DNA of 61,111 bases, counting the filler, from Dirinaria sp. TL-2023a (taxonomy: Eukaryota): the NCBI GenBank assembly GCA_051941275.1. It is 11 parts of 11 records of this genome, joined end to end, with 100 filler letters (N's around TTAATTAATTAA, not from the genome) between each part and the next. Parts side by side here need not be neighbours in the genome. Positions count along the whole stretch, not along the records: positions 11,171 to 16,644 come from JAVEBF010001647.1; 10 more parts are not named here. One strand, given 5' to 3'. Shown piece by piece: positions 1-61,111 of this stretch. A model generated the notes under the pieces. That model was not told where the DNA came from. It searched no databases and saw nothing but the letters and a program-made list of their open reading frames with translations. Within the stretch, counting starts at the first letter, position 1. Every line of letters starts with the position of its first letter. The translations under genes and the position numbers were made by a program.

Positions 1-3000
1 GCCAATGGCTTCACGGATATGATGAGATTGCTTAACTCTTACTGGACGGCCGACCTGACCAAAGCAGACAGCGTTGCTATCATCCGTGCTCTTGTGGTAG
101 GGAGTGGAAATGGTCATATTGACGTGGTGCGATATCTAGTCCAAGACATGTCAGCGGATAGCAATATTCTAGCCCCTGACAAACCCGTCAGACCAGGCTT
201 GAATGAAAGCTGGTGGACCAGACACTTTTTTGTCGTTGCACCAGGTGCTTCCGAGGAGTCGGAAGCGAGCCAAGAGGAGTCGGAAGCGAGTCCAGGGGAG
301 CGGGAAGCAAGTCCAGAGGCGTGGGAAGTGAGTCAAGAGGCGTCTACTACTGTAGCGCCAGTCATTTCCCCTCTTCAGGCAGCGCTCCGAGGCTTTTCTA
401 GGTTCAATTTTTCACTAAATATCTACGGCTCGATCTACGACAGTAAATATCAGCCTAGGAAGGCTAGAAAATCTCGGCACGAGGAAGTCATTCTGTTTCT
501 CATTAGCAACGGCTCCAAGCCCAATGATCTAGGTGGTCAAGATAAATACCCAATACAGATGGCGGTGGAATTCTGTCCAATTCATATCGTCGAGAGATTT
601 ATCTCAACAGGTATAAATATCAATGCGACTATTGATGGTAGGAGTGCTCTGTTTGCAGCCGCTGGACGCGAATTGTCCTCAGCTTTTATCGTTCGCAGGC
701 TCCTTGCAGCTGGTGCGACCATCCCGGAAAAGGTCGAAGAACAAGAAGAACTCCTCGAACAGGCTTTGCGCTACTTTAAAGGCAACACTTCAGGCACAGG
801 TTTTGATATCGATGGACACTTTTTGGAAGCTCCGTCGTTGGAGTACGTATTCAATAAAGGATCTGGAGCAGTGCTAGTTGATCTTCTCCATCGAATGCCG
901 TAGATTACAGCCACAGACAGAAGATGGACTTTGGTCTTGCAAATGGCCGCGCTGCTCAACAATCATCTCTTCGTTGACCAACTGCTATCTCGTGGCACTG
1001 ACGTCAATGCTATCGGATTTTACTACGGTATAGCATTTGCAGGCAGCGGCCCGCTGCGGACACATCAGTATGGTTCGCAGGTTGTTTGACGCGGGCGCCC
1101 TGGTCAACATAGTTAATGCTCGCTGGCACACAGCTCTGCGAGCAGCTATTATCGGCGGTCATGGAGAAATCGTAGAGACCCTTCTCAACCACGGTGCCGA
1201 TATGGAGCCCAGACTCACTGGGCAGCCGTGGTACGTTAACGGCTGGGAGAAAAAGTCAGATAATGCGCTACAGTTGGGTGTCAAATCTGATAGTCTGAAT
1301 ACTGTCAAGACCCTCCTCAAACATGGAGCAAATGCAGTGTATGTCGAGACTGAAACCGTGCATCCATTGATTCTAGCTTCAGGGCAAGGAAGTGTGGCAA
1401 CAGTAAAGGAGCTGCTTGATGCTGGCGCGCCAATAAATGTTTCCGGCAAGAAACGATCCTCTTTCATGGAGAACATTCGAGCCAAGGACGCGAGTCCAAT
1501 GCATTCAGCTGTTGCCAATGGATCCTTGGACCTAATCAAACTGCTGCTGTCCCATGGAGCAGATCTGGAAAAAAATATCGAGGAATCTGGCACACCTCTG
1601 AGTGTCGCAGCTTCTGAGGGTCGAGCTGACATTGTGCGTCTTCTCCTCTCAGCTGGGGCCAATGCGACTGATGGCGCGGCTTTGTATGCTGCTGTTAGAG
1701 AAGGAAGCATTGAGATTGCGCAGGAGCTTCTTGCAGCTGGCTCGAAAGCAGAACCTGTCCTAGCATTGGCATGCCGTCGAGGGTTGCTCCCCATGATTGA
1801 AATCTTACTAGAGAAAATATATGATGGCGAGAGGCCCGAGATTATCATCGACGAGGTGTTTGCTATCCATGGGCTAGGTGATTCTGTTTTCCGACTCCTG
1901 CTGGACTACGCCCGTCCTACCATGAAACAATTTATTCAAGTCTGTGCGGCAGGCTCCGCGCCATTGGTACAAAATATGCTAGGTAGAGGTGGTATCGATA
2001 TCAATGGACAGTTTGAGACGAATGGCGACTATCCGCTGCAGGTCGTAGCGTTGCACTTGCAAGCGGAGGTGGTCCGATTTCTCCTCACTAGTGGAGCTAT
2101 TGTGAATTGCAAGAGTGCAAAACATGGAACCCCACTGATGACTTCACTAGAAGCGTGTGCAATCTCTGTATTACGGCGTCTGGAGTCTGAAAAAACTAAA
2201 GACCTGATAGATCGATTGAACCTCCCAGATTCTATGAGATATTACCAATTTCGTACTTCGGGTCCAGGCAGCTTCGAACATGGCTCGGCCTGGGAGCAGG
2301 TCGTTCAGCTTCTTCTGAGCCACGGAGCGGACATCGTGAATGAAAACAGGCCTTTCGGATCGCCGATGCATCTTGTCTGCCTGCTAGGGAGTAAGCGTTT
2401 GATTGATTTGCTACTCGGGAAAGGGGCCGACTTCAGTGCAACTGCCGGATTTTTCGAGAAAACCATCTTCGCCGCCATCCAGGGAGGCAATCCGGATGTC
2501 GTGGATCTCGTTCTCCAAAAGGCACCGTTGACCAAACACATGCATCCTGAATATGGAACGCCATTACATCTTGCTTGCGCTAATAACTTCGGCGCAGCTG
2601 TCCGCAAGCTACTGGAGCATGGTGCAGACGCCACGGTTCTGGATGCAGAGGGTCGAAGTCCTTTGACAATAGCTCTTGAAATGAAGAGAAAAGGCGGCAT
2701 GCGCGTCGACCACTGCTATACAGAAGCACCTTTGGATATCATGATGAACCTTGCGAATCCACTCCATGTGCTCAATGAGGATCTTGTAAGAGCAGCTGAA
2801 CTAAATGATAAAGACGCGGAGAATACACTGGCCTTTCTTTTGGACATTGATCAGGACATGATAGTGCCTGAAACGGTTATGTGTAATGTTTTGAAGTGCT
2901 CACACGTGGGCAATGGGATCATCCAGCTCCTTATGCAAAGAAATGGTGGCATTGGAGTGACTGCCGCGATGCTCAAAGCAGTTAGAACTCATTACAATCT

Positions 3001-3700
3001 GGAAGAGCTGCTTGAGCACAGACCCATCTGCCGAATCACCCCAGAGATTCTTAAATTCCAAAGAGAGCGCGAATGTATGAAGCTACTACTGGACATTGCT
3101 CCGAAGACGACTGTCACTGAAGAAGTCATATTCCGGGCCGTAGAGATCGGGCATGCGTCAGCAGGGACGGAAGTGCTAGAGACACTTCTCGAACGCAGGT
3201 CAGATGTAATTGTTTCTCAAGAGATGTTACAAGCGGCGCGCTGTGGAGCAGATATGAAGATCCTGCTCAATCATCTGAGTCCTGATACTTGTATCTCTTC
3301 CGATGTTATTGCGTCGATGGAGAACTGGGGACCGTCTCAATCGTTGGCGGCAAATGAAACGATGCGTTCGTTACTCCAATTTGACCCCAGCATTAGGCTC
3401 GATCATGATACGATCCTGAAGATGATACGGCCGCCTTTCGAGGTTGACACCCTGGAGATATTTTTGGAACATGATCCGTCGATGTTAGTATCTGAGGAGA
3501 TTTTCCTGCGAGCCTTCGAGGAACGATGGAAACCTCATCGAGAAAAGCTCGTGGGATTCATGCACAAGTATGGAAATCGTCTGGTTCTCACGGAGACAGT
3601 GCGTAGAGTCATTGATGAGGCTTATCAAGACAAGAAGATGAAAACGCGATTGTACAATCTGAGTTTTCCAACATATCTGAGGAAGTTGATGTTAAATTAA
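1..3700 (+). pseudogene. Disrupted multi-ankyrin-repeat protein with C-terminal (I/V)TxExxxAA-type repeats (fungal NLR-like C-terminal part); 5' end outside the contig
   Basis: The frame is open from base 1 (ANGFTDMMRLL) and has many ankyrin repeats (HTALRAAIIGGH, SPMHSAVANGS, GTPLSVAASEG, GTPLHLACANN). There is an in-frame TAG at 901-903, after which the same frame still reads as ankyrin (LLSRGTDVNAIGFYYGIA). An extra T in TTT 1036-1038 shifts it into LQAAARCGH. C-terminal repeats: VTAAMLKAV, ITPEILKF, VTEEVIFRAV, VSQEMLQAA, VSEEIFLRA. Confidence 0.75.
253..342 (+). repeat. 21-bp coding tandem repeat (about 4.3 units, EESEASx heptad)
   Basis: gaggagtcggaagcgagccaa / gaggagtcggaagcgagtcca / ggggagcgggaagcaagtcca / gaggcgtgggaagtgagtcaa / gaggcg. 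Confidence 0.9.
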
Positions 3701-4557
3701 GGATGACGAAACAAGCCGGCATTCGTTCGCGATGGCGTTATAATCTGAATTTTGAAGACAGAAAATAGTCTCATTCTGAGGAAGAGCATAGATGACACCT
3801 CTCAAGTCGAAGATTTCTATCTAGATCATTCCCAAGGTCGACAACAAGCTTAACTTACAATTAAAAGCTTGGCTTGATACTACTCAAAGTTCTTGATCTC
3901 GGTATTATGTCCATCCAAATCGATGACGAAAGCGTAATATGTCTGAGACCAATCCTTCCTTGATGTCCATGCTCCATTGTCCTTATCTCCAGCTTCGATC
4001 GAACTCTTGTAAAAGAGTTCAACTTGGACGTTGTCTGTGTTGCTCATCAATCAATCGACTTTATTTTTTTTTTAATATGATCCACTTCTCCTTCTCCAAT
4101 AACTCGAACAAATCGATCGAGATCAAATATGATCTAAAAGTGGTATGGACCTCTTCACGTTTGCTACAGTGTGCTGCGAAGGACATATTCAATAGAGTTT
4201 CAGTCTCAATTCTAAACCTTCTATCCGACTAACTCTGAATACTTCCACTGCACAGTTTTAGGGCCGACATAGAGAAAGCAACTCATATGGGTACAAATCA
4301 ACTAGTACTGTCATGGTGCCAAGCTGCTTCTTTTCTTGTCTTTCGTCTTGTAACAAAATATAGTTATACCTCCAGAGTCAATCCAGATACCTCCTGTTCA
4401 GATAGTCCTAGCCTCAGCCCCTGACAGCCACACGGTTCTTTGCTCAGCAATACTTCAGCAGGCCAAGCAAAATCAATTTGAATTGCAACTTCTCTAATAC
4501 GGGAAAGATATGCAAAAGGATCTACCATTGTAATTCCGCTCATCCAGATTTGGGCTT

Positions 4558-4762
4558 TTATACAAAACTAGGAACCATCTCCCTCAAGAAGTCCTGGAAA
4601 GCACAGTGATAAAGGAAATTTGCTGCCGTTTCAATACAAGAATACCAGTAAGTGGCTGCATACCTAACCAATCGAAATTTATGTAAGAGAATTTCTCTAT
4701 CGTGTCCGGGACATCCAAGATCTGCGAAAGAAAGATACGACACAAGGGCATTACCAATCGCG
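4558..4762 (-). pseudogene. Possible relic of a fungal NACHT/NLR-type gene (post-winged-helix segment)
   Basis: AIGNALVSYLSFADL...FRLVRYAATYWYS resembles the CLxYLSF...LxYAAxYW motif of fungal NACHT proteins. It is flanked by stops and no NTPase domain is recoverable. Confidence 0.3.
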
Positions 4763-5493
4763 GTTCAAGATCTCTAGAATCTTCAAGGGAGTTGTAACGC
4801 TGAAACTAGTTTTTAACGGACTAATGTATACAGTACATCTTATCTAGAACAATATTCAATAGCGTGTCGGAGGCATAATAGAATTCAGTCCTTTCTTCGC
4901 GCAACATCGTCTCGAAAATTTGTCATAGCGTGTGGAAGAATACGTGGAAAAAATGATTGCTGTCTTTTTGGTACTCTAAGAGAAGAATCCGAAATATATG
5001 TTATCGATGCTCACAGAGCTGAGCAAGGAGTGCTTGGAGTAAGCACCAATAGTTATTCTCCATCTGTAGAGACCCTGCTCTGGGGAAATTTCGTAGCAAT
5101 TACTTAGAGTCCTCATCATCCATACAATCATCCACCTGCATCATACTTATGTCAAGCACCCATTGAGATATCCATCAAGACTCACAGAGGGCACTCACAA
5201 AGATCTTGCTGGAGGATTTATCAATGTCTCGCTGAAGCATTCATCAAGGTTTGGAGCCCTCATCAAGGCTTCACTGAAGCAACGGTCAAACCATCACTCA
5301 AGTATTAAAGCAACCTCTGGCGAATCTCTGCGGGGTTGATTCTCGTTCTTTGCTGCGGTCCAAGCCTGTGGTACGGACTTTTGATCCAACCAGCGAGATA
5401 GATTTCATTTTTAAATCTGTTGGTCCCATCGAGACCTTGCGCATCATGATCCAGTGCTAATTGCAAATCACATTGTCATGCGCCGAGTAAATT

Positions 5494-5593
5494 NNNNNNN
5501 NNNNNNNNNNNNNNNNNNNNNNNNNNNNNNNNNNNNNTTAATTAATTAANNNNNNNNNNNNNNNNNNNNNNNNNNNNNNNNNNNNNNNNNNNN
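5494..5593. other. Artificial contig linker
   Basis: 44 N + TTAATTAATTAA (stops in all six frames) + 44 N. Confidence 0.98.
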
Positions 5594-8088
5594 GGGGTGG
5601 TGTCTGGGAGCTTTGGGTGGTCTCTTACCGGAGTTACCAGGGACTGTCAAGCTAAAATGAACCCTGATCTCTAGTCTATAACTAGCTTCAGGGCAGAAGT
5701 GGCGCTCTCTGCTTCATCATTGGTTCCAGGCCTCATGCACGAACAATGGTTTGGATCACATCACCACCAATCAAATCTGACATCGCAACTTCTCTGTGAA
5801 CATCTTCTGACCTCCACTGCCCATGCACACTACTCCAAGAGGCAAGCGCGGCGCGTAGATGAGCCTGTGCAGGGGGAAAAAGAAGGACAAGAAAGACAAA
5901 AAAAAGTCTGGCTCAGTACTGTAACTGTACGAAGCGGGATCGCCACCCATGCTTTGACTCTCCCCACAGATCTCGAGTTCGACTCGTCAGACCTTTCCCC
6001 CATTCTAGACTACTACGGTACAATAATACATATGAATATGCCGTCTCCCGAAAATAATACCTAGGCTGCGCATATAGGAGCAGCTGTTTCCGAATTTCCG
6101 TGCTCGCCATGACCGTCTTTTCGGGTCCCCTTGGATCACGTTATCGCGAGAGAGGTAGGGGGTTGAGCCATTAGGCCGGTGTCGTGAGAAAGCTGGCACG
6201 GAGGGAGGACTCGAAAAAGGCCACTAAATATTGATGCCTGCATCTGTCTCGATCCCGAGATGAACGGTCCTGCATAACTACAAAAGGGCTTACCGCCTGC
6301 TGTGGTACCGTTGGAAATCACCGTTGGGAATCACATCACTGGGAGCTCCTGGACAACCGTTGACATTTTTCTAGAAGCCTGCGCTATCCGCTCGATGATG
6401 GGCAGTCTTATTACCTACGCGCCCTTTCTGCTGATCGCTCATGGCGATCCATCATTTCAACCGGGTTTTGCGACAGCAATGGATGCAAACCATCTTCCAC
6501 ATCCGGGCTTTGGGCCACCATCCAAGCGCTCTAGATCAACCGTGGGCGGTAACGTCGGCTAGTGGGATTACGATGATGTGATGTTTTGTGATCTATTCAA
6601 CCATGGGACAATTCTCCGGCGCGAGTGCATGATCGAACCCAACGTTTTATGAGGGAAGCAAGCAAGCAGCACATTGATGCAGACAATATTTCCGAGTACG
6701 GTGTAGAAGCTCGTCGACTTTGGTAGTGGCGCTATATGTCTGAGCTTAGCCGTATTAATAGGAGACACCCACGCTGTCCCACTTTGGCGGCAGGCCTGTT
6801 CTCCATATCCTCCTATCTGGGAACGAAGCGTGGATGACCCAGGTCAAGTAGCCGACCATCACACGCAGTAACATGCTGCTTCATGCGATGAGGCCTGACA
6901 TCCCCCACGCCGAGATACATACAGTACATACAGATTACAGAATGAGTCTTATTGTTTCGGCTTCGCATGGGATGATGGGAAGTTTGTACCAAACGTCTTC
7001 CTCCTATTCCCGCATCCCCGCCCGCTAGTCGGCCAAACTAAAATGCGGGCCTTGCCCGCCCAATCTACCGCAGTACCGCTTGTGCCAGATCATCAGGCAT
7101 TATTGCTGGTCCAACGCCTCACCCTCATTACTTATTGTCCTCAAATACAAGTCGCTACGCTGTCGCCGTGGTCCGAGTAGATGTGTACACGTTGCTGATA
7201 CTGCTACAAACCAGCTTCTGGCTATGCGACAACCACTGGGTGGCGTCATGCACAATGTGCTGTTCCACAACCTACCCGAGAGAAGAGGGAGGCGAGTGGT
7301 TCTTCCACATGGGGCAGTCAACGCTCCTTGCTTCGTATCAAGTCCGTTGGAGGTTGGTGTAACGCAAGCAGGACGGCCTGCTTGATCATCATCATCATCA
7401 TTATCATCATGTAACGCATCGGGACGAGACGCTTGATCTGATGCAGAGCCTGCAGACAAGACTCTCGAATTGGAGGATTCACACCGTCCTGCCGCGCAGC
7501 AGGGACTGACTCACCGTATCTCCATACCTCAGGACACCATGAAATATGACGACACTTCTGACACAGGTAACTTGAAGAATTCGGAAGCCAAGCGAATGAT
7601 GCTGAGGACACATATCTGAACGTATTGCCGAATCATCAATCAGACGGAATCAAGCAAGTCTTTGGATTTACGTAAGGCACTCAATTTGAGCTCCTGGAAA
7701 CATGGTGATGTAGGGGAAAGGCATATCATTCGATACTCAATTTTGATTTTTGTGGAATTATCACTACTCGCTAGACAGCGCTATGCATACATCAAGCTCC
7801 AGCCGTGTATCGTCAACATCAATAGTTCGACTATACTTGCCAAAAGGGCATCGGGGTATCATATACAGATTGGGCACATTCTGTGTGCCGTGGCAGGGTA
7901 TCACCAACATTCCCTGTCGCCGTATATGCCGAGAATCGTACATGGGTATCATCGCTACACTCGCTGCGTTATTCGTGATCGCTAGAAAACAAAGCTGCGC
8001 AAGCCGTTAGCACGCACCCTTACTCACAGTGGTCCCTTGCAGGTAACTCACCAAAAAAGGTTCAAGGAAAAGAAGAGTTTCGTTGCAA

Positions 8089-8685
8089 TCACTCCTGCCC
8101 CTCGACGATGGGACTCATCTTCCCCACCCACCGCTCCTTCTTTAACGGACTACTCCGTCTTCTTCTGCTCTTCTTCACTGGCTTCCGTTCCGGCTCCCTC
8201 ACTATGACTGGTGGCTGTCGCGTCATACTCCAACTAATCTCCATCTCGGGGAGCCCGGTCACGACACGCATATCGCCTCTCAGTTCCAGTTCCTCCAGAT
8301 CTAACAAGTCGTCATCGCTAATGTGGCTGCTTGTTGATTTCCAGCCATTAGCGCTTTGGAAGTAACATGATGTTGGTGAGGTGGTGAACGCGGAGGAGAG
8401 CAAGGGCCCTGACGGCCACGAAGGAAAAGCGCAAGCAGAGTTTGAAGAGGGCGAGTTGTACGGCACCGGTGGAGGGGTGGCGGGGGAAAGAGAGAAACAG
8501 TCGGTGGCGGTGGTGGTTGAGGGAGGCGATATCAGGCTCTTGAGCGGTACGCTGATGGGATTCGCAAATGGTGGCGACAGTGATGATGAAGAGGTGGATG
8601 AGGTGGTCGAGCACGAAGATAGCGACGCGTCGCTACCTCTTCGTACACCGCTTTCTGTGTCGGGGAACATGATGCTGGGGCGCAT
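8089..8685 (-). CDS. Ser/Pro-rich hypothetical protein (198 aa) with CAFPSWP, SSHISDDDL and C-terminal MSPIVE motifs
   Basis: ATG-to-stop ORF. The short motifs within low-complexity sequence resemble a small uncharacterised Pezizomycotina family (recalled, not searched). Basic stretch KKSRRRRSSPLKK. Confidence 0.6.
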   Translation of the reverse strand: MRPSIMFPDTESGVRRGSDASLSSCSTTSSTSSSSLSPPFANPISVPLKSLISPPSTTTATDCFSLSPATPPPVPYNSPSSNSACAFPSWPSGPLLSSAFTTSPTSCYFQSANGWKSTSSHISDDDLLDLEELELRGDMRVVTGLPEMEISWSMTRQPPVIVREPERKPVKKSRRRRSSPLKKERWVGKMSPIVEGQE

Positions 8686-11070
8686 GATGATTGCGCTTTC
8701 TTCGTGTGTGCAGCCGTCGGCGAAAACCCAAGGAAGAAGAAAAGAAGGCTGTTCAGCAGCGTGGAATGCTTGAGTCTCTTATGACTCTCTGTCCAGTCCA
8801 GACCGTTGGCAAGGTGAGTCAAAGTTAGGTAAAGCCACCGATTCGTGGGAAGGGGGCGCCGCCGCAAATAAAGTATACTTTATCGAAAGTACGTATCGAT
8901 CGGGGAATCCCGTTCCCCGTGCCTTGGCCAAGTCGCCACTACGCGCGTGGCCGAAGCTGGATGATCTTCTCTCGGTAATCGGATTCCGAAAGTTGATACG
9001 TGATCAATAATATCGAATAAAATCACCACCAGGTGGCAATATCGATCGATAAAGGATAAATGATCTTTCTTGTTTGTGATAGATTCGAGACTCTCTCTCT
9101 CGTCGCGTCCGCGGAGAGGCGGAGATGTGGTTCCTGATATATGAAACCCCTTCCACGCAGCAGCTGAAAAAGTGAAGTGAGGCCAGCAAAGGGCGAAGCC
9201 GGGGCCCTGTCGGTAAGGGATACGCCGCGCGTGAGCGTAGGCAAGTGATGATATGTACCACGTCACGAGTTGGGGAGCAACAAGGTGATGATGATGTGTG
9301 AGACCGAGTGTGGGTGGGCTGTAAGCCTGTAACTCGGTACTCTCAGGTATGCTAAGCCAAATGGTGAAGCGTAGCGTGAGTCCGGGCGCCGCACACTACT
9401 ACTGGCAACCGCAGCAAGCAAGCAAGTGAATCCTTGAATCTTAGAATCCTCTATTGAAACAATCAGAAAATAGGAGAACACGAATGAAGAAGGGTGGCGC
9501 CGTTTGTGGGGGAAGGGGGCGGCGCCTTTTCTAATATACACACACACATATTATCCATTCTCAACGGGCTTACGTGCGGATTACTATCTTACGGGATTGC
9601 GGAAGGGAAAGGGACAAGAAAAAGCGGTCGGTGGATAGCATGGATGCCTACGATATTAGGATCTGGCCTCACGGGCTGAGTTTCTGATTACATACCTTAC
9701 CTTACCTTACCTTATTCCATGGGATCTCACGGATTGGACGGATCGAATGGATGGATGGGATTGGGAAGGCGGTGACCGAGAGAGCAATCGAATACCACTC
9801 ACACACCTGAGTCCTGACTGTACCTATCGAAATCCACCGGACTATCCGCGCCCACACACATACACGTGGGAAGTAGGGGTGTCCGCGGTGTGTGTGGGAT
9901 TTGACAGGCAGGGCTGTACGGAGTAACCTTGCTCTGGGCACGCTTGGGGCGGTCAGCAACCCAAGGTTACTAAGGTAAGGCAGCCGAGCAGGGGGTGGGG
10001 GGGCCGATTTCCATCTCTGGGATGGGCTTCCGATGCACCTCACTACTGTTTTTGGAGCGGTTGCCGACCGATACGAACGAGCCGAATTGAACGACGGATA
10101 CGACGGGGTATTTTTTTTTCTTTTTCTTTTTTTTTTTTATACCGAAGGGATCGGATGGGGGGTTTGATTAGTATATCATAAGCTCTGTAGCTTCGCTGCT
10201 TTTTTGAAGTGCTTTTCTCTCCGCGCGAAGTACATTATTCATTACATATGAAATCCCATGTTTCCTCCATCTCAAATCTGTCTAGGGGAAATGGAATAAT
10301 GTGCTTTGGTAAGCTGATGAACGATGACTAACGTACTCGTACAGCGACAGAAAAGAAGTTCTAGAACGGAGGTGAAGGGTCGTCGTGTCAGATACCTTCC
10401 TCACCTTACTACACAACAATTGGATGTGCCTGGGGTTTTAATCTTGTTCGGCCGATTTTTTTTTTTGGGCGGTGTCGGTTGTCTCGGGTTATTATTCGAA
10501 ACGAGAACGATTACGGAATACCTATGCATCGCAATGAATAATGGGAAGAGGCAAGCGATGAATGCAACACCACTCATTTTAGATCCACAGGGGAAAGGGG
10601 ATTAAGAAAAAAGTCCTTCTTTCCTAATGTGGTATATACATATGTGTGGATAACTCCGATATACCTTAAACGTCTACTCTTACAGCAGTGAAAACAAACC
10701 CCCTCATCATCCATCCAGCCAGCCAGCCAAAACAAAGCCCAGCGAGAAAAAAAAGGAAAAAAAAAGCGGGGGAAATTGGGGGAAATCCTCCGAAAGGGCG
10801 TGATGGCGGTCGTCGTAGTGACTACCTACATGAGGTAAATACATAAAACACTCTCCCAGTCCGTTCTCTCTCCACATTTTCCCCCTCCGCGCTCGCGGCT
10901 CGCGATTCAAACCTCCCCCCACCACCACCAAATTCCATACACGACCCGGGAATTCTCCTTAAGATTTAAATCCACCGATATCAGTATCAGTATCACTATC
11001 AGAAGAGCAAGGTACTCCGTACGGGAAGGTATCTAGATGTAAATCCACCGAAAAACCGTTGCTTATCAAC

Positions 11071-11170
11071 NNNNNNNNNNNNNNNNNNNNNNNNNNNNNN
11101 NNNNNNNNNNNNNNTTAATTAATTAANNNNNNNNNNNNNNNNNNNNNNNNNNNNNNNNNNNNNNNNNNNN
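11071..11170. other. Artificial contig linker
   Basis: N44-TTAATTAATTAA-N44. Confidence 0.98.
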
Positions 11171-11189
11171 CTTTTTCTTTCATGTATAG

Positions 11190-11543
11190 AGTTCCTGACA
11201 ATGATGGCTCGAAAGATGAAGGACACCGACTCCGAGGAAGAGATCCGGGAAGCATTCAAAGTGTTCGACCGTGACAACAACGGCTTCATCTCGGCCGCGG
11301 AGCTGCGTCACGTGATGACCTCGATCGGGGAGAAGTTGACCGACGACGAGGTCGATGAGATGATCAGGGAAGCCGATCAAGATGGCGATGGACGGATCGA
11401 TTGTAAGAGCTGTCCCCCCCCCTCCCTGCCCCCTGGCGGGTTTGCGAGACGACGACCCCAAGCGCCCAGCCCAGACCATGCTTCGGCTCTTACTAACCAA
11501 ATCCCCAGACAACGAATTCGTGCAATTGATGATGCAAAAATAA
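11190..11543 (+). CDS. cmdA: Calmodulin, last two exons (11190-11402, 11509-11543); 5' part outside the contig
   Basis: [82 protein letters not shown]. Intron 11403-11508 is GTAAGA...TACTAAC...CAG. Confidence 0.98.
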
Positions 11544-12657
11544 CCAAGAGTGCCATATACCTCACTCGTTCAAAGGGTGGTTGTTGCCAACCAGGCTTTC
11601 ATACCCCGTGGGTTAGCTTGTTTTTCTCTCTCTGTTTTCCTCTAGAAGTGCAAAGGAGGCACAAAGCGAGCGATTGGAAGCATGTACACTGTGTGTGAGA
11701 GAGAGAAAGGGTGCCTTTTACTAAGGGCCTTTCCCCATTCCGCAGCTTGGTAGTACCAATATTTTGTTGCAGATTTTTTTGATTCGGAAACGCAAGCAAG
11801 CAAGCATCTCATTGCCTTTTGACTTTCCCACTGCATTTGCAAAACTCCTAAGTGATAACTCCGCCCCAATCCCACAGTCCCCTCCGAACACGCCTCCAAC
11901 ATCAATCGACTAATCCCCTTCCAAAGCTAATGTCCCTGCACGCAGTGCCCACTGCCATGTATGTACAACCGAAGAAACCCAAAATAAAAAACAAATCTCC
12001 TCCTCATGATACAGTTCTCCCATAAAGTAATCTTACATTCAACTCATACCAGTTTTTTTCCTTCGCAGCCCTTTTTTTGCTCACTACTTTCCGACCGAGT
12101 AGTAGACTCTTTTCTCCTCAAACCTAAGGCGGGATCTCTCTTCGTGCTACAGGCGTCGTTTGTGCGGAGTGCGCATACTTTTTGATGATATCCATAGATG
12201 GGATTCGTTGCGGTAGGGAAAGTGCTCGGGGGACTTGCTGTTTCTGGCTGGATAAGGTACTGCGATACTGGAGTTTTTGGATTCGCGGTAAGGACTGGGT
12301 TTTTGAGTTGGGGTTGTTGGATGGTCGCCATACTCTTTGGTGGTCTGGATAAGGGGTACTCGGTGGGGGAGAGGGAGGGAAATTCAAAGGAATTGCAGGT
12401 CTTGATTGCGTACTGCGATGTCGTTGAGAGGGAAGAAAAACTCGAAAGAATTGCATTTTCTGACTGGACACTGCTATGTCGTTGATCTGAGGTAATGACT
12501 GGTTTCTTGTTTGGCGTTGTTGTCTGGCCATCATACGATTATGTGATATAGATTGATGATAATCGTTAAAGTAGGAAAGTGCTCAAGTGACTCGCAGCTT
12601 CTAATCGTACAACTGCTATGTCGATGCTTGAACCGTTCCTTCTCAATAATGATTGGT

Positions 12658-13290
12658 TTATTCTCTGACAATCTGATACAGCCTAAGCGCAGGATAGATA
12701 TTGTTCCACGCCTGCTGCACCTCAGCCATCGACTTCGCGCCCGTGATCACGACCTTCCCCTTGGCAAAAACCAACAGCACCACACCGGGCGACTCCATCC
12801 TATACACCAGACCCGGGAAAATCTCGGGCTCGTAGCGGCAGAAGGGGAAATGCGCGCCGGAGCTGAGGCCCTCGAGGCGGATCAGCATCTGGCTGTCGGC
12901 GCTGCTGACCATGTTCTGCAGCTTCCACTCCCGGAAATGGGCCGCGTACCCGAGGCGCTGCAGCGTGCGCGCGAACTTGCGTCCCGCCAGCCGCGAGTCG
13001 TCCTCGCTGCGGGACCCCGTGACGACGACCTTTCCAGTCGAGAACACCAGGGCCGTGGATTTCGGGTCCCGGATGCGCAGGATCGCGGCCGAGAACCGTT
13101 GCGGGTTGTAGGTCGCGTTGCGGGCGTGCTGCGCTACGTGCTGCAGGTCGACGCGGCACGCCAGGTTGAATGTCGATACGACGTTTCGGACGATTGGGCC
13201 TTCGACGCTGGAAGGGGTGACGGTGGATGGGGTGGCGGCTTGGGAGGGCTGAGATCCATTCGCTTGCTGAGAGGACCGAGTGGCAGGCAT
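12658..13290 (-). CDS. Divergent TATA-box-binding protein (TBP-related paralog), 210 aa, intronless
   Basis: Two TBP pseudo-repeats: RNVVST...HARNATYNPQRF...TALVFSTGKVVVTG and QNMVSS...IRLEGL...YEPEIFPGLVYRM...LLVFAKGKVVITGAK. Complete ATG-to-stop ORF. Confidence 0.92.
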   Translation of the reverse strand: MPATRSSQQANGSQPSQAATPSTVTPSSVEGPIVRNVVSTFNLACRVDLQHVAQHARNATYNPQRFSAAILRIRDPKSTALVFSTGKVVVTGSRSEDDSRLAGRKFARTLQRLGYAAHFREWKLQNMVSSADSQMLIRLEGLSSGAHFPFCRYEPEIFPGLVYRMESPGVVLLVFAKGKVVITGAKSMAEVQQAWNNIYPALRLYQIVRE

Positions 13291-15104
13291 TTTGGGATTA
13301 GGGGGTGGCTGTCAGGGGTATTATTTCAAAAAAGAAGCTGATGCTTGAGCAAATGAAGCTGGGTTTCGCTAATTATGGTTCACTTTGGGTATTGAATGAT
13401 ATTTAAACGGGAGTAAGTAATGCACGATGTACTGTGCGTATCTAGCTAAATTTGTGGAAAAGATAGAGAGAGAAGACTCCCGAGAGAGTCTGCTCTTTAA
13501 TATCATAGAAACTAGGAGAAATCTGCTCAATAAGAAATACGCTTACCGAGACTTCTGCTCAACAAAACGGTGATCATTAATTGCTCCTAGCGAAAGATTT
13601 CGAACGGGGAACCGGAATGGAAAGCCGCTTCTCAACGAGAAATATGCCTGTTAGCCGCTCATAGCGAAGAGCCTCAAAAGGAGATTCTGAGTCAAAAAAA
13701 ACCTGGTCAACCACTCAATGGCGACGGCAGAGCCCGGAAGAGAAAATCTGACTCGGTGAGTTAGGTTTTTTTTTTTTTTTTTTCAGCAGAACCGAGCAGT
13801 CAGGCAACTGCCTCGTGATCACATAGCTCGTCGAGCACTCTGTGAACGTATTACTCGTGCTCTCGCTAATGGAAATACCACTCGCTCTGGTAAGAGTGGG
13901 TGCTCGCTGCTTGACTTGTCTAGGGGTGTATCGATTTTCTTCTTTTTCTTGTTCGTGTTACTCATAGAACTTGAACGGGTTATCTACATAACAATGGTTC
14001 TTATTGATTGAAGAGTCCATCGACATCCTGTTGATGTATTGTACCATATTCGTCCGGAGAGAACGACTGTTGGTTTGCTTGACAAGTCTCTGAAACGAGC
14101 ACCCTGCGAAGACATATGTAGGAAACAACAGTTTGAGTAACATTACATAGCGGAAGAGCCTAGAACGGGGATTCTTTAATAGGAGATTCTTTCCGAATAG
14201 AAGAGAGGCATTTAACCACCACACGTCCTGCTCGAGCAGCTCTTGCAATGTGTATTTTTCCACAAATAAACCTAAGGCTACTAAAGTAGCAGCTCACGGC
14301 AACGCAGGCTGGAAAAAGATAATAGGGAGCCAGAACTCCCGCCACTCACTCCCTATGTACTTCTACTAACAAAAGTTTTGTCACCATACTGGGTCGTAAT
14401 TCATGTTTGTAAGTGCTTTCACCGTGCTCTTCCTATGACTTGAGGAACTTCTACGGCTTCTTGAATTAAAGTCGGCTCTTGGATAATAGGTAAGCCCATC
14501 GTCATCTCGTCAAGATTGGTTAATTATGAAATATTAGAGTCGAAGGCAGTTATTCGAGGACAATCCGATGTCTGGCCTTGAAGAAAGCCCTACCGCGAGG
14601 AGACCGGGTTTTCTAAAATCCGGTCCAATCGGCCAATGGCCTTGTTCCCAACGTTGATCGGCAGCGCTTATGCAAAGTATGTACTGCGCCACATATCAGC
14701 CACAGACACTCTGTCGAGGTCAAATAATTCATCCCATTGTGAGTATAACCCGATGAGCAAGGGACGCGCATACAGCGCCCAAATCCCATTCGAACACCGA
14801 GCGCGGCATTGCTCCAAACCAATTTACAGCAAAATATTTCCGGGAACCAGAATTGCAAAATCCGGTGCAGCGGCATCTATCGGTTCGTCATTGCCGCCAA
14901 GTGGGAGAGACACAGCCCCATTATTAAGTAAGTCGAGTAGACTACAATGACCGACTATCAAACCGTGGAGAGCTCCTTCCTCAAAGTCTCTGCTATTTGT
15001 GTAATTTTCCTATATATGCCTGGAGCCTTTTGATCCCATCCTCTTCGCTTCTACAGGATCTGGAACCCTCTTGTGCTTTACAAACCGATCTTTGCACGTC
15101 AATC

Positions 15105-16626
15105 ATGTCGTATCCTCCTCAGGGTGGCTATCCCCCGTACGGAGGACAGCAACGTAAGATCGATACTGATGCCTATGAACCTTTAGGGGAAATGCTAAGG
15201 CCGCGTAGAGGGCTACGGCCAGCCTCCACCAGGCCAATATCCGCCTCAGGGCTATCCACCGCAACAGCAGGGCTACGGCGCTCCTCCGCCTCAACCATAC
15301 GGCCAGCAACAAGGATACCCACCGCAAGGACAATACCCACCTCAGCAGCAACACGGCGGCTACCCGCCTCAGCAGCAACATGCCTATCCACCACAGCAAC
15401 AACCTCCATACGGCGCACCATCACATAGCCCGTATCCCCCACAACAGCAACCATACGGTGCCCCTCCGGGCCCACATGGCCCCCCTCCAGGCCAGTACGG
15501 CGCTCCCCCGCCTCATAGTCCTCAACCCGGTTACGGTGCTCCTCCTCCATCGCATAGTCCTCAACCATATGGCCCCCCCCAACATGGCCAATATGGCGCA
15601 CAGCCGTCCGCACCGTATGGTGCCCCTCCACCTCAACCATACGGTGCCCCGCCAGCCATGCCAACCCCACCGTCCCCAGGCTACGCATCAAACCACGCAG
15701 TGCAATACGACGCCTCAATGCGTGCCGATGAACTGAGGCGAGCCATGAAAGGGTTCGGTACGGACGAATCAACTCTGATCCGCACTCTCGCCCATATCCC
15801 TGCAGTGGAGATCCCCTGTCTGAAAACCACGTACCAACAGCGCCATAACCGCAGTCTAGAAAAAGACATCGCAAGCGAAACATCGCGCTACTTCGAAGAC
15901 TGCCTCCTCTCCATCCTCCGAGGGCCCTTGCAGCAAGACATCTGGTGCCTGAACCACGCCCTGCACGGGCCCGGCACGCGGGAGAGCTGGCTGAACGACG
16001 TCCTGATCGGGCGCTCGAACGCAGACATGCACGCGATCAAGCAAGCCTATCAACAAACCTATCGGCGCTCCCTCGAAGCAGATGTGCGGGGTGACCTGAG
16101 CGCGAAGACAGAGCGGATGTTCATGATGCTGCTGGCGGGCACGCGACAGGAAGATTCGGCGCCCGTGCTCCCTCAAAACGTCGACGCAGACGTCGCCGAA
16201 CTGCACCGCGCCACGGAGGGCAGGGTCGGCACGGAGCAGCTCACCGTCTGCTCGATCCTGTCTTCGCGCTCCGACGGCCAAATCCGCGCCATCGCCCTCG
16301 CCTACGAAGCCAAGTACCACAAATCGCTCGAGAAAGTCCTCGACGCGGAGTTCGCCGGCCATATGGAGCAGGCGCTGGTGCAGATGGTGCGGTGCGGCAA
16401 GGACCGCGCCATGCGCGACGCAGAGCGCTTGGAAGACTGCATGCGTGGCGCCGGCACCAAGGACGAACGCTTGGTCGCGATCATTGTCGCCCTGCACTGG
16501 GACCGGGCACACATGTCCCAGGTTCGAGGAGCGTACAAGCACCGCTTTCGAACGGATTTGACGACGAGGATCAGGCAGGAGACGAGCGGCGATTATCAGC
16601 GCTGTTTGATTGCTATGATTGAGTAG
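15105..16626 (+). CDS. Fungal annexin (ANXC type) with long P/Q/G/Y-rich N-terminus; exons 15105-15153 and 15209-16626
   Basis: MSYPPQGGYPPYGGQQ, then intron GTAAGA...GCTAAG...TAG, then an in-frame PQGY repeat region. Four annexin repeats follow (MKGFGTDE, LHGPGTRE, EGRVGTEQ, MRGAGTKD...QETSGDY). Confidence 0.93.
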
Positions 16627-16644
16627 GCCCCGATATGTTCGGGG

Positions 16645-16744
16645 NNNNNNNNNNNNNNNNNNNNNNNNNNNNNNNNNNNNNNNNNNNNTTAATTAATTAA
16701 NNNNNNNNNNNNNNNNNNNNNNNNNNNNNNNNNNNNNNNNNNNN
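16645..16744. other. Artificial contig linker
   Basis: N44-TTAATTAATTAA-N44. Confidence 0.98.
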
Positions 16745-17620
16745 GGGTTGGGTGAGGTCGATAGGCTGAGACGGAGGAGGAGGAGGAGGTTTTGTAGCGG
16801 AGGGTACAGGCGGAGCAGCAGGGTGTCTACCCACGGGATTCGCACTGCTGGGCGGTTCATACCCAGCGCCGTATCGCTCCCTCTCCTCCTGGATCAGATC
16901 GATATACGCGAGCATGACCGCCTCCTCGTCCTCGTCCGTCAGATCCACCGCCTGCGTCTTCGTGCCGCTCTGCTCCGTCTCCTGCACGATCCCCTTACTC
17001 CTCTCCGTCCCGCTCGCGCACCCCCTTGTGATCGTCGCCCGCTTCTGCGCCGCGTCCGCGATCACGCGCCGGATATCCGTCCCGCGCCGGACTGGTGCTC
17101 CGCCTAGTTTCTGCCCGGAACCGGCATTCAGTGTCCGTCGCTGCTCAGCAGCGAGCCGTGCTCGGCGCTGCGCTTCGTGTTTCGGGATCCGGGCGGTGCC
17201 TCCCAGCGTGCGTCCTTCGGACAGGAATCCTTCGCCCGTATACCCCTTTCTCGTGAGCGTCTCGTATTCTTCGCGGAGCTGGTTCCAGAGTGTGTGGAAC
17301 GGCTCGTCGTGCGGGCCGTGCACGATGTGGCAGAGCTCGTGGAGCATCGTATCCACCACTTCCTCCAGCGGCAGGAATTTTTTCTCGTCGTAGGGATAGC
17401 GGAGTCGGAGACAGATTTTGGAGCCCTTGTTCCAGTTCAGGCCGAGGAGGTTTTTTTCCGGAGGCCAGAATTCGGACAGCGTTCCTATCCGCCACCCTCG
17501 TTGCCGCATGAGAGGTTTCACGAGCGAGGCGACTTTGCGTAGAGTGAGGAGGGCTTCGGGGGCGCGGGGGCGGAAGGTTTCGTGCGAGTATGAGGAGATT
17601 AGGGGGTCGATTTCGTGCAT
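16745..17620 (-). CDS. WSS1: Wss1-like WLM-domain zinc metalloprotease (DNA-protein crosslink repair); 3' end truncated by contig end
   Basis: Start MHEIDPLI. WLM core LLGLNWNKGSKICLRLR...TMLHELCHIVHGPH (HExxH). SHP-like boxes FLSEGRTLGG and GSGQKLGG, VIM-like RRVIADAAQKR, SIM-like VDLT/IDLT. Confidence 0.9.
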
Positions 17621-18424
17621 TTTTGCGGTTGGAGTAGCAGGCGGATAGGGAAGTGGAGTGGGACGCGGGTTGGGGGAGAGAGGTTGTAAAGGATGTGTTA
17701 GTCCGAGAGTGAATAATAGCAAAAAGGCACCAAGTGTAGCTAGGAGTTGCTGGTCACTAAAGAGAAAGGTCCCAGATTTGCTGCGGAGGTGCGAAAGGAC
17801 ACAAGAGCTGCATTCTCACAGCGACGCAGTGAGTTCCAGGCTTCCGATTTTCTCGAGAACTAGCTGTGGTGGAAATATGACAAATGGATGGTCACTAACA
17901 TTCGAGACGCGCTTATCGTTGGGTCACGTGGTGATAGCAACATCCTTGCCAAGCCCTGCCAAGATGAAGATATCCTCACTTTCAAGAGGCTTACTACACA
18001 AACATACCTTTCCCTGATGTTCTGATCCGATGACTTCAGTGATTATTTGGGATGGGCACAAAAGATGCGACCGCCATTTCAAACACGCTCACGCTTCCTT
18101 TGGTGGCTACGGACGCACCATGATAATGGTAGCAGGGCAACTGCGCTGTGCTGTCCGTACAAGTACTTAGTACAAATTCTCCTAATTGTGGTACCCCACA
18201 TAAACATGGCGAGCATGGTGTTGTTGAGGGATCCTTGAATTCTGACTGGTGTCTCGCATATCCCCCATCGCCGATCATCCAATCATTCATTCGAGAAGTC
18301 CAAGTCTCGCATATTGCGCATACATCGACTGCAGAAGTGGCTTTCATTTAGAGGCGCTTCAAGTATAGGTCATGGCATTGTGAAGCCTCTGTACTCGTCA
18401 AATTTCCTCTCATTTGACGTCCAA

Positions 18425-19510
18425 ATGATATATCTTTCGTTTTCGAGAGCATTGTTCCTTCAAATGCTATTATGTTTGCAATGTTCGAACCGTGTTTGGT
18501 CCGTCCCTGCCGCAAATGGCACTTCGTTGAGTTCCGGAGGTCTTTTGGTTCAAAATCCGCCTGTTTCCAGGTGCGTTATCGGATTCTCCTACTGGTAAAT
18601 CATGGGCTGGTTCCAATAATCACTCCTGATCCATAGTAATACCAGTCTGGGCGAATCTGTGCTCTCAACGGCATTCCGAATTATGCTGGTTGATGCTTAC
18701 CCTGCATATCGTTCACCATACTACTATCAGCAATGGCAACTGCTTTTTGACTGCATCGATATGATCTGGCAGCTGGCGCATAGGCCCTTCCATGAACCTT
18801 TGGAGCAATTCGAAACATTCAGCACATCATATCATGTGCCGAGTGTGATCGCATACATTAACGCCAAGGTCGTAGATCGCAGGCCAGCTTCGACCGTTGA
18901 ATATGCGATTCGGGCTTTTAGCGACACTGCAAAAATCGTTGCTTACGAGGACAGACTCCGTGTTCCATTTTACATAAGGCTCTATGTCGACGAATCCAAT
19001 GACTTCGTAGGACAAGGGTGCATTCTTAGAGAAACGGCAACGAATGCAACAAATTTATCGAAAATGAATGGGACTGTGGCCATACCCAGCGATCAGAAAA
19101 ACGGCGCTTTTGCCGGCGAGGTTGCTTTTCGAGCAGCCGATTTGCAGTTGATCTACCTGGGGACTGGTAAAGCGTTGATTGGAAGCCACGTCCTTCTTAT
19201 AGCGGCACGCGCGATAGCTTTCTGTGCTTATAACCCCCTTCCATGGTATGTGGCTCATAACGCAGAGTATATATTCCCAGCAACGGTGCCTGATATTCAA
19301 ATAAATATCGTGAAAGCATGGACGCAGTCACCTCTCAACAACAAGGATGTCGTTGACGCATTACGGAGTATGGCGTTCAAGATGTGGGAGAATGGTATTT
19401 TTGCTGAGGCAGACCTTGAGATAAGGACCAATGTAGCGGGCAGGCGGATACGCATTGCGACATTGCAAATCAGACACAGAATTTCAGCGGACGGATTGGC
19501 AACCAACTAG
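18425..19510 (+). CDS. Putative secreted protein (339 aa) of unknown function with a probable internal domain duplication; exons 18425-18570, 18637-19510
   Basis: Signal-peptide-like MIYLSFSRALFLQMLLCLQCSNRVWSVP. Intron GTGCGT...CTGAT...TAG joins in frame to ORF 18659-19510. N-glycosylation sequons NGT, NTS, NAT, NLS. Confidence 0.75.
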
Positions 19511-21427
19511 GCCATAGCTTCCTTTAGTTTTGAGGCTTATCCTTCTTGAAGCTAAAGATTATGCAGCATTGTATTCGAGCACTCTTCATGCAAGCACAAG
19601 CTCTTCCTTTGTCAAGCTACGAATCCCATAGTCGGGGAATCTGCGAAGTGAAAGGTCACCACCATCCTATCCTATAATACTCAACCATTTAGAACTAGGG
19701 ATTTCCGGCGCAGCGAGCTGATAAATAATCGTATGAATCAAGATTTTAAGTTGCGGGAGGTTGTCTATATTGAATAGTATTCTCCGAAGAGGTCGAGCTT
19801 GGAAAAGAATTGGCGAGAACTTGATAGTCCTTCTACTCCTATTGGCTTGCAGAGACGGGAGATGATAAAGTAAGATACCTTACTGTACTGTAGGCATAGC
19901 TGAAGCTAGTGCCACGGCGGAAAGCGGCCCGCACTCTGCCGCGCTCCTCATCCAACCGCTTAATTGGTCTTGATCTGACTCCTCGATACAATTAGAGATT
20001 TTATGCTACTTTGGCTACATGGACAGATATTATTTGAGAATAGCAAGCGAAAATTCGTATGCTATTTCACATTTGTATCTGCTTTAGTCCGGATAATACA
20101 ATCAGTCTTGCTGGTCGGCTCTGACAGCACTTGATGTAATCCCTTAACAAGATCTTACTTTGCACTTTGTGGTCCTTAAGGACACTTTCGTGGTCCCGAA
20201 GGCTCGGCCTTAGAAAAGCGCCTGACTAGCTATGGCTCTTCGCAGGCTCGACATCACCACTCCCAACGGGACGCTACGAAGCCAAGGTTCCACATATCGC
20301 GCGCAACATCTCTTTTTTGTATAACCACTGGTATCTTCTTCTTAGCGCTCCTATTGCTTATTTAGGCGTACATGTGATTCGAAGTTCAAAGTATTGATTA
20401 TGGTTAAAGAGAAAACCTTTACATCCAAGCTGCTTCAAAATGCTTTGACAGAACATAGGAGATCCGCAAGAGAATCGTCGCGCCCGAACAGCCAAAAACA
20501 AAAACAGAAAAAAATGGTCATGGTTGTTGAGGCAAAAGCTTATAATCGAGTGTGGTGCCATTTAGCAAATGTGGTATGGCGCAACATGGTCTGGGTAGCG
20601 TATATACAGTACGAAATAGGCCACCCCTATGGTGTACGTGGCATCGGATCGGTATTTCGGATAGCTTTGGATATGAAGAAAAAGGACTTGAAATTTTGGA
20701 AAGAGAGCTGATCGGTGAGGGACAAAGCGACGTCACATGAATGACTTATTTGGTATCATGTGTGACTTTGATCGAATGTACATTGGGGCGTGGGTCTAGG
20801 AGTAACCGTTTTGTCCATTGTAACGACTTATTACGGTGGTTTCAGGGTGCCGCTTCAGGGATGAAAATGTTCAACATTCCCGTGCAACACCGAAATATAT
20901 AGCACGGTCTTCTAAAAGGTGGAAGCTGTCGCTCATGCCTCACTTCGCTACCAGTAAGTTTTTGGGTTTATGGGACAAATTATGGAGGAGGCGAACGAGA
21001 GCGGCAGATAGCCAGCCAAATCCAGCCAGATTCAGCCCAGTCTGAAATGATGGATATTTGTCTTTCACCTTCCGGACGGGCAATTGGCTATAGGAGAAAG
21101 TACGAGGCGATGAAGTCAAGGGCCAAGAAGGCTTGGGACACAAAAGTACGTTAGAACTGGAGAGCGAAAGTCATTATCTGAGGCCATATTTGAGCATGAC
21201 ATGCTAGCATCTGAGTCTAAGGATAGACGACGGTTTCAGAAACATGACATGGTTTGAGTGACAGCACTGAAGGTTTAATCGATCAATGAGGGATAATCCA
21301 AGATCACGTGCCGATACTGTTTTGCCCCACCCTCATTCTCTAGCCAAGAAGGATAAGGTACAGTATCCATCAGCGATACATCCCATCTCTTGCAACCAGC
21401 ATCTTCACAATATTACAAAAGGTCAGC

Positions 21428-22217
21428 ATGTCCAACGAATCCCATGATCCCTTCCAAATCGTACGGGCCTCAATAGACAACATGATGCCCGATCTCGACA
21501 GCTTCACCGACGAGGTAAATCGCATCGCGAACTCGATCGAGAATCACTTCAAGACTGTCGCAACCTCACTTCAAGAATTCCCCATCGCAGCTTCCATTCG
21601 TGAAACAATACAAAAGACCCCCTGGCTGTATGAGAAGCCAGAATCACCGCCGCCCCCTCCAGCTTACAGCCGCGTGGTTCCATCCGGATACACTGAGGTC
21701 TGCCGGCGATGGGTGTGGGAACATCGTGCAGTGACCGCGGCAGTAGTAGCCTTTATTGGGACAGGAGCCTTTATCATCTGGCGGCAGCGCAGAGCTGACA
21801 AGGCAAAGCGCAGAGCGAAACGAGCGAAGAACGGAGCAAGGACCGAGGTCGTGGTTCTGGCAGGCTCGCCGCACTCTCCGCTCACGAAGTCTCTTGCCCT
21901 GGATCTCGAAAGACGAGGCTTCATCGTCTATATTCCCGTCAACAGCGTATCTGAGGAACGAGTAGTCAAGTCCGAAGGCCGCGGGGATATCCGGCCTTTG
22001 CAGCTCGATGTCACTTCTGTAAGCTCCTCATCAATCCAAATCGCTAATCCATCTACTCCCTACTGACAAACATCCCCCACAACAAAGGAACGATCCACAG
22101 CGACCGCCCTCTCAGACTTCACATCCTACCTCACAACCCCGCAACATGCTCTCCCAAAAACATCCCCTCACAATCTACACTTGACGTCCCTAATCCTAAT
22201 CCCGCCCCTCTCGCTGC
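21428..22217 (+). CDS. DUF1776-family fungal protein; 3' truncated; intron 22019-22087
   Basis: TM segment AVTAAVVAFIGTGAFIIW, then KRRAKRAKNGARTEVVVLAGSPHSPLTKSLALDLERRGFIVY. After the intron GTAAGC...TACTGAC...AAG it continues ERSTATALSDFTSYLTTPQH...LTSLILIP. Confidence 0.85.
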
Positions 22218-22317
22218 NNNNNNNNNNNNNNNNNNNNNNNNNNNNNNNNNNNNNNNNNNNNTTAATTAATTAANNNNNNNNNNNNNNNNNNNNNNNNNNN
22301 NNNNNNNNNNNNNNNNN
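22218..22317. other. Artificial contig linker
   Basis: N44-TTAATTAATTAA-N44. Confidence 0.98.
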
Positions 22318-22934
22318 GCTATGGGGTTTGGGGGTTTTCACCTCGATAATTCTGTATACGGACCGAGACTGCGGCTTCGCAATGCGGGGAGGAGATCTTG
22401 GTCGGATGCGGGGTATTTACGTTCACGATCTGATGCGTCGAGGGGTCGTATGATGGCCCGGCGGTGACGCGGAGCAGATATTTGTCTGCCATTGCCGGCT
22501 CTCAAAAAATAGTGGGGGTTACTGAACAGTCTTTAAAGGAGGTACTGTGATGGGCGGAAGAAGGCAAATGCTTTGCGGAAGGGAAGTACGTACGGCCGAG
22601 GCGGTTACCTACGTGACGTACTCCAGAGCAGCACACGTATATTCCGCTGTTAGAGTATACTGTGACGCCTAAGGACGGCGGTCTTGAGCGGTGAAACAAT
22701 ACTGTTCGTTGGAATTCTTGTACAAGGTCCTCTGGGAGAGAGATGGCTGAGTGCGAAGTGGTGGACCATAACATCGACGCCCAACGCTACAAACCAGATT
22801 CGCCATCCAAGCCGTTCCTGTGGCCTCAAACCACTTGCACATGGTAAACAATATCCTTGACGCCCTCGAGTTCGTGCTCGAGTCCCCCCTCGTAGTCCCC
22901 GCAAGCAGAGTCGCGGCGTCCATCGAAAAGCAAA

Positions 22935-23415
22935 TCATCGCTTCCGCTCAAACCATCCACTTGCCCCCATTACCGCCACACTTTGGTCCATGATCCACTC
23001 GCCCATCCCGAGATAGCTGTCCACCCACTTCTTCAGCTCCTTGCTCTCGGATATCTTGTCCTGGTTGACGCTAGGCCTAGGGTCCCGCAGGAGAAGGGTA
23101 TTGTCAGCTTAGCTCGTTGGCTCATAGACGGTGTTGGTATGTATTCATCCTTTCAGGATTATGGAGTCGCATCATGGGTTCAGTGCGAAAAGGGGTTTAA
23201 CGGAGAGTAGAGCCTACGTGAGACCTGTTGATCGCTTGACGCCTGCCAAGAACGCGGATACTGTTGATGGCGTTAATAGCCTAGATCGGGACGGTGAGGG
23301 AGAGAATACGCACTTAAGACGGCGTCAAATGCGTAGTGGGTTAGTCGACCTAGCTATCATGATAGTCAGCATGACGACGAAAGAGCTGTTTCGGGTTTCG
23401 ATAGGTGTTTACCAT
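22935..23415 (-). CDS. ATG44: Mitofissin (Atg44/Mdi1, formerly DUF1748), about 75 aa; exons 23415-23413, 23353-23314, 23260-23218, 23076-22935
   Basis: Spliced translation MLGRLTHYAFDAVLISAFLAGVKRSTGLTPSVNQDKISESKELKKWVDSYLGMGEWIMDQSVAVMGASGWFERKR*. Three GT-AG introns with GCTGAC/TTAAC branch sites. Confidence 0.88.
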
Positions 23416-24224
23416 GGTGAGGAGCGGTGGGACCAAGGTCGATCAAGGAGGCTTCAGGTGCAAGATGATGCGAGAGCTCAAGGAGACTCCAAAGTTTGCC
23501 TCTTTGGACAGCTTGAGGTGTAGATGGCTGTTCAGTCGAGCATGTGGCTGGTGGCTTGCAATACAATACAATACTAAAGTAGTACTGCTGCTTTGCTGCT
23601 CTCAGTCTCAAGCGTCAGTCAGGTAGCACTTGTTCAGCCTTACCGGTCTTGGCGCTTCAACCATCCTTTACCGGAGTAACGCCGTGCAGACCACGCTAAT
23701 TACTCGACCGCGTTACCATCCAAAGCTCCCACCGCGCTTCGTCATTCGGCCCGAGCTGCTCCTTCCAAATGTACAGTAACGTAAGCGAGGGAAAGTATGT
23801 GCCCGAGTGTAGCTCGCCTTGCTTTTGCCTGATCCATTGGGCCATTGGCTGCTCAACAGCTCGCTGGAGTTTCTTTTTTTTGCCCTTTTACGTAGGGATA
23901 TCAATGTGTATTCGGATATCTTCGAGCTTGTGAATTCATTCTCGCAGCCTCATAAGAAGGGGAATTTTAGATTCCTGAAGGATCGAGCGATCAAGGGCTA
24001 CAGGCTCCTTCAAAAAGGTATGATTCGCTCTCCGAGAAACACTCCGCTCCACCGAAGCCGCAGCACCTGTGACGAATGCTGACAGCTCGATGTATGATTA
24101 GTATCGCGGACCTTTTCTTCCCGACCGCAAAGCCTGATATCCACATAACCGTGGCTATCGTCGCACAGCAGTGAAGAAGAGTAGACGGTATCGTGCAGTA
24201 GAGAGAAAGAGAGCGCAATTCAGC

Positions 24225-26256
24225 ATGGCCGACGCCTTGGATCACCTGTCCAGCGGACGTACCCGCATCGAATGGCTTTCCAGCCTGGACACGGAGTTCA
24301 AGCCAAAGAAGAATTACCGGCGCACTTCGATCATCTGCACAATTGGTACGCCTGGCTATGGTGCCCAGATGTAAACATCCTGTAACACAGAATTAGGTCC
24401 AAAGACCAACTCGGCCGAGAAAATCAATATACTACGCAAAGGCATGTCTTCAAAGATGCTTCCCAGCGTTGTTGGGGCTGACTTCATCTTCTAGCTGGCC
24501 TCAATGTCGTCCGCATGAACTTCTCCCACGGTGCATACGAGGTTCGTGGCCTGCTAAAGTTTGCGCCTGTTGTGCAGTTGTTCTTCGCACTAAGGACTAT
24601 GTTACGTATCTTCTAATTCTAGGCCGAAAGCTAATCCATGGCTGCGCTTATAGTATCACCAGTCAGTCATTGACAACGCTAGAGAGGCTGAACGTAAACA
24701 ACGCGGACGTCCTCTGGCTATTGCCTTGGACACTGTGAGCAGCCTTCATCTACTGGTCGTAACTTGGTATGGCTATGGGACTAATAGGGATTTGGCATGT
24801 AGAAAGGTCCTGAAATTCGTACTGGAAACACAATCAACGATGATGACATTCCCATCAAAGAAGGTTCCGAGATCAATATCACCACCGATGAGAAATATGC
24901 GAAAGCTTCCGATAACAAGAATATGTGGGTAATCTATAGCACTTTACAGCTGGGACTAGCCTGACGTGGCATAGGTACGTGGACTACGGCAACATTACCA
25001 AGGTCATTGAAAAAGGCCGTACAATTTATGTGGACGACGGTATCCTCGCGTTCGAGGTTCTGGAGGTTGTAGACTCCAAGAACCTTCGCTGTAGGTGCAT
25101 CAACAATGGCAAGATCTCCTCGAAGAAAGGCGTAAACCTTCCAAAGACCGACGTCGACCTTCCCGCGCTTTCCGAGAAGGACAAGAACGACCTCCGCTTC
25201 GGTGTGAAGAATAATGTTGACATGGTCTTTGCCTCCTTCATCCGTCGTGGAAGTGATATAACCGCTATTCGCGAGGTCTTGGGTGAGGATGGCAAGGAGA
25301 TACAGATCATCGCCAAAATAGAGAACCAGCAGGGCGTCAACAACTTTGACGAGATACTCAAGGAGACTGACGGCGTTATGGTGGCTCGTGGCGACCTTGG
25401 CATTGAGATTCCGCCCGCTCAGGTCTTTGTTGCCCAGAAGATGATGATTGCGAAATGTAACCGTGCTGGCAAGCCCGTCATCTGTGCAACACAAATGTTG
25501 GAGTCAATGACCAACAACCCTCGCCCGACCCGTGCCGAGGTCAGTGATGTTGGCAATGCTGTTCTGGACGGTGCCGACTGCGTCATGCTCTCGGGCGAAA
25601 CCGCAAAGGGGAGTTATCCAAGAGAATCTGTCCAGATGATGGCGGATACATGCGAACTGGCCGAGGTCGCTATTCCCTATGTTAGCTTTTTTAACGAGCT
25701 CCGAGCTATCGTCAAGAGACCTGTCAGCTTGGTCGAATCCACTGCTCAGTCTGCGGTCAGCGCAAGCCTGGAGCTCAATGCTGGCGCAATCCTTGTCCTC
25801 ACGACAACGTAAGTTTGAAAGCCTAGTCCAGGCTCATGTTGTGGTCAATGAAGCTAAATTTTGTGTCTTAGTGGCTCATCTGCTCGCTTGATATCGAAAT
25901 ACCGTCCTGTTTGCCCCATTATCATGGTCACCCGTAACGCCACCGCTTCTCGGGTGAGTTTCCATCCTCCAACATCGAGATTTATCTGCCTCTGACCAGC
26001 TTTCTAGTATTCACATCTTTATCGCGGCGTCTATCCGTTCCTCTTCCCTGAGGAAAAGCCGGACTTCAATGAGACTGATTGGCAAGAAGACGTTGATAGA
26101 CGTCTTAAGTGGGGTATCTCCGAAGCCATCTCGCTTGGTGTGCTCAACCGAAGCGACAACGTTGTCTGTGTCCAGGGCTGGCGCGGCGGCAAGGGCCATA
26201 CCAATACGCTTCGCATTGTACCAGCTGAGGAAGATTTAGGTCTGTCTCAGGAGTGA
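24225..26256 (+). CDS. pkiA: Pyruvate kinase; introns 24346-24396, 24442-24494 (GC-AG), 24542-24653, 24735-24802, 24925-24974, 25809-25871, 25954-26007
   Basis: [101 protein letters not shown]. Confidence 0.98.
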
Positions 26257-26571
26257 GCCTTGGCCAACCCCATAGTACGGATGAAGCAAGGAGATCATGA
26301 TAACAATAACTAGTCCGCGTATATCATTTTAACGGGCTGCGAGTCCGATATGGCGCTCACGTCAAAACTTGAGATGGGTCGTACTTAGCACTCAGTGCAT
26401 GCATTGTCTATGATGCAGCAGATGAAGCAGTCTAGATAGATGAGAGGAAAGTCGAGAATATAGAAGAATTGATACTTTTCAGTTTTCACAATGCGCTAAT
26501 GGTATTTGCTTTTCTTCCCCAAACCCGATGACTATGGACACCTTTCAAAAATCCCGAGAAAACAGACCCCT

Positions 26572-27788
<1,217 letters not shown>

Positions 27789-27888
27789 NNNNNNNNNNNN
27801 NNNNNNNNNNNNNNNNNNNNNNNNNNNNNNNNTTAATTAATTAANNNNNNNNNNNNNNNNNNNNNNNNNNNNNNNNNNNNNNNNNNNN
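27789..27888. other. Artificial contig linker
   Basis: N44-TTAATTAATTAA-N44. Confidence 0.98.
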
Positions 27889-29800
27889 CTCCCTCCCCAC
27901 GCCGTCCATCGCTCGCATCGCGACCAACTCCTCAATATCCCCCACATGACGCTTATTCCGCCAAAAATCCCTACACCCGGCCACGAAGCGGCGGCTCATC
28001 CCCCCCACCTCCTCTTCGTCGGCGGCCGCGAAGCAGATCCGGAAATACATCCAGCTCTCGCGGTCCTTGATCTCGTCCGTCGGCGCAAACAGCTGGCCGG
28101 GCGCGACCAGGACCAGGTATTTCTCCGTCGTGAGGTGGACCCAAAGCGCGTGCGCGAGTTTTTCGTGCGAGACTTGCGTCCACAGGCGGTGCGTGTGGAG
28201 ATGGAGCTTAACCCAGACGAACATGCCGCCGAGGGGCGCTGTGAAGGAGAACATCCTTTGTGTGGTCACGAGGGACCATTCTTCTTCTTCTTCTTCGTTA
28301 GAACCATTAGAAGCGTGGAGCGAGACATCGGTTTTGTTGCTCGATTTAACCGTGATTACTGAGGAGCCCTCTTGCAGGATCTGGCACATGGTCTGCATCC
28401 TACGCTCGTAGTTCCCCCGCAGTCCTTCCAGCCAACGGACCCAGCCATCGGTGTGCCAGCCTTGGGAATCTTTCCCGCCTCCTTTACCGTCCTGGGTTGA
28501 TGGGCCGATGATTAATTGCGCGATCATGGATTGTACGAAGCCTGAGGGCTGTTGCGTGCTGGTCTCTGTGATGCGCAGAAGTCGCTCGCACAGCGCGGGC
28601 TGGGTCGTGATCCACCCAAGTCGGCACCCTGGGGCCACAGTTTTGGAAAAGGTGTCTAACCGGACAACGCGTCCTTGAGTGTCCACAGAAAGGTAGGATG
28701 GGATGAGGGAATCGAGGAAAGCGTAACCTGAAGATTTCTGGGGTCGGGCTGGTGGTGAAGGGTCGTGTTTGGCGGATGAAAAGCTTGCAGGGTTGGCGGA
28801 TGGGAATTGCAGATACCAGTAAGGATCGTCCTCGATTATTATGATGTCGTATCTTACGCACAGGGCGTATATTTCCTTGCGCCGAGTCACACTCAGGGTG
28901 CCAGATGTCGGATTCTGGCCGATCGTGACGGTATAGATCAAATGAGGGCGTTGGCCCTTTGCGTAATCCCAATTTGCGAGCACATCCGCAAGGCCTCCTT
29001 TGCCGGAGGCAGTCATGCCTTCATCGTCGAGCTTGACAGGAACGATATTCAGCCCCCGAGGTCGAGCGGCTTGGATCGCGTTCATGTAGGCGAATTCTTC
29101 GACCAGCAGGCCCTCCTTCTCGGTGATCGAATCTCGCCCTTCAACCCATTCATTCGTCAAGGCGTCGAGTGTCTTGGCAAATCCATCGGTATTGCCGCAC
29201 GTCAGTATGATTTCTGGTCCGTCTTTATAGGGGACGTTGGGATGAACGTTCTCGATTGAGAACTGACGCAAGAAGGCATACAAAGGGGGGTAGCCCTGCG
29301 AGGTGCCATATTGAAGCGCAGACTTGATATCGATCTGGCGCAGGACGTTATCTTCATGGGAGTCCTTCGGAACGACGACTGTTGAAGATGGAAAGGGTTG
29401 GTCGGACAGGGAGGTGTGGGCGAGGAGATCGGAAGGCGGATCTACAGGTTTGTTGGGGGTGGGTTCGAATCGGTTATTCAGGGCAGCAGCACCTTCGAGG
29501 GTATCGAAGGGAAAGTAATTGTTGTTTGGAAGGCCTGCACCACGACGTCAATTGAGCTGTTGAATTTGAGGACGAGGGGCAACTTGCCTCCAGCTAAATT
29601 GCCAATCTACCCAATCTTCATAGTAAATATGTGTTCGGAACGAAATATAGAGGAAGGTTCACTCAGAATACGCTACGTACATGAGGGATGGTAAAATACT
29701 TGTAGAAGTCTTTTACATAGCTGGCCTGGCGGTTCTTGGTGATTTTGGAGTAATGATGAGACAGATCAATTGGTGGTTGAGATTCATTTTGAGTTCCCAT
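27889..29800 (-). CDS. PLP-dependent class I aminotransferase, aromatic/2-aminoadipate (Aro8-like) family; exons 29800-29681, 29606-29588, 29534 to contig end
   Basis: MGTQNESQPPIDLSHHYS...KDFYKYF, IGNLAGGLP (across a GC-AG intron), ALQYGTSQG, GQNPTSG, IIEDDPY, DTFSKTVAPGCRLGW (PLP lysine), GGMFVW. Confidence 0.9.
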
Positions 29801-29848
29801 GGTTCGAGTTACCGACAGAAGCCACTACCCACATGTACAGTAAGGTAT

Positions 29849-29879
29849 GTACTGTAAGGTACTGTAAGGTACTGTAAGG
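29849..29879. repeat. 10-bp tandem repeat (GTACTGTAAG)x3 about 50 bp upstream of the aminotransferase ATG
   Basis: gtactgtaag gtactgtaag gtactgtaag g. Confidence 0.85.
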
Positions 29880-30659
29880 CTATGTACCTTGACGCCGAGC
29901 TCGGCCGGACCAATCAGCTTTTAAGACGTTGGGTGCGAATACCGAGAGATTGGTGTTAGAAGATCTTGCACACTTCTTATAATTGATATAGAATGAATAA
30001 GTTCCCCGTCCAACTATCCAAGTCGAAGAGAATTATGGACTACTACTACTAGAATGCCGTATTTCTAATCAGTGACGTTGCAGTGGAATAATCGCACAGT
30101 GACACAAAATGGCCCGCCGGAGTTATCTGAAATCAGATAAGGACAAGAATGGTAGATCCAGACCCAGTAGTGGAAGGCCGCGGCATACTGGAATTCACTG
30201 GATCTCGCCTTTCCTTGACTGCATACATACTTGGTTTCTAGCTGGACCCAACTCACGATAGCAATCAATGTCCTTCAAAAATAATGTCCCATGCATCTAC
30301 AAACATAAGGAGATGCACCTCTCTTGAGCCAATCGGAGATAAGCCGATCTGCGGCGGCGTAGCTGACGCCAAGATGATGAGTGAGACGCGCAAGACTCCA
30401 GACAAACGACGGGATTGACTTCAACTATGTCTTCTCCGTTTGTGACTGGATTTTCTTCAATATACTTATTTCCGATTCATGTCTCTTCCGGAGCGATATC
30501 CAGCTCCGCTATGGGCGCATCCAGCATAATAGTCTCGCCATGCTGTCCTCCTTCATGAACCCACGGCTCTTAGCAGTGAGCACCTATCGCCTTGTCAGGT
30601 AGAGCGCTTACTCACCGTTGAGATGTAGGATTGCCCCTATCTTTAGGTACTTGTCCCCC

Positions 30660-32579
30660 ATGGCCCCTTCAGACGGTCACGGCGCCGAGAATGGCACACC
30701 TTATGACGAACGGCCCCTTCTCGAGCGCTCCGGCGATGAAGGCCCAGAAGCCTCGACCGCTTCAAGCCCTCGCATGCACGTGGGAGACGACTCACCAGTC
30801 TCTCCGAACGGGCACCTCCCTCTACCAGTCTGGCTGCGCGAGTCTTCGAACACCTTTCATTGGGGCTGGGTGCCGCTGAGGCTGAGGAAAGCTGCTCGCT
30901 CAGTCGCAGCATGGTCGAAGGGCCCGGATCCTCCGCAGATACAAAAGATCCATCCGTTCTTCCCCTCAATACAAGAGGCGCCCGTCAAATTCATCGATAC
31001 ATATTTCCCACGTACAATTTATAAGGCTGGCTTGCTGGCTTTCTTCTACTTTCTATGGCTTTTGACTTTTTCCTTGGTGCTCAATCATTCCGCTCGTGCC
31101 GGTTACATCAAAGGCTACGGTAAACCGTCGCCGATCTGGTGTGGTGCCAGCTATTGGGCCGCAGGTAATCGTTGTGGTCTCAACGGTAACGATTGCCGTC
31201 CTTTTGACAACGCTGCGTTCGCCTTCCGATGCCCCGCAAATTGCAGGGGCACCCGAGTACTGAACCCACATGCCGTAGGCCAACAAGAGATCCTTTATAG
31301 GCAGCTCGTCATTGGTGGTCCAAACCAAGATTCTCAGAACCAATCTGTGTCGGAACCAATCTACCGTGGAGATAGCTTCGTATGCGTAGCGGCAATCCAT
31401 GCTGGCGTAATTAGCAATGCGCGAGGTGGCTGCGGTGTGGTTCAGCTCACAGGCGAGCAAGATAGCTTTCCGAGCTCCACTAAACACGGCGTCGAAAGCA
31501 TTTCCTTCGATTCCTCGTTTCCCAAATCGTACCGGTTCGTTACAGGCCTGTCTTCAAAGTGCGTCAAAGATCTGCGCTGGCCTTTACTTGCGGTCACGGT
31601 CGGTTTCACGACAATATTATCACTATGCACAAAATCTCCGGTGGTCTTTTTTTGCTCCATCTTCGTAATGCTGTTCTTCCATGTTGGCCTTGTATCAGAC
31701 CCACCTACAAATTCCGATTATGTCTCACTTTCCTCGCTCATCATTGGTCGCTTCCTCCCGGCCGCATTCGTCGCATTCGTCATCTACCGCTTCAGTGTAA
31801 AGCCACAGCTCACCGGACTGACCGCGCATGTCGAGAAGACAATTTTGTGGCTTGGCGGTGCCTGGCTCGGAGGCCTCAACAACTACACTTTCGACCACAT
31901 CCCCATCGATCGTCTAACACCGCACGATCTGAAAGCCGAACCGGGTGCTCCGCTAGCACTCATCATCGTAGTGCTCGTACTCTTCACAATAGCTCTAGGC
32001 CAAGTCTGGTACCTCCGTCTCGAAGGGCGCTTCCGTCGTTATCTGGCAATATACGGCATCTTCGTCGCATTCCTGATCATCTGCGTCATCGTGCCCCGCC
32101 TCAATCTCCGTATCCACCACTACTTCCTAGCCATCTTACTGCTCCCCGGGACGCGGCTCCAAACGCGGCCCAGTCTCCTCTATCAAGGCATCTTAGTCGG
32201 CCTGTTCATCAACGGCATCGCGCGCTGGGGCTTCGACTCGATCCTGCAGACGACCGCGGAGCTTCGCCGCGACGGGCCGCATCTGACGCTGCTCCCCAAC
32301 ATCACCGCCCCGGTCCTGGGTTCTTCGAACATCACGTTCAGCTGGTCGAAGCCGCCGGCGGAATACGACGGGCTGAGCGTGCTCGTGAACGACGTCGAAA
32401 GGCACCGGTGGTACTACGGCGAGGGGGACCCGTCGCACACCTTCGCCCGACACCACGAAGGGGAGAGGGAGTATTTCCGCTTCGGGTACATGAAAGGCAG
32501 CCAGAGCGAAGATTTCACCAAGGCCGGGGTGTGGGAAATCGACGGCAGTTGGACCACGATGGAGCCCGGCGCCAGTTGA
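30660..32579 (+). CDS. LCCL-domain multi-pass membrane protein (fungal)
   Basis: LCCL signature YRGDSFVCVAAIHAGVISNARGGCG...HGVESISFDSSFPKSY, Cys-rich CGLNGNDCRPF...FRCPANC, several TM helices, LRIHHY motif. First ATG at 30660. Confidence 0.88.
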   Translation: MAPSDGHGAENGTPYDERPLLERSGDEGPEASTASSPRMHVGDDSPVSPNGHLPLPVWLRESSNTFHWGWVPLRLRKAARSVAAWSKGPDPPQIQKIHPFFPSIQEAPVKFIDTYFPRTIYKAGLLAFFYFLWLLTFSLVLNHSARAGYIKGYGKPSPIWCGASYWAAGNRCGLNGNDCRPFDNAAFAFRCPANCRGTRVLNPHAVGQQEILYRQLVIGGPNQDSQNQSVSEPIYRGDSFVCVAAIHAGVISNARGGCGVVQLTGEQDSFPSSTKHGVESISFDSSFPKSYRFVTGLSSKCVKDLRWPLLAVTVGFTTILSLCTKSPVVFFCSIFVMLFFHVGLVSDPPTNSDYVSLSSLIIGRFLPAAFVAFVIYRFSVKPQLTGLTAHVEKTILWLGGAWLGGLNNYTFDHIPIDRLTPHDLKAEPGAPLALIIVVLVLFTIALGQVWYLRLEGRFRRYLAIYGIFVAFLIICVIVPRLNLRIHHYFLAILLLPGTRLQTRPSLLYQGILVGLFINGIARWGFDSILQTTAELRRDGPHLTLLPNITAPVLGSSNITFSWSKPPAEYDGLSVLVNDVERHRWYYGEGDPSHTFARHHEGEREYFRFGYMKGSQSEDFTKAGVWEIDGSWTTMEPGAS

Positions 32580-33353
32580 TGAGTCTTTTTACTACCTTTA
32601 TCTGCCTCGTACCTTAGTGCATTTCACCAAAACTGTACATTGGATCCCATCACGCTCCACTGAAAAAGAGCCATCCACGCAGAGATCAAAAAGGCCACAA
32701 TTTATAGATCCTACATATATCATTGATATAAACCGAACATGCAAAACTTTGTTCATCATGTAAAATTATGTATCTACAGCACAGCGATCTGTATAGCATA
32801 CTTGCATAGGTAGCATATAGGTACAAGCCCGAGTAACATGAGTACCTTGCCTTACCTTAGACGAGTAAACCAAGTGACGGACACTCGAGAATATAATGTA
32901 TCTATCCATCCATCCACTTCAACATGTGAAAAACAAAAGAAATGCCATATCGCAAGCACAACTTTAAAAACAAAAAACCCCCCTCCCTCCTTCCTACCTT
33001 ACACCATTGACATCCAAGCCCCAAGAAAGCAAAAAATTGATGTCTTTAAAAACATACCCCACCCCCCAAATATTGCATTTCGCACAGAACAAAATTCCCC
33101 CTTTCCTTATTTTCCTTCCATCCCACCCCACTCACTATCCTCCTAATAGAAAATCCACCAAGCTAATTTCTTTTTTTCTTTTTTAAGGACTTCTTATCAC
33201 TTTAGCAAAGAGGCAAGACAAAAGTAAAGATAGCTTTACTAGCAATACTTTCAATTCCTCTAACAAAACTACCGAAAGGTATAACTCCTACAGCCCAGGT
33301 TTCAGGTCAACTCCTAGCTTAAGGTAAGTAAGCATAAAACACCTACCTAATCC

Positions 33354-33453
33354 NNNNNNNNNNNNNNNNNNNNNNNNNNNNNNNNNNNNNNNNNNNNTTA
33401 ATTAATTAANNNNNNNNNNNNNNNNNNNNNNNNNNNNNNNNNNNNNNNNNNNN
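33354..33453. other. Artificial contig linker
   Basis: N44-TTAATTAATTAA-N44. Confidence 0.98.
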
Positions 33454-33474
33454 GAGGTAAAGGAGGCGGCTTAC

Positions 33475-33967
33475 CAGAGCAATCGAAGCCGCCGGATGAA
33501 GGACCGTCGCAGCCCCCGCCGCCCCAGACGTAGGGTAGCCCTTCCTCTTTCACGGCCGCGGAGACGATCCCCGCTCCTGAGCCGCTACTGGATGATGGTG
33601 GTGGTGGTGCTGGGGATGGATTTGGGGTGCTGCTGCTGCTGACGCAGCATTGGATACTGCTGTCCCCCGGGCAGTATCCTGATATGTAGCTCCCGCTACA
33701 TGCGTTATCGGGCTTGTTCTGGCATATTCCGGACCCGGAAGGCGTGTCACAGGTTTTTTTCACGCAGCATTGGATGTCTGAGCCGGCCGGGCAGTGGCCG
33801 GCTAGGTTGAATCCTTGGCTCGTGCAATCTTTCGTGTATTGGCATGTTCCTGAGCCGGAGGGGGTGCTGCATGAACCGCCGATTGCGCGGGAGGTTAAGA
33901 GGGAGGAGACGTGTGCTAGGGAGGGGGTTGCTGCTGATATGCAGAATAGGAAATAGCGTGGGAGCAT
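33475..33967 (-). CDS. Secreted NlpC/P60 cysteine peptidase with two N-terminal 6-Cys modules; first exon only (intron GTAAGC at 33474, then contig end)
   Basis: Signal peptide MLPRYFLFCISAATPSLA, two C-x-GxC-x-C-x-GxCP-x-IQCC repeats, Ser/Pro linker, then GLPYVWGGG...GGFDCSG (catalytic Cys motif). Confidence 0.88.
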
Positions 33968-34833
33968 TTTGATGGGAATTTGAGGTTTGCAAACAAATGT
34001 CGTTGAGAATTGTGAAATCGAAGGAGAGGTAGTATTAGGAGAAATATATTGATGATTCAAAGATTGAGAGAAGCGTTTATAGAGACCTACCTACTACACA
34101 GGTCATCATCAGGGATAATCACCCCAGGTTTTGGGGGCCACGCTCCTAATACTGTGAGTAGCGTACAAATCGGGCTCATTTGAACCTATACCATTACACC
34201 AAAGCAACCGCTAACATCGTCCCAAGACGCTGAAATATGAGATGAAGGATTGCCTTCGCTCCTTGGTACCTGGAAATGAAGCTGTGTTTCACTTGGCGAG
34301 GGCTGCGCTATCCTCGGTGTGGTAAGCTCTCCTTCAGTGTTTCGTTTGCTTTTGCTAGAAAAGGAAATGATGTGTTTGTGAGAATATGGAGAACTTTGAC
34401 AGGCGGGTAGATCATTTGCAGGAACGTCGCATCTTAGCCCTGTGATGGCGTGGTCGAGAAGATCGACATACAGTAGAAACTTTTAAGGTAAGGTAGAGAA
34501 GTAAAGAATAGTAGGGTTTAGCTAGGGTTTTCCTTAGCTAAGAAAAGTAGGTGCTTCAATTAGCCAAGTGGAACTAATATCTTACTTGCATCAAAATATA
34601 CTTCCACGACGACCGAAAGCAGGCCTCCACTATAGAAAAATAGCAGAACCAGATTTGGAGCTTTTCAACACATACTGGAAGAAGTGGACTGAAACAGATC
34701 CTGATCATGCTAAGAAGTCAATTGACTTTGAGGGGCATTGCCCTGGGAAAGATGATACTCCGTACATTGTCCATTGATCTTCTCACCGCTTAGCATATTT
34801 ATTGCCTTTCTCTTACGAGCTGCTTTCACACTG

Positions 34834-37800
34834 ATGGCGACAACAAACGCGAGCCGCACGGTTACTACAGCTTCCCCAACTTCTACAGGGTTTCAGGGCG
34901 ATAACTTTTCAAATAATCTGTTGAACGATCTAGCCCCTCTATTGACTTTGTTTGGTGAACAAGTTACCAAACAGTTCTTGACCTTATCAATGGGATGGGC
35001 AGATAACATTCTGATCGCAATGGGTCCGCTGGGTATTATAACAGTCGTTGTCAGTGCCATTCGCGTTGGAGGCGTCAAACAGCTCAAAGCTATTGTCGGA
35101 AGGTAGGCCGAGTCTCATGAACCATATTCAGATTTCATATTCACATCCGCGTTACGATCGCTGTACCTCCTTTTCTGTTCTGCTCTACCTTTTCTGTCAT
35201 TGGGGAAATTCTTTTGCAAAGCTTTATTACCTGTAGCTGGTCTCACAAAGAGAGTAGGACAAGCCTCGACGATGGTGGAATCTTATCGTCAAGATACATA
35301 TTTGCGCTGATAATCTAAGTCGCCTAATAGCGATCAGAAGCGCTCTCTGGAATAGGAACATTCCATCACTGAAGTCTTTCCTTGTCCTCGCATTTGAAAG
35401 ACCCTACGAGCTGTCTTTATGACCTTGTGCAATGATGTTGTGACGTCTTAAATTTCTTAAAATTGTGATGAGGATATGCGCTAATCCTCCGTTAAGAGCA
35501 CGAGAGTCTCGAGCGAGTGCCGAAGCCGAGCTACTGTCTTCCACATCAGACAACGTCTGCGAGCTATGGAGCGGTCAAGAAGTTGTACGCGCACTGGGCG
35601 AACCTCGTATGAAAGATTTCATTATCAGGACCAACATACATGGAAACAAACACGTTAACGATCTCCCGCAGTCGCTAGACAAGGGGCACTACGAGAAGAT
35701 CAAGGATAATAGCCGGTCGAGGCAAAAGCTCCAGGCAAATCATGCGCAGCCAGCAGAGGATAACGAGAAGGAGTACTACGCAGACGAAGCAACCGAGGCT
35801 GCTGAATTGCTCGAAAATAAGGCGCCTAACATAACATTAAATGTGAAAGGATCGGTGGCATCACGTGCCGAGATCAGGGTTTTTGCAATCTTCAGTACAA
35901 TACTGCAGTCCTTAGTCCTCGTCGTGAGCGCACTCTCCGTATACCATTGGAGATGGAAGAATGGAAGCAATTTGGTACCACAAGATCGCCGATACGGTTA
36001 TCCATGTTTCCTCGTAGGAACGACTGCAGTGGTTGCCGGCTTAGTACTATGTTCTCACGTAATAGAAGGGACGACTACCGAGCAAGTCTGGCAGCCCGTA
36101 CACGAAGAAGGGACGAAATATCAGGTGGTAAAGTTACAAAAGAGCTGTACTGTGAGCGAACAACAATTTGACTCTTACGCCATTTTCAACTCCGCCAGCG
36201 ATCCCCTCATTAGAACCTCGCGGCTGAACAAGCGAAACTACAATATCTTAGCTGCTGTTGGGACCACGTTGGCAATAGGTGGATTCATTGTCCAATTCAT
36301 TGGGCTTCGAGCTTTACACTGGTCATCTACTGTGATGCAGTTAGGCGCGACGTTAGTATTAACCGCTGCAAGAGCATGGGTCCGTAGAGGCCTTGCAAAA
36401 GACCCTATTGCATTTAGTATACCAACAGGCCATGAATTATCATGGCTAGCCATGCATATCTGCGGTCTGAAATCATGGGAGATTCCCACTGGAATCTACG
36501 ATCCAAATGAAACGCCACAGAATGCATCACGGAACGCCAGTGATGCCGAACCTGTTCAAACGCTGCTCGAATCAAGGTTCAGCCCAGAGTACTACTACAT
36601 GCTATGTTTGGCATCGTGGCAGTCCTTGGCTGGAGGTGGCCCTGAAGCGTTAGCTGGCGTCCGTACTGATGGTTTCCGTGCATTCCATCACGAAATCGAC
36701 CACACCCAGCTCTCACTGCTCAGGGTACGTAAGAAACTAGAGACACTAATGCCTGAACCCGATTCTACAGTTCGTGTAGCTAACGCGCTGGCCACCGCTA
36801 TAGAGAAGATCATGTCTCTGGCTTGCAATGACAGCAAGATAAGCACCCAGTGGGAAAATTCTTTATCGTGGATCTTACAAGGCGGATACTTCAACTGGGC
36901 CATAAAAGCCGCACTTACTTCTGAATCAGGAGAATGCCGCTGTACCGATCTCGTGATGTCGCTTAAGGCCGAACAACGAGGCACGAGTGATGAATTGAAG
37001 TGGTGCGCGGATCGTGCTGAGCTTCACGCCGTGCTCTCATTGTGGGTCTACTCGTTAATCAATAGGACGCCAGAGCAAAACAAGAAGAGGCCAAGTGGAG
37101 AAATTTCCAATCGGTTTGCCTCCGGCTGGATAGATCCCACGACGCGATCCGAGGCAGGCGCTCTTTCAGACATGTTGTACCAGGCTGAGCATGAAGTTGG
37201 TCGTCCATGTCCAGTCGATCTGGGGCAAAATATGCGGTTTGCAAGAATTGTAAATAATGAAAGTAATTCGGACTCTCACTGGGCCCAGCAAGCCCATCGA
37301 TGGATTGGACGAGGGGTCACGACTGTGGCTGCAGGAGCGCCGAATGGAAGCCACTATAGGATAAGAAGGGATATCGAGCCTTGGCCAGTATTTGGAATAT
37401 CTTACTTGAGCTTCCAGTAAGTCTGTGCTAATCAAATAATGGGCAGCCTAGTGTTCATCAAAATGCTGCGTTATCGTTACTCATGCTCAATAGATCACTA
37501 CAACCACTACACAAGAGACAGCCCTATTGCTATGAAGCGAACGCATCTCCGCTGAACAACGTGGTGGCAGAGCCTGACCGGATGGAGCACACAGAGTATG
37601 TTAGGATGGCCGCTCAGGAACACCACAGTGCAGTAATCTCCACCCTATCGCTTGAAGAGAATTGTGCACTGGATATTTTCTCATCCTTCATGCTTGCGTT
37701 GGCGAACAACATCACGAGGATAGGTGGGACGACGCATACCTTTGTACAGCCAACCACATATGCGCAACATGTTCCGACAAATGCCGTCCAATCTGAAGAT

Positions 37801-38028
37801 GGCCTTTGGTTTAATTCAGTCATCGAAGCAATGGTGTCCATAGTTGTAGATTCGGAGCTCACGGATCGTACCACCGCCTACACAATCATCATTCCTGCTC
37901 TTTATATTTACGATCTACTGCCAAAACATGTCACAGACATACAGGGAAGAACCGATGATCATGCCTCCCCTATCGGTACGACTTTACACAGAGCACCAGG
38001 TTCAGACGGTAGTCTTCCCAATCAATGA
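34834..38028 (+). CDS. Fungal multi-TM protein (about 907 aa) of the family usually fused to C-terminal ankyrin repeats; exons 34834-35102, 35497-37416, 37494-38028
   Basis: DNFSNNLLNDLAPLLTLFGEQVTKQFL...MGPLGIITVVVSAIRVGG...GR|ARESRASAEAELLSSTSDNVCELWSG, APNITLN, GFIVQFIGLRALHWS. Both introns are GT-AG and restore the frame. Confidence 0.75.
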
Positions 38029-38910
38029 TCGAACAAGGGGTAATAATCGATTACCTTAGCCGGTCTGATTCTCGTATAATGAGAGAAAATTACTAGGAAA
38101 CTTCCACTCGTCGCACTCCCCTACCGGTCGACCAAGTTGACTGACACTACTTCGCCCAAAGGGAAACCAGTACCCTTATCAGGACCACAGGTCCGTTGAA
38201 CTTTTGGAAAGCGCATTTTATAAAGTAAAAAAAGTATGTCAGGATTTCTGCTAGAAGGTGAAAAGGTTGAAGAACTGTATAATGACTCTCGATCTATCAT
38301 CTCCACCATTGGAGTCTAGGCACAAAGCGCTACGCTCTTCAGCAGTGCTGATCACAACCGTCTCGCTTGAGCACCCATGCCGAACCATCATCTTTACCCC
38401 TGACGGCAAAGAATACACTGGGCTGCTTGCAGTGCACTCATGCCTTTCTTCCTATCTTGCATAGACGGGGATTCAGCGTAGGTGGCCCTAGGGCACAATT
38501 GGCCGTTCTAGGATCAGTATAATCTGATCATGTGCATTCATAGTTCAATACTTAATGAGCCCAATGCCTTGCGGGAAATCGAGACTAAAATGGACAATGA
38601 GATAGTACTGTAAGCATAGCATTATACTAGGCATTGTGAGTACCCTTGATATTTTCCCATAATGTGCAAGCCAACGCCCGACTCCCTACAAGTACATTAG
38701 AAATATCAGCTTTCTTCAATGCTTCCTCTGCCTGCGCTGCAAAGAGGATTTTTTGTCAGCCACATCCAGATTCCGCTCCCCTTCTCATGAATACAAACCG
38801 AAAATGGGTTGACTAAGGTACATCGATCCCTCCCTACTAAAAATATTCAAAATAAATTCAGCAAACCAATAGCCTATCCCTCGTGATTCAATGCATCCAA
38901 GACCCCTCTC

Positions 38911-39010
38911 NNNNNNNNNNNNNNNNNNNNNNNNNNNNNNNNNNNNNNNNNNNNTTAATTAATTAANNNNNNNNNNNNNNNNNNNNNNNNNNNNNNNNNN
39001 NNNNNNNNNN
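38911..39010. other. Artificial contig linker
   Basis: N44-TTAATTAATTAA-N44. Confidence 0.98.
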
Positions 39011-39348
39011 CAGGTGGGGAGGGAGGATGGGAAGATGGAGGACAGTAGTGCGGGCGAAAGGGACGATTTTAATCAGGCTACACGCGCTGTGCCGGTCCAG
39101 AAGGGTTTGTTAGCTAGGGGGGAGGGGACGGCTGAGCCGGGAGGTACAGGCGAGGTGTTGGAGGAGCAGCTGTGAATGAATGGCTTGGTTGCTAGATTCT
39201 AGATCGATACCCATGATGCATGTAGGGCCAAGGCAGGGAGGATTATTTGCTAGCATAGCATGGTAATAGCTTGATGAAAGGTGTGAAACTTAGTTACAAT
39301 AGCGCAAGGGGCATCGCATCATTACATATACATGCTGGACCGAGAGAT

Positions 39349-41157
39349 TCAGTTCTCGGACCATTCTTTGAAAGCCTTCTGCCGCTGCCTGGAGTTCCAA
39401 TTCAGCTTTTGGGAGATACTGCTGACCCAGTCTTCACTCCTTCTGCCTTGGGGCATGACATTTGCGAAAGGATATCTAGATGCAGATATGGTGACATAGT
39501 CGCCAGGATTGAGTTCCACCCTGGAGTCTGTTTAGCAGCGTTTGCTGGATCGGATTGCATCAGCAGCCTTACCTCTCCCTTCCGTCGAAGCTGGCCCAAG
39601 AGGAGGTCCGGGCATCGTAAGGAACACCAAGCCGCAGAACGATCGTATCTGGCAGTATGATTGGCCTGAAGGACAATGTGTGCGCACATATGGCGGTCAC
39701 AAGGATCACCGGATTCTCCGGGTGGCAGAGAGACCCGCCCGCAGCGAGGTTGTACGCTGTTGAGCCAGTAGGGGTAGCTACACAGACACCATCTGCTTGA
39801 ACGGTCGTGAAATGCTCGTCGTCCCCGAAAATCTCGATAGAAGACATTACTAAATTATCTTAATGTATGCTCGATGTGAAAGACGGCCAAGTGGACTTAC
39901 CTGGGTTTGGCCCTCTATCAACGACAATGTCGTTCAAGATTTCGTACGTGCCATCAGCCTTGTGCGTGAAGTCGTTCTCGGACTCCTCTCCTATGAGTTC
40001 GTCCACCAAATCTCGGCTGTTAGACCGATCCTTGCTCTGACTTCTCATGATCGTGCCTTCAAACCTTAACCGTAAGCTCACGGTAATGCCGTCCCGGAAC
40101 GCTTTGGTTAAGGTGTCTTGGAAATCATTGTAATCAAACTTGGTAAGAAACCCTAGCGAACCCAGGGATAGGGACAGCACTGGTGGGACAATGCGCTGGA
40201 ATAGCCAGCTTGCGTAAAGGAGCGTCCCATCACCACCAAGCTATAGACTGTAAGCCTAATTGAGCAATCTTTGTTCAGCCAGGGATGGGTTGACATACAG
40301 TGACAGCAAAATCAAATGTCTGTGGATGTGTAGCGCAGAGGCTATTGTCCCAGTATTTTAGACGACCTTCTCGAGATGGATCGGCTGCAATCAGGCCTGA
40401 AGCATCAAAGATCTTGTTGTGCTCCAAAGTGTTCTCGACATAGCTGTGCGGCGTCAGTCAAAAGTTTGCAGAAGGGTATGGCACTGCTGTACACGATGTA
40501 AGGCGTATCTCTTTCCTTGGACAAAAGCCACTCGGCGATGTCTCTCGTCTTAATAATCAATGTCTCATCGTGAGCTTTGGTCAACAAGAACACCGTCTTT
40601 ACATGTAGCTTCAGTCGTAGATTGCCTAATTTTTTGGAGAGATCCCGAATCTCACCCGCCATCTCGAGCAATTGGCGTTTCGTCAGAAGCCTCGAATGAA
40701 CCCCATCAGGCCCAATGGGTCCCTTGTCTTGCTTTTGGTCGTTGCTAGCGTCCGCCAGGGCTGCGAGCTTGCTCTTCCCTGGTTTTCTCTGCCTTTCCAG
40801 GAATTGATGTAGAAAGCAAGATGTTATTTTGACCGAGGACGACTTCTCCAGTTTAGGATCTTCTGACGTGACCATTGACGATCTCCTCCGATGTAGGTTG
40901 TCAGCATCGAAGACAACCTGCTCGAATCGCTCAGTGAAGGCGAGGGAGAGTGGAGAAGCAGAGCAACCTCGAGGGCATGTTGGTATTCTGATTCACTTGC
41001 ACTTGAATCCCTATGATCCTAATCTGTGTCAGCGTCTTACTTGAGTTCCCTAGATCGCCTGAGCCAGACCTACATCATCCCTAGACTCGCTACGTGCGAG
41101 ACCTGGCGAGAGTGGCAACTCCATTCGCTTGGAATGGACGTCTTCCTTAGATGTCAT
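39349..41157 (-). CDS. ATP-NAD(H) kinase (Utr1/Yef1 type), multi-exon; the two 5' exons are less certain
   Basis: [91 protein letters not shown]. Confidence 0.92.
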
Positions 41158-44100
41158 CGTTGTGGATGTTATAGCTGATATCTCAGGTCTGCAAAATTAG
41201 AGTATAAACATGACTGCATCTGAGTATGGCGTCGGTTATAATTTCCGCGAGGTAGATATGGCACGATATTTGCTCCAAGCGGGCCCAAAGGACCCGATAC
41301 TAATGCCAACTTGTTCCCTCTTTCACGAACCTGCCAGTTGTAGCGCGGAACAGGATAGGGAGGCATTCTTGGGAAGGGTATTAGGGCGCCAGTACCGGCT
41401 ACCCGGGCCGAAGTATCTCAGGGTTGCACATCAGAGTGTTTCTCTTGCTCTGAATACATGTGGCCAAGGCCGTGTAGCTCGATGCCTTCTGAATGTCTAC
41501 CTTTTATGGGAGAATTTCCGGCTTTGTATCGCATATACCGTGCCACAATGTATCACACTCTGCAGCGCGGCACCGCTACTTACCTAACAGCTAACGAAGA
41601 TTTCGGACTGAAAGAGAGTGGAACAAGCACGAGCAACATGGCTTCATATCGACCGTGTACATACGTTTGATGAATGTCATCCCACGGGTTCAGATACATC
41701 GAAAAAAACATTTCTTTGAGGATCTACACTTATGTTCTTATCTCTGCTGGACTCGAGCATTCCCCTCTGTACGCTCATGGATCGCACAATCTCTATTTGA
41801 CCCGCTTCGGAGAGTTCTGAGTCTGATCCCTCGGATCCCGATTCTCGAACCTATGCAAAGACTCGGGAAATTTCTTACAATCGCAAGACTAGAGGAATCC
41901 TGCGTCACTCTCAGAATTCAACGCCGGGCGTAAAGGCTTTTCCCAGATCATATGAAATTCCCAAACCTTTGTGATCATGGTGGCGTAGAATTAAAATCGT
42001 ACGAGAGAGTAGAACGGCCGAAGAGGAAAGGGTTTGGCGCTCTCTCTTTCCTTCCCTTCCGCAGTATGGCACAGATGTAAAGCTTCCTGTTGAGCTATTC
42101 CGCCGGAGTGCTGGCGATGTTACACTGTCATTAGCAACGGCTTACGGAAGCCTTGTGGCGGCGTACTCGTACTCCGTGCCAGTGGTCGGCATAGTTCAAG
42201 CAAACGCTGCATGGAAAGAATCTTTTCGGCTTTCACAGTACATATTAAGTGGCCCTGTAGCTTCCGGTCATAGCAATGCTTTACCGATCATGACTGTACA
42301 TGCTCGGAAATCCAGGTCAGATGCTGATAAGAAAGGTTCCGTAGCTGACTTGAAAAGATCAGGCTCACTGCACAGACCCCCAAGTGTTCTCCAGCGCTAC
42401 ACTCCGGGTGAACAGAAATCAAAAAAGTACTTTACTGTAGACGCTTGCGCAGACCTATTAATGCTGCGGGAATGAGAGCCGGAGCCTTATGGAAGAGAGA
42501 AAGTATCAGTCGACATGCAATGATACGAGCCCAAAAGCTACTAGGATCATTTAAAGTGTAGCCCAACACCTGTGCTTGTGTCAGCCACTTGCAGAAAGTG
42601 CACATTAATACTGTACTTGTACGCCTTATTCGGATCCATGCATAGTTCTAACTTAGAGTGTTTAAAATGCACTAGAGATGCACCGTATCTTCACCCGATA
42701 GAGCGTGCTGACTGCAGTCATAAAGTGTTGGTTTCATAGACCTTTCGCAATGCACGTACGCATTTGCGATGGGCTGCATCAGGCAGCGGACCACGTGAGC
42801 GTTGATTGGTGAAAGCGCTCGGCAGAGACGGAAACCCTTCGAAAGTGCAATGGGCTGCAAAAAGTCGCCTGCCTCAGTGTGGAACACTTTGCGATGCCAA
42901 CATGGATCAACGTCGTCACTGGACAGTGAGAATGTGACCACGCAGAACAAGGGCACAGCGTGGCACTCAAAGCACGAAGAGATCCGGAAGCAGCCACCTT
43001 GGGGCTTGCCTTGCGACTTACGCTCATTGTAGTGTCACGTACACTGCCTCGTACACGTTTTCACAGTGCACACGTTTGCTGGGAGGAAGATTCTTAGAGG
43101 GTTCAAGAACTTGCAGGTAGAAACGACAGTCAGCCCTGTCTAGAATATGAAAATAGCCATCCCATAACGCTTGGTTCCGTTATGGCCAGATATTCGATGT
43201 AGACCGTTCGAAGCATGGCGGGGAGGGATGACGATATGATTGGATGCAATTAAGAGGCCTAGACACATCTGGTGGTCCACAATTTTTCGGGTATGCGCGA
43301 ACTCAAGATGGAACGTGCTGAGGTTGCAGCTTCGAACATGCACTGGATGACGCATCCTCGGACGTAAAAGCCTGTCGTAAGCGTGTCAAACCGGGACGTG
43401 ATAATTCTCCATGCAGCAAGGCGCGAGGGCGCTCCGGCGAGGATCAAGCAAGACGGGCTCGACCGATCACAGGCCACCGCTGCCGCTTACAATGCCGATC
43501 AACGGAAACTACTTACAAGCGCAATTCTGAAGATCCTTGGTCTGAAGCACTTTGTTGGCGGTGGTGGGTTCACTCTAGGCGGTGGTAGGGGGGTAAGGTA
43601 TCGTCTCGTTTTATTAGGCAATTTACATCCCATCAGCTCCGTATACTACTGCGTTCCTGCCGCCGGTGATTGACGGCAGGTTATTATTGACAGTCAGTCT
43701 CAATCGATGCGATCGGAGCGCGATTCGGCACATACGTGATTATATGCTTTCCCCATGTCGATCCGTGAGCCGGGAAAGATCGACTTATGCCAACCCCTCG
43801 CTGCGTCTTAATTGCCTTTCTGCAGCATTGACGGCTGAATCTGGCAAGAAGGCGACATGAAAGCCAATCGCTAGCGTGGATCAAGGCCGCGTGCCGACTT
43901 TTTTTTCAATCTAAGTCCGACGTGGGTGTGCTTCGCTTGCTTCAGATGCAGCGGGTAGACTAGAGGAGGTTGAGGGCAATTACTAGTTCAGGCTGAGAGA
44001 AAGACTTTCTGTAGTGTGGCGCGCTCTGCTTCAGTGCTTCCATCGTTGCTGTTGCTAAGGTGAGCCTTTCTTGATGGTGCGTTAGTTGATGATTGATTGT

Positions 44101-44462
44101 TGGAAGTAAGGTACGAGGACGAGTACCATGACACTCTGCTGCTGTCATACACGGTACTTTATGGTTATGGTTTCTGGGATGCAGAGGAGACCCAGGATCT
44201 GACACATGTGTTGCCCAAAGGATGATCGAAACAGCATTTCATGATGGCATTTGCCGAATGCGCAAGGAGTTGCAGGTTGGATTTGATCGGAGGTAGAAAG
44301 CAGCTTAGCGGCACTGTACGGAGCAGTAAGGATAGGGATAAGGGATAGGGTCATAGGGATGGGGAATGGGGATAGACGGACGGAAAGCCTGTCGTCTAGT
44401 GATTAAGAAGAGGATCCAAGACGAGACAAGCCTCTAGGCTCTGCTTCTGCCGGGGGCTGGGT

Positions 44463-44562
44463 NNNNNNNNNNNNNNNNNNNNNNNNNNNNNNNNNNNNNN
44501 NNNNNNTTAATTAATTAANNNNNNNNNNNNNNNNNNNNNNNNNNNNNNNNNNNNNNNNNNNN
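44463..44562. other. Artificial contig linker
   Basis: N44-TTAATTAATTAA-N44. Confidence 0.98.

Positions 44563-44620
<58 letters not shown>
44563..44620. repeat. (AGT)n microsatellite, at least 19 units, at contig start; possible LINE/SINE 3' tail on minus strand
   Basis: Perfect AGT run 44563-44620 next to a GC-rich hairpin at 44636-44658. Confidence 0.9.
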
Positions 44621-44978
44621 ATTTCATAATCCGACCCGCACCCCTAGGGCGCATGCGGTAACTATCTGCGGTGTATTATCCTTTACACCCTGCTAACTAG
44701 AAGCTTTCACCAATTGTCATAAGTTCTGGGTCCTCAACAAGCCTAACTGTGCAAGTCGCCTTACAACCAGATACCAAAAAGTATGACGATTGGCGCCTTC
44801 AGGGACTGCAAATCGTTTGGGGCTCTGACGCCGAATGTTTCATCTTGCACCTTATCGTTGTCCTCGTCCATAAACAAACTTTGCTTGTAAACAAACCTGC
44901 TGAGGTCGCTGTTTATGACTTGACATCGAGTGTGCTGAGTAGTTCGGGAACTGTTACTTCTGAAGGTCCGTGAATGCC

Positions 44979-45437
44979 TGTCTAAAAGTCGAATTCTCTG
45001 CTTGAGATTTCAACAAAATAGATGTAACGTAATCGTGTTGACAGAGCGTCAACGTGCTTGGATCGAACAGAGCATTTTTGAACATTGTGATATAGTCTCA
45101 GCAATGTGCGTAAATAATAGCAATTGTCGAGGACTGAGATGTAGAGAGATCGCTTGCTCGTGTATATATCTGTGATATTGTCAGAGTCTAAAGCGTAGAA
45201 TGAAAACGTGCTCAGTGTATTGTGTGTGTGACTGTGTGACTGTGTGATCGTTTTGCGCAAAATCGCGTTTTTTCGGGATTTCCTTCGTCGTTTTAGATAA
45301 TACATATATCTAATCGATGTCATTTGAAACTTTAGAAGTTACTGAGTAACTTAACGCGTTTATTGCAAAGTGTAATCGTAACTGTGGTTGTAGATTTCAA
45401 AAATAAATTTGTGCTGGTGTTCTTGTTTTTTTAAGCA
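44979..45437. mobile_element. AT-rich, hypermutated repeat/transposon relic (class undetermined)
   Basis: Sharp compositional block with only about 7 CC/GG dinucleotides in about 460 bp by hand count. Near-inverted ends TGTCTAAAA / TTTTAAGCA. Boundary-overlapping ATGCCTGT (44974) and ATACCTGT (45437). Confidence 0.5.
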
Positions 45438-45481
45438 TACCTGTGAGCGAACCGGGCACCGCTACAGCTGGAAACCGCAAG

Positions 45482-48111
45482 TTAGGTAGACTTTTCTTTC
45501 TCGGAGAGTGCTTCGGAACCCAAATGCTGCGTGTAATCTCGAAACATCTGCGTCTCCTCGAATTGATCCACCAGCGTTTCGATGTTCGCGGCCTCCTTGT
45601 CCTTCATGGCGAGGTCCAAGTCTACCAAAATGCCCTGCCCGTTGATCTCGTAAGCCTCCCTGTGCGCTCGAATCTTGCCTTCCATGTCTTGAATGGCGGT
45701 GACCGCTTCCTGGCGCGTGATGACTCTTTTACAGACCGCCATAGCAACTAGCCCCTTGACCACCATTTCGAACAGCGGAAACCTATCGCTAAGGCCTGTG
45801 AATGCGTAGATGCTGTACCAGAAGTAGAATCGCCAGTGAGGGTAGGAGGTATCCTTGAGCATGGCGTTGGCGACTGCGAGCGGTGCTGGGTGCCAGTAGG
45901 AAATCACTCGCCAGGTGTCATACCGAGTGCAGAAGAGAACCATCAAGTGCCTGATTTGTGTGATGGAGGCGTCGAAAATCGCTTCTGGTTTCGTCGCATT
46001 AGATGGTAGTTGATGGCTAGAGCTGTCGTCATCGTCACTGCTAACGAAGGGACGGAACAAGTGCAGAATCATGAAATGATTCCACATGCTCGACAACGAT
46101 TAGTCATTTTACAAAGTCACAGGAAGAGCTTGCTTACTGGAAGACTATGACGTGATCTGGGGTCTGTTCTGTTATTGCCATGGCATCAGTGTGCCTAGCC
46201 ATGCAGGACAAAATGGCATTATACTTTGAAAGTGCATAGGACAATGCAACTCCTTGACGGTCGGTTTCCGACTTGTTGTAGACAACCAAGATACCTGAGC
46301 CTATCCTCCACAACTCACAAAAGCAAGAGAAAGCCGGCCCAATGCCCTCTGCCAAGGTTGTCGCTTCATGCGCTGAGTTGCCAGGAATCGGTAGTCTAGG
46401 TGGATACTCAGGAGGAGACACAAAACGAAAAGAGGCATACATGCTTGTCAAATCAGTCGATAGCTTTTATTATAAACTTGAGTAATAGCTTACGTGATCA
46501 AATTCATCGCGCCCCATGTTGCTTGTATGGTGGCTCTTTGCTCGCGAGCAGGTAGATGGGCAAGATCCTCCAGAGTCAAAGAGTCAGACACTCCGAATAA
46601 TCGCATTCTCTTGCCCATGGAAACAGCTTCCCTGAGATAGGATGCAGGACTCTTCACAGAGGTATGCGACACAGTGGACAAGGATAGAAAAAGAATGCCA
46701 GCAAGAGAAGGTATGCAGTCATTCGTCAGCTCAGATGTCGAAAGCCTTAGAGCCTCGCTCTCGAAATAACTGCTTCTGGTCCACGCATTTGGATTTTCTG
46801 CTGAGTATCCTTGCTATGATCATGATTAGCAGGTAGATTTCGTCATCAATGAATTGCAGGCAACCAACGCAGGCCCAAGCAAGTAATGCGTTGACCAAGA
46901 AAGAAGAACAGTAGTCAAAAGTCCCATTAATGAGACTATCGAGGAAAAATTCTTTGTTTAAAAATCCAAGAACCGGATGATCAGCCTTGAAATAGAACGA
47001 GATGGCATTTGCGGCAAAGTGCTTGGATACTGGAACAACAGTCCAGAAATTGATGTTCAAATTTTCAAGCCTAGATTCAACCCAAGAGTTTGAAAGGTTT
47101 GACCCGCTGTCGAATACTGATGAGTTCAGTGCCAGGGCAGGATCGGCTAATGAGCAATGTAATGTCGGAAAAGACGGCGAGCTCCTCATGGCTGCGGAAG
47201 ATTCAGGGGCAACGTTTTTGGTAGGACTTGCATCCAAGGAATTCGTCGGGGTGAGTTCAGGTATCAAATCACCAAACTGCGTCCATGTTGGATATGTGCT
47301 TGGATACCTTGCTGTTAGCTCCATTTCCAATTTCGACTGTGGCACGGGATAACTCCTGAGCAACAGCTTGTTCTGAGGGCCCGTCGTTCGTGACTGAACC
47401 GTTGAGCGACCGCAATACTGAAACAGGATCCGATGTCGATCGTAGCTGTTGAAGTATGACTAATGCGTCCCTGAAAGGCATAACCTTCAGATGGTGAGCT
47501 AGGGTATTAAGTGCAGAATATCTCTCCTTCAGTCTCTGGTATTGAGGCATCGGCATGACTGCATGGTCTCCTTTGGGAGGAACACGACCGGTACAAGGGG
47601 TGATACCATCAATCGATAAAGGTTGCTTTGAGCGGCTGGAGCTTGATTCCGGCTCCTGAGCCGTAGCGCTCTCCTGGGTCTCTGTCGCTGATAGTATACT
47701 ACCCAGCGTACCTACCCAGCGTACCCATGAACTCTTGATATTGGCCTTGAACGTCTTGGAGCTGTCGTTTCAGCGCCATGGTCCGCGTCTCATTTTTATC
47801 GATTGACGCGTACTCGCAGACCGTGTCAAGTTTAAGGCAGCGGGCACAGGAAGGGCGTTTACCATCGCACTCTCACCAATCAGTATCGATCTGTCGAAGC
47901 AGGCCCGCGCGTGGACTGACCCTACTCTTCTTGGAGCGGCAACTGTTGCAGGCAACACGAGCACCTATGCGCCTTTTTTTCGGAGGTGAACGACATTCCA
48001 GAGTCCGCGAGCTGACGCCTTCCAGGGTTGGCTCTGGTAGAAGCGGTATCCCTGGAGGAAGGAACTATTGGTGGATGATCCCGTTGCATTGTCAGAATTG
48101 GCATTCAGCAT
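45482..48111 (-). pseudogene. Zn(II)2Cys6 transcription factor (NirA/Nit4-like family) disrupted by frameshifts in its 5' third
   Basis: ACNSCRSKKSR|CDGKRPSCARCLKLDTVC cluster, then ETRTMALKR. Downstream DHPVLGF...YCSSFLVNALLAWAC, PPRLPIPG, ILHLFRPF. Lesions: probable shift near 48045, 13-bp duplication 47700-47725, shift near 47350. Confidence 0.75.
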
Positions 48112-48556
48112 TGGATTTTCCTTAAGCTTAGGCGAACAAGCTGCACACAAGGTCGGGTTGACGATTACAGGGCGAGTCTACATTACTCGGACTCTACTGG
48201 CCTTGGAGGGTGGATGAGCTCACCATAGAAGCTTGGCACGGAAAGGGCTCCGATCAGCTAAGCAGTAGTACTCTAGTAGTGCCGAGAATGCCAAACACAA
48301 AAATTCTCAGCAAACCCTCGGCCCGTCTTCAGCTCCGCGTGTTTGCTTTTGGGCAGACATGTGCCCCCAATGAACTCAGGAGTCGGTGCAACAGCGACAC
48401 CAGATAGTGCCTTATGAGGCAGCTCATTGACCTAAGGTCCATGACGAACGACGCATGAAGCGACAGAAAATCTATCCCCGTCTCAATCAAGGCTGGGCAC
48501 GGTTGAGAGACAATACTGAACGCCATTGAAGTCCTCGTACAGTGCCTGGAACGAAG

Positions 48557-49933
48557 TTGAGATATTATTTCCCGTACTCGGCACAGGTAAATGCCAGCAG
48601 AGCTCTTGGCCTCCGGTCAGTCTCTACTTAACTTGACTTACCTTACTCATTTGACAAAGCAACCTGGCCCAAGTAGTCAGTACGCAATCCGAATCGTGAC
48701 TCAGAATAATAGCAAAGCAAAATACCTGAAGCCAAAAACCATGCAGAAACTCTACTCCAAAATTATCCAAAATGAACTGCAATTTCAAAAGATAATAAAT
48801 TAATAAGAGATAAGCTCGCAGCATACTTTGTACGAGTACGTGATTATTATCTTCATTATCATACATGTACCAGGAAGAAGGAAGGAAGGAGGAGGAGAAT
48901 TTACGATCGCGGCAATCTGATTTTCAACGGCAATGGGGGTTTTATTCTATAAATAAATGCGGCCGCGGAATTTTTTTGGAAAAAAAAAATTCTAGTTGAC
49001 GCGTAGGGTTAGATTAGGAATCGCGTTGAAGTTGCGACGGATACTGGAAAAATAATGCGAAAAATCTGACTGCCTGCCATACTACCTACCATACTGCCTT
49101 CCATACTACCTGCCATACTGCTTGCCATAGGAAAAATCATAAGGAAAACAATGCGAAAAACCTTACTACCTACCACACTGCCTTCCATACTGCCTGCCAT
49201 ACTGCCTGCCATACTACCTACCTTGCTGCCTGCCATACTACCTTCCATACTGCCTGCCATACTATCTACCTTACTGCCTGCCATAGGTACTGCTTGCCAT
49301 ACTACCTTCCATACTGCCTTCCATACTACCTTCCATACTGCTTGCCATAGGAAAAGACATAAGAAAAACAATGCGAAAAATCTTACTACCTACCTCACTG
49401 CCTGCCATACTGCCTGCCATACTGCCTTCCATAGGAAAAATCATAAGAAAAACGATGCGAAAAACCTTACTACCTACCTCTTGTGAGTTAGTACTGTACA
49501 GTGTACACGTAAAAGAGAAAGATGTAAATAGAAAAACGTAAACAGAAACGATTACCACCTATATTCTAGGACTTGGCATGCGCCCGGGGGACCCTCGGGC
49601 ACCGCAGGACATCGTGTATAACTTCAAATCATTATAACTTAGGCAATATTGGTTCAAATCGAGTCAAAAAGGCGTTGTTTTGAATCGCTAATTATGCTTC
49701 ATAATTTGATGCTACAATAGTATCATGAGATTACGAGGTGCGTATGATATATGAGTTGCAAACAAAAGAAGATTTTGATGTTCAAAAAAGTTACTTCCTA
49801 TTTGGGAACTCTGAATTATGACTGGCCAGAAGCACTCAGGGTCCAAAATGATGCAGTTTCATTGGCCAAAAAGCGATTTTTAGCGTTCCCGTGCTAAGCG
49901 ATAAAAAGCTGTCGAATATTATATAGTAGTAGT
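48557..49933 (-). mobile_element. Candidate non-autonomous Helitron-like element carrying a minisatellite
   Basis: Minus-strand start (A)CTACTACTATATAAT. Subterminal hairpin CCTGTGC-CGA-GTACGGG (48587-48571) about 10 nt from the putative end. No coding capacity. Internal tandem array. Confidence 0.4.
49046..49480. repeat. Hierarchical minisatellite: 12-bp CCATACT(G/A)CCT(G/T) arrays interleaved with a recurring module of about 50 bp
   Basis: Repeated ccatactgcctg/ccatactacctt. The module ccataggaaaa(a/g)(t/a)cataag(g/a)aaaac(a/g)atgcgaaaaa(c/t)cttactacctacc recurs three times, plus a partial copy at 49046. Confidence 0.92.
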
Positions 49934-50014
49934 TATATACCTCGCCAAAGCTCTTTTTTCGAGAAGGTAAGGATCCTACAGTAAGGGACTTGCGTGAACA
50001 GCTCCCCCCTCCCC

Positions 50015-50114
50015 NNNNNNNNNNNNNNNNNNNNNNNNNNNNNNNNNNNNNNNNNNNNTTAATTAATTAANNNNNNNNNNNNNNNNNNNNNNNNNNNNNN
50101 NNNNNNNNNNNNNN
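50015..50114. other. Artificial contig linker
   Basis: N44-TTAATTAATTAA-N44. Confidence 0.98.
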
Positions 50115-50142
50115 GAGAGGGGACAAGGGAATAGCGGAGTTC

Positions 50143-50171
50143 GGATTGGATTGGATTGGATTGGATTGGAT
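50143..50171. repeat. (GGATT)n microsatellite
   Basis: About 6 units of ggatt. Confidence 0.85.
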
Positions 50172-51131
50172 GCATGAGAAAGAAACTTGTTGTGTGTATC
50201 GGTGGGAATATTAATGAGATCCATGGGAACCTACCTTACTTAACTACCTTGAGGTAGATTTAGGTAAAGGATTTACATTATTAGGTTTTTATCATGCATA
50301 CAGTACATTACTCCCGGACTCCCGGAGGAGGAGGGGAAGTGGGAAAAAGAAGGAGGGAGGTTTTCTACGAGGGTTCGGGATACCTGTATATATATATATA
50401 TATATAGGTATGTAGATATTACTTTTTTTGTGATATGCTTTTGGGGAAGATTCCCGTTTTCATTACTTGGAATATGGGGTTGGAGAATTTTTTTTTTTTT
50501 TTTTTTGGAGACGTTGCTGCTTGTTTTAGGAATCGAATGTTGAAGGAGATATATAATTTTTGGTTTTTGGATTGTGCGGTGATATTTATGCGTGCGTGCG
50601 TGCGTGTGTGCGTGCGTGGATTTAAGGATAGGGGAGAACAATGGGGATGGAGATGAATACCTTAACCCACTCTGATCTATCTACCTCACGCTCACACTCA
50701 CGCTCTATTTTAGGTCAAGTAAAAAACAATATATATATTCTAAGATACAAACAAACGGGAGACTTTCTTCCGAAGGGAAGGGGATTTCTCATGATGACGT
50801 ATTTTCATTAATTTCTTTCCCCCTCACTTTTCCAGAAACTAGTTACGACTGGGCAGGGATCCAATTTAAATATATATATTTTGATTGCTGTTATTGACAA
50901 TCTAAGGTACATACATACATGCATGCTGATTGCTAGTTGCTTGTTTCTCGGTTTGGAATATTTACATTTTTTTCTTCACCGGAAATACAAGACGAGAGTC
51001 CATCGTTATCCAAAGTCTAGATCCCAAAAGTGTCGTATTTAAGAGGATATATGTCAGGTATTGAGGCCGTGAGTGGGCCGTCGGGAGCTCTTCTTTAATA
51101 CATGCCACGGCAACATGCGCTACTCATGCCT

Positions 51132-53243
51132 TCAGCCACCCTGCGCCTGATGGTCCTGGATCAAGTGATCCCAGAACGTCCAGTCTGCGGTATCGAGATT
51201 GAAATCGTTGCCGATATCGAAGCCCATGTCCCCGGAAAGGTTGCCGAAAAGTGTACTCGCGTCACTCGCAGGGGACGGACTGGTCGGTGAAAACTTGTCC
51301 GTTCTCGGGTCAAGAGTAGCTGCGCTGCTCCCCCGCCGTTCCGCACGGCTGTGAGGGTTCAATTTCCGTAAAGAGCGTAAGGTCGTGATGAAGGCCGGCT
51401 CGGGCGAATTGCCGCTCGGTGGGTTGGCGTTCCAGGCCTTCAGCGTGAGGCGCCCAACGGCTATTTGCAGCGCCCGCTCCGACTCCAGGAGCTCGCCGTG
51501 ATTGCTGTAGACTTGCTCCACCCTGCTCCAAGCGGCATCGGTTTCCGCAGGTGAGAGCAGGTCCGATCTCCGAAGGCTAGTTAGGATAAAAACCAATGAG
51601 TCCCACGAACCCCACGCGAAGAATGATCGCACATGCCACATATACTTCCTTAGGCTTGTGTGAGCGTAGGCTGCCGTATCTGTATCGATGATCTTCTGCG
51701 AAAGTCGTAACAATTCTCTTCTCTCCGCGTCAGGGACGGTCTGGTTCCTGACTCTTGGGAGCCGAGTCCGGAGACGCATGGCAGTGATTGCAGACCTGGC
51801 AAAGCCGATGGTCAGGAAATGTAGGGGATTGACGATATCGCAGTAGCGGATGTATTTCTCTTCGACTTCCCTTTCGGCCTCATTAATCAGCGGCTCGACT
51901 TCGTTGTAGTCTTTAAATTGCCCGGTTGCTGCGGCCTGGACCGACTTCCCAGTCCTGGCAAAGGTCCTCCCGACAGATGAGCGCGTCAGGCAGAAGATCA
52001 TCTCCGTTGCGCCCTTTTTCTCCTCCGGTCTCTCGGTCATTCCTGGCCAGATCTGGTCATCATTGAGGTTTAAAGGTGGCTCTGTGTCCCACGTGTCTAT
52101 CGGAACGGCTATGCCGGTACCTGACATTTGGCTAGCAATCCCGTCAAGTGGTAACAGTTGGTAAAATAGCCGTCGCCTCATTTGAACATCAAAGGGAGGC
52201 AGACCAAGTTTCTCTCCGTCCCGGTGGAGTCCAATGCGTTGCGCTATGCGGACTGCGACACCTGTCAAGATCCAGTAGGTGTGTGGGTCGTAGAAATATC
52301 GGCAAGGAATCAAGAAGAGGGCGAGAGCTTGCATGATCGACATCTCGGTAGTCTTGAGGAAAGACGCGTTGACAAGAGCTTGTCGAGTCGCGAATTGATA
52401 TTTTTGCATCAATGTAGCTCGCGACTGTCCAAGGTTCTTTTCGCATTCCTCTTCTGCCATAGAGAAGACTGCAAAGTGATATATGGCAAACAGCAAGCAC
52501 TCGTCGGCCTTCGATGCCAAGGAAGGCTGCTGAGAAGCCATCTCGACCGTCTTGAATGTCGACGGAATGTGCAGAATCTTGCAGATTGGTTCCACACGGT
52601 CAATATGCGTCTTCCACAGCATTATGGCTTCCGCATGGGTTGGATGATAATGGAGAAGGTCCTGTTGAGTACCCATGAACGCTCCTGTCAAAGGATCCGA
52701 TACGGAGCCCCCAGCCACCTCGGTAGCCACTTGATCCTCTTCTTCGTCATCGTACATATGCTGCATCTCATCGTCGCCCAGAGTCCGCCAGAGGTTGCTG
52801 TCTATGTATCTTGACTTACCGTGACCCGTCAATAGTTTGCCGGTTTTGGACGTTTCGGAGTCAGTGAAACGGAAAGGTATCAGTCCCTGCGGCGTCCCAT
52901 CGGTGGAGGGCGATGCATCAGCATCCTGCGGTAGCAAGCCATGTTGGTGCAGAATGCGCTCGTATCGAGCAAGCTTTTCGTTGACTTCGCCGCTCAGCTT
53001 CCTTTTCCGCCGTGGTGGCAAAGGCGCTTGATAGACGCACTCGAGCTTGCCTTTGCGGCAGCTGGAACATATCGGCGTTATTTTGTCGCATCTCACCTTC
53101 CGTTTCGCACAATTTTGGCAAGCACATGGCATTGTAGGTTGAAGTGAGTCTCCATTGATGCCTGAATCCGCTGATGAAGTATTGGCAGGCACTGAGGCGG
53201 TAGCTTCTGGCCTGCTATGTGTCTGGGCATCTGTAGAGGCCAT
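51132..53243 (-). CDS. Zn(II)2Cys6 transcription factor with fungal TF middle-homology region, intronless
   Basis: ACQNCAKRKVRCDKITPICSSCRKGKLECVY, VEPICKILHIPS, WILTGVAVRIAQRIGLHRDG...PPFDVQMRRRLFYQL, PPLNLND. First ATG (MASTDAQ) at 53243. Confidence 0.92.
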   Translation of the reverse strand: MASTDAQTHSRPEATASVPANTSSADSGINGDSLQPTMPCACQNCAKRKVRCDKITPICSSCRKGKLECVYQAPLPPRRKRKLSGEVNEKLARYERILHQHGLLPQDADASPSTDGTPQGLIPFRFTDSETSKTGKLLTGHGKSRYIDSNLWRTLGDDEMQHMYDDEEEDQVATEVAGGSVSDPLTGAFMGTQQDLLHYHPTHAEAIMLWKTHIDRVEPICKILHIPSTFKTVEMASQQPSLASKADECLLFAIYHFAVFSMAEEECEKNLGQSRATLMQKYQFATRQALVNASFLKTTEMSIMQALALFLIPCRYFYDPHTYWILTGVAVRIAQRIGLHRDGEKLGLPPFDVQMRRRLFYQLLPLDGIASQMSGTGIAVPIDTWDTEPPLNLNDDQIWPGMTERPEEKKGATEMIFCLTRSSVGRTFARTGKSVQAAATGQFKDYNEVEPLINEAEREVEEKYIRYCDIVNPLHFLTIGFARSAITAMRLRTRLPRVRNQTVPDAERRELLRLSQKIIDTDTAAYAHTSLRKYMWHVRSFFAWGSWDSLVFILTSLRRSDLLSPAETDAAWSRVEQVYSNHGELLESERALQIAVGRLTLKAWNANPPSGNSPEPAFITTLRSLRKLNPHSRAERRGSSAATLDPRTDKFSPTSPSPASDASTLFGNLSGDMGFDIGNDFNLDTADWTFWDHLIQDHQAQGG

Positions 53244-54033
53244 TTGTCCTTTCTGATGCCAATTCAGAGCGCCTGTTATCACTTCGGGCGTTATGTTCTC
53301 CAGAGAGTTGGTGGATTATTGTGCGGAGGGTGCCTAAGGTAGTTTCAGTCCGAAGTTGGCCATACTAGATTAGTCGCTAAGGAACCTTAACCCCATGGCA
53401 ACCCTTTCGTTTCCATTGAAGTACTTTTGAAGCCGTTTGAAACGCCGATATGTAAACGACATGAAGTTTCCCAATCACCAAGAAAGACCGGCTATTTTTC
53501 ACGCCTGGATAACCTCTTGGGTATGCTATCGTCAAGTCCGCTCTTGGCTTTTGCCGCATCTTCGCCGTTAATATCGATCTGTGCAATATTTTGCCTGTCG
53601 ACCTCAACAGATATATGTCTAACGGTGGTATTCTGATCAGTGTAGAGGATGCATGATGCAGGTCGTACAGGTAGTACCAAGGGAGGTATGTAAGCATGTA
53701 CTAAGGTACATTTAATATGTGAGGTACTTTGATGCTCCGGTGTTTGGTGCTTAGCCGATAACCCTGTAAAAACCCTGAGCTTTTCGATTAAACTTAACCC
53801 CTTGGACTGCCAAGATCCGATTATCGGCCCAAATACTCGAATTATGTCTATCCGGGGTTTATGTACATATTGTACATACGGTACTTGGAAGGCCTGCAAC
53901 ATCATGCACACCGCTTATTATCGGCTACAAACCTCCCAATTAATTTCAGCAGACAATATAAAACCCATACGATCCCCAATTGACTCATACTTCCCTTCTT
54001 CATGCGACTTCGCCTCCTCAATAATCCACCATC

Positions 54034-55290
54034 ATGACCCACCAGCTTTTTAGACCTGTGCGGTCTTGTCTAAACTCTCCCCGGTTCCATCAGCAGCTCC
54101 TACCCCGTTCACGATGGCGTTGCCAGTACCAGCAGCGCGCGTACAGCATCCAATCCTCCGAAGATGCCATCGCCCAGCTCCCCGCCATCGACCCTTCCGC
54201 CCTAACAGTCACCAAAACCACCACGCCGAAAACCCTCCTCCCGCCTGAAGAGCTCGTCTTCGGCCGCACCTTCACCGATCATATGCTCTCCATAGAGTGG
54301 ACCGCCTCCGCGGGCTGGCTGCGGCCGCGGATAACGCCCTACCAGAACCTCTCCCTCGATCCCGCGACCTGTGTCTTCCACTACGCCTTCGAGTGTTTCG
54401 AAGGCTTGAAAGCGTACAAGAATTCCCTCGGCTCTGTCTCACTGTTCCGCCCTGATAAGAATGTCGCGCGGCTCAATAACTCCGCGGCGAGGATCGCGTT
54501 GCCGACTGTGCAGCCGGAGCCACTGATCGAGTTGATCAAACAGTTTGCAGGGATGGAGGAGCGCTTCATACCCGCCGTGAGAGGCTTCTCGCTGTACCTG
54601 CGGCCGACCCTGATCGGCACGCAGAGAACATTAGGCGTCGGTCCTCCGGGGAGCGCGCTGCTGTATGTCATCGCGTGTCCCGTAGGACCGTACTACCCCA
54701 CCGGGTTCAAGGCAGTGTCGCTCGAAGCGACTTCCTACGCCGTGCGCGCATGGCCGGGCGGAGTCGGGGACAAGAAACTCGGTGCGAATTACGCGCCTTG
54801 CATCGTTCCTCAACTGCAAGCCGCGAAAAAGGGGTTCCACCAGAACCTGTGGCTGTTCGGGGAGGAGGAGTACGTGAGGGAGGTGGGGACGATGAACTTT
54901 TTCGTCGCGGTCCGAGACAAGGGAACGGGTCGGAAACAGCTCTGGACCGCGGCTCTGGACGGGACGATCCTGGACGGTGTAACGCGGGACTCGGTCATCG
55001 ATCTGGCGCGGGAAAGGCTGGTTCCTGAAGGGTGGGACGTCCTGGAGAGAGATTACACGATGAACGATTTGGCAGAGGCGGCGGATGAGGGAAGGCTGTT
55101 GGAAGCGTTCGGGACCGGCACGGCGGCGGTCGTGAGTCCCGTCCGGAGAATCGGATGGCGAGGCCGCAGCGTGGAGTGTGGGCTGAAGGAAGGGCAAGAG
55201 GCGGGCGAGATATCGACGCGCATGAAAGGATGGATAGAAGGCATTCAGTACGGCGACGAAGAGCATCCGTGGAGTGTTCAAGTCAAATAA
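54034..55290 (+). CDS. BAT1: Branched-chain amino acid aminotransferase, probably mitochondrial, intronless
   Basis: Arg-rich presequence-like N-terminus, LVFGRTFTDHM, FHYAFECFEGLKAY, SLYLRPT, GDKKLGANYAP (PLP lysine), EVGTMN, ILDGVTR, FGTGTAAVVSP. Confidence 0.93.
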   Translation: MTHQLFRPVRSCLNSPRFHQQLLPRSRWRCQYQQRAYSIQSSEDAIAQLPAIDPSALTVTKTTTPKTLLPPEELVFGRTFTDHMLSIEWTASAGWLRPRITPYQNLSLDPATCVFHYAFECFEGLKAYKNSLGSVSLFRPDKNVARLNNSAARIALPTVQPEPLIELIKQFAGMEERFIPAVRGFSLYLRPTLIGTQRTLGVGPPGSALLYVIACPVGPYYPTGFKAVSLEATSYAVRAWPGGVGDKKLGANYAPCIVPQLQAAKKGFHQNLWLFGEEEYVREVGTMNFFVAVRDKGTGRKQLWTAALDGTILDGVTRDSVIDLARERLVPEGWDVLERDYTMNDLAEAADEGRLLEAFGTGTAAVVSPVRRIGWRGRSVECGLKEGQEAGEISTRMKGWIEGIQYGDEEHPWSVQVK

Positions 55291-55565
55291 TAAGGGATTG
55301 TTGCAGAGATTTGTAAAGTACGTTATTCTATATTTCCGGCAAGCTTGCAAGAGCGAGCGCTGAATTTCTTGGTAATATCGCCACGGAAAATTCACTAATC
55401 TCCCACCAACTCCTCCCCGCCTTTAAACCCCAATTCACAAAGGAAATAAACAAAAAATCTTTCGCAGCAGTTAGTGCCAGCCAGCTTATTCCTAGAATCC
55501 AAAACCCCCAAAAAACAACAAAAGGCAAAAATCTGATACAGTATTATACTTGATGTTTGCAGGAG

Positions 55566-55665
55566 NNNNNNNNNNNNNNNNNNNNNNNNNNNNNNNNNNN
55601 NNNNNNNNNTTAATTAATTAANNNNNNNNNNNNNNNNNNNNNNNNNNNNNNNNNNNNNNNNNNNN
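55566..55665. other. Artificial contig linker
   Basis: N44-TTAATTAATTAA-N44. Confidence 0.98.
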
Positions 55666-58600
55666 CATATACAGATAAGATGATGGAGCATGGATAGAGA
55701 TATAGAGTTGGAAATGTGAATTGAGATTATGATGAAAAAAGAAAAAAAGAAAAAAAAAAAAAAAAACAAGCAGGGAGAAAGGATGAGATAGAGGTCTGCA
55801 CGCCACGGAAACCCCCCTCCTTCCCCTCAACGAGTGTCTCACATAAGATTCGATTTTTTCCGTATCGTACATTGTTGAAGAAAAAGTTTTTCGTTAATTG
55901 AATAACGTATTTGTAAAGTTGCGCATCTATAGAGCATTATATTATGGAAGATAACTATAGAATGAAGAATGAGTCTTGAACCCCATCAAAATAACAACGA
56001 TCTGCGATCTTTCCGAGTTAGAAGGGGCGCGATATGATGAAAATGTTTCCGTGGATAAAAATCCTGGGGTGCATGTGATAATTTATCATGTCTCAAAATC
56101 GTCAGTAAAGGTTTTTTTCTTTCTCTTTTTCCACTGTCACTGAATATTACCAAAAGGGGGGGAGTTCAATTACTCACGCTTCCGTTCCCTGGACTTTTGA
56201 CCCTTCCTCTTTGATCACAGTGGATATTAATCCCTTCTTAGGAGTTTCTAATTCTGTCAATCGTGTTTGTCGAATACTTAGTAGATCTCAAATGACTGCG
56301 TTTTCAGCAATGATTTCAGGCCTCCACAACGCGACGAAAAAGGAATTTTTAGATGTTGTTCTGTGGAACGACTGTATTTCAGATTGTGCGCATTTGAGCT
56401 GATTTTACATAGAATGACGTCCAGTGCGATCTTTCAGCAGATAATTATTACTCACGCAGTCGTTCAGGAGACGGAATATACCGATCTGGGATTGGACTCT
56501 TGAAAAGGCGAATGCAAGGGGCCGCCATTGGTGAAACCAGGATTCGCTCTGTCACAACTTTTTTGACGTTGTGCAATTGGATATCTGCAAGTACGTTAAT
56601 ACTGATATCGAGACTTACCGGGTATCACTGGGTGCTGTCACATCGGGATCATAATGAAGAATCAATCGTGCGAGTCTGCAACAAGATTTTTCTCTGCTTT
56701 CGTGACGAGTCCATTGAAGCACTGCTTCTGCTTATAGTTGGCGACCATGTTTTCGACTGTCAATAATTAAGAACTGAGAGTCTTCGCTTGGCGTTTTAGT
56801 AATCTCGACGACGCGATGCTGATTACAATGACCTTGAAGGTCGCTTCTGTAATGCAAGTCAGAGCGAAATGATCTTTCTGGCTTCATCACGGCCGAAGGT
56901 GTACCCGAGATGATTCTTGAAAAGTCTCGAATATCGCAGGAGCATTAAAGATTATGTTTGCTAAGTCGTGGCCATGCATGGACTCGCTTTGTGCAAGAAG
57001 GAATTTTGGGCGTAAGAAAAGAGCGCAAAGAAACAGAGAGGTAGAATCATATTTAGAAGTGTTATATTATCGTAACATCAGTAAAAGATCTCATCAATAC
57101 CTCACGAGAAGATTGGAACTGGATAGTAGAAGAGCTTGTCTTTGATATTCCTCGCTCGGGGGATCTCAAATTTGTGTGTTTTGAGGCGGCATCTTCAGAA
57201 GATGATGGTATCTTTCTATCCAAAGCCATCTAATTTCTATTTTCTACTACACGAAAAGATAAAATTAAATGCTTCGAAGCTGTATCGACGAAAAGAGTTA
57301 AGATATTGTATTTCGAAGTCGAACAGATAGATAGCTTCAACGATAGTGTTGGCCATCGCATGAAGACGGAGAACTAAGCCATTCTATTCGCTGACAAGTA
57401 GCAAATATAACTCACATATGGGACGTCGCTTTAGCCAGTGCGACGTTTATGACTGCTCTCATGCTTAGCAAAATCCGTTTTCACCAATGACAAGAAATGA
57501 TGGAGTACCTCAGGAATGGCTATTGGAGATAGCATGAATGTCAATGCTGGTGGCTCTAAACCAATGGACTCACCACAGAGATCATAGTACGATGAAAACA
57601 TGATACGGAGATTCTTCTTTGCCAGATCGTCATCCTACCTGTGCTCAGGGTGCAATACGAATCTTCAAGGCACTGCGAATGCTGTTCATTTAATAACCGT
57701 CAAGCATGTTATTTCGAGAAGTAAAGTCCTATTTCTTCCTGTAGTTGATCACGCCAACACTCGCAAGAGAAAAGTATGGTGTGAGCTTACAGTAGGTCTT
57801 GGTTACTTCTGCGTACATTGAACGTCACCGCAAGCAAAGTTACTGGGATCCCCTAACGAGGTTTTTATGTCCTGTAGGCTGCTCCACAGAGGGAATTTCA
57901 ATTGATATATTGGCTGGGTGATACCGCGTTAACTGGTAGGAGATCGAAGATTAGCCATCGATGTGCCCATGGAATATCAAGCGAACCGAAGAACAGGTAA
58001 ACGCATCAAAGGCCGGGTTGATCGATACTCCACAGGACAGTGCTACTGTTTAAGCCTGTTTTGACGAGCTGCTTAGCCGACTGCTGCTGTAAGCACGGTT
58101 ATCGCGCTCCTCATCCCTAGAGTATCCTGCCACGCGAGCTCAAGCCTATCGGCTCCAGCAATAACAAGTAAAAGTTCCGACTCAATGCTCTACGGACTGA
58201 TGGCAATCGAAACCGCTTCGAAAACTCATTCGAAAATCGATTCAGACGTTGGCAAGCGTTCATCTTGTCTTGTGTTCGTCAGACCTCTAATACTCTGCAG
58301 ATCGCGTATCATCATAAATGGCTTCTAAATTCTTTTCGGAAGCAGCCAAGGTAACAAAGATCAGTGTCCTAAGTCAATGCGGCGTAGATTATATTAAGTG
58401 CGAAATGGTTGAGCCCAGGAGAGAAGTAAAGAGATCAAAAGACAGAAAATGCGGATACTTTAGCACCGCATGCATCCATGTGCTGCAGCGGCGAGGCAAA
58501 TCATAGGCGTAATCAGCTCGAGAGGAGGAACATATCCTGGATAGCTTCTGACGAGGCTTGTGAATCGACTGAGAAATTAGTGATCCGCTACGTGTAAAGC

Positions 58601-59804
58601 CAAATTTGCGAATGTATACTGGGACAGTGTTTCGGCTGTCTTCGCTTCTGACACGTCAAATTGTAGAAACGAATATCCTTGTTGCAGCTCATCCTAGAGA
58701 CGATTCCGTAGTAGAATTCAATTCGTATCCCGTCGAAATACTGAGTAAAGCCTATACAGAGCACCTTGAACGGTGATGCGGTATTGTAGGCAGGAATCCT
58801 AACTAGCCACAAAGGGCTGGGCAGACTCATGGATGAGTTGATCATCAACTTAGATAGTGGGTAAGGTTGGTCGACCTTCCATCTTGGCATAGTGAAAAAA
58901 TTGCGTGGTCAAACATCACGTTGCTTAGAGACGTTGATATTGAGAAGATACACCTACCTTTACTGAGAAGAAGTACGCATACGTCAGAGGTAGAATCATA
59001 GAGATGCTATGGCGATGGGGAATAGAAGGAGTCGGCAAAAAATTTCCTTCCATACGCTGGCAAGAACAAGCGCTCCTTGTCTGGCTGATCGGTGTTTTGA
59101 TTCATGATCGTGATCGCTCTTCCGATGCTCTTGCAGTACGTAATACAGCTTTGACTACGTGCCGAATTGACGATAGTCTTTCTTTGGTGGATTAGTTTAA
59201 ATTCTGGTCTTTGAAAGGTTTCGGTCATGAGATGCGAATGTGCTAGAAATCCCAGAGCAAGGGATAGTAAAACAAATAGGAATCCCCAAGGACTGATGTA
59301 ATATTGTATCATCCAGGCTTGATTTCTGTTCCGATTGGCCGGCAAGCGAGCAGTAAGCCTCGGGAGGAGGTGGGAGGAGCAGATGGTGGAATGATCTGGT
59401 AACGAAGAGGGAAGAGGATGGAGGTGGATGCCATTCGGAGACTCGAGACGTGAAATACTCAGGACATTCACAAGTACGAGTACAAGACGCTTCGATAGGA
59501 ATGCCACTTACCAAGGCGAACTACGCCTGTTTCAGATTACTACCACCACCACCACCACCTAGCAGGTATCATATCTACTTTAGCCAGGCTAGAGCGAAGA
59601 ATTGATTGGGCAGTCCAGACGTATTGAATTTCTACTTATCACCACTAGAACATCACCTTCATGGATTCGTCCACGGTCTCTACGATTACAAATCCGCTAT
59701 TACAACCCATCAACCTCGATGCTATGGTTTAGATTTTTTGATCAGATCCTATCAGCGCTATTAGAGATCTACTCCGAATATACCGCCCAAGCAAAGCATT
59801 CGCA

Positions 59805-61111
59805 ATGCCTCTCACAGTCCTTTCAGATGCAGATGTCCGCTCTTTACTCCTGTCCCTGAACCGGGAGGAGATAATCGAGCTGCAAGAAAGCCTAGGGGAA
59901 GCCCTTCACGAATACTCCACCGGCACGCAAGAAACAACAGGATGCTGCAGCGCGAACCAGCCTCAGAGAATCGCCATCCCCGCTCCCAACGATAGAACGA
60001 CCCTCTTCATGCCCGCCAGCACCAGCACAAGCCGGGGCATGAAAATCGTTTCTCTGAACGTAGCGCCCACACCTCCCTCCGACCCAGCAGCATCTACCAC
60101 TTCACCCGCCTCTGCTCGGGGTTCCGTAGCTTCCTACACACCTTCCATCGCATCCACCGCATCTTCGGGCTCTGCACTCTCGCGAAACTCGACCGTGAGC
60201 TCGCATTCATCCCAGCAAACCCCCATCACACCCTCAAGCCCCTCCGTCTCCTTCAGCAACCTCTCCCTGAAACCCACCGAATCCTCCATCCCCTCCACAG
60301 AATCCACCAGGCCTATCGGCTCCCTAACCCTGCTCACCCCATCGGGAACGCCGTACGCGCTGCTCTCGGCCGAAGAGTTGACCGCCTTCCGCACCGCGCT
60401 AGCCAGCACACTCATCTTCACCAAACGCACGCACGTGCACTCCATCACGGTCTTCGGGGCCGGGAAGCAAGCGTACTGGCACATCCGGCTCGCGTTGCTG
60501 CTCAAGGGTACCTCGATCCACCACATCGACATCGTCAACCGATCCTTCAGCCGGGCGAAGGACCTGATGAAAGAAATCCACACCTGCGAAAGCTGGAACA
60601 CTCTGCGGCACGACAAGCTCAAGATCAGCATCCTGAGCGCCGAATACGGCGAATACAGCCGGCTGCTGAAGGACCACGTGCGCAAAGCGGATGTACTGTT
60701 CCTGTGCACCCCGTCCACGAGCCCGCTCTTCCCCGCCGAACTCCTCACCTCGAGCGAGGGCCGCAAAAAGGGCCGCTACATCTCCGCCATCGGCTCCTAT
60801 CGCCCGCACATGGCTGAGCTGCATCCCGATATCCTCCGCCAGGCTGTCGCGCCCGAGCATAAACACCATCATCACCGGCACGCGCACCGCGAAGGCGTGA
60901 TCATCGTGGATAGCCTAGAGGCGTGCATGAAGGAGGCTGGAGAAGTGAAGCAAGCGGGTTTGGGACCCGAACAGCTCGTCGAAGTCGGCGAGTTGATCAT
61001 GGTCAAGAAGGCGGTGATGAAGGAGGTCGAGATGGGCGGCGAGGGGGAGAAGGGTCTGCGCAGGTGGTTGGAGAGCGGGAATGTGGTGTATAAGAGCGTG
61101 GGGCTGGGGTT
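59805..61111 (+). CDS. Ornithine cyclodeaminase/mu-crystallin family protein (PrnX-like), 3' truncated; absent from ORF track because it has no stop in the window
   Basis: MPLTVLSDADVRSLL, TTLFMPA...GMKIV, AEELTAFRTALAS, Rossmann TVFGAGKQAYWHIRL, LFLCTPSTSPLF, ISAIGSYRPHMAEL, VYKSVGLG. Open from 59805 to the window end. Confidence 0.9.
   Translation, partial: MPLTVLSDADVRSLLLSLNREEIIELQESLGEALHEYSTGTQETTGCCSANQPQRIAIPAPNDRTTLFMPASTSTSRGMKIVSLNVAPTPPSDPAASTTSPASARGSVASYTPSIASTASSGSALSRNSTVSSHSSQQTPITPSSPSVSFSNLSLKPTESSIPSTESTRPIGSLTLLTPSGTPYALLSAEELTAFRTALASTLIFTKRTHVHSITVFGAGKQAYWHIRLALLLKGTSIHHIDIVNRSFSRAKDLMKEIHTCESWNTLRHDKLKISILSAEYGEYSRLLKDHVRKADVLFLCTPSTSPLFPAELLTSSEGRKKGRYISAIGSYRPHMAELHPDILRQAVAPEHKHHHHRHAHREGVIIVDSLEACMKEAGEVKQAGLGPEQLVEVGELIMVKKAVMKEVEMGGEGEKGLRRWLESGNVVYKSVGLG

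Follow-up and report, generated by a model that had tools for sequence, protein, structure and literature searches.

For fungi, the textbook view is that one TATA-binding protein (TBP) serves all three polymerases. TBP is described as a single-copy, most-conserved factor in ascomycetes in passages of PMC9934661, and an excerpt of 10.1101/2025.10.03.680374 sets yeast apart from animals, in which TBP paralogs evolved. Against this background, a strongly diverged TBP gene in a 61-kb window (our term for the whole stretch of DNA analyzed) raises the question of whether some fungi may possess a second TBP and, if so, what such a protein would do. The window consists of 11 length-sorted pieces joined via N44-TTAATTAATTAA-N44 spacers; linkage to the TBP gene is limited to the piece at 11171-16644, and the rest of the window is unlinked to it. 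A Zn2Cys6 factor (51132-53315) lies on a different contig piece, its best named matches being 73% identical and taxonomically mixed (Phialemonium, Ptychographa).

An intact, intronless TBP gene beside calmodulin and annexin genes

The original prediction had described a complete 210-aa ORF with both TBP repeats, no intron, and no stop, and the ORF list and a Pfam match (E 4.1e-59) agree with it. The ORF (12658-13290, minus strand) begins with an ATG and contains zero internal stops, and no intron is required, as a single frame encodes the entire two-repeat TBP (Table 1). When the canonical TBP P0409 was used as a tblastn query, this gene was the sole match in the window. Two overlapping frames, an antisense ORF (12553-13341, plus strand, 262 aa) and an alternative-frame ORF (12800-13159, minus strand), matched no Pfam family and were taken as by-products of a GC-rich coding sequence. 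The GC-biased codons that had been pointed out are reflected in a GC3 of 0.815, as against a flank GC of 0.43-0.45. The calmodulin and annexin genes assigned to the same contig do lie with the TBP gene on the N-free piece, and their GC3 values are 0.77 and 0.71, respectively. It is barely credible that the contig is a chimera or stems from contamination, with a TBP gene foreign to the calmodulin- and annexin-bearing fungus: although fragmentation of the assembly is high, leaving pieces of ~5.5 kb, this piece is free of N, its flank composition is even, and its codon GC3 is neighbour-like, and relatives of the gene are found on large contigs of fungal type, as long as 356 kb, beside cofilin, mitochondrial-carrier, and pinin-type genes.

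Table 1. Features of the TBP gene, its encoded protein, and its contig piece (positions along the window; residues of the window protein unless yeast numbering is stated).
Feature	Position	Strand	Basis
N-free contig piece with the TBP gene, 5,474 bp	11171..16644	.	Spacers at 11071-11170 and 16645-16744
Calmodulin gene, 3' half, truncated by contig start; convergent with the TBP gene	11189..11543	+	EF-hand Pfam matches; translation
Diverged TBP CDS, complete, intronless, 210 aa, stop included	12658..13290	-	ORF list; Pfam PF00352; GC3; tblastn
Second TBP repeat, residues 120-205; clade-typical F155W, F168M, S209K, F227W	12676..12933	-	Model elements E120-132 to H188-204; column table
Second (TFIIB-side) stirrup, residues 152-158, RYEPEIF, conserved	12817..12837	-	Y185, E186, P187, E188, F190 kept
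Loop with one-residue insertion before the second stirrup, residues 143-152, SSGAHFPFCR	12835..12864	-	Insertion column; pLDDT dips to 80
First TBP repeat, residues 33-113	12952..13194	-	Pfam best stretch 33-113; model elements E33-42 to H96-112
First (TFIIA-side) stirrup, residues 58-65, NATYNPQR; E93T and K97Q (yeast numbering)	13096..13119	-	Column comparison
N-terminal tail, short, low-complexity, predicted disordered, residues 1-31	13198..13290	-	pLDDT <50 at residues 1-28
Candidate core promoter element, a TATA-like octamer located 110-117 nt upstream of the ATG	13400..13407	-	Direct reading of the sequence
Annexin gene, divergent from the TBP gene	15199..16626	+	Pfam Annexin E 2.9e-67, four repeats

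The encoded protein has a predicted TBP saddle

The Pfam TBP family (PF00352) matches the window protein over two stretches with 196.8 bits (cut-off 22.9). Among solved structures, phmmer matched 35 distinct sequences, 34 of which are named TBP, the exception being the microsporidian chain 4wzs_D, deposited as "ECU04_1440 protein"; E-values ranged from 1e-62 to 1e-66 for eukaryotic matches and were ~1e-31 for archaeal ones. The predicted model has a pLDDT of 85 overall and >90 across most of the core, and Foldseek superimposed it on solved plant, human, and yeast TBPs with target-normalised TM scores of 0.94-0.97 and rmsd of 0.6-1.3 A. Both repeats of the model display the expected saddle elements S1-H1-S2-S3-S4-S5-H2. 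By profile match and model, the window protein is a real two-repeat TBP with a full predicted saddle. The suggested resemblance of its N-terminal tail to the tails of Pezizomycotina TBPs proved weak, with HMMER aligning a short AATP stretch to the tail of Chaetomium TBP.

A diverged core that keeps the DNA-contact positions checked

An identity of roughly 55-60% to canonical TBP had been estimated, and the figure holds: the window core matches the consensus of 208 other TBPs at 102 of 176 columns (58%) and shares 57-61% identity with the canonical cores of named fungi, animals, and plants. By contrast, identity among the canonical cores of named Dothideomycetes is 97-100% across orders, and a canonical Pezizomycotina core still shares 88% identity with a basidiomycete, 81.5% with sea urchin, and 79% with sorghum. 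The window protein thus falls well short of the identity expected of a canonical ortholog (~80% or more across eukaryotes, 97-100% within a fungal class), and with E93T and K97Q it departs from the near-invariant canonical stirrup NAEYNPK/R. These comparisons support the view that the window TBP is far too diverged for an ordinary ortholog.

The substitutions are unevenly distributed, the window protein differing from the consensus at 13 of the 83 highly conserved columns (70 are kept) versus 61 of the 93 others (Fisher p 1.6e-11). The set of DNA contacts had been expected to be retained, and all 14 positions that we take to fulfil this role are kept, namely, the kinking Phe pairs (F99, F116, F190, and F207) and the minor-groove Asn, Thr, Val, and Leu residues (N69, N159, T124, T215, V71, V122, V161, V213, L114, and L205). 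The four Phe singled out from the start fall at q66, 83, 158, and 175, the two Asn at q36 and 126, and the two Thr at q91 and 183. Basic H2 residues are likewise kept as K/R, and so is the YEPE motif of the second stirrup, presumably the TFIIB-side site of TBP, where L189I is a change found in 56 of the 210 other TBPs. As anticipated, cofactor-facing positions have changed, above all in the first stirrup, which we take to be the TFIIA-side site: position 93 is E in 208 of 210 other TBPs and T in the window protein, position 97 is K/R in 200 of 210 and here Q, and position 96 is P in 210 of 210. The exchanges listed in the original prediction (NAEYNPK to NATYNPQ, RKY to RKF, GSCD to SSAD, and one extra residue before the second stirrup) were all recovered, and the column of the extra residue is occupied in P0001, P0002, and P0003 alone, all 208 other TBPs having a gap there. 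Other substitutions include Q68R and K239I, and three aromatics of the second repeat are replaced together within the subclade of the window protein (F155W, F168M, and F227W). The functional meaning attached here to E93, K97, and Q68 is carried over from work on yeast and human TBP. According to PMC7221094, TBP's N-terminal lobe binds TFIIA, TAF1, Brf1/2, Mot1, and NC2, and according to PMC5703946, Q68 is the MBF1 contact on yeast TBP.

A fast-evolving ortholog could in principle still serve as the only TBP of its organism, because all DNA-contact residues and the TFIIB stirrup are kept, which makes a general TBP role possible. We nevertheless regard this explanation as very unlikely, given how little canonical cores vary across Dothideomycete orders and even toward basidiomycetes, and given the near invariance of E93 and P96. 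It would also require parallel acceleration onto the same signature residues, as the gene belongs to a clade of distantly related fungi that stands apart from canonical TBPs.

A multi-species clade of diverged TBPs in filamentous ascomycetes

In total, 12 clusters of short-tailed, diverged TBP-like proteins were found; complete members measure 188-220 aa and have short tails, as do all of those of 200-220 aa. All 11 clade rows of a 44-row tree were monophyletic (support 99/87), a grouping recovered in 100% of 200 bootstrap trees, and the nearest relatives of the window protein, at 60-75% identity (P0002 at 74% and P0116 at 72% among them), are clade members without exception. The named members, from Meristemomyces (P0087), Oleoguttula (P0115), Salinomyces (P0499), and Tothia (P0105), are all Dothideomycetes (Pezizomycotina). 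Clade members have in common [ML]LIRLEG instead of FPIRLEG and K/R instead of S209 (10 of 12 members), with F168 replaced by M/L/I in 11 of 12; the N-stirrup (93-97) is altered in all 12, and E188 and P187 are retained in all 12. DNA-contact positions V122, T124, and T215 are altered in a Teratosphaeriaceae-type subclade and unaltered in the window protein. Because the clade joins Teratosphaeriaceae-type black fungi and Tothia while leaving out canonical Dothideomycete TBPs, it fits paralogy rather than the species tree. On the sequences compared, the clade is conserved, multi-species, and older than a one-off duplicate.

As for canonical TBPs of Meristemomyces frigidus, Oleoguttula mirabilis, Salinomyces thailandicus, and Tothia fuscella, none of these species was listed in the ten clusters looked up. 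P0121 and P0122 headed the exhaustive representative search (E 4e-122 and 7e-69) and were set aside, being plant proteins with two tandem TBP cores and thereby inflated scores, and a cluster Atlas search returned generic TBP clusters only. Our search found no published account of a fungal clade of diverged TBP paralogs; the supplementary paralog counts of PMC7221094, which lay outside that search, may list fungal extras.

In the free 44-row tree, the diverged clade was placed outside canonical Dikarya TBPs, in a polytomy. It did not join the 5 animal rows (Schistocerca "TBP 2" among them) of this tree, from which TRF1 and TBPL1 sequences were absent. AU tests holding the clade with canonical Pezizomycotina (lnL +1.42) or with plants (lnL +1.40) gave a p-AU of 0.55 each; the clade being equally placeable with either, only its distribution argues for an origin by fungal duplication. 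Horizontal gain, with a giant virus or a eukaryote other than a fungus as the donor, rather than duplication of a fungal TBP, would be compatible with the position in the polytomy and with a plant constraint that fits as well as the Pezizomycotina one, and 2 further observations point the same way: Nucleocytoviricota is the commonest phylum label of the top feature-based Atlas cluster, a label obtained without alignment and only a lead, and in one related locus (L004) the TBP-like gene adjoins 8.7 kb of repeat-like DNA with 15-33% GC. We judge such a gain to be quite unlikely, however, considering that non-fungal sequences come no closer than ~59% whereas the relatives at 60-75% all belong to the clade, that a scan of viral contigs yielded 11 pattern matches and 0 relatives, that GC3 is in line with that of calmodulin and annexin on the same contig, and that the named members are Pezizomycotina throughout.

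Purifying selection and gene neighborhoods in clade relatives

Five related metagenome loci (L001-L005) each carry an intronless relative from the same diverged clade. In 8 of the 10 pairs of these genes, dN/dS was 0.009-0.041 (dS 0.196-0.27), as measured on a sister subclade 59% identical to the window protein and not on its own lineage; the 2 remaining, near-identical pairs had 0 and 2 nonsynonymous changes. The sampled relatives are under strong purifying selection. Of the proposal that the gene is a duplicate under selection, the selection is thus borne out for the sampled clade members, whereas the one-off status is not, as the gene belongs to a multi-species clade. The calmodulin–annexin neighborhood put forward for comparison recurred in part at best: an annexin fragment (28 aa, E 6e-9) lies 9.5 kb upstream in 1 of the 5 loci, L001, which also has a weak ankyrin-like match, no synteny with the window contig was found in L002-L005, and the 3' neighbors differ.

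Selection on the relatives also bears on whether the window gene is a duplicate that has ceased to initiate transcription, either as a silent relic or as a competitor that takes up TATA boxes or cofactors but leads to no productive initiation. The altered first stirrup would suit such a role, as would Q68R at the contact attributed to MBF1 in PMC5703946, and the loss of V122, T124, and T215 in the more derived Dothideomycete subclade indicates that the clade can drift from standard DNA contact. Yet the 633-nt frame is intact, GC3 stands at 0.815 against a flank GC of 0.44, 70 of the 83 highly conserved columns are kept, and dN/dS is 0.01-0.04 in relatives, all of which speak against a silent relic. 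Overall, we consider a non-initiating duplicate unlikely, although its variant as a regulatory competitor may hold, being compatible with all results.

A candidate alternative core-promoter factor

The explanation that we favor, with slightly better than even confidence, is that the gene codes for a functional, diverged TBP whose lineage-specific clade occurs in filamentous ascomycetes, and that this "fungal TBP-related factor" most likely exists alongside canonical TBP. Such a protein would bind and bend TATA-like DNA and would probably recruit a TFIIB-type factor as TBP does, whereas docking of TFIIA would be different or absent, and other regulators of the N-terminal lobe, possibly including MBF1 (Q68R), would dock differently or not at all. 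With TFIIA and regulator docking changed in this way, initiation complexes would be nucleated at some of the promoters or in certain conditions. The clade suggests that these ascomycetes may own a second, specialized transcription-start factor, as in animals.

More speculatively, and with only a small chance of being correct in full, some filamentous ascomycetes (among them black fungi that inhabit rock or tolerate salt, and the undersampled lineage to which the window belongs) might have kept an old second TBP that kinks TATA and recruits TFIIB-type factors without the standard TFIIA and regulator docking site, giving a TFIIA-independent, Mot1/NC2-insensitive pathway for a dedicated program such as stress survival, dormancy, or symbiosis. 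If true, this would give fungi an equivalent of the TRFs of animals and of the multiple TBPs that haloarchaea have.

A conserved, selected, diverged TBP clade would mean that alternative core-promoter factors arose in fungi too. It would also supply a natural variant in which the DNA and TFIIB surfaces are kept and the TFIIA/regulator stirrup is varied, and such a variant would help to separate which TBP contacts are needed by which promoters, in genetically tractable organisms. Were the gene instead the sole TBP of its organism, it would be equally notable, as the fastest-evolving fungal TBP known.

Comparison with known TBPs and TBP paralogs

With canonical TBPs (S. cerevisiae Spt15, Massariosphaeria P0409, and Chaetomium TBP, PDB 7z7n_D), the window protein has in common the two repeats and the saddle fold, as well as the DNA contacts, the second stirrup, and the basic H2 face. 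Canonical cores are 79-100% identical among themselves, a range well above their identity to the window protein, which differs from them by E93T, K97Q, Q68R, F155W, F168M, S209K, F227W, K239I, and the one-residue insertion, has a tail of only 31 residues, and needs no intron. Its fellows in the clade (P0002, P0003, P0004, P0007, P0009, P0087, P0115, P0499, and P0105) show core identities of 50-77% to it. That a Pezizomycotina genome can carry 2 TBP genes is illustrated by Massariosphaeria phaeospora, with P0409 and P0005 on different contigs; P0005, however, is a copy of recent date that shares 87% identity with P0409 and lies within the canonical clade, unlike the window protein.

Among animal paralogs, the insect-specific Drosophila TRF1 has a similar core divergence and retains binding to TATA-type DNA and interaction with TFIIB. 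It appears to offer the best functional parallel to an alternative TBP confined to one lineage; unlike the fungal clade, TRF1 stems from an independent duplication in the animal lineage. Vertebrate TBPL2 is far closer to TBP (~90% core identity), and TBPL1 is far more diverged. TRF1 assists Pol III transcription according to an excerpt of 10.1101/2025.10.03.680374, and both that text and sections of PMC7221094 present vertebrate TBPL2/TRF3 and bilaterian TBPL1/TRF2 as lineage-specific paralogs for specialized programs. In TBPL1, one DNA-contact position shows a conserved change from Phe to Trp, as stated in the same sections of PMC7221094, whereas the window protein has all four Phe.

Genomic context and coding frame of the TBP-like gene

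The 11 pieces of the window, sorted by falling length from 5,493 to 5,446 bp, are joined by spacers consisting of a 12-base all-frame stop linker between two runs of 44 N. Two of the piece lengths, 5,474 and 5,451 bp, coincide with the longest-contig values recorded for 2 proteins encoded in the window, P0001 and P0281, respectively. Genes lying on separate pieces do not adjoin one another and need not share a source organism; the ankyrin, WLM, pyruvate kinase, and Zn2Cys6 factor genes, among others in the window, are unlinked to the TBP-like gene. The original prediction that this gene shares a contig with calmodulin and annexin was right, because all 3 genes lie on the same piece; a chimeric contig, which would have brought them together artificially, is unlikely. 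The best named relatives of the Zn2Cys6 factor (73%) are from Phialemonium, a Sordariomycete, and Ptychographa, a lichen-forming Lecanoromycete, followed by Dothideomycetes and Eurotiomycetes (55% to 66%), a patchy taxonomic pattern with no relative at 90% or more in the collection searched.

Features of the window discussed in the text
Feature	Position	Strand	Remarks
Spacers	5494–5593, 11071–11170, 16645–16744 and 7 others at intervals of about 5,550 bases		Identical
Contig of the TBP-like gene	11171–16644		Three genes
Calmodulin gene, 3′ half	within 11171–16644		Cut by contig start; convergent with TBP-like gene; EF-hand matches
TBP-like ORF	12658–13290	−	210 codons, ATG start, uninterrupted (ORF listing)
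Annexin gene	within 11171–16644		Divergent from TBP-like gene
Zn2Cys6 factor gene	51132–53315	−	Other contig piece

The frame of the TBP-like ORF is clearly the coding one, judging from its GC content at codon positions 1/2/3 (0.60/0.47/0.815) against that of the flanks (0.43–0.45), and from the long antisense and alternative-frame ORFs overlapping it, neither of which matched a Pfam family. The encoded protein (window protein, P0001) matches Pfam TBP (PF00352) in 2 stretches (E 4.1e-59) and, among all solved structures searched, 35 distinct sequences, every one named TBP except the microsporidian 4wzs_D, deposited as “ECU04_1440 protein.” Eukaryotic structures matched at E 1e-62 to 1e-66, with Chaetomium and yeast on top, and archaeal ones at about 1e-31. 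An AlphaFold2 model computed from an alignment of 12 clade sequences (see below) has a mean pLDDT of 85, with most of the core above 90 and residues 1–28 forming a disordered tail; it superimposes on TBP cores from plant, human, and yeast with target-normalised TM scores of 0.94–0.97 and rmsd of 0.6–1.3 Å. The TBP fold is thus retained. A canonical TBP query found no further TBP within the 61-kb window.

Divergence from canonical TBPs

At 102 of 176 core columns (58%), the window protein carries the consensus residue derived from 208 other TBPs. Its core is 57.8% identical to that of the canonical TBP of Massariosphaeria phaeospora (P0409), 59.0% to a basidiomycete, 58.4% to a sea urchin, and 56.6% to Sorghum. 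By comparison, identity of the canonical Pezizomycotina core reaches 88% with the basidiomycete, 81.5% with the sea urchin, and 79% with the sorghum core, and named Dothideomycetes of several orders have cores 97% to 100% identical among themselves. The window protein is therefore farther from the TBP of its own kingdom than that TBP is from the plant one.

Conserved and altered surfaces

Residues are numbered as in yeast, via alignment to chain 7o4i_O, and the roles of individual residues are those that we assume from the TBP literature in general, except where a paper is cited. The DNA-contact set is kept, namely, the intercalating Phe 99, 116, 190, and 207, as well as N69, N159, T124, T215, V71, V122, V161, V213, L114, and L205. 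So is the second, TFIIB-side stirrup (Y185, E186, P187, E188, and F190), where L189I is a variant shared with 56 of 210 other TBPs. Helix H2 retains K or R on its basic face at 133, 137, 138, 141, and 145, and R90 is kept; human R188 and K243, equivalent to yeast R90 and K145, are reported as BTAF1/Mot1 contacts (PMC3287176). Substitutions at columns at least 90% conserved elsewhere comprise Q68R, L80V, I85V, E93T, M104L, S118T, A126S, F155W, F168M, S209K, F227W, and K239I, and the loop preceding the second stirrup holds 1 extra residue.

The first stirrup, which we take to be the TFIIA docking site, is altered: segment 93–97 is changed in 12/12 clade members, whereas among 210 other TBPs position 93 is E in 208, position 96 is P in all 210, and position 97 carries K or R in 200. 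E93 corresponds to human E191, presumably the position of a TFIIA-defective mutant. Published work lists TFIIA, TAF1, Brf1/2, Mot1, and NC2 as partners contacting the N-terminal TBP lobe (PMC7221094) and Q68 as an MBF1 contact (PMC5703946). F155W, F168M, and F227W change jointly in the subclade of the window protein (W, W in 7/12 members) and may represent a repacked core of the second repeat. In the Teratosphaeriaceae-type subclade (P0087, P0115, P0499, and P0112), V122 is replaced by Q, T124 by L, and T215 by V or L, with the 4 Phe kept; DNA binding or recognition may differ more from that of TBP in this subclade.

A diverged clade of fungal TBPs

The proteins nearest to the window protein are P0002 (74% identical), P0116 (72%, a fragment), P0003 (60%), P0004 (59%), and P0007 (55%). 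A profile search added named members, all from Dothideomycetes, namely, Meristemomyces frigidus (P0087), Oleoguttula mirabilis (P0115), Salinomyces thailandicus (P0499), and Tothia fuscella (P0105); the unnamed P0009 and P0112 also carry the clade signature. The clade comprises at least 12 protein clusters, a lower bound because the finding searches rely on shared words. In a maximum-likelihood tree of 44 rows and 195 columns, the 11 clade rows included formed one group (support 99/87), recovered in 200/200 bootstrap trees, within which P0001, P0002, and P0116 grouped together (97/93). The window protein is probably not a fast-evolving sole TBP of its organism: canonical fungal TBPs are extremely conserved and the clade crosses the species tree, neither of which such a reading accommodates well. 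Several clade members are named “hypothetical protein” or “TATA-box-binding protein” in public databases.

Other TBP genes of note were also encountered. Massariosphaeria phaeospora has 2 TBP entries on different contigs, P0409 and P0005; the latter is 87% identical to the former and falls inside the canonical group, representing a recent Dothideomycete duplication separate from the diverged clade. A further strongly diverged TBP with 2 repeats (Pfam E 1e-52), sharing 39% identity with the window protein, is encoded on a 1.9-kb metagenome contig (L006:468–1058, + strand). Plant gene models from Penstemon and Acer (P0121/P0122) each contain 2 TBP cores in tandem, which probably reflects either a fusion of tandem duplicates or faulty annotation.

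Selective constraint and genomic neighbourhoods

The P0004-type genes of 5 metagenome loci (L001–L005) have a single frame without introns. The dN/dS ratio was 0.009–0.041 in 8 of 10 pairs, with dS of 0.196–0.27, and the 2 near-identical pairs differed by 2 synonymous and 0 nonsynonymous, and by 5 synonymous and 2 nonsynonymous, changes. These values, which show strong purifying selection, pertain to this sister subclade and not to the window gene's own lineage. For the window gene itself, the intact frame, GC3 far above that of the neutral flanks, and the pattern of change provide indirect evidence of constraint: the protein departs from the consensus at 13/83 columns at least 90% conserved versus 61/93 others (Fisher p 1.6e-11). 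A silent relic is unlikely in view of these signals.

Synteny between the window and L001–L005 is weak: L001 alone has an annexin fragment, 9.5 kb upstream of its TBP gene, and the downstream genes (cofilin-like, mitochondrial carrier, and pinin-type) are unlike those of the window. In L004, the TBP gene borders 8.7 kb of DNA with 15% to 33% GC (L004:1–8700, upstream), which contains hardly any ORF reaching 120 aa and looks like RIP-degraded repeats; such a stretch also lies upstream of approximately 8716 in L003 and L005. The upstream sequence varies among the loci, which are otherwise 90% to 96% identical.

Origin of the clade

The free tree placed the clade outside the canonical Dikarya group, at a polytomy without resolution. 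The likelihood rose slightly whether the clade was constrained with canonical Pezizomycotina (lnL +1.42, p-AU 0.55) or with plants (lnL +1.40, p-AU 0.55), so the data have no power to place it. A horizontal origin is compatible with this tree and has no positive support; scanning viral contigs yielded no relative. The distribution is explained most simply by a duplication within Pezizomycotina, since all named members are Pezizomycotina, the flanking genes are fungal, and codon GC3 resembles that of the neighbours; the phylogeny does not demonstrate such an origin.

Predicted function and relation to known TBP paralogs

In ascomycetes, TBP is described as a conserved single-copy family (PMC9934661), and yeast is set against animals, which evolved TBP paralogs (10.1101/2025.10.03.680374). 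The literature searched contained no description of a diverged fungal TBP clade. We predict that the window protein is most likely a lineage-specific alternative TBP. As such, it would bind and bend TATA-like DNA and recruit a TFIIB-type factor, its reliance on TFIIA, and perhaps MBF1, would differ from that of TBP, and it would act beside canonical TBP, at a subset of promoters or under some conditions. A role as a non-productive competitor is possible.

The animal TRF families originated within animals, and the window protein is probably not a member of them; neither TRF1 nor TBPL1 was among the tree rows. As an alternative TBP, its nearest functional analogy is presumably insect TRF1.
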